Source: Eledone cirrhosa (Eukaryota). From it: 64,000 nucleotides of DNA. Numbering within the stretch: position 1 is the stretch's first letter; every line of letters begins with the position of its first letter. The notes under the pieces were generated by a model. It was not told the DNA's origin. It searched no databases and saw only the letters and a program-made list of their open reading frames with translations. The position numbers and the translations under genes are program-made. Positions 1-64,000 of the stretch are shown in pieces. Where the stretch lies: contig OZ024749.1 in the NCBI GenBank assembly GCA_964016885.1, positions 18,476,001-18,540,000 on the forward strand, written 5' to 3'.

Positions 1-757
1 ACATGATGGTATCAATTTTAGGAAATGAATTTTGTAATAGGGAAAGCTAAATTAAGTATTTCATCGGTAGTAGAATATTAATTATAGGTTAACTAAATTA
101 AAAATTATATATTAATTTCTATAGTATATGTTAATTAGGTTTATAATAATTAAAGCAAAATTTTGTATTTTATCTATAGTAGAATATAATAATAGGTTAA
201 CTAAATAGGTTAACTAAATTAATATTAATTAGGTATATATTAATTAGGTATATATAGTAGAATATAGTAGAATGTAATAATAGGTTAACTAAATAGGTTA
301 ACTAAATTAATATTAATTAGGTATATATTTATATGTTTTTCTCAGTTTATGATTACACGATATTCTGCAATCCATCTGTATTAGAATTTTAATTATAAGC
401 TAACTAAATTAAAATTATAGGTTAACTAAATTAAAATTAATTTATAAATTAATTTCTAAATTGTATATTAATTAGGTTTATAATATTAAAAAGTATTTCT
501 CCGTTATTAATTACATGATATTTTGTTGTATTTCATCTGTAAAAGAATTTTAATAAAAGGTTAAATAAACTAGAATTAATCTATATATTAATTTCCAAAT
601 TATATATTAATTATGTTAATAATATTTAATTGTTTTTCACAGTTTATGATTATACGATATTTTTTAATTTCATCTATAGTAGAAATTTAATTAAATTAAA
701 ATTATAGGCTAACTACATTAAAATTAATTTATATATTAATTTCTAAAATATATATTA

Positions 758-2890
758 TTAATTAGGTTTATAATATTTAAATGTTTTTCTCAGTTTATGA
801 TTACACGATATAATTAATTCCTGTCGCTTATTTAATAGGATATCCTTAGATTTCATTATTTCAAATAGTTCTTGGGAACACAATCTACATTCATTTCTAT
901 TATTTTGATAAGGGGTGGCTCTTTTGAGCACACTCCAGGTCATATCATATTCTATATTCTTATTTCTATAACTATTAATTTTTTCTGCTAGAGATGTTGT
1001 ATTAGCCAGTGCGGCATTTTTAAAACTATGTTTGTGGGTATTAAACCTTACCTTAAAATTGTTAGAAGTAGCTCCTATATATGAGCAAATAGAATCTTTA
1101 GTTTTAATTTTACATTTATAAACTATGTTGTTAACAAGACAATTTCCTTTTAATGGGCAGTTTGCTTTGTTTCTACAGTTACAACCTTTCGTTAATTCTG
1201 TATTTGAGGAGATATTATAGTTAGTTTGATGTATTGGTGGTATACTTATGGTTTTTTACATTTATATGCATTATAGGCACTTATATTTTGTTTTATGTTT
1301 TTGGTTGTTGAGTATGAGAATTTAACTGTTGATCTATTTAAGATTTGATGGTATTTGTGGTTTGGCGGGAAGTTTTTCTCTAGGATATTAAAAAATTTTT
1401 TAGGTATATTATCCTTAGTTTGTATATTAAATGGAGCATTATACCAAGTAACTCGTCTATTACAGTTTCTATGTTGTTTATTGTTTTTATAGGATGCATC
1501 CTGATGTTTACTAGGAGGATTAATGTTAATGACCTCACCACACACATTTTTAGTTATATTTATTGATTTAGGTGTTTTAGCTTGTTTATTAGGAGTTTTA
1601 TTATTAACATTTATTAGAGTTATATGATGAGTAGTTTTTTGAGAGTTACTATACTTTATATTAGAGGAGTTAGAGAAATTTGGTTTTATGTTGGTATTTT
1701 GGGGTATAGTGTGAGTGGCATTTAGGTGTGTACTTTTCATTTGGTGTTTGTTGGTAATATTAGGTTGTATGTTTATAGTGTTATTAGTAGAAGGTATATA
1801 TTCCAATCTATTTTTGTGGCCACTTCTATCTAGAGCTTCGTTATAGAAGGTCGCATTTTTATCAAATACATCTTGGTTAGACGAAAGGTTAGAAATTCTA
1901 AGTGATATATTATATGCAAGGTTTTTAAGGATAGATTTAGGGTGATTAGATTGTGAGTGTATGTAGTGTAAGTTTTGGTTGGGTTTATGGTAAGGTTGGT
2001 ATATACCCGTAGCTAAGTCTAAAGTTATATCTAGGAAATTAACCACTTTACTTGTGTTTTCAAAAGTAATATCAAGACTATAATAGTCTTTAAGGAAAGT
2101 TCTAATAAGCTTTTTGTTTTTTTCTATTCCTGAGAGGCTAAGGTTGTTGGAAAGAAGAAGACAGTCATCACGATATAAACCACCTTTAAGGTGGGGAAAG
2201 GAAGCATTTATGTTAAAAAGAAGAAAGAGGCCCACAAGATCAGTAATTTGGGCAGAATCGCTTGAACCCATAGTAATATCAAATAGATTACTATATGTGT
2301 TTCTGGTCCAGTATTCATTCTGAAATTCAATAAGTGTTAGTCTAGCATGTGTAATAATATTAATGTCATCCAAAGTTAAGTTAGATCTATTTTTAGCAAA
2401 TATCAAAGCTTTGTTCAGGAGTATAGGTGACATAGAAGAATAGTAATTATCTATATCAAATTGTAGAAATGAAGCAGAAGATTTACGTCTAATATTATTA
2501 AATCAGTTAATTACCTGGGAAGTGTTTTCCCAGAGTGGTAAATTAACATGTTTTCTTATTTGTGGGATGACTCTATCCAAAATTTTTTTGCTAATTATTC
2601 CAATATCCGATTTGGAGGGACATATAAGTCTTATAGAAGGATTTGAGTTAAAGTTTGATTTATGATCATTCAGGTTGAAGCGTGGTCTTTTCAATGCCAA
2701 AGGTTCAGTTCTATCTTCAATATTTAGTTTATTCACTATGTTGTGTGTTTTGTTGTTGATGTTGGTGAGTGACGCATTATTAGTTTTTCTATAATTTTTC
2801 CTGAGTTCTTTATATATGAACTCATTGTAATTTTCAATATCCATATGATATAAGTTTCCAGTTTTGTCCGAGTGGACATGGATTTTTTTA
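758..2890 (-). pseudogene. Disrupted PLE RT + GIY-YIG ORF (family A)
   Basis: ORFs 2503..2844, 1246..2433 and 758..943 are consecutive pieces of the protein seen at 40837-43232. Confidence 0.9.
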
Positions 2891-4523
2891 TGTAGTAGTT
2901 AATTTCCTAGATATAACTTTAGACTTAGCTACGGGTATCTACCAACCTTACCATAAACCCAACCAAAACTTACACTACATACACTCACAATCTAATCACC
3001 CTAAATCTATCCTTAAAAACCTTGCATATAATATATCACTTAGAATTTCTAACCTTTCGTCTAACCAAGATGTATTTGATAAAAATGCGACCTTCTATAA
3101 CGAAGCTCTAGATAGAAGTGGCCACAAAAATAGATTGGAATATATACCTTCTACTAATAACACTATAAACATACAACCTAATATTACCAACAAACACCAA
3201 ATGAAAAGTACACACCTAAATGCCACTCACACTATACCCCAAAATACCAACATAAAACCAAATTTCTCTAACTCCTCTAATATAAAGTATAGTAACTCTC
3301 AAAAAACTACTCATCATACAACTCTAATAGATGTTAATAATAAAACTCCTAATAAACAAGCTAAAACACCTAAATCAATAAATATAACTAAAAATGTGTG
3401 TGGTGAGGTCATTAACATTAATCCTCCTAGTAAACATCAGGATGCATCCTATAAAAACTATAAACAACATAGAAACCGTAATAGACGAGTTACTTGGTAT
3501 AATGCTCCATTTAATTTACAAATTAAGGATAATATACCTAAAAAAATGTTTAATATCATGTAATTAATAACGGAGAAATACTTTTTAATATTATAAACCT
3601 AATTAATATACAATTTAGAAATTAATTTATGAATTAATTTTAATTTAGTTAACCTATAATTTTAATTTAGTTAGCTTATAATTAAAATTCTAATACAGAT
3701 GGATTGCAGAATATCGTGTAATCATAAACTGAGAAAAACATATAAATATATACCTAATTAATATTAATTTAGTTAACCTATTTAGTTAACCTATTATTAT
3801 ATTCTACTATATTCTACTATATATACCTAATTAATATATACCTAATTAATATTAATTTAGTTAACCTATTTAGTTAACCTATTATTATATTCTACTATAG
3901 ATAAAATACAAAATTTTGCTTTAATTATTATAAACCTAATTAACATATACTATAGAAATTAATATATAATTTTTAATTTAGTTAACCTATAATTAATATT
4001 CTACTACCGATGAAATACTTAATTTGGCTTTCCCTATTACAAAATTCATTTCCTAAAATTGATACCATCATGTTAATATATGTAATTATTTTTAATTTAG
4101 TTATGCTATAATTAATACTCTACTACTGTTTAACTTCAAAATTCCGCTTTAAATATTATAAACCTAAGTAGTATACACCTTAGAAATTAATATATTAACT
4201 ATTTTTACTTTAATTAACCTATGATTAATAGTCTACTTATATTAAAATACATAATTTAGCCTTCTTTCTTACAAATACCATTCCCTAATACTGACACAAC
4301 TATGTAAACACATATTATGATTTAACTGCAGATTATTATTCTATGTTCCTTGAAACCTATATATTTACTATTTCCCACTAATAATTTTAACCCCCCCCCC
4401 CCAATAATTATTCGTATTTGTAAGCGTGGATGTATGTATGTGTATGTAAGTGTGTATGTATGTTTGTGTGTTTGTATGTGAGTATAAGAATACATCTGTG
4501 GGCATGTAAATATGTGTGTATGA

Positions 4524-4621
<98 letters not shown>

Positions 4622-4949
4622 GTATATATATGTGTGTGTATGTATGTGTATGTATATGTATTTGTAGAGATGTGTGTATGTATGTGTATATATGTGCATA
4701 TGTGTCTGACTGTGTGTATTTATATATATATATGTATATATATATGTGTGTGTGTGTATGTATGTCTCAATATATATGTATGTCTGAGTGTGTGTGTGTG
4801 TGTGGTTGTGTATATATACATGGGTATGTGTATGTGTATGTATATATATATATATATATGTGTGTATGTATGTGTGTGTGTATATATATATATATGTGTG
4901 TATGTATGTGTATATATATATGTGTGTGTATATATATGTGTGTTGTGTG

Positions 4950-4991
<42 letters not shown>

Positions 4992-5459
4992 TGTATTTAT
5001 ATGTATGGGTATATGTTTTACTTATTTTTATGTATATGCATACAAACAGGTTAATATGTGTGAGGTTTAGTATGTGTATGTGTGTGTGTGTACGTATGTA
5101 TGTATCGAACGTATGGATGTGTAAATGTGCGTATGTATATAAGCATGTATATTTTATGTCTCTCTTTTATGTTTTTTTATGTTTTTTTTATATCTCTTTT
5201 GTGAGACATTCGCGTCTGTGTATGTACGTACCCAGCCCTTATTTTTTGTTCCCCCGTTTTTAAGTTTGTTCCTTCTATAACATTTTTTTTTTATTTCTAA
5301 CTTTATAGATACATTTTTATAAATATGTCGAGTTTGACACCTTCCTTTAATTACTTACTCCCTTACCTCCTTTACTTCTGCATCTGAATCTAAGTGTGTG
5401 TGGGCGTGTTTATGTGAGCGCCTCAATATCCATATAGTTATAATAATAATATATACGTA

Positions 5460-5494
<35 letters not shown>

Positions 5495-5852
5495 TCGTAT
5501 GTATGTGTGTGTTTATGTATATATGCGTGTGTGTGTATGCATGTATGTATATGTGTGTATATATATATATGTATATATATATGTATATATATATATGTAT
5601 ATTTTGTCTGTAGATTGTAAACATACAGATACATTAGCCCTAAATTTTTTATATTTACATACACTTTTTCAACATGCGTATGCATATGAACATACATTTT
5701 TATGCATATCTGTGAACGAATTTACTTACATATATACACACACCTAACTGTATTTTCTTGATGAATTTTTATGTGTTTCATTGGTCTATTTAAAATCTGT
5801 TCCCAAACAGACCTCTAATTTTGAATTGTTGTTATTATCAATAAATATACAT

Positions 5853-5991
5853 CATTATTTCTGAAGACAGCATATATATGTGATGGTATGTATATTCTCC
5901 TTGATAGTTTGTATAATTTTGTACATAGATCTTTTGAATATGCATACCAATTCTAACACATATATGTCCTAGAAACGATCGTAAAATAATG
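5853..5991 (+). ncRNA. Type-I hammerhead ribozyme with very long stem II (family A pLTR)
   Basis: CATTATTT-CTGAAGA-[~100-nt hairpin]-GAAA-CGATCG-TA-AAATAATG; stem I is CATTATTT/AAATAATG and the cleavage triplet is GUA. Confidence 0.8.
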
Positions 5992-6190
5992 AACTTTTTT
6001 TGTTTAATATAAGGAACTGTTTCTTTGTTTTATTCATTAATTTTTTAATATTTTATCTTGACTCTGTATTCCGTTTATCTTTCACCGAAAGTGATTTTGA
6101 ATGCATCTCTTCTTTTCATGATATCCGGATTACATTGAGTTCTTCATACGGATTGGACACTACCGTAAACTTTTGGTAGATTTATCTACA

Positions 6191-7444
<1,254 letters not shown>

Positions 7445-8470
7445 AATATATATATATAAATATAACTTTGAAATGTTTTGGCCAGTATTGGCCCAGGCCA
7501 TGTCTAACTTAATAGCACCACCTGGCGAAGTCTTTCAATTCAGGATTTGGGCACCATGGCCCATTCGAGAAGAGAATTACTGTTTGCGGAGACATATCCG
7601 GGTGTGGGTGGTTTGTCCGGGATTACTTGGAGGAATTTGTCCAAAGGTCCAAAGACTTCTTGAATTTTGTGTGGTCAGTTTCTGTTTTGACGTGTCCTGG
7701 TGTGATGTTGAAGAGAGCAGGGCCGATTGAGGTGAAATAATTGTGCCGTATGTTGTTATGAGTTGCGATTTAGATTTTTGAATGGGACGGATAGCACGGG
7801 GCCCAAGCCTTGGGTGTATCTTGAACAGTGGCAGTGATGATGGAACATTTTCCACATCATGCCGATAATATAACGCTCACGGCGACGTTGGAGTGAGTAA
7901 AGTTTCAGGTTTTCTAGTCGACCCCAGTAGTCAAGGTCTGACATGCCATCTATCTTTTTCGTGATTGCCCTTTGAGGAGCTTCAAGTTTCATGATACTTT
8001 GTTTCGTGTGGGGAGACCACAGTGGACAACAGTATTCAAGGTGTGGTCGGGCAAAAGTAGAGAAGAGAAGGATAATGGTGTGGGAATCTCTCGACTGGAA
8101 GGTTCTGAGGATCCAGGAACACATTCTGCGGGCCATGTCAACTTTGCTGCTTATATGCGTGGCCCAGCTTATGTTGATGTCCACGGTTACTCCCAAGTCT
8201 CTGATGTTGTTAGATGCCACGAGAGTTTCCCCGGAGGGAAGGGAGTACGGGAGTTTCAGAGCATCCTCTTTTCCAAAGTGGATCAGTTCGAATTTGCCTT
8301 CGTTCAGTAACATGTTGTTCTTTTCCGCCCATTGGGTAACAGCCAGTAGGTCTGACTGAAGGCTTATCCGGTCATCCACGCCATTGACTACCTTTTGGAG
8401 CTTGGAATCATCAGCGAAAATGTTAATGTTGCTGTTTGATGATGTCAGTGATGTCATTAATATAGATGAT
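7445..8470 (-). mobile_element. 5'-truncated non-LTR retrotransposon (CR1/L2-like LINE): RT C-terminus and 3'UTR
   Basis: ORF 7756..8457 contains FADDSKL, LQSDL..W, RDLGVTVD, RPHLEYCCPLWSP and SLQRRRER, typical of CR1-group RT C-termini; the 3' end abuts (TA)n. Confidence 0.85.
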
Positions 8471-8578
8471 GAAATATATATATAAAATATATATATAATA
8501 TATATATATTTATATATATATATTTATATATTTATATATATATATATTCATGTATGTTATATATATATATATATAAAT

Positions 8579-8611
<33 letters not shown>

Positions 8612-8612
8612 A

Positions 8613-8687
<75 letters not shown>

Positions 8688-8710
8688 AATATATATATGT
8701 ATATATATAA

Positions 8711-8822
<112 letters not shown>

Positions 8823-8878
8823 ATATATATATATATATAAATATATATATATATAAACATATATATATATAAACATAT

Positions 8879-9038
8879 ATTTCATTCTGAGGATTGAAAG
8901 CAAAACCTTTTGCTTTTAAGAAACCACTGGTAAATGGAATAATTGCCTTATGTTGTTTATTACATAATAATAATAATTAAGCTCTGTTGCATACATAGAG
9001 CACTCTTTTTCCTGGACTTTTCCGATGGAATTACTTCA
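8879..9038 (+). mobile_element. ~160-bp PLE-like 3'-end fragment with HHR (8879-8940)
   Basis: ATTTCATT-CTGAGGA-TTGAAAGCAAAACCTTTTGCTTTTAA-GAAA-CCACTGG-TA-AATGGAAT, flanked by (TA)n on both sides. Confidence 0.75.
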
Positions 9039-9420
9039 TAAATATATATATATATAAATATATAAATATATATATACAAATATATATATATATAAATATA
9101 TAAATATATATATACAAATATATATATATATATAAATATATAAATATAAATATATATATAAATATATAAATATATAAATATATATATACAAATATATATA
9201 TATATATATAAATATATAAATATAAATATATATATAAATATATAAATATTAATATATATATAAATATATATATATAAATATATATATATATAAATATATA
9301 AATATATATATATAAATATATATATATATTTATATATATAAATATATATATATACATATAAATATATAAATATATATATATAAATATATATATATAAATA
9401 TATATATATATAAATATATA

Positions 9421-9454
<34 letters not shown>

Positions 9455-9488
9455 AATATATAAATATATATAAATATATATATATATA

Positions 9489-9526
<38 letters not shown>

Positions 9527-9527
9527 A

Positions 9528-9599
<72 letters not shown>

Positions 9600-9652
9600 G
9601 TATAAATATATAAATATATATATATATAAATATATAAATATATATATAATAT

Positions 9653-9683
<31 letters not shown>

Positions 9684-9734
9684 AATATATATATATATAA
9701 ATATATAAATATATATATAATATATATATATATA

Positions 9735-9768
<34 letters not shown>

Positions 9769-9784
9769 AATATATAAATATATA

Positions 9785-9820
<36 letters not shown>

Positions 9821-9821
9821 A

Positions 9822-9898
<77 letters not shown>

Positions 9899-9954
9899 AA
9901 TATATATATATAAATATAAATATATATATAAATATATAAATATTAATATATATA
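9039..9954. repeat. Interrupted (TA)n array with ~694-bp higher-order periodicity
   Basis: The rare marker TATAAATATTAATAT occurs near 9243 and near 9935, and the pattern starting at 9251 recurs starting at 13696. Confidence 0.75.
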
Positions 9955-10487
9955 TAAATGTAAGTATGCATGTATTCGTACATACATATATGTATACAGA
10001 CGTACAGTAGTATGCATATATATATATATATATACATATATATATACATATGCATACAGGTACACATACATATATGCACGTATCAGTTTAGCGGCGCTTA
10101 TTATAACGTCGCTTTGTTCGTTTGTAAACAAACTGAACAGCCTGAATTTATGCCATACGGTGTTAAGGCAACCACGTCACCTTTTTGTTCAACACTGACA
10201 CAGGAACGATGTACTAGTTTCAAGCTTGTTAGCTATCATCAGCACCGTTTACCCATCTGCCAGATAGTTGAACGTTCGAAAGTATATACTTTCCTTATGA
10301 AAATTAACGGCTGAGCAGCCTAATTTGCATATTGAGTGAGTTAAATCGGTCAGGCATACCGAAAACGATAAATTGAAACAAAATGAAAACGAAATTTCAT
10401 TTCTCACTCTTAGTATGGCACTTACTTAAATGTAAGTATGCATGTATACGTACATACATATATGTATACAGACGTACAGTAGTATGC

Positions 10488-10518
<31 letters not shown>

Positions 10519-13134
10519 TATATACATATGCATACAGGTACACATACATATATGCACGTATCAGTTTAGCGGCGCTTATTATAACGTCGCTTTGTTCGTT
10601 TGTAAACAAACTGAACAGCCTGAATTTATGCCATACGGTGTTAAGGCAACCACGTCACCTTTTTGTTCAACACTGACACAGGAACGATGTACTAGTTTCA
10701 AGCTTGTTAGCTATCATCAGCACCGTTTACCCATCTGCCAGATAGTTGAACGTTCGAAAGTATATACTTTCCTTATGAAAATTAACGGCTGAGCAGCCTA
10801 ATTTGCATATTGAGTGAGTTAAATCGGTCAGGCATACCGAAAACGATAAATTGAAACAAAATGAAAACGAAATTTCATTTCTCACTCTTAGTATGGCACT
10901 TACTTAAATGTAAGTATGCATGTATACGTACATACATATATGTATACAGACGTACAGTAGTATGCATATATATATATATATATACATATATATATACATA
11001 TGCATACAGGTACACATACATATATGCACGTATCAGTTTAGCGGCGCTTATTATAACGTCGCTTTGTTCGTTTGTAAACAAACTGAACAGCCTGAATTTA
11101 TGCCATACGGTGTTAAGGCAACCACGTCACCTTTTTGTTCAACACTGACACAGGAACGATGTACTAGTTTCAAGCTTGTTAGCTATCATCAGCACCGTTT
11201 ACCCATCTGCCAGATAGTTGAACGTTCGAAAGTATATACTTTCCTTATGAAAATTAACGGCTGAGCAGCCTAATTTGCATATTGAGTGAGTTAAATCGGT
11301 CAGGCATACCGAAAACGATAAATTGAAACAAAATGAAAACGAAATTTCATTTCTCACTCTTAGTATGGCACTTACTTAAATGTAAGTATGCATGTATACG
11401 TACATACATATATGTATACAGACGTACAGTAGTATGCATATATATATATATATACATATATATATACATATGCATACAGGTACACATACATATATGCACG
11501 TATCAGTTTAGCGGCGCTTATTATAACGTCGCTTTGTTCGTTTGTAAACAAACTGAACAGCCTGAATTTATGCCATACGGTGTTAAGGCAACCACGTCAC
11601 CTTTTTGTTCAACACTGACACAGGAACGATGTACTAGTTTCAAGCTTGTTAGCTATCATCAGCACCGTTTACCCATCTGCCAGATAGTTGAACGTTCGAA
11701 AGTATATACTTTCCTTATGAAAATTAACGGCTGAGCAGCCTAATTTGCATATTGAGTGAGTTAAATCGGTCAGGCATACCGAAAACGATAAATTGAAACA
11801 AAATGAAAACGAAATTTCATTTCTCACTCTTAGTATGGCACTTACTTAAATGTAAGTATGCATGTATACGTACATACATATATGTATACAGACGTACAGT
11901 AGTATGCATATATATATATATATATACATATATATATACATATGCATACAGGTACACATACATATATGCACGTATCAGTTTAGCGGCGCTTATTATAACG
12001 TCGCTTTGTTCGTTTGTAAACAAACTGAACAGCCTGAATTTATGCCATACGGTGTTAAGGCAACCACGTCACCTTTTTGTTCAACACTGACACAGGAACA
12101 ATGTACTAGTTTCAAGCTTGTTAGCTATCATCAGCACCGTTTACCCATCTGCCAGATAGTTGAACGTTCGAAAGTATATACTTTCCTTATGAAAATTAAC
12201 GGCTGAGCAGCCTAATTTGCATATTGAGTGAGTTAAATCGGTCAGGCATACCGAAAACGATAAATTGAAACAAAATGAAAACGAAATTTCATTTCTCACT
12301 CTTAGTATGGCACTTACTTAAATGTAAGTATGCATGTATACGTACATACATATATGTATACAGACGTACAGTAGTATGCATATATATATATATATATACA
12401 TATATATATACATATGCATACAGGTACACATACATATATGCACGTATCAGTTTAGCGGCGCTTATTATAACGTCGCTTTGTTCGTTTGTAAACAAACTGA
12501 ACAGCCTGAATTTATGCCATACGGTGTTAAGGCAACCACGTCACCTTTTTGTTCAACACTGACACAGGAACGATGTACTAGTTTCAAGCTTGTTAGCTAT
12601 CATCAGCACCGTTTACCCATCTGCCAGATAGTTGAACGTTCGAAAGTATATACTTTCCTTATGAAAATTAACGGCTGAGCAGCCTAATTTGCATATTGAG
12701 TGAGTTAAATCGGTCAGGCATACCGAAAACGATAAATTGAAATAAAATGAAAACGAAATTTCATTTCTCACTCTTAGTATGGCACTTACTTAAATGTAAG
12801 TATGCATGTATACGTACATACATATATGTATACAGACGTACAGTAGTATGCATATATATATATATATATATATACATATATATATACATATGCATACAGG
12901 TACACATACATATATGCACGTATTAGTTTAGCGGCGCTTATTATAACGTCGCTTTGTTCGTTTGTAAACAAACTGAACAGCCTGAATTTATGCCATACGG
13001 TGTTAAGGCAACCACGTCACCTTTTTGTTCAACACTGACACAGGAACGATGTACTAGTTTCAAGCTTGTTAGCTATCATAAGCACCGTTTATACATCTGC
13101 CAGATAGTTGAACGTTCGAAAGTATATACTTTCC
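9955..13134 (-). mobile_element. R1: tandem array of ~472-bp HHR-containing units (~6.7 units), retrozyme-like non-autonomous element
   Basis: Unit starts (TAAATG) at 9955, 10427, 10905, 11377, 11847, 12319 and 12791. Length variation lies in the internal (TA)n. There is one minus-strand HHR per unit (first at 10207-10247). Confidence 0.9.
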
Positions 13135-13697
13135 ATATATGTATGTACGTATACATGCATACTTACATTTAAGTAAGTGCCATACTAAGAGTGAGAAATG
13201 AAATTTCGTTTTCATTTTGTTTCAATTTATCGTTTTCGGTATGCCTGACCGATTTAACTCACTCAATATGCAAATTAGGCTGCTCAGCCGTTAATTTTCA
13301 TAAGGAAAGTATATACTTTCGAACGTTCAACTATCTGGCAGATGGGTAAACGGTGCTGATGATAGCTAACAAGCTTGAAACTAGTACATCGTTCCTGTGT
13401 CAGTGTTGAACAAAAAGGTGACGTGGTTGCCTTAACACCGTATGGCATAAATTCAGGCTGTTCAGTTTGTTTACAAACGAACAAAGCGACGTTATAATAA
13501 GCGCCGCTAAACTGATACGTGCATATATGTATGTGTACCTGTATGCATATGTATATATATATGTATATATATATATATATATGCATACTACTGTACGTCT
13601 GTATACATATATGTATGTACGTATACATGCATACTTACATTTAAGTAAGTGCCATACTAAGAGTGAGAAATGAAATTTCGTTTTCATTTTGTTTCAA
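13135..13697 (+). mobile_element. R1 inverted arm (~1.2 units) ending at the canonical 3' end
   Basis: Reverse complement of the array unit; ends GAAATGAAATTTCGTTTTCATTTTGTTTCAA followed by (TA)n. Confidence 0.9.
13351..13391 (+). ncRNA. Minimal type-I hammerhead ribozyme (R1)
   Basis: CGGTG-CTGATGA-TAGCTAACAAGCTT-GAAA-CTAG-TA-CATCG: complete catalytic core, palindromic stem III, GUA site. Confidence 0.88.
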
Positions 13698-13865
13698 TAT
13701 ATATATAAATATATATATATAAATATATATATATATAAATATATAAATATATATATATAAATATATATATATATTTATATATATAAATATATATATATAT
13801 ATATAAATATATAAATATATATATATAAATATATATATATAAATATATATATATATAAATATATA

Positions 13866-13899
<34 letters not shown>

Positions 13900-13912
13900 A
13901 ATATATAAATAT

Positions 13913-13975
<63 letters not shown>

Positions 13976-13976
13976 A

Positions 13977-14046
<70 letters not shown>

Positions 14047-14095
14047 GTATAAATATATAAATATATATATAAATATATAAATATATATATAATAT

Positions 14096-14126
<31 letters not shown>

Positions 14127-14179
14127 AATATATATATATATAAATATATAAATATATATATAATATATATATATATATA

Positions 14180-14213
<34 letters not shown>

Positions 14214-14229
14214 AATATATAAATATATA

Positions 14230-14430
<201 letters not shown>

Positions 14431-14433
14431 TAT

Positions 14434-14835
14434 GTAGATAAATCTACCAAAAGTTGACGGTAGTGTCCAATCCGTATGAAGAACTCAATGTAATCCGGAT
14501 ATCATGAAAAGAAGAGATGCATTCAAAAATCACTTTCGGTGAAAGATAAACGGAATACAGAGTCAAGATAAAATATTAAAAAAATAATGAATAAACAAAG
14601 AAACAGTTCCTTATATTAAACAAAAAAAGTTCATTATTTTACGATCGTTTCCAGGACATATATGTGTTAGAATTGGTATGCATATTCAAAAGATCTATGT
14701 ACAAAATTATACAAACTATCAATTCTAACACATATATGTCCTGGAAACGATCGTAAAATAATGAACTTTTTTTGTTTAATATAAGGAACTGTTTCTTTGT
14801 TTATTCATTATTTATTATTTTTTTAATATTTTATA
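14434..14835. mobile_element. Short two-armed family A insertion (minus arm 14434-14722, inverted arm ~14720-14835)
   Basis: Starts with the reverse complement of the canonical A end (GTAGATAAATCTACC), folds back at CAA microhomology, and is flanked by TATATATAAATATAT on both sides. Confidence 0.85.
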
Positions 14836-15264
14836 TATAAATATATATATATAAATATTAAATAAATGGAAACTATATTTATAAAACCATATTTATTTCG
14901 TTATATATATTTCAGGGATATCATATTAACAATATGTTATGCCATCTTCAGACAAAATACAATATAAACAGTCTTATAAATAAATAGATACGACATACCT
15001 TTCAATCACCTTGCATTTGGGAGGTTGATTTGGCAGTAAAAAATATTGTGGACAGTTGTAAAAAGAAAGAGACAAAGAGAGAAAGAAAGAGAAACGAAGA
15101 AAAAGAAGAAATGCATGTGACTAAATAGAGGGATATAGAAAGATAGATAAAGAGAAGAACTTCATGTAAAGAAACAGAGAGAAATATATATAGAGAAAGG
15201 AAAAAAGAAAGAGATAGATAGAGATAGATAGAGAAATTAGGAAGTTGAGTATCGGTTGATACAT

Positions 15265-15295
<31 letters not shown>

Positions 15296-16217
15296 GCTCT
15301 AGTATTAATGTAAAGAGAGATGTATGTAGTTAAGAGAGAAAATAGCCGTTATATAGAGAGAAAAAAGAGAAAATGAAAAAGAGAAATGAAACATAACCAG
15401 ACATAAACGATGCAGAATTTAAAACCGCTATGTTTTATCCGTAGAAAATATTAGTTCGTATAAAACAGGCATTATAATGTAAGTACCAGTATTCATGAAT
15501 GAGACATGTATCTATAATGTGTGAAAAGTAATGATCTTATGTCTAGTTTTTAAAAATTCATATGTTTATATCATAATTATAAACAAACTCCCAATTCACA
15601 CGAAAACATTCTCATTGTGCTATAAAAATTCAAGTATACATATATGTGTGTATATATACACATATATATAGAGTCTATATTAATTTTAACAATACTATTC
15701 TTGTCTTTATTCTACATGATTGTCGATCAAGCAGAAATAGAGAACAGATTTCAATATATTAATAAAAATAAAAATAAAAATATCAGAGACAAGAAAATAA
15801 ATAAATAAACAGAAAACTAAAACATTTAATATTAAAAATAAAAAATATTACAAAATATTAAAAAATATTAAAAAATAATACAAATAAAACACAGAGATCA
15901 GCCTTTCAAAGTTAATTGACAATATATTGCCAAGATCATCATAAGCATCAGAGTCGAAACAGATAAAACAAAAATTGTTTACCAAATCCTGTCTAGCAGA
16001 AATCATTCCAAAAGTTTAGGATACCCATTTGGTCTCCATATGTTCTTATATATAATATAGAAGTTTATCTAGTTTAAAATTTAATTCGATATATTTGGAG
16101 CATCAGCTTTTAGGGTAGTTTAATTATTCATGAAGAATGTTTTAATAAAAAGAAGAAATCGAAAGATTTATCGGCTAGTTTCATAAATAATTACAAATCA
16201 AATCAAAACAAACATAA

Positions 16218-17192
16218 CTACATTTTAAATTTAAATTTATATTTAAACGTTGAGTTCAATCTATGTCTGTAGCAACTGAATAAATTTGTCCGTAGATTAA
16301 GGGAATTTTTAGATTTTAGTATAAAGAATATCTCCTCCGCACAGAGGTCACATGTATCAGAGGATGAATTAAAAGGAATCCCCCTTGAAACTATATTCCA
16401 AGTCGTCGAATATCTAACGTTATCATGTCTAAGTTGCCAGAGTACGCCTGATAGTGCTGTTGAAGATTTTTTGGATGGATCTGTGAAAGAATTCTTGTGG
16501 TTGTTATAGCGAAGTTTAAATTCCGTCGATGTAGAACCAACGTAGTTAAAAGAATTAACGTCCGTTTTAACATTACAGTTGTATATTATATTTTTAACTA
16601 AGCAGTTGTTATTTAACGGACATTTAGATCTATCTCTACAGTTACATTTGTTAACTTGGATATTATTTATGCTATTATCGCTAGGTTTTAAGTTCCTGTT
16701 ATTTATTCTATTAATATTTTGCGCTAAATTTTTGGTGGATGAGTAGGTTAGTTTTATAGTATGTCTATTGAAAATTGAGCGATACCTATGTGTTCTAGGG
16801 AAGCGATTATCGAGAGCTTTAAAAAATAGTTTAGCAATGTGGGTTTTAATGTTTAGTGAGAAAGGGGGGGCAAACCATATTATATTCCTAGTTCTATTTC
16901 TTTTATGGCTTTTGGAATTATTGTAATGCTTTCTATTATAGTTGTTAAGGTTGTGGCCATAATTAAAATAGTTGTTATTTTGTTTAATTTGTTTATCATT
17001 ATCTATGTACATAATTTTATCCCTATATCCTGCTCTAGCTAACGCTTCATTGTAATAATGGGCTTTTTCGTCGAAAATCTTTTTATTAGATGAGATTCTA
17101 GAGATACGTGATTGAACAGAGTTTACTATAGTATTTTTAACAGATTTGGGGTGGTTAGAGTTAAAGCTGACATAGTTTAAGTTTTCATTCAA
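16218..17192 (-). pseudogene. PLE RT thumb + GIY-YIG endonuclease fragment (family C)
   Basis: SNHPKS, WFAPPFS, CNCRDRSKCPLNNNC, NIIY...YVGST, RYNNHK, CDLCAEE. Confidence 0.88.
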
Positions 17193-18839
17193 CTTGTGAA
17201 ATGGATAGTGAAGACATGTGTTGAGATTTAATGTTATATCTAGGAAGTTGACTATTCTATGGTTATTCTCAATTTCTATTTTTAGATTAAAGTGATTAAA
17301 AATTGTGTAATTTGTTTTCTTTTTCTATTTAGTTCAGAGTTATTATTATCAATAAGTAAAAGCATGTCATCTCTATATAAAGCTCCGGTAGTACCAGGTA
17401 TTTTCCTATGCAGCGAATTGATTAAAAATAAGCCCACAAGGTCAGTTACCTGTGCGGAGGAGATATTCTTTATACTAAAATCTAAAAATTCCCTTAATCT
17501 ATGGACAAATTTATTCAGTTGCTGCAGACATAGATTGAACTCAACGTTTAAATATAAATTTAAATTTAAAATGTAGTTATGTTTGTTTTGATTTGATTTG
17601 TAATTATTTATGAAACTAGCCGATAAATCTTTCGATTTCTTCTTTTTATTAAAACATTCTTTTTATTAAAACATTCTTCATGAATAATTAAACTACCCTA
17701 AAAGCTGATGCTCCAAATATATCGAATTAAATTTTAAACTAGATAAACTTCTATATTATATATAAGAACATATGTAGACCAAATGGGTATCCTAAACTTT
17801 TGGAATGATTTCTGCTAGACAGGATTTGGTAAACAATTTTTGTTTTATCTGTTTCGACTCTGATGCTTATGATGATCTTGGCAATATATTGTCAATTAAC
17901 TTTGAAAGGCAGATCTCTGTGTTTTATTTGTATTATTTTTTAATATTTTTTAATATTTTGTAATATTTTTTATTTTTAATATTAAATGTTTTAGTTTTCT
18001 GTTTATTTATTTATTTTCTTGCCTCTGATATTTTTATTTTTATTTTTATTAATATATTGAAATCTGTTCTCTATTTCTGCTTGATCGACAATCATGTAGA
18101 ATTAAGACAAGAATAGTATTGTTAAAATTAATATAGACTATATATATGTGTATATATACACACATATATGTATACTTGAATTTTTATAGCACAATGAGAA
18201 TGTTTTCGTGTGAATTGGGAGTTTGTTTATAATTATGATATAAACATATGAATTTTTAAAAACTAGACATAAGATCATTATTTTTCACACATTATAGATA
18301 CATGTCTCATTCATGAATACTGGTACTTACATTATAATGCCTGTTTTATACGAACTAATATTTTCTACGGATAAAACAGCGGTTTTAAATTCTGCATCGT
18401 TTATGTCTGGTTATGTTTCATTTCTCTTTTTCATTTTCTCTTTTTTCTCTCTATATAACGGCTATTTTCTCTCTTAACTACATACATCTCTCTTTACATT
18501 AATACTAGAGCTAAATAAATAAATAAATAAGTAAATGTATCAACCGATACTCAACTTCCTAATTTCTCTATCTATCTCTATCTAACTCTTTCTTTTTTCC
18601 TCTCTCTATATATATTTCTCTCTGTTTCTTTACATGAAGTTATTCTCTTTATCTATCTTTCTATATCCCTCTATTTAGTCACATGCATTTCTTCTTTTTC
18701 TTCGTTTCTCTTTCTTTCTCTCTTTATCTCTTTCTTTTTACAACTGTCCACAATATTTTTTACTGCCAAATCAACCTCCCAAATGCAAGGTGATTGAAAG
18801 GTATGTCGTATCTATTTATTTATAAGACTGTTTATATTG

Positions 18840-18905
18840 TATTTTGTCTGAAGATGGCATAACATATTGTTAATATGATATCCCTGAAATATATATAACG
18901 AAATA
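18840..18905 (+). ncRNA. Type-I HHR of family C (mirror copy at ~14894-14959, minus strand)
   Basis: TATTTTGT-CTGAAGA-...-GAAA-TATATA-TA-ACGAAATA. Confidence 0.75.
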
Positions 18906-19035
18906 AATATGGTTTTATAAATATAGTTTCCATTTATTTAATATCATAAATATACTCCAAATACTTGTTGAGTGCTTTTATATCAGTTATAAATATTTAC
19001 TCGTTGTTAACCCAACAATTTAAATATAACTTTCC

Positions 19036-19084
<49 letters not shown>

Positions 19085-19094
19085 AATATATATA

Positions 19095-19126
<32 letters not shown>

Positions 19127-19164
19127 AATATATAAATATAAATATATATAATATATAAATATAA

Positions 19165-19222
<58 letters not shown>

Positions 19223-20457
19223 GAAATATAAGAATCAAAGAACTGTTCAAAACATTATTGTGCTTACAGCTGTTTCCTCCAAACCGAGGTTTGGATTCTT
19301 CGGAGCAATTTATTAATGCATGGACAGTTATATGACCTCCTTTTCAGCCGAGAGACATACCAATACATATTCAAACATTGATACATATTCAAACATTGTG
19401 GGTCAACATTCATTACAGAATTTAGAGTGGCAGTACCCACTTCGAGATTACATTTATATTAATAGGTACAATCAAAAATCAAAGATATAGGTTAAAGTAC
19501 AACATGAAGATAAGTGGTTATATAGTGCAAATGTTATATGTGTGGCACGCATGTGCGTCTTGTTTATATAGTGTGGCAGAGAGATATGTGTGGTAGAGGC
19601 ACTTAGGTAGGTAAATAAGAGTGTTAGGTTGGTAGATCTGGTGGCAAAATCTTTATATGATTGATATAGTCTGTGTGTGGAGAAATATTATAAGCATTAA
19701 AGATAGTGCAAGCATTAAAAGTGTTATAAGTATTGGAGATGCACAGCGCAGGGATGTCAAGTAATTCATGTACTTCGGCATTTTCATGGTCAAGGGAGTG
19801 TATATTTCGATTATATGCCTTTCACATAATCCACGCCAATCCAGTTAGAGATCGTAGTCTGGTGTTCTTTAGTTCGATGCAGGAGGTTGTTATGTTTCGA
19901 GAAACGCCATTGAATACCGGAAGTGTGTGTGTGGCTAAGGGGAGTTAATGCATGCGGGGAGGTAACTCTGGGGTTTCTATATCTAGCCATTAAAATGTGT
20001 CCCAATATAGACCCTAAATTCTATGGTGAAGTGCACCTTCCAAGAGAGACTTTTAAAGCATAAAGTGTATTAACTATAGAGTAGTTTAACTAAGTTATGC
20101 TGAAGGTGATCATATTATTATTATGGTGGATTAACCCATCTTAAGGTGCTACAAATGGAAATTATAGATGATGAGCGAGGATTCTAAATGAATGATCTCT
20201 GTGGTTGTAGTCTGCTCATATGACCAGGCGCGGTGATTGCAGGATTGCTTCAGGACCCAATGATCTCTGGTAAGATCTGGGTCATCGCTTGCTACATTGG
20301 ATGTCGAAAGATAATCGTCCCCAGGCAGGCCAAAGGTCAATCCGCAGTCCTCGCGACCCCTCTCTGACCGTCAGATCATCCATATACGTACAACCCACAC
20401 GGCAGTTGCATTGCATTCACTCACTGCGCTCAGCAGCCCGGACTGCGGATTGACCTT
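19223..20457 (-). mobile_element. 3'UTR-like segment of another HHR-bearing element (family F), fused head-to-head to A2
   Basis: Minus-strand HHR at 19261-19307 (TGCT-CCGAAGA-ATCCAAACCTCGGTTTGGAG-GAAA-CAGCTG-TA-AGCA) with one core substitution; the end abuts (TA)n. Confidence 0.6.
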
Positions 20458-23400
20458 ATCAGAAGAGTTAGATGGAGGGCCTACCACTTCGATAAAAAAT
20501 CTAAATATGCAGATAGGAAATATATGTATGATTTCACTACTTACAAGAATCCACCACACAACTCTCTACTTGAAGACTTTGAGAAAGACCTTTTTAATTT
20601 AATTAAACACCTCAAATTTAAGAAGTATAAATCTGTCTTTCAAAAGGACCTTGATTCTACCCTATTGGACCTAAAAAAGTTTAAAAAAATCCATGTCCAC
20701 TCGGACAAAACTGGAAACTTATATCACATGGATATTGAAAATTATAATGAGTTCATATATAAAGAACTCAGGAAAAATTATAGAAAAACTAATAATGCGT
20801 CACTCACCAACATCAACAACAAAACACACAACATAGTGAATAAACTAAATATTGAAGATAGAACTGAACCTTTGGCATTGAAAAGACCACACTTCAACCT
20901 GAAAGATCATAAATCAAACTTTAACTCAAATCCTTCTATAAGACTTATATGTCCCTCCAAATCTGATATTGGAATAATTAGCAAAAAAATTTTGGATAGA
21001 GTCATCCCACAAATAAGAAAACATGTTAATTTACCACTCTGGGAAAACACTTCCCAGGTAATTAACTGGTTTAAAAATATTAGATGTAAATCTTCTGCTT
21101 CATTTCTACAATTTGATATAGATAATTACTATTCTTCTATATCTCCTGAACAAAGCTTTGATATTTGCTAAAAATAGATCTAACTTAACTTTGGATGACA
21201 TTAATATTATTACACATGCTAGACTAACACTTATTGAATTTCAGAATTAATACTGGACCAGAAACACATATAGTAATCTATTTGATATTACTATGAGTTC
21301 AAGCGATTCTGCCCAAATTACTGATCTTGTGGGCCTCTTTCTTCTTTTTAACATAAATGCTTCCTTTCCCCACCTTACAGGTGGTTTATATCGTGATGAC
21401 TGTCTTCTTCTTTCCAACAACCTTAGCCTCTCAGGAATAGAAAAAAACAAAAAGCTTATTAGAACTTTCCTTAAAGACTATTATAGCCTTCATATTACTT
21501 TTGAAAACACAAGTAGTTAATTTCCTAGATATAACTTTAGACTTAGCTACGGGTATCTACCAACCTTACCATAAACCCAACCAAAACTTACACTACATAC
21601 ACTCACAATCTAATCACCCTAAATCTATCCTTAAAAACCTTGCATATAATATATCACTTAGAATTTCTAACCTTTCGTCTAACCAAGATGTATTTGATAA
21701 AAATGCGACCTTCTATAACGAAAAACTAGATAGAAGTGGCCACAAAAATAGATTGGAATATATACCTTCTACTATAAACATACAACCTAATATTACCAAC
21801 AAACACCAAATGAAAAGTACACACCTAAATGCCACTCACACTATACCCCAAAATACCAACATAAAACCAAATTTCTCTAACTCCTCTAATATAAAGTATA
21901 GTAACTCTCAAAAAACTACTCATCATACAACTCTAATAAATGTTAATAATAAAACTCCTAATAAACAAGCTAAAACACCTAAATCAATAAATCTAACTAA
22001 AAATGTGCGTGGTGAGGTCATTAACATTAATCCTCCTAGTAAACATCAGGATGCATCCTATAAAAACAATAAACAACATAGAAACCGTAATAGACGAGTT
22101 ACTTGGTATAATGCTCCATTTAATTTACAAATTAAGGATAATATTGCTAAAAAAATTTTTAATATCCTAGAGAAAAACTTCCCGCCAAACCACAAATACC
22201 ATCAAATCTTAAATAGATCAACAGTTAAATTCTCATACTCAACAACCAAAAACATAAAACAAAATATAAGTGCCTATAATGCATATAAATGTAAAAAAAC
22301 CATAAGTATGCCACCAATACATCAAACTAACCATAATATCTCCTCAAATACAGAATTATCGAAAGGTTGTAACTGTAGAAACAAAGCAAACTGCCCATTA
22401 AAAGGAAATTGTCATGTTAACAACATAGTTTATAAATGTAAAGTTAAAACTAAAGATTCTGTTTGCTCATATATAGGAGCTACTTCTAACAATTTTAAGG
22501 TAAGGTTTAATACCCACAAACATAGTTTTAAAAATGCCGCACTGGCTAATACAACATCTCTAGCAGAAAAAATTAATAGTTATAGAAATAAGAATATAGA
22601 ATATTATATGACCTGGAGTGTGCTCAAAAGAGCCACCCCTTATCAAAATAATAGAAATGAATGTAGATTGTGTTCCCAAGAACTATTTGAAATAATGAAA
22701 TCTAAGGATATCCTATTAAATAAGCGACAGGAATTAATTATATCATGTAATCATAAACTGAGAAAAACATTTAAATATTATAAACCTAATTAATAATATA
22801 TATTTTAGAAATTAATATATAAATTAATTTTAATGTAGTTAACCTATAATTTTAATTTAATTAAAATTCTACTACAGATGAAATTAAAAAATATTGTGTA
22901 ATCATAAACTGTGAAAAACTTTTAAATATTATTAACATAATTAATATATACTTTGGAAATTAATTTATAGATTAATTTTAGTTTATTTAACCTTTTATTA
23001 AAATTCCTTTACAGATGAAATATAACAAAATATCGTGTAATCAATAACAGAGAAATACTTTTTAATATTATAAACCAAATTAATGTACAATTTAGAAATT
23101 AATTTATAAATTAATTTTAATTTAGTTAACCTATAATTTTAATTTAGTTAGCTTAAAATTAAAATTCTAATACAGATGGATTGCAGAATATCATCTAATC
23201 ATAAACTGAGAAAAACTTTTAAATATATACCTAATTAATATATTCTTTACAAATAATTATATAGATTAATTTTAATTTTAGTTAACCTATAATTATATTC
23301 TACTATAGATAAAATACAAAATTTGCGTTAATTATTATAAACCTAATTAACATATACTATAGAAATTAATATATAATTTTTAATTTAGTTAACCTATAAT

Positions 23401-23911
23401 TAATATTCTACTACCGATGAAATACTTGATTTGGCTTTCCCTATTACAAAATTCATTTCCTAAAATTGATACCATCATGTTAATAATTTTAATTTAGTTA
23501 TGCTATAATTAATACTCTACTACTGTTTAACTTCAAAATTCCGCTTTAAATATTATAAACCTAAGTAGTATACACCTTAGAAATTAATATATTAACTATT
23601 TTTACTTTAATTAACCTATAATTAATAGTCTACTTATATTAAAATGCATAATTTAGCCTTCTTTCTTACATTTCCTAATACTGACACTACTATGTAAACA
23701 CATATGATTTAAATGCAGATTAATATTCTATGTTCCTTGAAACCTATATTTACTATTTCCCACTAATAATTTTAATCCCCCTTCCCCCCCTATAATTATT
23801 CGTATTTGTAAGCGTGGATGTATGTATGTGTATGTAAGTATGTATGTATGTTTGTGCGTTTGTATGTGAGTATAAAAATACATATGTGCGCATGTAAATA
23901 AGTGTGTATGA

Positions 23912-23957
<46 letters not shown>

Positions 23958-24055
23958 GTGTATGTATGTATGTGTATGTATATGTATTTGTAGAGATGTG
24001 TGTATGTATGTGTATATATGTGCATAATTGTCTGACTGTGTATTTATTTTTTTTT

Positions 24056-24118
<63 letters not shown>

Positions 24119-24372
24119 GTGTGTATGTATATCTCTATATTTATGTATGTCTGAGTGTGTGTGAGTGTGTGGTTGTGTATACATGGGTATGTGTGTGTAT
24201 GTATATATACGTATATGTATGTGTGTGTGTGTATATATATGTGTGTATATATATGTGTGTATATATATATGTATATATATATATGTATGTGTATGTATGT
24301 GTGTATATGTGTGTGTACATATATGTATATATATGTGTGTTGTGAGTATGTGTGTATATATATATGTCTGTG

Positions 24373-24415
<43 letters not shown>

Positions 24416-25368
24416 CGGTGTGTATTAATATGTATGAGTATATGTTTTACTTGTTTATTTCTTTTATTATATTTCTTTTTATTTCTAAATTTATAGATAC
24501 ATTTTTATAAATATGCTGAGTCTGACACCCTCCTTAATTACTTACTCCCTTACCTACTTTTAATTCTGCATCTAGATGTAAGTGTATGTGGCCGTGTTTA
24601 TGTGTGCGCCTCAATATCCATATAGTTATAATAATAATATATACGTATGTGTGTGTGTGTGTGTGTGTATATATATGTGTGTGTGTTCGTGGGTATGTGT
24701 GTGTTTATGTATATATGCGTGTGTGTGTATGAATGTGTGTATATGTGTGTATATATGTGTGTATATATGTATGTATGTGTATGTATATTTTGTCTGTGGA
24801 TTATAAACATACAGAGACATTAGCCCTGAATTTTTATATTTACATACACTTTTTCGACATGCGTATGCATGTGAACATACATTTTTATGCATATCTGTGA
24901 ACGAAGTTACTTGCATACACACACCTAACTGTATTTTCTTGATGAATTTTTATGTATTTCATTGGTCTATTTAAAATCTGTTCCAAAACAGACCTGTAAT
25001 TTTGAATTGTTGTTATTATCAATAAATATACTTCATTATTTCTGAAAACAGCATATATATGTGTTGGTATGTATATTCTATTTGATAGTTTGTATAATTT
25101 TGTACATAGATCTTTTGAATATGCATGCCAATTCTAACACATATATGTCCTAGAAACGATCGTTAAATAATGAACTTTTTTTGTTTAATATAAGGAACTG
25201 TTTCATTGTTTTATTCATTATTTTTTTAATATTTTATCTTGACTCTGTATTCCGTTTATCTTTCACCGAAAGTGATTTTTGAATGCATCTCTTCTTTCCA
25301 TGATATCCGGATTACATTGAGTTCTTCATACGGATTGGACACTAACGTAAACTTTTGGTAGATTTATC

Positions 25369-25371
<3 letters not shown>
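20456..25371 (+). mobile_element. Naiad-like PLE family A, copy A2 (slightly 5'-truncated, ORF disrupted)
   Basis: ORFs 20524..21171, 21293..21520 and 21501..22793; ~2.6-kb 3'UTR; HHR at 25034-25172 with core CTGAAAA; canonical end TTTATCTACA followed by (TA)n. Confidence 0.92.
20459..22793 (+). pseudogene. PLE RT + GIY-YIG, frameshifted (A2)
   Basis: SDKTGNLY, LKDHK, RLICPSKS, QFDIDNYY, YRDD, CNC..CPL..C, IVY..YIG, CRLC; small deletions near 21143 and 21512, and TAA at 21248. Confidence 0.92.
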
Positions 25372-27668
<2,297 letters not shown>

Positions 27669-28742
27669 CATGGAAAGTTATATTTAAAATTGTTGGGTTA
27701 CAACTAGTAAATATTTATAACTGGTATAAAAGCACTCGACAAATATTTGGAGTATATTTACACTATTAAATAAATGGAAAACTATATTTATAAAACCATA
27801 TTTATTTCATTATATATATTTCGGGGATATCATATTAACAATATGCTATGCCTTCATCAGACAAAATACAATATAAACAGTTTTATAGATAAATAGATTC
27901 GACATACCGTTATAACACCGACTTCATTAGTAGAGTAATGACAGGAATAATAATACACATATTTGTATGCTCAAATTTTTATACCACATTGAGAATGTTT
28001 TCCGTGAATTTAGAGTTTGCAGAGTGAATCAGTTGGATTCGCATGTATGTTTGTAGCTGTCACATAAACATATGAATTTTTTAAAACTAAACATAAGATA
28101 ATTAATTTTCACACATTATAGATACTTGTCTCATTCAGGAATACTGATATTTACAATATAGTGTAAGTTTTATAAATACTAACACATTAAAACATAGAGT
28201 TTTTACGCCTCGAATATATCTGGCTATTTTTAAATTTTTTTTCTCTCGCTATTTTTTCCTCTCTCTATATATCTCCCTTACATTAATACTTGAGCTAAAT
28301 AAATAAATAAATAAATAAACGTATCATTGATACATTTACTCAAAATGACCTCCTACTACCTAATTTTCTATATATATGTATCTATCTCTATTTCCTCTCT
28401 CTCTCTCTATATATATATCTCTTTCTGTTTCTTTACATGAAGTTCTTCGCTTTATCTATCTTTCCATCTCTCTATTTTGTTCCATGCATTTCCTCTTTCT
28501 CTTCTTTTTCTTCCTTTTCTTCGTTTTCTGTCTTTCTTTCTGTTTTCTCTCTTTTTCTTTCTCTCTGTGTAAATATTTTTCACAGCCAGCGTAAACCTCT
28601 TCAAATGAAGTCGGTGTTATAACGGTATGTCGAATCTATTTATCTATAAAACTGTTTATATTGTATTTTGTCTGATGAAGGCATAGCATATTGTTAATAT
28701 GATATCCCCGAAATATATATAATGAAATAAATATGGTTTTAT
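27669..28742. mobile_element. Two-armed 3'UTR-only insertion of a family C relative
   Basis: Minus arm 27669-27928 and plus arm ~27929-28742, homologous to 18100-19036. HHRs at 27803-27868 (-) and 28664-28729 (+, CTGATGA...GAAA TATATA TA). Confidence 0.85.
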
Positions 28743-28744
28743 AA

Positions 28745-28903
<159 letters not shown>

Positions 28904-28917
28904 GATATATATATATA

Positions 28918-29007
<90 letters not shown>

Positions 29008-29745
29008 GTATACTAGGGAGAGGATCAGGGGTGTATAACACTCCACTTATCCAGCAGGCAGTATAAGGTTAGCTCAATGTCTGAGGACAGAGCCGTGATA
29101 TAATAAATAACAAAGAACGCCTATAGCATATGCATATCTTTACTTGCTAACATTGTTTCATCCGCACTATAAGTGGGACTCATCAGAGCATAAAGGTTAA
29201 TTACATACCATACAAGCAATAACAAATCCAAGACATTGAAGAATGAAAAATAATAGAAGATAAAGGATATTAAGGAAGTAAAAGTAAAAATAAGAATAAA
29301 AATAAAAATAAAAATAAAAATAAAAATAAAAATAAAATAATAAAATAAACAATGAAAAATAAGGGGTGCTATCAGTCACAGTTGGGCGGGGTGCTGTCAA
29401 CATATAGTTACATACAAGCATACACATGGATAAGAGAACAGACAAGAGTAGATAAGATAGATAGGATTAGGTAAGAGTAGGTAAAACATAGGTGAAAAAC
29501 AGACTTATAATACATATAAGAAAATATAAAGAAATATATAACAAACTTACATATAAAATATAAAATATACAGATAATAGTGATACAGGGTAAGGAATGAA
29601 ATAAAATAATATAAAATTAAAATTAAAATTATATAAAATAGAACATAGTATAATATAATCATAAAATAAGATAAAATAAGGTAAACTAAAATAAAATAAA
29701 ATAGACTAAAGTAAAATAATATAATATAAATATAATTAAATGTAA

Positions 29746-29777
<32 letters not shown>

Positions 29778-29815
29778 AATTAAATAAATAAATAAAATTA
29801 AAATTAAAATTAAAT

Positions 29816-29855
<40 letters not shown>

Positions 29856-29856
29856 G

Positions 29857-29887
<31 letters not shown>

Positions 29888-31401
29888 ATGAAATTAAATA
29901 AGTAAATAAATTAAATTAAATTAATAAAATTAGATAAAATGAAATGAAATAAAATAAAATAAAATGAAATAAAGTAAATTGAGATAAGATATATATTTTT
30001 TTAGAATATATCTCTTGAATATATCAGGGGCCCACGAAGGCACTAAGTGTCACAGTTATCTGTATCACTTGACCATTCTTTTAAAATATATTTCTTGAAA
30101 ATATCAGGGGCCCACGAAGGCTCTAAGTGTCACAGTCACCAGTATTACTTGACCATTGCAAGGCAATGGAGGCGTCCCAGGTTGGGCAGTCTCAAAAGTT
30201 CACTCGAAAGTCACGGGTGTGCATTCACACAGTTGAGCGGTGGGGTAATCACAAACCGGTTCATACCCGGGCAGGAGTCCAATGGTCAAACAGAGGTGCA
30301 TCGAAGGAAGGTAGGAGAATTCACGTGCATTAGCAAGCGAGATGCAGGCGGGTTAGCCAAAGCAAGCAGACACAGTTGGAGCGCATACAAAAGATATATA
30401 AAAAGACAAAAGATATATAAAAATAGCTTCAAGAGCCATGAAATTACTGCATTGGGACATCACAAGATTGTACACATCAATATGTTCAGCACGTATATGC
30501 ACATATACACACCACATGCATATGCAGAGACGGTATACATATATATATATATATTTTTTTATATACAGACATATACAACCACCTACACCCATACACATAT
30601 AAATGTATACACAGACACACACGCACACACACACAGCGTAGGACACCCGGGTCAAAGCTGATATTAAACACCGAAATACCACATTAGGCGAGACCCACCA
30701 CCACGGATAATACATTCAAAATAAACACATACGATGAGATGTAGTAAAATAAAGTTGAATTCCTACGGAGATAATCATGTCCGCACGTGCCATTGCCCGA
30801 TTCAAGTGTACACAGACCGTTAGTAACTACGGAGGGCTATCGGGGCCAAAACGTTACTTTCGGGATCATAACAACGACCGTCAATATATGGAAGGCCGAT
30901 CGTGCTAGAAAGACTACAACCCCGGGCAAGAGCTCCCAGAAGTCAGCCTGTAGATCTTAAACCACAGAATATGAGGGCAACACGTACATGCGCCACGTAT
31001 CTACTGCTTACGGCGGGATGGCACAGGTCCGCCCACAGTTACAGGCTAAATTTCTATTAGTGCAGCCTATATCACAGTACACGCTCTACATAGATACATT
31101 ACATCACAACTCATGCGCATACAGAGGTACAGATCCACAAGATATACGTCAGGATAGACCCACCAATGCACCAATGGTGGGTAGGCGAGCGTGGATGGGT
31201 TACATCCGCTGTGCCAAACAGGGGTGCTTATTAACATACACACCCACTCACCTGTACACCCCAATATCCAGATCAATATACTCCCGCAGGCATACGTATA
31301 CACTCACCGACTCATATACATAGAAGACCAACAATAGGAGACAGTTACACACAATCAGAGACAGTTACACAAGATAGCCCAACTGGAGAAATAAGGAAGT
31401 G

Positions 31402-33891
31402 CTAGCTAACAGGTTTAAAGTAGAAGAAAGAGCTTAATATTTGGTGGGGGCAAGAGGAAAATATCTCAGACTTTCTATTTAGTAGAGGGCATTTAGCAAA
31501 TATAATAGAGTGGGATTCGGCAAGGCATAGGTTACATACTCTATTATGAGGAGTATATGGATGGGATTTAGCAACCTGCCGCCAAGTAAGTGTGTAATGT
31601 GTTCGTGCATTTTTTAAATTATGGACGTACGCTGCCAAGGAGGTGGAGTTCCTCAGTTTATTATGTCTAAAAGTGCATTGGTGAGAGTTAAACCTGGTCT
31701 TAAATGGGGTGGAGGTTGATCCTATATAGGTTTTAGTGGACGCCGTAGTTACCACATCACACGCATAAACTATGTTTCTAACAAGGCAGAAACCATTCAG
31801 GGGGCAGCCTGAAGCCCTTCTACAGTTACAACCTCTGGTGATGCTATTCTCAGAATGATCACCACTTGTGTTTCTGCCCACTCTGTCCACTACCGTGTTT
31901 TCCCCTAGGCTTAGGTTGTCCAGGCCTTCCTTTATTTTCTTATTATTAGTAATGGCCAGATGAGAGGCCAGATTTTGGGTTGTAGAATACGAAAGTTTAA
32001 CAACATTCTTATTGAGGATAGAGTGGTACCTATTACCAGGAGGGAAGTTCCTTTCTAACACAGAGAAGAAGGCCCTAGGAATATTTATAGCCACTTCAGA
32101 ATTAAAAGGGGGGTTGAAGTATGTATTCAATCTTCTTCTATTCTTTTTATTCTTTCTATTTCCATCACTATTATTAGCATTATTATTTCTACGGTTACTA
32201 TGCTCACCTAGTCTATGCGGGGAGCTGCGAGGCCTACCATTGCTATTACTTAGACTAATGGTGCCCTGCTGGTTCATTACACCGGCATTTAGAAACCTCC
32301 CACTCGCGACACCTCTATTGCTATTACTTAGACTAATGGTGCCCTGCTGCTTCATTCCACCGGCATTTAGAACCCTCCCATTCGCGACACCTCCATTACC
32401 AATGGACATATTATGTGTTATAACAACACTGGTAGAGCTACTATTAGGACTATTATTTCCCTGGGTGTAATACAATTTGTCCCTAAAGCCGGATCTAGCT
32501 AAGGCATCATTATAGTAATCAGCCTGCGAGTCAAACGCCTCCTCACTATGTGAGAGTGAACTTATTCTGTTAGATACGCCCTTCAGTATACCGCTGATGA
32601 CCGACCTAGGGTGGTTAGAGTTGGTATTCACGTAAGTCAGCAATTCATTAGGCTTATGGTACGGTGTGTACGTATGGTTATCCAAGTCCAATGTAACATC
32701 CAGGAAGTTCACAGTTCTATCATTTATATCCATAGTAATGGATAGGTTAAATGTTTTAAAAAAACTATGCAGCTTTTTCCTAATGCGCACTATATTATAC
32801 TTACTAGTATCTATGGAGAGTAGGGCGTCATCCCGGTACAACCCGCCCCTAAGGAAAGGGAAGTTACTATGCAGTTCATTGAGGAGGTATAGCCCAACTA
32901 AGTCGGTGACTTGAGCAGAGTCACTCGACCCCATAGTAATGTCAAAATTATCAGGTGTGTTTTTTCTCGTCCATAGATTATCCTCAAACATGATAATGGT
33001 TTTACGTGCAGCGAGAACAATATCTATCTGTGGCCTTGTAATTGCCCCCCTCTGCATGGCTAGGATGAGGGCCTTATTGAGGATAATAGGAGATATAGAT
33101 GTATAATAAGCATCAATATCAAATTGGATGAATTTGAGTGAGTCACGACCACAATCCGTAGAGAACCACCTAATGACCTCACTAGTGTTACCCCAAAGCT
33201 CAAGGAAAGTTTTTTCTCTAACCAGGGGAATAACGCCATCCAAGATTCCCTTACTAATAATCCCCAGGTCAGACTTGGAGGGGCAGATAAGCCTAACTGA
33301 GGGTCTGCTAATAAAATCTTCCTTGTGGTCCTTGAGGGTGAATCTAGGCTGCTTGGGGTAATAAGGCTGAGTGTGTTTATCCAGACCTAGTTTTACCACT
33401 ATGTTATACCCCTCCAGATTAATGTTATCTAAATTACTCTGCGTTGTTTTTTTGTAGTTCCTATGTAGTTCATTATAAATGAAGCCTCGATAGGTTTTAT
33501 AATCCATACTATATAAGTTTTTAGTTTTGTCAGAGGGGACCAGAATGGATTTATTATCCCTAAAGTCCCTAACGATTGAACTTAGTTTACTCTGAAATTT
33601 ATTGGTACATCTAGATTTTTTATATCTAATATTCCTAACAAGGGATAATAGCTCACTTTCGAAGTTATCCAACAGGCTATTATGCGGGGGGCTCCTATAG
33701 GTCTTAAATCCATAATTATTAAAACTACGCCTCTCTTCAGGGCTATCATACTTCTTATCAAAATGGAACGCACGCCACCGAACACGTTTTACGAAAGAGT
33801 TTATGCTAGTTATCAGTGATTTCTCATATGAGATTTTAGGAGGGGTGGGAATATTCTTCAAGGAAATGGGTAAGTATGTCTTTGTTAGCAT
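31402..33891 (-). CDS. Intact PLE polyprotein: reverse transcriptase + GIY-YIG endonuclease (Naiad-like), ~829 aa from the ATG at 33891
   Basis: Uninterrupted ORF with [85 protein letters not shown] and LLNRKSEIFSSCPH. Confidence 0.93.
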   Translation of the reverse strand: MLTKTYLPISLKNIPTPPKISYEKSLITSINSFVKRVRWRAFHFDKKYDSPEERRSFNNYGFKTYRSPPHNSLLDNFESELLSLVRNIRYKKSRCTNKFQSKLSSIVRDFRDNKSILVPSDKTKNLYSMDYKTYRGFIYNELHRNYKKTTQSNLDNINLEGYNIVVKLGLDKHTQPYYPKQPRFTLKDHKEDFISRPSVRLICPSKSDLGIISKGILDGVIPLVREKTFLELWGNTSEVIRWFSTDCGRDSLKFIQFDIDAYYTSISPIILNKALILAMQRGAITRPQIDIVLAARKTIIMFEDNLWTRKNTPDNFDITMGSSDSAQVTDLVGLYLLNELHSNFPFLRGGLYRDDALLSIDTSKYNIVRIRKKLHSFFKTFNLSITMDINDRTVNFLDVTLDLDNHTYTPYHKPNELLTYVNTNSNHPRSVISGILKGVSNRISSLSHSEEAFDSQADYYNDALARSGFRDKLYYTQGNNSPNSSSTSVVITHNMSIGNGGVANGRVLNAGGMKQQGTISLSNSNRGVASGRFLNAGVMNQQGTISLSNSNGRPRSSPHRLGEHSNRRNNNANNSDGNRKNKKNRRRLNTYFNPPFNSEVAINIPRAFFSVLERNFPPGNRYHSILNKNVVKLSYSTTQNLASHLAITNNKKIKEGLDNLSLGENTVVDRVGRNTSGDHSENSITRGCNCRRASGCPLNGFCLVRNIVYACDVVTTASTKTYIGSTSTPFKTRFNSHQCTFRHNKLRNSTSLAAYVHNLKNARTHYTLTWRQVAKSHPYTPHNRVCNLCLAESHSIIFAKCPLLNRKSEIFSSCPHQILSSFFYFKPVS

Positions 33892-34690
33892 ACTGCCTGA
33901 TAATATACAAGGACACAAATCCACGTATATCAAAGTTTAAGCTCAACCAGTGGGAGCCGTATAGTATACTAGGGAGAGGATCAGGGGTGTATAACACTCC
34001 ACTTATCCAGCAGGCAGTATAAAGTTAGCTCGATGTCTGAGGACAGAGCCGTGATATAATAAATAACAAAGAACGCCTATAGCATATGCATATCTTTACT
34101 TGCTAACATTGTTTCATCCGCACTATAAGTGGCTCTCATCAGAGCATAAAGGTTAATTACATACCATACAAGCAATAACAAATCCAAGACATTGAAGAAT
34201 GAAAAATAATAGAAGATAAAGGATATTAAGGAAGTAAAAGTAAAAATAAGAATAAAAATAAAAATAAAAATAAAAATAAAATAATAAAATAAACAATGAA
34301 AAATAAGGGGTGCTATCAGTCACAGTTGGGCGGGGTGCTGTCAACATATAGTTACATACAAGCATACACATGGATAAGAGAACAGACAAGAGTAGATAAG
34401 ATAGATAGGATTAGGTAAGAGTAGGTAAAACATAGGTGAAAAACAGACTTATAATACATATAAGAAAATATAAAGAAATATATAACAAACTTACATATAG
34501 AATATAAAATATACAGATAATAGTGATACAGGGTAAGGAATGAAATAAAATAATATAAAATTAAAATAAAAATTATATAAAATAGAACATAGTATAATAT
34601 AATCATAAAATAAGATAAAATAAGGTAAACTAAAATAAAATAAAATAGACTAAAGTAAAATAATATAATATAAGATATAATTAAATGTAA

Positions 34691-34726
<36 letters not shown>

Positions 34727-34764
34727 AATTAAATAAATAAATAAAATTAAAATTAAAATTAAAT

Positions 34765-34796
<32 letters not shown>

Positions 34797-35470
34797 GTAA
34801 ATAAATAAATAAATAAATAAATAAATGAAATTAAATAAGTAAATAAATAAAATTAAATTAATAAAATTAGATAAAATGAAATGAAATAAAATAAAATAAA
34901 ATGAAATAAAGTAAATTGAGATAAGATATATATTTTTTTAGAATATATCTCTTGAATATATCAGGGGCCCACGAAGGCACTAAGTGTCACAGTTATCTGT
35001 ATCACTTGACCATTCTTATATATATATATGCACGTGAATTCTCCTACCTTCCTTCGATGCACCTCTGTTTGACCATTGGACTCCTGCCCGGGTGTGAACC
35101 GGTTTGTGATTACCCCACCGCTCAACTGTGTGAATGCACACCCGTGACTTTCGAGTGAACTTTTGAGACTGCCCAACCTGGGACGCCTCCATTGCCTTGC
35201 AATGGTCAAGTAATACTGGTGACTGTGACACTTAGAGCCTTCGTGGGCCCCTGATATTTTCAAGAAATATATTTTAAAAGAATGGTCAAGTGATACAGAT
35301 AACTGTGACACTTAGTGCCTTCGTGGGCCCCTGATATATTCAAGAGATATATTCTAAAAAAATATATATCTTATCTCAATTTACTTTATTTCATTTTATT
35401 TTATTTTATTTCATTTCATTTTATCTAATTTTATTAATTTAATTTTATTTATTTACTTATTTAATTTCAT

Positions 35471-35501
<31 letters not shown>

Positions 35502-35502
35502 C

Positions 35503-35534
<32 letters not shown>

Positions 35535-36078
35535 TTACATTTAATTATATCTTATATTATATTATTTTACTTTAGTCTATTTTATTTTATTTTAGTTTAC
35601 CTTATTTTATCTTATTTTATGATTATATTATACTATCTTCTATTTTATATAATTTTAATTTTAATTTTATATTATTTTATTTCATTCCTTACCCTGTATC
35701 ACTATTATCTGTATATTTTATATTTTATATGTAAGTTTGTTATATATTTCTTTATATTTTCTTATATGTATTATAAGTCTGTTTTTCACCTATGTTTTAC
35801 CTACTCTTACCTAATCCTATCTATCTTATCTACTCTTGTCAGTTCTCTTATCCATGTGTATGCTTGTATGTAACTATATGTTGACAGCACCCCGCCCAAC
35901 TGTGACTGATAGCATCCCTTATTTTTCATTGTTTATTTTATTATTTTATTTTTATTTTTATTTTTATTTTTACTCTTATTTTTACTTTTACTTCCTTAAT
36001 ATCCCTTATCTTCTATTATTTTTCATTCTTCAATGTCTTGGATTTGTTATTGCTTGTATGGTATGTAATTAACCTTTA

Positions 36079-36124
36079 TGCTCTGATGAGTCCCACTTAT
36101 AGTGCGGATGAAACAATGTTAGCA
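36079..36124 (+). ncRNA. Type-I HHR of family B (also 29145-29190 and 34101-34146 on the minus strand)
   Basis: TGCT-CTGATGA-GTCCCACTTATAGTGCGGAT-GAAA-CAATG-TT-AGCA. Confidence 0.82.
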
Positions 36125-36161
36125 AGTAAAGATATGCATATGCTATAGGCGTTCTGTTATT

Positions 36162-36252
<91 letters not shown>

Positions 36253-36319
36253 ACATATATATATTTATATATATATATATATATTTATATCCCTAAAAGG
36301 GTAAAAGGGATATAAATAT

Positions 36320-36356
<37 letters not shown>

Positions 36357-36365
36357 AATATATAT

Positions 36366-36398
<33 letters not shown>

Positions 36399-36403
36399 AA
36401 TAT

Positions 36404-36436
<33 letters not shown>

Positions 36437-36441
36437 AATAT

Positions 36442-36494
<53 letters not shown>

Positions 36495-36497
36495 AAT

Positions 36498-36550
<53 letters not shown>

Positions 36551-36613
36551 AATATATATATACATATATATATAAATATATATATAAATATAAATATATA
36601 TATAAATATAAAT

Positions 36614-36646
<33 letters not shown>

Positions 36647-36691
36647 AATATATATATATATAAATATATATAAATATATATATATATAAAT

Positions 36692-36722
<31 letters not shown>

Positions 36723-36809
36723 AATATATATATATATAAATATATATATATATAAATATATATATATATAAATATATATATATATAAATATATATATATA
36801 TAAATATAC

Positions 36810-36906
<97 letters not shown>

Positions 36907-36909
36907 AAT

Positions 36910-36986
<77 letters not shown>

Positions 36987-37004
36987 TATATATATATAAA
37001 TATA

Positions 37005-37967
37005 TGTAGATAAATCTACCAAGAGTTTACGGTAGTGTCCAATCTGTATGAAGAACTCAATGTATTCCGGATATCATGGAAAGAAGAGATGTAATGAAAA
37101 ATCACTTTCGGTGAAAGATAAACGGAATACAGAGTCAAGATAAAATATTAAACAAATAATGAATAAAACAATGAAACAGTTCCTTATATTAAACAAAAAA
37201 AGTTCATTATTTAACGATCGTTTCTAGGATATATATGTGTTAGAATTGGCATGCATATTCAACAGATCTATGTACAAAATTATACAAAATTATACAAACT
37301 ATCAAGATTAAATATACATACCAAACACACATATATGCCGTCTTCAGAAATAATGAAATATATTTATTGATAATAACAACAATTCAAAATTTCAGGTCCG
37401 TTTGGGAACGGAGTTCAAAATTGACCAATGAAAATACAAAAAGTTTTATGCAGTTTGGTGTGTGTATATACATGTAACTAACCCCGTACACATATTTATA
37501 CAAAGATATATGCTCAACATGCATACGCATGCCAAAAAGATGTATGCAAATACAAAAATTCAAGGCTAATGTCTCTGTAAGCTTATAATCCACAGATAAA
37601 ATGCGTATAGACACATAAATATGAAATAAGTGTATACACATATTCTCATACTCACACATATCCGTACACTCACACACACGCGCGCGTATATGCATAAACA
37701 TACACATAATTACGAACATACATACACACACACACCCTCACACACATATATATGTGGATATAATATTATCATAAGCACATGGATATTAATTCACTCACAT
37801 AAACACTGCCACACACATTTAGATCAAGATACAGAAATTAGGTGGGGGGGGGAGAGGTCAGTATTCAACTGTTTGGGCAGACTGCTTATTTATAGATGTA
37901 TCTATAAACTTAGAAATAAAAAGAAAAGAAAAGAAAAAGAAAAAAGAAAAAAGAAATATATCAAGAA

Positions 37968-38021
<54 letters not shown>

Positions 38022-38091
38022 CACTCATCTACACATACAACACACACACACACACATATATAAACATATACATATATATATACACACATAT

Positions 38092-38132
<41 letters not shown>

Positions 38133-38496
38133 TACACATATATACACACACACATATATAGACACACATATATATACACATACACGCACATATACATACT
38201 TATATACATACAGACATACACATACATACATATATATACACACATATACATACAGACATACATATATACATACACACATACACACATACATACACACACA
38301 TACATACTCATACATAGACATAGATATATATTCACCCACACATACGTACTTATATATACGCATATATACAAATACTTACGCATCCATATATCGGTATATA
38401 CATACAAACACCACTACACTCTCACACAACTCAGACATACAAAGAAAAAGGTATATACATATACACATATACACATACAAATAGAGATACATATAC

Positions 38497-38531
<35 letters not shown>

Positions 38532-38722
38532 CATACATATATACACATATATATACATACACATACATACATGTACACACACATACACATACATACATAC
38601 ACACATACACACATACATATATAGTCACACACACACACACACCTACACAAACATACACATACACATATATAAAGATATATATACACACACACACATACAC
38701 ACACACACATATATATAAAATA

Positions 38723-38780
<58 letters not shown>

Positions 38781-39615
38781 TACACATATATGTACATACA
38801 TACACATACATACATACATATACACACATACATATATATATATACACACATACACACATACATACATACACACACACATACATACACACACATACATACT
38901 CATACATAGACATAGATATATATTCATACACACATACGCACTTACATATACGCATATATACAAATACATACGCATCCATATATGCGTATATACATACAAA
39001 CACCACTACACTCTCACACAACTCAGACATACAAAGAAAAAGGTATATACATATACATATATACACACATTAATAGAGATACATATACACATATATATAT
39101 ATATATATACACATACATTTATATATATACCCACACACACATACAACCATAAACACACATACAACCACATACATACACACATATATACATATATATACAC
39201 ACACACAAAAACACACATACACATATATATTTTTACACATATATATACATATATATACATATACACACCTTCACATATATACATATACACATAAGTTATA
39301 TTATAATAATAAATAATATATATATACACATACGAATATATATATACACACATAGATATACATATATATATATACACACACACACACTCACATATAAATG
39401 TGCGCACACGTACATATATACACATACACACATATACACATAAACATATACATGTGCATACATGTACATACACACATATACCGACATAGATACGAAGATA
39501 GACATATATATAGAGAGACATACATATACATACACATATATACATACACATACATACACACATATATATATATATACACACACATACACGCCCACACACA
39601 TATACACATATACAC

Positions 39616-39648
<33 letters not shown>

Positions 39649-42600
39649 TATATACACATGCATATATACACATATATATATATACATATATATATACACA
39701 CAATCATACATTCTTATTTGCATGCGCATATATGTATTTTTATACTCAGATATAAACACCCAAACATATATACACCTACCTACATATATATTCATACATA
39801 CACGCTTACAAACACAGATGATAATAGTATGGGGGAAAGGGGGGGTGGAGAAGGGGATTATAGTAAATATATGTTTCAAGAAACATAGAATATTAATCTG
39901 TATTTGGATCTCAATATATGTTTTTACATAGTTTCAGTGTTAGGAAATGCAAGAAATAAGGCAAAATTATGCATTTCAAAATAAGTATACCATTAATTAT
40001 ATGTTAACTAAACTAAAGATAGTTAACATATTGATTTCTAAGGTGTAAATTAGTTAGGTTTATAATATTTGAAGCAGAATTTTGAAGTTAAATAGTAGTA
40101 GAGTATTAATTATAGTATAACTAAATTAAAGTTATTAACGTTATGGTATCAATATTAGGAAATGAATTTAGTAATAGGGAAAAAACAAATAAAGTATTAC
40201 ATCGGTAGTAGAATATAAATTATAGGTTAACTAAATTAAAAATTATATATTAATTTCTATAGTATATGTTAATTAGGTATATAATAAATAAAACAGATAT
40301 TGTATTTTATCAATAGCAGAATATAATTATATGCAAATAGAAATCAAAATTAATACATATACATATACATATACATACACATATATATATATATATATAT
40401 ATACACATATTCATACATACATACACATACATATACATACATACATATACATATTTTTTCAAAAATTGCAAAGAATATATTAACTAGGTATACATCCAAA
40501 ACACATCCCATTCTATGATTACATGACACTCTGCAATCCGTCTGTATTAGGATACTAATTTTAAGCCAATTAAATTAAATTTTTAGCTTTTTCATTACAT
40601 CTCTTCTTTCCATGATATCCGGAATACATTGAGTTCTTCATACGGATTGGACACTACCGTAAACTCTTGGTAGATTTATCTACATAATTTTGCTCCTATT
40701 TTCACGGAAATATTCGTATTTTTGTACTGTATGTGTGTATTAATTTTATATTTATGTATATACATATATATGTATGATTTTGTAAACCCATATACATTTA
40801 GTTGAGCTCTTTCAATTGTCCATCATCCATATCACAATGGAAAAACAATATTTGGGAACCTCTTTAAAAAACATACCAATACCTTCTAAGGATGACTTCT
40901 TACTCCTTATGATTCAAAAAACTAATAATTTTATCAGAAGGGTTAGATGGAGGGCCTACCACTTCGATAAAAAATCTAAACAAGCAGATCGGAAATATAT
41001 GTATGATTTCAATACTTACAAGAATCCACCACACAACTTTTTACTTGAAGACTTCGAGAAAGACCTTTTTAATTTAATTAAACACCTCAAATTTAAAAAG
41101 TATAAATCCGTCTTTCAAAAGGACCTTGATTCTACCCTATTGGACCTAAAAAAGTCTAAAAAAATCCATGTCCATTCGGACAAAACTGGTAACTTGTATC
41201 ACATGGATATTGAACATTATAATGAGTTCATATATAAAGAACTCAGAAAAAATTATAAAAAATCTAATAATGCGTCACTCACCAACATCAACAACAAAAC
41301 ACACAACATAGTAAAAAAACTAAACATTGAAGATAGAACTGAACCTTTGGCATTGAAAAGACCACACTTCAACCTGAAGGATCATAAATCAAACTTTAAC
41401 TCAAATCCTTCTATAAGACTTATATGTCCCTCCAAATCAGATATTGGAATAATTAGCAAAAATATTTTGGATAGAGTCATCCCACAAATAAGAAAACACG
41501 TTATTTTACCACTCTGGGAAAACACCTCCCAGGTAATTAACTGGTTTAAAAATATTAGATGTAAATCTTCTGCTTCATTTCTACAATTTGATATAGATAA
41601 TTACTATTCTTCTATATCACCTATACTCCTGAACAAAGCATTGATATTTGCTAAAAATAGATCTAACTTAACTTTGGATGACATTAATATTATTACACAT
41701 GCTAGACTAACACTTATTGAATTTCAGAATGAATACTGGACCAGAAACACATAATTACTGATCTTGTGGGCCTCTTTCTCCTTTTCAACATAAATGCCTC
41801 CTTTCCCCACCTTAAAGGTGGTTTATATCGTGATGACTGTCTTCTTCTTTCTAACAACCTTAGCCTTTCAGAAATAGAAAAAAACAAAAAACATATTAGA
41901 ACTTTCCTTAAAGACTATTATAATCTTCATATTACTTTTGAAAAAACAAGTAAAGTAGTAAATTTCCTAGATATAACTTTAGATTTAGCTACGGGTATCT
42001 ACCAACCTTACCATAAACCAAACCAAAACTTACATTACATACACTCACAATCTAATCACCCTAAATCTATCCTTAAAAACCTTGCATATAATATATCACT
42101 TAGAATTTCTAACCTTTCTTCTAACCAAGATGTATTTGATAAAAATGCGACCTTCTATAACGAAGCTCTAGATAGAAGTGGCCACAAAAATAGATTAGAA
42201 TATATACCTTCTACTAAAAATACTAAAAGCATACAACCTAATATTACCAACAAACACCAAATGAAAAGTACACACCTAAATGCCACCCACACTATACCCC
42301 AAAATACCAAATCTTCTAATATAAAATATAGTAACTCTCAAAAAACTACTCATCATACAACTCTAATAAATATTAATAATAAAACTCCTAATAAAAAAGA
42401 TAAAACACCTAAATCTACAAATATAACTAAAAATGGTTGTGGTGAGATCATTAACATTAATCCTCCTAGTAAACATCACGATACAACCTATAAAAATCAT
42501 AAAAATAATAAACAACATAGAAACCGTAATAGACGGGTTACTTGGTATAATGCTCCATTTAATTTACAAATTAAGGATAATATTGCTAAAAAATTTTTTT

Positions 42601-43737
42601 ATATCCTAGAGAAAAACTTCCCGCCAAACCACAAATACCATCAAATCTTAAATAGGTCTACAGTTAAATTCTCATACTCAACAACAAATAACATAAAACA
42701 AAATATAAGTACCTATAATGCATATAAATGTAAGAAAACCATAAGTATACCACCAATACATCAAATTAACCATAATATCTCCTCAAATACAGAATTAACG
42801 AAAGGTTGTAACTGTAGAAACAAAGCAAACTGCCCATTAAAAGGGAATTGTCTTGTTAACAACATAGTCTATAACTGTAATGTTAAAACTAAAGATTCTA
42901 TTTGCTCATATATAGGAGCTACTTCTAACAATTTTAAGACAAGGTTTAATACCCACAAGCATAGTTTTAAAAATGCCGCACTGGCTAATACAACATCTCT
43001 AGCAGAAAAAATCAATAGTTATAAAAATAAGAATATAGAATATGATTTGACCTGGAGTGTGCTCAAAAGAGCCACCCCTTATCAAAATAATAGAAATGAA
43101 TGTAGATTATGTTCCCAAGAACTATTTGAAATAATGAAATCTAAGGATATCCTATTAAATAAACGACAGGAATTAATTATATCGTGTAATCATAAACTAA
43201 AAAAAACATTTAAATATTATAAACCTAATTAATAACATTATTTTAGAAATTAATATATAATTTAATTTAAATGTTAGTTAACCTATAAATTTAATTTAAT
43301 TAAAATTCTACTACAGATGAGAATATAAAATATTGTGTAATCATAAATTGTGAAAAACCTTTAAATATTACTAATTTATACTTAGTAATTTAATTTATAG
43401 ATTAATTTTAATTTATTTAACCCTTTATTAAAATTCCTTTAGAGATAAAATATAACAAAATATCGTGTATCCAATGACAGAGAAATAATTTTTAGTATTA
43501 TAGACCTAATTAATATACATTTTAGAAATATATTTATAATTTTGTTTTAAATTTAGTCAACCTAAAAATTTAATTTAATTGGCTTAAAATTAGTATCCTA
43601 ATACAGACGGATTGCAGAGTGTCATGTAATCATAGAATGGGATGTGTTTTGGATGTATACCTAGTTAATATATTCTTTGCAATTTTTGAAAAAATATGTA
43701 TATGTATGTATGTATATGTATGTGTATGTATGTATGA

Positions 43738-43775
<38 letters not shown>

Positions 43776-45387
43776 ATGTATATGTATATGTATATGTATT
43801 AATTTTGATTTCTATTTGCATATAATTATATTCTGCTATTGATAAAATACAATATCTGTTTTATTTATTATATACCTAATTAACATATACTATAGAAATT
43901 AATATATAATTTTTAATTTAGTTAACCTATAATTTATATTCTACTACCGATGTAATACTTTATTTGTTTTTTCCCTATTACTAAATTCATTTCCTAATAT
44001 TGATACCATAACGTTAATAACTTTAATTTAGTTATACTATAATTAATACTCTACTACTATTTAACTTCAAAATTCTGCTTCAAATATTATAAACCTAACT
44101 AATTTACACCTTAGAAATCAATATGTTAACTATCTTTAGTTTAGTTAACATATAATTAATGGTATACTTATTTTGAAATGCATAATTTTGCCTTATTTCT
44201 TGCATTTCCTAACACTGAAACTATGTAAAAACATATATTGAGATCCAAATACAGATTAATATTCTATGTTTCTTGAAACATATATTTACTATAATCCCCT
44301 TCTCCACCCCCCCCCCCCCTTTCCCCCATACTATTATCATCTGTGTTTGTAAGCGTGTATGTATGAATATATATGTAGGTAGGTGTATATATGTTTGGGT
44401 GTTTATATCTGAGTATAAAAATACATATATGCGCATGCAAATAAGAATGTATGATTGTGTGTATATATATATGTATATATATATATGTGTATATATGCAT
44501 GTGTATATATATGTGTATATATATATATATATATGTGTATATGTGTATATGTGTGTGGGCGTGTATGTGTGTGTATATATATATATATGTGTGTATGTAT
44601 GTGTATGTATATATGTGTATGTATATGTATGTCTCTCTATATATATGTCTATCTTCGTATCTATGTGGGTATATGTGTGTATGTACATGTATGCACATGT
44701 ATATGTTTATGTGTATATGTGTGTATGTGTATATATGTACGTGTGCGCACATATATATGTGAGTGTGTGTGTGTGTGTGTATATATATATATGTATATCT
44801 ATGTGTGTATATATATATTCGTATGTGTATATATATATATTATTTATTATTATAATTTAACTTATGTGTATATGTATATATGTGAAGGTGTGTATATGTA
44901 TATATATGTATATATATGTGTAAAAATATATATGTGTATGTGTGTTTTTTTGTGTGTGTGTATATATATGTATATATGTGTGTATGTATGTGGTTGTATG
45001 TGTGTTTATGGTTGTATGTGTGTGTGGGTATATATATAAATGTATGTGTATATATATATATATATATGTGTATATGTATCTCTATTAATGTGTGTATATA
45101 TGTATATGTATATACCTTTTTCTTTGTATGTCTGAGTTGTGTGAGAGTGTAGTGGTGTTTGTATGTATATACGCATATATGGATGCGTATGTATTTGTAT
45201 ATATGCGTATATGTAAGTGCGTATGTGTGTATGAATATATATCTATGTCTATGTATGAGTATGTATGTGTGTGTATGTATGTGTGTGTGTATGTATGTAT
45301 GTGTGTATGTGTGTATATATATATATGTATGTGTGTATATGTATGTATGTATGTGTATGTATGTACATATATGTGTATGTATATGTG

Positions 45388-45426
<39 letters not shown>

Positions 45427-45616
45427 GTTTATTTTATATATATGTGTGTGTGTGTATGTGTGTGTGTGTATATATATCTTTATATATGTGTATGTGTATG
45501 TTTGTGTAGGTGTGTGTGTGTGTGTGACTATATATGTATGTGTGTATGTGTGTATGTATGTATGTGTATGTGTGTGTACATGTATGTATGTGTATGTATA
45601 TATATGTGTATATATG

Positions 45617-45657
<41 letters not shown>

Positions 45658-46015
45658 GTATCTCTATTTGTATGTGTATATGTGTATATGTATATACCTT
45701 TTTCTTTGTATGTCTGAGTTGTGTGAGAGTGTAGTGGTGTTTGTATGTATATACCGATATATGGATGCGTAAGTATTTGTATATATGCGTATATATAAGT
45801 ACGTATGTGTGGGTGAATATATATCTATGTCTATGTATGAGTATGTATGTGTGTGTATGTATGTGTGTATGTGTGTATGTATATATGTATGTCTGTATGT
45901 ATATGTGTGTATATATATGTATGTATGTGTATGTCTGTATGTATATAAGTATGTATATGTGCGTGTATGTGTATATATATGTGTGTCTATATATGTGTGT
46001 GTGTATATATGTGTA

Positions 46016-46060
<45 letters not shown>

Positions 46061-46132
46061 ATATGTGTGTATATATATATATGTATATGTTTATATATGT
46101 GTGTGTGTGTGTGTTGTATGTGTAGATGAGTG

Positions 46133-46190
<58 letters not shown>

Positions 46191-47016
46191 TATTTTCTTG
46201 ATATATTTCTTTTTTCTTTTTCTTTTCTTTTCTTTTTATTTCTAAGTTTATAGATACATCTATAAATAAGCAGTCTGCCCAAACAGTTGAATACTGACCT
46301 CTCCCCCCCTCCCACCTAATTTCTGTATCTTGATCTAAATGTGTGTGGCAGTGTTTATGTGAGTGAATTAATATCCATGTGCTTATGATAATATTATATC
46401 CACATATATATGTGTGTGAGGGTGTGTGTGTGTATGTATGTTCGTAATTATGTGTATGTTTATGCATATACGCGCGCGTGTGTGTGAGTGTACGGATATG
46501 TGTGAGTATGAGAATATGTGTATACACTTATTTCATATTTATGTGTCTATACGCATTTTATCTGTGGATTATAAGCTTACAGAGACATTAGCCTTGAATT
46601 TTTGTATTTGCATACATCTTTTTGGCATGCGTATGCATGTTGAGCATATATCTTTGTATAAATATGTGTACGGGGTTAGTTACATGTATATACACACACC
46701 AAACTGCATAAAACTTTTTGTATTTTCATTGGTCAATTTTGAACTCCGTTCCCAAACGGACCTGAAATTTTGAATTGTTGTTAATATCAATAAATATATT
46801 TCATTATTTCTGAAGACGGCATATATGTGTGTTTGGTATGTATATTTAATCTTGATAGTTTGTATAATTTTGTATAATTTTGTACATAGATCTGTTGAAT
46901 ATGCATGCCAATTCTAACACATATATATCCTAGAAACGATCGTTAAATAATGAACTTTTTTTGTTTAATATAAGGAACTGTTTCATTGTTTTATTCATTA
47001 TTTGTTTAATATTTTA
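37005..47016. mobile_element. Family A copy A3: inverted 3'UTR arm (37005-40586, minus) plus near full-length plus arm (40588-47016)
   Basis: The left arm starts at the canonical end and is the reverse complement of 43563-47016. The plus arm has a short upstream pLTR (40588-40684), 5'UTR, ORF and ~3.8-kb 3'UTR. HHRs at 37205-37355 (-) and 46802-46952 (+). Confidence 0.92.
40837..43232 (+). pseudogene. Nearly complete family A RT + GIY-YIG ORF with one ~46-bp deletion
   Basis: ORFs 40816..41754 and 41766..43232; comparison with A2 (21271-21316) shows loss of the RT motif [11 protein letters not shown] at ~41753. Confidence 0.92.
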
Positions 47017-47031
47017 TATATAAATATATAT

Positions 47032-47186
<155 letters not shown>

Positions 47187-47227
47187 AATATATATATATA
47201 TAAATATACATATATATATATATATAA

Positions 47228-47336
<109 letters not shown>

Positions 47337-47341
47337 AATAC

Positions 47342-47390
<49 letters not shown>

Positions 47391-47416
47391 TATATATATA
47401 AATATATATATATATA

Positions 47417-47490
<74 letters not shown>

Positions 47491-47549
47491 TATATATATA
47501 AATATATATATATATAAATATATATATATAAATATATATATATATAAAT

Positions 47550-47584
<35 letters not shown>

Positions 47585-47625
47585 CATAAATATATATATA
47601 TATATATAAATATATATATATAAAT

Positions 47626-47660
<35 letters not shown>

Positions 47661-47661
47661 C

Positions 47662-47749
<88 letters not shown>

Positions 47750-49406
47750 ATACTTTGGGAGGGTCATGTTGCCAATAAGAAACACACACACCAGTTGCTT
47801 TCACTTCAATTTATTATATATTTATAAATTGACAAATTTACAAACTTATAAATTTCTGGTTGGTTGGTTGGTTCCACAACCAGATAGTTGTTTATTTATA
47901 TAGTCATAGTCCTTTCGTCACACACTCTGTGACCTCTTCAGTGACTGGGGATTCCTTTCTTCGTTTCTGTGCCTTTCCTTTCTTCTATCCTACGCCATTT
48001 TGTTTCTGTGTGTGTGTTGTGTGCTCAGTTTGCGCATGCGCCACATCCGGGTGTCTGTGTGTGTTTGTGTTCATTTATCTATTTGTTTATTTATTTATTT
48101 GTTTATTGTTGGTTGGTTGTTTGTTCTATGTGTGTGTGTGTTTTCATTTTGTCCTGTGTGTGTTTTCATTTTGTGTGTGCTTTCATTTTGTCCTTAATTG
48201 TAAGTTGTTTGTTCTATGTGTGTGTGTGTTTTCATTTTGTCCTTAATTGTAAGTTGTGATGTTGCTGTTCCACTCATATTTTCTATTTAATTTTGGTTTT
48301 AATTCTTTTATGCTTACTGCCTCTGTAATTTGCCTAAACATTGCGTCTTTTCTGTGTGTGGATTCTATTTTTATTTCTACGCTCTCTAATCTACCCGTGT
48401 TCTATCTTAGCATGTTGGTAGAGCACAGATGATTCTTTAATATCTTGGAGGTCTCGCCAGTGTTCATTTATTCGTTCCCCTATACTACGAGCTGTCTCAC
48501 CTATGTACACTATATTTTTGTTTCTACATTGTCCTTCAGTACATCTTATGCTATACACTACATTTCTAGTTTTACAGTTAATATGGGGGCTTATTTTACA
48601 GGTTATACATTTCTTATCTATACATGAGGGTCTTTGGAACGGGTATGTCTTGCTAATAAGTGTTTTTACGGAGGTACCAGGTCTTTCTACTATCTTAATA
48701 TTGAGATTATGTTTATTTAGGGCCCTTCTAAATTTGTCGGCTAGTTCGCCTCTAGGGGTTGTATTGATGAACATTACACTCTGGTATTTATTGCTATCAT
48801 ACCATGAGTTTATTCTATTGGCCTTGTTCCTAGTTCTTTCTATTCTATTCCAAAATTTGCTCCTATACAAGGGGCAGGTCCCATTTGTGTCATTATTTAC
48901 CATTTTTTCCCATTTGGTTCTGGCTCCTTTATACACTCTGATTCTATCTCTCTGATTGTAGCCAGAGAACTGCATACGGTGGATGAAGTGTTGTATGTGT
49001 CTCTCTAGTTCTTCGGGGTTGCACATGCGGGACACATTTCTCATCACCCGTACCAAATCCGCAATCAGTATGTTGATTTTGGTATGGTCCGAAATGGCCG
49101 AGTTTCGGTGGATCAGATGTTTGACGAAAGGACTATGACTATATATAAACAACTATCTGGTTGTGGAACCAACCAACCAACCAGAAATTTATAAGTTTGT
49201 AAATTTGTAAATTTATAAATTTATAAATATATAATAAATTGAAGTGAAAGCAACTGGTGCGTGTGTTTCTTATTGGCAACATGACCCTCCCAAAGTATAA
49301 CAATATCGGTTTCAACACACGATTTCAGATAAAGAATCTTGCTAAACAAATTCAGAAACGAAATATCGTAAGCCTTAGCCAGGCTAACAAGATACTGAAA
49401 ACCACC

Positions 49407-52400
49407 ATGTTCTGTTGTCTACGAAAAACCATAACATCTCGACAACTACGCTTCATAAAACTGTGCACCACTTCTAGAATCTACACCGACGTTAGAAGAT
49501 TACAACATCAATACCGACGTTAGAAGATTACAACTCACCAAAAAACAAGCAGATAGGCTAAAACGAACTTTAATTCTAAACATAAAAAAGAAGATCTATA
49601 GAGAATTAAGTCATCAAGAAAAACTAAAGCGTAACCTAATACAAGAAATAGCTAAAATCACCACACCAGCAGAAAAACTAATATTTATAAGCCTTATACG
49701 CCCCGAAGAACAGTACATTACTCAAGAATGTGATAAGCACTTTAACAGAAAACTAAAGTGGCTTAAACAGGCAAAGCTAAATCGGGATACTATAGAGTAT
49801 ACCAATAGATATCCCGACAAAATTGACGGTATCAACATGGTCGACACCTCATTATCAGAAGAGTTCAACAACGAAAATACCAACATTTATGGAACACGGA
49901 AATAGATAATAATGAAATGTCTGTGTTACGTCTGCCACCCAAATTTGCGACATTCAAGAAGGTAAATATGATTAGTTGTCTGTCAGAAATAGAAAAATCA
50001 TTTACAAAACTACGCTGGACGATCAAAAACAAAAGCAACAATATACGCACACACATATACAACACACATCCCAACAACAACAGACACACAGACACAAACA
50101 ACAATAACAACAACAACAACAACAATAGCAACATACCCAGATACAATAACAACAGACACGCAGACACAAACAACAATAACAACACACACAACAACGATAA
50201 CACACACGGAGACAACAATAACAACAACACACACATCAACAACAACAATAGCAACATACCCAGATACAACAACAACAGACACGCAGACACAAACAACAAT
50301 AACAACACACACAACAACGATAACACACACACACACGGAGACAACAACAACACACATCAACAACAACACACATCAACAACAACAACACACACGCATTCAA
50401 TGCCTGTCACCACCACCACAATCTTAACAAACACACAGACACAGAAAACAAGTAATGACAGTAGCACAGAAATCAGTGAAATAAGAGAAAGTAATAGGAT
50501 TAAAAGGAAAAGGAGATGGGAGACTAAGGACAAAGAGAATAACCAAGACGAACACACAGACACACAAAAAATAGGGTAGATAACAACATTGAGCCAGTGG
50601 AAAGAGACAGGAGTAATTATGAGAGACATAGAAACAACCATGAGGCTGTTGGTGGAAATAGAAATAGAAACAACACAACTAACAATAATAATAGCACTAG
50701 TACACATAAAGCAGCAGCCTGGAACTCTCCGTTTTATAACCCCTCCGATAAATCATTCGACCTACGACGAGTCCACGCCACGACTTTGCCATTTAACAAA
50801 CGCACGCAGTTGCCGTCGCAGGTCGATGAACAAACAGAAGCACAATTTAGTGTAGCTAAATCCGAACTTAGAAATATTATAGAACAGTATAGCAAGAAGC
50901 ATAATTGAATAGAAGCCCAGCAACTGGGAGAAGTATCTGCAAATGGCTTGCGTAAGCTCATGCAGCGCTCGCGTAATGGAGAGATAGCATGTTTTCCAAC
51001 AGACAAGTCTGGCAGAATGTCGGTTGACAGCCTGCCAAACTACATCCAGGCAATGCAACCCCACATCACTAACACAAGAGAGGTAACACCACAGGAGCAT
51101 GAGGATAGAGAAAAAGCCCTCGATGCCCATATGGTGATGTGGACGAATATAATGCAGCCCAACAAAAGGACTGCCAACAACTTCCAGGCCTGGAACAATG
51201 ACGTGCCGGCGTTGTATGGGCTTCGAAAAGACCATAAAACGGGCTGGGACCCTGTCGCGGGATCACCAACACGGCCAGTCTGTGGGGCTAACATTGCTAG
51301 TAACTACAGACTGTCCTACTTCCTCTCCCTGATCATACGCCCCATCATTGAGATGTCCCCAGATGTGTGTGACAGCACGGAGGACCTCCTCAGCAGAATC
51401 GGCGCGGGTAACCGATCTGGGGACCTAACAAACTGCATAATAGGCAGTATGCATGTTGTGTCCCTGTATCCATCTATTGACGTGGATTTTGCTGTGGAGA
51501 AATGCGTAGAAATGATCAGCAAGAGCAAGGTTGAGTTCCGTGGGATTGATACCAGTGAGCTGGGACTTTTACTTAAGCTTACCCATAGTAATAGTTACCT
51601 AGACACTTATGACCTTAGCAACCTGTGCCCTACAAGACCAGCAAGAGGCAGACCACCTACCATTACCTCAATGGCCAAGAAAACCCACACAGATAGATGG
51701 AACGGGTGGACCAGAGCCATACGGACACCCGAAAACCACGATGAACTGAAGAAAATGATTGCACATGCGGTAGGGGCCAGCATAAAATTAACCCTTAAGG
51801 AACATATGTTCAAATTTAATGGTAAAACATATGCCCAAGAGGAAGGAGCAGCCATTGGTGTTAGCATTGCAGGCGACACAGCTAACTTATTCATGGTATG
51901 GTGGGACAGTAGACTTAAACAAAAACTTAATGAACAATTAGAAGACAGCTTAACCCTGATAATGTACTCCCGCTACGTAGATGATATAAACATCGTAGTT
52001 AAGACACCCCCACTAAAGAACAGTCAGGAACTAGAGAAAAACACAATGGAAAGCATCCAGCAAATAGCAAACTCCATCCACCAGAGCATTAGAGTTACTA
52101 TAGACTACCCAAGTAGACACCCCAACCATCGATTACCTGTACTAGACACAGAGCTCTGGTTAGATACCATTAACAACCAAAAACAAATCCTCCATTCCAA
52201 TTATGCCAAACCCATGACTTCCAAACATCTGATCCACCGAAACTCGGCCATTTCGGACCATACCAAAATCAACATACTGATTGCGGATTTGGTACGGGTG
52301 ATGAGAAATGTGTCCCGCATGTGCAACCCCGAAGAACTAGAGAGACACATACAACACTTCATCCACCGTATGCAGTTCTCTGGCTACAATCAGAGAGATA

Positions 52401-53097
52401 GAATCAGAGTGTATAAAGGAGCCAGAACCAAATGGGAAAACATGGTAAATAATGACATAAATGGGACCTGCCCCTTGTATAGGAGCAAATTTTGGAATAG
52501 AATAGAAAGAACTAGGAACAAGGCCAATAGAATAAACTCATGGTATGATAGCAATAAATACCAGAGTGTAATGTTCATCAATACAACCCCTAGAGGCGAA
52601 CTAGCCGACAAATTTAGAAGGGCCCTAAATAAACATAATCTCAATATTAAGATAGTAGAAAGACCTGGTACCTCCGTAAAAACACTTATTAGCAAGACAT
52701 ACCCGTTCCAAAGACCCTCATGTATAGATAAGAAATGTATAACCTGTAAAATAAGCCCCCATATTAACTGTAAAACTAGAAATGTAAAACTAGATGTACT
52801 GAAGGACAATGTAGAAACAAAAATATAGTGTACATAGGTGAGACAGCTCGTAGTATAGGGGAACGAATAAATGAACACTGGCGAGACCTCCAAGATAATA
52901 AAGAATCATCTGTGCTCTACCAACATGCTAAGATAGAACACAGGGGTAGATTAGAGAGCATAGAAATAAAAATAGAATCCACACACAGAAAAGACGCAAT
53001 GTTTAGGCAAATTACAGAGGCAGTAAGCATAAAAGAATTAAAACCAAAATTAAATAGAAAATATGAGTGGAACAGCAACATCACAACTTACAATTAA
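49407..53097 (+). pseudogene. Family D RT + GIY-YIG ORF, disrupted
   Basis: N-terminal QLRFIKLC, then PTDKSGR, YGLRKDHK, RPVCGA, SLYPSI, QEEGAAIG, YSRYVDD, CIDKKCITC and YIGETARSIGERINEH. Broken by a 28-bp duplication (~49485-49535), a frameshift near 50570, TGA at 50906 and an indel near 52787. Confidence 0.88.
50055..50395 (+). repeat. Asn/Thr/His-coding AAC-rich repeat with ~123-bp internal duplication inside ORF D
   Basis: NSNIPRYNNNRHADTNNNNNTHNNDNTH occurs twice. Confidence 0.85.
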
Positions 53098-53371
53098 GGA
53101 CAAAATGAAAACACACACACACATAGAACAAACAACTTACAATTAAGGACAAGATGAAAACACACACAAAATGAAAACACACACACACATAGAACAAACA
53201 ACCAACCAACAATAAACAAATAAATAAATAAACAAATAGATAAATGAACACAAACACACACAGACACCCGGATGTGGCGCATGCGCAAACTGAGCACACA
53301 ACACACACACAGAAACAAAATGGCGTAGGATAGAAGAGAGGAAAGGCACAGAAACGAAGAAAGGAATCCCC

Positions 53372-53416
53372 AGTCACTGAAGAGGTCACATAGTGTGTGA
53401 CGAAAGGACTATGACT
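53372..53416 (+). ncRNA. Type-I HHR of family D (mirror copy 47902-47946, minus strand)
   Basis: AGTCA-CTGAAGA-GGTCACATAGTGTGTGAC-GAAA-GGAC-TA-TGACT. Confidence 0.8.
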
Positions 53417-53640
53417 ATATATAAACAACTATCTGGTTGTGGAACCAACCAACCAACCAGAAATTTATAAGTTTGTAAATTTGTAAATTTATAAATTTAT
53501 AAATATATAATAAATTGAAGTGAAAGCAACTGGCGCGTGTGTTTTTTATTGGCAACATGACCCTCCCAAAGTATAACAATATCGGTTTCAACACACGATT
53601 TCAGATAAAGAATCTTGCTAAACAAATTCAGAAACGAAAT

Positions 53641-53677
<37 letters not shown>

Positions 53678-53678
53678 A

Positions 53679-53709
<31 letters not shown>

Positions 53710-53710
53710 A

Positions 53711-53799
<89 letters not shown>

Positions 53800-53814
53800 T
53801 ATATATAAATATAT

Positions 53815-53845
<31 letters not shown>

Positions 53846-53864
53846 AGTATATATAAATATATAT

Positions 53865-53903
<39 letters not shown>

Positions 53904-53912
53904 AGTATATAT

Positions 53913-53945
<33 letters not shown>

Positions 53946-53947
53946 TA

Positions 53948-54003
<56 letters not shown>

Positions 54004-54021
54004 AATACATATATATATATA

Positions 54022-54195
<174 letters not shown>

Positions 54196-54356
54196 AATAT
54201 ATATATAAATATATATAAATATATATAAATATATATATAAATATATATAAATATATATAAATATATATAAATATATATATAAATATACATAAATATATAT
54301 ATATATATATATATAAATATATATATATAAATATATATAAATATATATATATATAT

Positions 54357-54407
54357 TGTGCCGTACTAAGAGTGAGAAATGAAATTTCGTTTCATTCTAT
54401 TCCATTT
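54357..54407 (+). mobile_element. ~50-bp 3'-terminal fragment of an R1-like element
   Basis: GTGCCGTACTAAGAGTGAGAAATGAAATTTCGTTTCATT matches 13649-13690 and lies within (TA)n. Confidence 0.8.
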
Positions 54408-54423
54408 ATATATATATAAATAT

Positions 54424-54480
<57 letters not shown>

Positions 54481-54499
54481 CAAATATATATATATAAAT

Positions 54500-54720
<221 letters not shown>

Positions 54721-54761
54721 CATATATATACATATATATATATATATATACATATATATAC

Positions 54762-54914
<153 letters not shown>

Positions 54915-54921
54915 AATATAT

Positions 54922-57900
54922 AAGAATTAAAATACTAGAGTGCGTTGGAGTTAAACACACTCGTCGTATTATAGAAATGACAGTATACGAATATAGCTCG
55001 ATGTAATATAATAGAGCCGAAAAGTTTTATAAAATAAACAAAGAGGCCTTCAATACATCAAAAGTCTTTATTAGCCAACAATGTTTCGTCCCATTAATAA
55101 GGACTCATCAGGGCAAGCAAAGACACAAGAAGCATTAACGGCCAGAACAAGCCAAAACTCAGAAGAATAGGGAATTTATATTTTTGAAAGCTTAGGAGAG
55201 ATATCAAGGAAAAGCATGCTAAACCTACAAGTGTGCAGTTACATATATAGACTATAGGGCATGAAAGCGAGTAACATGTCAAAACTACGTTGAAAATACA
55301 GTATGATACAATTACATGGAACACAACATGGTAATATAATGTGAGAATTACAATATGATATTGAATACAATACAATGGATAATAAGGAATAAAAAGGAAT
55401 AAAAAGCTTAATATATGTATATATATATATATATCCATATATATACACATTTACACATACTAACACTTATTAAGTATTTAAGTATAAATATACTCGTTTT
55501 AATATAAAAAACCTTTATAATAGAATAAACCAACCACCCTGAGGTTGTGCATAAACAATACAGAAAACAATAGAATAGAATAATATACTGACATTAAAAA
55601 ACATATAAAACTACATCATACATATTATTTAAGGTCAATAAATTGTATATAAAGTTTTTCACAGGGTAAGAAAAAATATTATACAAAACTAGAGTATGTT
55701 GAAAATATATATATAAATACATGTAGTATCGACAATAAACACTTTACATTCATAAAATATTACAAAATATTACAAAACAGTACCTCAAATATCTGACATA
55801 TATTAATATCGATAATTCAATTACATAAAAATAATATGATATATCAATGTTAATAATATAATAGCAGACAGACAGAGTCAATGGAAAATGCTTAAGACAT
55901 ATTTACGTGATTTAAATAGGGAGACATATCATGATACAATAACATATGATAGGAAGACAGACAGCAGCATGTGGTAGTAAAAAAATAAATTAAATAAAAC
56001 GAAGGACAAAAACAAAAACCAAAAAACAAGCACAGTTACGTAGGTATTAAGTCGTTAGGTGAATATAGATGAGAGAATTGAATAGAAAACCTTATTAAAT
56101 TAATTGATAATAAAATTAGTTAAAATATATTATTGGTCACTTCAAATGGAATAAAGTTTAAGTCATCAAAGTCGTATAAAATTAAGATATTTCAATAAAA
56201 ACCATCAAGATAAAATTACGTTCAGTTCAGACGGATTACGTTATCAAAGAAAAAACTCTAAATAAAACTATGGTAGACCAATGGGAACAGAAAGAAGTGA
56301 AACTATGGAGGATAGGAATGAGCATAAAAGTAAAATTTATATATAATATATTATATATTAAAAAGGACGAATATTAAGTGTGGAAAGGAGGAGGTATATT
56401 AGTTTTAGATGTAGGAGACTCAAAATTAAACTATTCAATAAGGTACAAACTTATAAGGCGATAATAGTGAGTAAAAAAGTAAAACTGTATAAGATGATAG
56501 ATAGGGTAAGGTAGCTAATAAGACTATGAAAACTAAAATCGAAAAACCGTAGAAAACTAATAATAATGGTAATATTAATGAACTAAAACCTAAGATATAA
56601 GGAAAAATAGCAGCTAATGGATACGGTTTAAACCACCAGAATTTTAGGTCTATAATAGAAGAAAAAATTAGAAATGGCATGCGGACAGGAAGAAAATATT
56701 TCAGATTTTCTATTAAGCAATAAGTTCCTAGAGAAAATTATAGAGTGGCTCTCTAGGATACAAAGATTACAGAATTTAGTGTGTTGGTAGGTGATTAGAG
56801 TGTGCTACTATTCGCCAATTTAGGCTAAATGGTATACCAGCCCCTTTTAAATCCCATATATGGTGTGCCAAAGAAGTAGAGTTCTTAAACTTGATATGCT
56901 TAAAATTAGAAATATGTGAATTAAACCTAGTCTTAAAAGTATTAGATGTGGAGCCTATATATGTGCTACAAGAAGAATTAGTCTTAACTTCACATGCATA
57001 AACAATGTTCCTAGAGAGGCAGTGACCATTTAAAGGGCAGTTATTACTTAATCTACAGTTACATTTCCGGGTACTAGTGACTCGCTGACTACGCGATGTA
57101 TTATTCCTAGGGTTATTATAAGATAAGATCTGCTCGGGTGGTAAGTTATTAATAGAGCTATCTAGATTAGTAGTACGCAAAGAGGAGTAGCTGTCCCTAA
57201 TTTTCCTATTGTTAGTACTAGCTAGATGAGAATTAATGTTAGTGGTGGTAGAGAAGGAAAGTTTAATTACATTCTTATTAAAGATACCATGATACTTATT
57301 AGTAGGAGGGAAATTTTCTCTAAAATAGAAAAGAAAGACCTAGGGATATTAGTTAATACTTCCTGATAATAAGGCGGGTTAAAGTAAGTATTGAGTCTCC
57401 TCCTATTCTTACTTTTACTATCCCTACCGTATCTTATTAATAGGATCCGGGTTAATACGAGGACCAGTTGAATTAACACTATTAGAAGCAGTTAAAACAT
57501 TACCACTGGGTGAACGTTCAGAGCGCCTATCCTGTTCATTAGAACTAATCTCGAAACGCGTACCATTAGACTCACTATTACGATTACTATTTCGGTAGCT
57601 AAACTTAGGGTTCGGTTTGGATATATCTATAAGATTTCTATGATTCCTATACTTTCTACTCTTATTCAAGGCCATATTATGGGATATTACGTTATTATGG
57701 GTAATTGGAGTCATTCCAAGGTTGTCCTCCTTATAATGTATTCTACCAGAGTAACAAGAGTTAGCTAGGGCATTATTATAATACTCTGCATGCGAATTAA
57801 AGATTCCTATATCCTTAGAGAGTGTAGAGATTCTATTAGAAACACCATTAATTATAGAACTAATCATAGATTTAGGGTGGTTGGAATTAGGATTAACGTA

Positions 57901-58990
57901 AGAGAGTGTCTCATTTGGCTTGTGGAAGGGTTTATAACTATTAGTGACCAAGTCTAATGTCACATCTAAAAAGTTAACCGCTCTATCATTCTTATCAATC
58001 GTGATCGAAAGGTTAAAATTTGTTTAAAATGTATAAAGCTTTTTCCTATTATGCTCAATGTTATTAGTGCTAGAGTGTATCACAAACAATGCATCGTCAC
58101 GATAGAGTCCCCCTTTAAGGTGCGGAAAGCTAACATACAGTTCGTTCAAGAGGAAAAGCCCAACAAGATCAGTTACCTGCGCCGAATCACTCGAACCCAT
58201 TGTAACGTCAAAGTTGTTGGGTGTGTTTTTACGCGTCCAAAGTGTATCTTCGAATTTGATGATAGTCCTACGGGCGGCTAGTATAACATCAATCTGGGGT
58301 CGCGTAAGACTAGACATTCGCATGGCCATAATTAAGGCTTTATTAAGGGGGATAGGTGAAATTGACGTGTAATAGGCGTCAATATCAAACTGGATAAACC
58401 TATTAGACTCAAGCTTATTAATACCAGAGAACCAATCAATAACATCCTTAGTATTCCCCCATAGATTAAAATGAACCTTTTCCCTAACGGTAGGTATAAT
58501 CAGGTCAATAATTTTCTTACTAATTATAGCTATATCAGACTTAGAAGGACTGATAAGTCTAACAGAAGGATTACTTATGAAGTCTACCTTATGATCCTGA
58601 AGTGTGAATCTCGGTTCCCTACGGTAATATGGTTGGGTATACTTATCAAGACCCAGATCAGAAACTATCTTGAGGCCCTCATTATTGATTTGATCCAAAT
58701 TATCCTGCGTAGTCTTTTTGTAATTTTTATGCAGCTCCTTATAAACAAAATTACGGTATGCAATATAATCCATAGAGTAAAGATTCTTAGTCTTGTCAGC
58801 CGGGACAAGAATAGACTTATTCCCTCTAAAATCCTTAACAATATTCTTAAGTTTAGACTGGAACCTGTCAAATTTATTATAGTTCCCATATTTATTATGC
58901 GGCTTATATTTTATATTTTTGACAAGAGAAAGTAAATCGTTCTCAAAATTATCTAATAGAACATTATGCGGTGGACTTTTATAAGTCTTG
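54922..58990 (-). mobile_element. Degraded Naiad-like PLE family E (related to B), 5'-truncated
   Basis: ORF pieces 58024-58990, 57424..57963, 57267..57479 and 56776..57180 are clearly similar to ORF B; ~1.7-kb 3'UTR. Confidence 0.9.
55073..55115 (-). ncRNA. Type-I HHR of family E
   Basis: GCC-CTGATGA-GTCCTTATTAATGGGAC-GAAA-CATTG-TT-GGC. Confidence 0.8.
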
Positions 58991-59222
58991 ATATATATAT
59001 ATATATATAAATATATATATAAATATATATATAAATATATATATAAATATATATATATAAATATATATATAAATATATATATAAATATATATATAAATAT
59101 ATATATAAATATATATATAAATATATATATAAATATATATATAAATATATATATATAAATATATATATAAATATATATATATAAATATATATATAAATAT
59201 ATATATAAATATATATATATAA

Positions 59223-59257
<35 letters not shown>

Positions 59258-59298
59258 AATATATATATAAATATATAAATATATATATAAATATATAA

Positions 59299-59651
<353 letters not shown>

Positions 59652-59654
59652 AAT

Positions 59655-61121
59655 ATAAAAACAAATAACGAAACGAAATTAAATTTCGCTTCGTTTGTAA
59701 CTCACTTTTGTATGACTGACGCTTAAACAATTAAGTTAAAAAAATTACATCTACATATGCATACTGAAATACTAGTGTGTATATGAATACACACACGTAT
59801 ACATATGTATATGTAACAAGTCTTTCACTGGTTGCTTTACTGTGAGCACCCAGCTATTCTGTATGTAAACACACAGACAAACCGGTTTTTAGAGTCATAC
59901 TGGTTTTTGAGGGAACACCTTCCCTCTATTCTCCAGAAAGCCAGACAAGGAATATTGAACTAATTTCGTTGTTGTTACAACTCATCAGCAATATTTACCT
60001 ATCTACCGGCCCTTCTGGAGAATTGTAAAAGCACATATCGTTATATGTTTTTTCTATGAAAATTAGTAGTGGGCAGACTAATTTGCATAGAGTGTGAGTA
60101 CGCACCGGTTCAGCGGAGACGATAAAAACAAATAACGAAACGAAATTAAATTTCGCTTCGTTTGTAACTCACTTTTGTATGACTGACGCTTAAACAATTA
60201 AGTTAAAAAAATTACATCTACATATGCATACTGAAATACTAGTGTGTATATGAATACACACACGTATACATATGTATATGTAACAAGTCTTTCACTGGTT
60301 GCTTTACTGTGAGCACCCAGCTATTCTGTATGTAAACACACAGACAAACCGGTTTTTAGAGTCATACTGGTTTTTGAGGGACACCTTCCCTCTATTCTCC
60401 AGAAAGCCAGACAAGGAATATTGAATTAGTTTCGTTGTTGTTACAACTCATCAGCAATATTTACCTATCTACCGGCCCTTCTGACTCTAAAAACCGGTTT
60501 GTCTGTGTGTTTACATACAGAATAGCTGGGTGCTCACAGTAAAGCAACCAGTGAAAGACTTGTTACATATACATATGTATACGTGTGTGTATTCATATAC
60601 ACACTAGTATTTCAGTATGCATATGTAGATGTAATTTTTTTAACTTAATTGTTTAAGCGTCAGTCATACAAAAGTGAGTTACAAACGAAGCGAAATTTAA
60701 TTTCGTTTCGTTATTTGTTTTTATCGTCTCCGCTGAACCGGTGCGTACTCACACTCTATGCAAATTAGTCTGCCCACTACTAATTTTCATAGAAAAAGCA
60801 TATAACGATATGTGCTTTTACAATTCTCCAGAAGGGCCGGTAGATAGGTAAATATTGCAGATGAGTTGTAACAACAACGAAACTAGTTCAATATTCCTTG
60901 TCTGGCTTTCTGGAGAATAGAGGGAAGGTGTTCCCTCAAAAACCAGTATGACTCTAAAAACCGGTTTGTCTGTGTGTTTACATACAGAATAGCTGGGTGC
61001 TCACAGTAAAGCAACCAGTGAAAGACTTGTTACATATACATATGTATACGTGTGTGTATTCATATACACACTAGTATTTCAGTATGCATATGTAGATGTA
61101 ATTTTTTTAACTTAATTGTTT
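59655..61121. mobile_element. R2: second retrozyme-like family, ~467-bp unit; ~1.8 units minus-sense (59655-60483) plus ~1.4 units inverted (60484-61121)
   Basis: ACAAATAACG at 59661 and 60128. HHRs at 59951-59995 (-), 60417-60461 (-) and 60851-60895 (+), consensus AATATTG-CTGATGA-GTTGTAACAACAAC-GAAA-CTAG-TT-CAATATT. Confidence 0.88.
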
Positions 61122-61137
61122 ATATAAATATATATAT

Positions 61138-61252
<115 letters not shown>

Positions 61253-61301
61253 AATATATATATAAATATATATATAAATATATATATAAATATATAAATA
61301 T

Positions 61302-61332
<31 letters not shown>

Positions 61333-61421
61333 AATATATATATAAATATATATATAAATATATATATAAATATATATATAAATATATATATAAATATATA
61401 TATAAATATATATATATATAA

Positions 61422-61496
<75 letters not shown>

Positions 61497-61517
61497 AATA
61501 TTTATATAAATATATAT

Positions 61518-61548
<31 letters not shown>

Positions 61549-61569
61549 AATATTTATATAAATATATAT

Positions 61570-61600
<31 letters not shown>

Positions 61601-61613
61601 AATATATATATAA

Positions 61614-61811
61614 AATAAAGTTAAATAAAAGTCAAATGATTAAAATTTAGCTTCGTTTATTACTGCTATATATATTTCAGTGACAGCCATCTTTGGCTGT
61701 GACCTCTTCAGGCAGTTTGAATTAGTATGGTATAGACAAGTACATATGTTGTTTAGGTGTATGATATTGTCAATACTCTGATATTATACAACCAACATAA
61801 ACTCAAAATCT
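61614..61811 (-). mobile_element. ~200-bp 3'-end fragment (family G) with HHR at 61662-61716
   Basis: Minus strand reads ACTGC-CTGAAGA-GGTCACAGCCAAAGATGGCTGTCACT-GAAA-TATATA-TA-GCAGT; flanked by (TA)n. Confidence 0.78.
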
Positions 61812-61851
61812 ATAAATATATATATATATATAAATATATATATAAATATAA

Positions 61852-61884
<33 letters not shown>

Positions 61885-61885
61885 A

Positions 61886-61936
<51 letters not shown>

Positions 61937-62169
61937 TATATATAAATATATATATATATATAAATATATATATAAATATATATATATTTATAAATATATA
62001 TATATATATATATATATGCAAAATATTTAAATTGTTGGGATACAACAAGCAAATATTTTTATAACTGATTTAAAGCACTCGACAAATATTTAGAATAGAT
62101 ATACGATATTAATAAATGGAAACTATATTTATAAAACCATATTTATTTCATTATATATATTTCAAGGAT

Positions 62170-62352
62170 GGTGGATTGGCAGTATCGGTAGAGGGTCGGA
62201 CGCCATGCTTTCCAGCATAGTTACGTCCCTTTACGATCTGAGTTCAAATCCCGCCATGGTTGACTTTGCCTTTCATCCTTACGGGGTCTATAAAATAAAG
62301 TACCAGTAATGCACTGGGTAATTGCTGGCTTTGTGCCTAAAGTAGAAACAAG
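62170..62352 (+). mobile_element. tRNA-derived SINE (octopus-type, with Nin/Deu-like central domain) with 18-bp TSD
   Basis: A-box-like TGGCAGTATCGG, B-box GAGTTCAAATCCC and GCCTTTCATCCTTACGGGGTC.ATAAA core. TSD TATATATATTTCAAGGAT at 62152-62169 and 62353-62370. Confidence 0.85.
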
Positions 62353-63687
62353 TATATATATTTCAAGGATACCAAGTTAGATTATCATTGTCATCAGACA
62401 AAATACAATATATAACTGTTTTATAAATAGACATTGACGTACCCCTTTAAAAATTGACCGTTGTTTCTGGAGACCATCAGGATAGTGATTTGTTTACTTT
62501 AGTAAGTCATAGTGTTAAGAGTAAGTAAAAAGATGGAGAGAGAGAGAGAAACGTGGAGAAAAGAAAGGGAGAGATATATAAAGAAAAAGAAGGAAGCAAA
62601 AAGAAAAGAGAACAGAGGAAAAATAACGGGGAGATATCAAACCATCAGACAGAGAAAAAATCCAGAGAGAGATATATAGAGATAGAGAGAGGGGGGAGAG
62701 AACGAAAACCTTAAGTTATGTCATATTAAGTTGAGTTAACAATTGGGATGAAAAGCATAAATAACATTAGAAATATTAATATTCATGAATGGAATATAGA
62801 TATATAATATGAGAAATTACACATTGTTTAATTATGATTAGATATTTAGTTTAAAATTGAGATCAATATATTAAAAATTGGAATTTAAACATTATAAAAT
62901 ATATATATTGCTAGAGAGATTATCTATCGCATATTACATACACATAGGCAAAGGTACATAAATATATATACACACTCACTCAGAAAATACACATTATATC
63001 TACTCCCGCACATAATATATATATACAAAGCATAAGTGATTTTTTATTTATTGCCATACATTCCCTGTGTTATTAATTAAAAATTAAAAGTTTTTAGTAT
63101 ATATATATAAATATATAGGATTAACTTTCATGCATTTATGGCTGTTAAGTTATGCATATCTGCAATCAAAAACTGCATGTGTAAGCCTGTACATTCACAT
63201 CCATAATTCTTAGCTATACATGAATAGATATGTGTGTGCATTTTCAATTGGTATACACGCGTCACTCATGCATATATATACAGACAGACATATAATCATA
63301 AAAAAGCATATAACACATGTATATGTATATCAACACACACATATAGATACATTAGCCGTATATAGATATACGTATACATCAACATATAACATAGTACAAT
63401 TGAGTATATAAAATACAAAAGGATTATATTTTGGAAATATAATTATATCAATATAACTTAAAAAGCAAACGAATTCTACAAATATCAAAATACTAAAATA
63501 TCCCAAAATATTATAGAATATTTTAAGTTAAAATAATATGTTTAATATATTTAGTATAGAAATTAATCTTACGTATATTTTAATCAAGATAGTGAAAGGA
63601 CAAACTTTTGAAAATTATGAGAAGCTATCAGAATAAAAAATAAATCTAATAAAAATTATGAGAAGCTATCAGAATAAAAACAAATCT

Positions 63688-63992
63688 AATAAAAATAAAA
63701 AATAAAAAATAAAAAATAAAAAATAAAAAATAAAAAATAAAAAATAAAAAATAAAAAATAAAAAATAAAAAATAAAAAATAAAAAATAAAAAATTAAAAA
63801 ATAAAAAATAAAAAATAAAAAATAAAAAATAAAAAATAAAAAATAAAAAATAAAAAATAAAAAATAAAAAATAAAAAATAAAAAATAAAAAATAAAAAAT
63901 AAAAAATAAAAAATAAAAAATAAAAAATAAATAAAAAATAAAAAATAAAAAATAAAAAATAAAAAATAAAAAATAAAAAATAAAAAATAAAA
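63688..63992 (+). repeat. (TAAAAAA)n heptamer microsatellite
   Basis: Direct reading; preceded by a ~40-bp tandem duplication (63612-63691). Confidence 0.95.
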
Positions 63993-64000
63993 TGAATCTA

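Follow-up and report, generated by a model that had tools for sequence, protein, structure and literature searches.

The locus lies in the window, that is, the whole 64-kb stretch of Eledone cirrhosa DNA that was analysed, and consists of a block of short repeats set in a patterned (TA)n field (Table 1). Tandem-repeat analysis gives an array at 9955-13138 with a period of 472, 6.7 copies and 98% matches. Individual 472-bp units (GC about 35%) range from 470 to 478 bp, the length differences being confined to an inner TA run, and the ORF list contains no frame of at least 150 aa inside them. A first-pass annotation had described about 6.7 near-identical, non-coding units joined head-to-head to a 1.2-unit inverted arm, and all of this was borne out: the short arm is joined 5'-to-5' to the long one. 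Every substitution in the array is private to one unit, three are clustered at 13080-13093, adjoining the inner joint, and the short arm shows no substitution against the array majority.

Table 1. Features of the repeat locus (window coordinates; unit positions are counted from the predicted cut)
Feature	Position	Strand	Remark
Empty-site proxy: upstream TA block of the same pattern, lacking the element	9212..9354	+	sequence identity
Left target-site duplication copy	9945..9956	+	12 nt under the rule used for the family; maximal extent 9945-9959
Long arm, 6.7 units	9957..13138	-	outer 3' end = fixed site A, unit position ~261
Long arm, inner 5' end	unit position ~390	-	
Type I hammerhead motif, copy 1	10206..10248	-	covariation with related units
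Further intact type I hammerhead motifs	10684-10726, 11156-11198, 11626-11668	-	
Further intact type I hammerhead motifs	12098-12140, 12570-12612	-	
Seventh long-arm hammerhead, core mutated	13046..13088	-	CTGATGA to CTTATGA
Putative promoter block, long arm	starts 10330, 10808, 11280, 11750, 12222, 12694	-	
Inner 5'-to-5' joint between the arms	13134..13138	.	5-nt overlap
Short inverted arm, 1.2 units	13134..13698	+	inner 5' end at position ~224
U6-like promoter signature	13268..13315	+	ATGCAAATTAG, then TATATA 42 nt on; putative function
Short-arm type I hammerhead motif	13350..13392	+	predicted cut after GUA, between 13386 and 13387
59-nt 'tail' between priming sites A and B	13640..13698	+	folds predicted
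Short arm, outer 3' end = fixed site B	unit position ~320	+	
Right target-site duplication copy	13696..13707	+	12 nt; at most to 13710

The units are predicted carriers of a self-cleaving type I hammerhead ribozyme, with seven of eight cores intact, six on the minus strand and one on the plus strand. The earlier statement that each unit has a minimal hammerhead is inexact, because the seventh long-arm core is mutated, and a helix III of 2 bp with a 2-nt loop, here palindromic, is in the terms of PMC4209133 the canonical metazoan type I form, not a 'minimal' one. There is a U-U mismatch at the base of helix II. An Rfam search of the sequence returned no match at the Rfam cut-offs, and in single-sequence folding the hammerhead is not outstanding (z -1.2 and -0.6). 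In 14 hand-picked variants 90.6% of cells were paired against 33-48% in slid controls, and two-sided changes occurred at 8 of the 22 pairs of the helices, most compensatory changes tracing to a single split that separates two families. The core belongs to the best-conserved stretches of the unit.

Each unit has, in addition, a promoter-like block that was overlooked in the first-pass annotation: an octamer-like 11-mer and a TATA, as upstream of E. cirrhosa U6 genes. The 11-mer is identical in three of five distinct U6 upstream regions of the genome, its distance to the TATA is 41-42 nt in the unit vs 46-48 nt in U6, and the block matches the U6 upstream regions and not the U2 ones. RNA may be made from this U6-like promoter inside the repeat, with a predicted start at about 13340 (unit position 430). 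Runs of the T4-T7 type are expected to stop Pol III; they are carried by the read-through units, which argues against simple Pol III read-through.

The 15-mer AATATATATATAAAT stands at 9945-9959 and again at 13696-13710 and had been taken for a 15-bp target-site duplication. Alone it is no evidence of duplication, since it occurs 63 times in the window. The AAT of TAAAT that closes it and the AAT that opens it also coincide with the end sequences of the element at A and B respectively, and these recur at other loci in pure (TA)n. A duplication does exist, but its size is about 12 bp, the 15 bp including element bases; the rule used on other copies gives 12 nt, with a possible range of 7-15. 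The host TA pattern resumes in register, as had been claimed: the sequence from 13696 onward is that from 9251 onward, exact over 104 nt (9251-9354 = 13696-13799), and 9906-9959 equals 9212-9265 (54 nt). These identities on both sides of the element point to an empty-site copy about 694 bp upstream, the best match among six TA fields compared. A 700-bp target-site duplication was also considered and dropped, because the ends of the two flanks differ. Among the family, a marker set of 55 matches was used, of which 50 were examined and both ends were found in 25; the marker is duplicated in 19 of these 25, with a size of 11-13 nt in 16 of the 19, and no duplication was scored in six (L114 and L115 are possibly one duplicated insertion). 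The figure for comparison is 6.9% for 39 unselected B ends. Shuffling among marker loci (mean 14.2, maximum 19 of 25) is no control, because all of them have the marker by selection.

Exact-pattern searches of the genome with core and junction sequences gave 10,672 matches to the hammerhead core (reversed control 0), 2,701 junctions of the A end to TA and 13,369 read-through copies of site A. Copies of the family terminate at two fixed sites, A and B, 59 nt apart, and pass into (TA)n; the fixed 3' end of the first description is thereby upheld as to fixity, though there are two such ends and not one. Both sites read AUUUA in the subfamily of the window copy, and in the predicted folds a 7-bp hairpin has A in its loop, while B lies close behind another hairpin, on its 3' side. 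Of the 99 arms at 53 loci and the window, 33 terminate at A and 46 at B (79 together), and the 30 head-to-head pairs comprise 20 of A with B, one of A with A and nine not assignable. The opposite end at 80 further A-anchored loci was B in 44, A in one and not found in 35, inverted copies thus pairing A with B in 44 of 45 scorable cases. Most arms are about 0.5 kb long, the multimer is found in either arm or in both depending on the insertion (L140, L217), and many loci show this design at other lengths. To judge from sequence, this end pattern is the footprint of a Penelope-type element (PLE) 'tail': two adjacent fixed 3' ends, an inverted 5'-truncated arm and an AT-rich target. One PLE-style insertion of a non-LTR retrozyme into (TA)n, as first proposed, is well supported, far more by the family than by the locus. 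At L034 and L133 the flanks are palindromic, which is taken to reflect the target before insertion. Twin priming of the L1 type on a single linear RNA was dropped, since the inner end of one arm does not correspond to the outer end of the other. In sequencing runs labelled as other organisms the unit appears at low depth in 1-15 contigs (X3, X5, X6, X17); it is absent in X7 and X23. The figure for comparison is 5,820 contigs in X1. Horizontal transfer was considered for these low-depth traces, which are read instead as trace carry-over.

The template is reflected in the inner structure of the arms. The cut site is crossed by 65 of 79 arms, in no arm does the 5' end fall within 3 nt of it, and 345 of 347 crossings are seamless, with no indel. 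Comparison of the two arms in 37 insertions, each having an arm of several units, gave 159 variant columns fixed in both and 11 that differ, nine of these being gap columns; 21 haplotypes are represented, both window arms being one haplotype. Seventeen variants absent from all other of 202 insertions are nevertheless fixed in all units of the one that carries them; in L034 two such variants span both arms, in 5 and 7 segments. Such fixation needs a one-unit bottleneck. Partial sharing between units (57 columns, 32 in two old arrays) indicates some exchange after insertion. One haplotype, seamless crossings and no 5' end at the cut together argue for a single insertion from a circle or an uncut multimer and not for later expansion. 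The circle is probably the template, and rolling-circle reverse transcription, already suggested in the first-pass annotation, is the best reading of the footprint, although an uncut linear multimer would leave nearly the same one. The signal of RNA editing is weak (A>G 4 vs T>C 2 under the strict rule; 13 vs 3, p 0.02, under a looser one).

The most serious competitor, which we hold to be unlikely, keeps the same PLE double priming and replaces the circle by an uncut linear multimer transcribed from a long master array, the ribozyme being weak or later-acting. Seamless crossings and the lack of 5' ends at the cut are compatible with it, and a young, homogeneous master array would give nearly the same footprint. 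For an anole PLE in vitro, uncut RNA was the main substrate and hammerhead mutants left insertion unchanged (PMC11167929), and in vitro one of nine Xenopus dimers was cleaved and eight were not (bioRxiv 10.64898/2026.07.22.740005). Against it stand the long arrays in several haplotypes (L034, L053, L140, L226, L229, L244), as linear copying is expected to shorten lineages, given arms mostly of about 0.5 kb; the insertion-private variants fixed in all units; and the high conservation of the hammerhead core within the unit. It is very improbable that the enzyme repeatedly jumped from the 5' end of a cut linear monomer to a 3' end: this would account for one haplotype per insertion, and joins of the unit to other elements' sequence at L044 and L047 suggest that template jumps may happen, but the seamless crossings and the absence of arms stopping at the cut contradict it. 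Scarcely more credit, indeed slightly less, is given to a short PLE-inserted copy that later grew like a minisatellite by unequal crossover. Local amplification is discussed in bioRxiv 10.64898/2026.07.22.740005, neighbouring units of the old arrays L053 and L159 have common variants and the TA flank itself contains a 694-bp duplication; at the window locus this course is largely refuted by unit-private substitutions and a short arm equal to the majority, and elsewhere by the mere 2 substitution columns that differ between arms vs 159 common ones in the 37 insertions and by multimers in either arm or both. Least probable of all is an assembly error in unit number or in the duplicated TA flank, for example filled and empty haplotypes joined in tandem: long TA fields and a palindrome are difficult to assemble, and no array-spanning contig was obtained from the reads of eight runs, which gave short contigs only and left the TA-rich B-end part uncovered, but the units have private substitutions, the design is the same at many loci of other lengths, and an empty haplotype merged into the assembly would serve as an empty site all the same.

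Insertion by a PLE like those beside the locus, the other part of the original proposal, stands as to the kind of element only. No ORF with RT and GIY-YIG is found in the unit. Local alignment of the unit with five neighbour or candidate 3' regions scored 16-24 (shuffle maximum 26-36), against 65 with the related unit R2, and no sequence shared with an autonomous PLE pLTR or 3' end was found in these five regions. Duplications of the unit are 12-13 bp vs 14-15 bp for the neighbouring PLEs of three families, namely mostly 14 in the Neptune-like one (5 of 12, with 13 in two), mostly 15 in PLE-X (7 of 17) and 15 in H3 (3 of 3), all with 1-3 ambiguous bases per side. A protein search with an 844-aa ORF (31402-33936) found 69 relatives at 32-46% identity, nearly all of them without a name and one named from Argonauta; Pfam gave a sub-threshold RVT_1 match in one of seven ORFs and nothing else.

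Taken as a whole, the account preferred here, with moderate confidence, is that the locus is a young copy, one recent insertion of a high-copy non-coding hammerhead repeat, made by a Penelope-type RT that copied a probably circular RNA of one unit, priming from each of the two DNA ends, with a 12-bp duplication and two fixed 3' ends. The U6-like promoter would initiate at the foot of the ribozyme stem and the transcript would continue through the next unit. Following PMC7229834 and PMC4209133, the multimer would be self-cleaved at GUA; the shortness of helix III, 2 bp, and its palindromic loop make a double hammerhead the probable active form, and a host ligase would close the 472-nt monomer. 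In PMC11167929 a purified PLE protein cleaved the two DNA strands, extended both of them and initiated at two internal positions that bound the genomic tail. A PLE GIY-YIG nuclease would be the enzyme that cuts both (TA)n strands some 12-13 nt apart, after which, to judge by the footprint, priming occurs at A from one 3' end and at B from the other, 1-5 nt being paired with the RNA in each case. How far each cDNA then circles the template would be random, 6.7 turns for one arm and 1.2 for the other at this locus, and the cDNA ends would be joined, mostly via an overlap of 0-6 nt, into back-to-back arms. A bolder version, which we regard as speculative, is a self-sufficient RNA-circle parasite of PLEs with its own U6-like promoter, self-cutting only as a multimer and persisting as a stable 472-nt circle; a dimeric PLE enzyme, working from the two ends of a (TA)n break with a 12-13-nt stagger, would use one active site to begin at A and the other at B, each then rolling round the circle, and the dimer could also load retrozyme RNA beside the mRNA of a Hydra-type PLE, leaving the chimeras at L044 and L047 that name the partner.

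The Eledone unit resembles the metazoan non-LTR retrozymes of coral, mussel and axolotl (PMC7229834), which are likewise non-coding, low in GC and tandem with one type I hammerhead each, and have thousands of dispersed copies, target-site duplications above 4 bp and PLEs in the genome; axolotl HHR_Amex2 has the same U-U mismatch at the base of helix II. The inverted second arm, the two fixed ends and a measured duplication size are absent from the text consulted of PMC7229834, PMC7761336 and bioRxiv 10.64898/2026.07.22.740005, and the supplements of the first and the last may contain inverted arms or duplication sizes. According to the review PMC7761336, metazoan retrozymes are seemingly without promoters, in contrast to the U6-like block of the Eledone unit. 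Internal promoters are known in the hammerhead repeats of newt satellite 2 (snRNA-type, Pol II) and the schistosome satellite (Pol III) (PMC2220036); the Eledone block matches the species' own U6 and not U2 upstream regions. Xenopus families have 21 PLE matches (bioRxiv 10.64898/2026.07.22.740005), whereas the Eledone unit has none to a PLE pLTR among the five regions. EN+ PLEs (anole Poseidon, PMC11167929; the Hydra, Neptune and Naiad clades, PMC8557442) share with the Eledone family arms that are tandem and inverted and truncated at the 5' end, a hammerhead near the 3' end, a tail bounded by two start sites and (TA)n as target, the differences being that the Eledone unit is ORF-less, has a tail of 59 nt vs 30-40 and is repeated whole many times in an arm. 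The non-autonomous elements of Chlamys, MRC1 among them, are non-coding PLE passengers with similar multi-copy head-to-tail insertions, but their 3' end resembles that of an autonomous partner, for which the Eledone unit has no match, and in most Chlamys elements no canonical hammerhead was found, while the Eledone unit has one (PMC8557442).

A link between retrozymes and PLEs was proposed by Cervera and de la Pena (2020, PMC7229834); Li, Clavereau and Pollet (2026, bioRxiv 10.64898/2026.07.22.740005) based their case for it on co-occurrence and on homology of pLTRs. Since the link is already in print, the Eledone case is less of a surprise. Nevertheless, the re-entry of animal retrozymes by way of a circle and a PLE enzyme has been proposed in those texts and PMC7761336 with junction-level evidence missing, and the Eledone family supplies exact testable figures: start sites 59 nt apart, one per DNA end, and a 12-13-bp stagger, together with seamless multi-turn copying and one haplotype per insertion. 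Target duplications of PLEs, often not discernible in microsatellites (Craig et al. 2021, PMC8557442) and formerly thought unreadable there, were measured in them, and an internal promoter is indicated where the review PMC7761336 says that retrozymes have none. The purified PLE protein model (PMC11167929) makes rolling-circle target-primed reverse transcription testable at the bench.

It is very probable that the R1 array of the window, built of a non-coding unit of ~472 bp with a hammerhead motif, arose in a single event of the type known from Penelope-like elements (PLEs). The ~6.7-unit array with a 1.2-unit inverted arm, described in the first-pass annotation, was recovered by Tandem Repeats Finder and by arm mapping, whereas the hammerhead claimed for each unit is intact in seven cores and mutated in one, which adjoins the inner joint. 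The arms are joined 5'-to-5' with an overlap of 5 nt, and length differences among units are confined to an internal TA run. Outside the joint seven substitutions were counted, none of them shared between units and none in the short arm; accordingly the insertion looks young and without sign of later amplification, and by its sequence the window copy is a real one. Error-prone joining is possibly the source of the substitution cluster near the inner joint.

Coordinates of the features discussed (window positions unless a fetched locus, L plus number, is named)
Feature	Position	Details
R1 array	9955-13138	472-bp period, 6.7 copies, matches 98%; left end A
Inverted R1 arm	to 13698	1.2 units, adjoins array; right end B
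Substitution cluster	13080-13093	3 substitutions at most 60 bp from inner joint; 4 in remaining array
R2	59655-61122	466-bp unit, ~60% identical to R1; B left, A right; apparent TSD 12 bp
Tail-only insertion	54357-54410	55 bp, older R1 subfamily, in TA field, ends at B
Twelve TA fields	6190-61620	AA breaks almost only on plus strand, in all 12
LINE-like reverse transcriptase fragment	7465-8474	truncated, in TA field of R1
PLE ORF, 844 aa	31402-33936 (-)	open; RW, DKT and CxCx5C motifs
Hammerhead-bearing pLTRs of its element	29186, 34142, 36083	element also has inverted arm
Neptune-like ORF (by motif reading)	50909-52828	
R1/PLE-X joins	L044:2938-4335, L047:780-4415	same sense, to PLE-X coding sequence
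Palindromic target	L034:2330-6080	centred on (TA)n

A 32-base R1 core pattern gave 10,672 matches in the genome of the species and none in the reversed control. Among 99 arms from the window and 53 loci fetched from the first 100 matches, 79 end at one of two fixed outer 3' ends followed by (TA)n, namely A, near position 261 counted from the predicted cut (n = 33), or B, 59 nt away near 320 (n = 46); the other 20 are mostly fragments, split by a later insertion or a long TA run. Head-to-head pairs (n = 30) combine A with B in 20 cases and A with A in one, nine having an unassignable end, and at 80 further A-anchored loci the opposite end was B at 44, A at one and not found at 35. Inner 5' ends are scattered across the unit. 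Genome-wide counts, with one pattern for each class, gave 2,701 junctions of A with TA and 13,369 copies that read through A. Predicted folds place A in a hairpin loop and B just behind a second hairpin. This two-end pattern is the tail footprint of PLEs: their insertions combine a tail with tandem and inverted arms (Craig et al., PMC8557442, in part), and one purified PLE protein cuts and extends both strands from two internal start sites, which delimit the tail (excerpts of Frangieh et al., PMC11167929).

A target-site duplication (TSD) is present: the 15-mer claimed as such is found 63 times in the window, but an upstream copy of the patterned TA block can be taken as a stand-in for the empty site (exact matches of 54 and 104 nt). 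The claimed size of 15 bp had to be corrected, since the 15-mer coincides at its two ends with end bases of R1 itself, known from loci in pure TA. Sizing relied on A ends with a nearby G or C marker in TA (55 hits, 50 examined); 25 loci had both ends. Of these, 19 show a duplicated marker, compared with 6.9% when paired with 39 unselected B ends (p 2e-8), and the sizes, which include 1-3 bases per side that may stem from target or RNA, are 11 nt (two loci), 12 nt (nine), 13 nt (five) and 19-24 nt (three, all periodic arrays). By the same rule the window TSD measures 12 nt. L034 and L133 have palindromic targets centred on (TA)n, hinting at cutting of hairpin or cruciform DNA. In the twelve TA fields TAAAT occurs 450 times vs 29 for ATTTA, regardless of the orientation of the elements between. 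The window may derive from a single TA array that expanded and took up nested insertions. Fragments of LINE-like elements also break the internal TA run of R1 at several loci.

The template was approached through 37 insertions of two arms, at least one of them multi-unit, which comprise 21 haplotypes. Their variant columns include 159 fixed in both arms, 11 differing between arms (nine are gap columns), 296 private to one unit and 57 partly shared, 32 of the latter in two old arrays; 17 variants, each confined to a single one of 202 insertions, are shared by every unit scored there. Such insertion-private fixation together with sharing across arms favours a one-unit bottleneck, i.e. a circle, and PLE-type insertion from a circular template is considered the probable full account. 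The earlier proposal of a rolling-circle reverse transcript inserted in one event thus keeps its PLE-type footprint and its favoured circle, while an uncut multimer fits too. The transcript of a young master array, left uncut, is a distinctly less likely template; in its favour, uncut RNA was the substrate that the anole PLE preferred in vitro (PMC11167929, in part). A cut linear monomer copied with jumps is highly improbable as the usual template, since 65 of 79 arms extend across the cut site, none begins within 3 nt of it and 345 of 347 crossings are seamless, so that the jumps would need to be flawless. Growth of arrays by unequal crossover is very unlikely in view of the haplotype sharing across arms and the insertion-private fixed variants. 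The A>G excess in R1 is weak (4 vs 2 by a strict rule, 13 vs 3 by a loose one).

The R1 ribozyme reads as a type I hammerhead motif with helix I ACGGUG/CAUCGU, core CUGAUGA, GAAA and a predicted self-cleaving site after GUA; helix II has 4 bp with a U-U mismatch at its base and helix III 2 bp with a palindromic loop. The form with a short helix III is canonical in animals and active chiefly as a dimer (PMC4209133, in part). In 14 hand-picked variants from R1 and one related family, pairing holds in 90.6% of cells vs 33-48% in slid controls, and two-sided changes affect 8 of 22 pairs, most of them from one split between families. Three of five covariation measures exceeded all 500 shuffles and two did not (46 and 96 of 500); an Rfam search gave no match and single-sequence folding was unremarkable. 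The retrozyme-like R2 has compensatory hammerhead changes, one core reading CAGAUGA, and a promoter block of R1 type.

This common block ends just before the ribozyme. From 15 fetched loci 48 U6 copies were scored; their upstream regions fall into five types, three with ATGC(A/T)AAT(T/G)AG at -76 to -78 and TATA at -30. The same 11-mer is present in R1 and R2, followed by a TATA-like box after 42 nt in R1 and 41 nt in R2; transcription would then be predicted to begin at the base of the extended helix I. All nine occurrences in the window lie inside R1 or R2, shuffling of the R1 unit produced it in 160 of 200,000 cases, and it was not seen in six distinct U2 upstream regions. Variation among R1 copies is 0.3-1.2% in the block, 0.8% in the ribozyme core and 3.3-6.6% in less constrained parts. 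Spacing 5-6 nt shorter than in U6 genes and runs of T4 to T7 in read-through units argue against a plain U6 promoter; we lean slightly towards the block being a working promoter. In the U6 genes (L084-L096) the octamer-like 11-mer is close to the TATA, and several copies of the tandem cluster carry another repeat inserted directly behind the TATA.

As for the driver, several TA-targeting PLE families with hammerheads reside in the window, and the suggestion of a PLE like these agrees with the footprint type, but the R1 unit aligned with the five PLE 3' regions tested no better than shuffles, and its TSD of 12-13 bp compares with mostly 14-15 bp in three families. PLE target duplications are likewise readable in TA via G or C markers (L261-L324), being mostly 14 in the Neptune-like family (12 of 30 loci scorable), mostly 15 in the Hydra-type PLE-X (17 of 30) and 15 in H3 (3 of 4). 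The 844-aa ORF, of the Hydra clade by motif, belongs to an element rare near R1 (3' end at 3 of 173 loci). At L044 and L047, where the PLE parts are 91% identical, the outer ends are one per element, A plus B; these chimeras may reflect a template switch, and deletion between neighbours would explain them too, so that PLE-X is a candidate partner as a lead only. Other mixed joins, with other families, show A+B (L061, L260), A+A (L153) or B+B (L081), and L235 is apparently nested, with a deletion. R1 arms stand head-to-head with 3' arms of other TA-targeting families at L061, L081, L153, L157, L259 and L260.

PLEs were proposed as retrozyme drivers in 2020 (PMC7229834, in part), and the link was argued from co-occurrence and pLTR homology in a 2026 preprint (bioRxiv 10.64898/2026.07.22.740005, in part); inverted arms, two fixed ends and TSD size, as described for R1, were not found in the available text of either. 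Retrozymes seem promoterless according to part of a 2020 review (PMC7761336), whereas R1 has a U6-like block and an snRNA-type promoter is cited for newt satellite 2 (via PMC2220036, in part). R1 is not an autonomous PLE, and its sequence-level features would place it among the non-LTR retrozymes.
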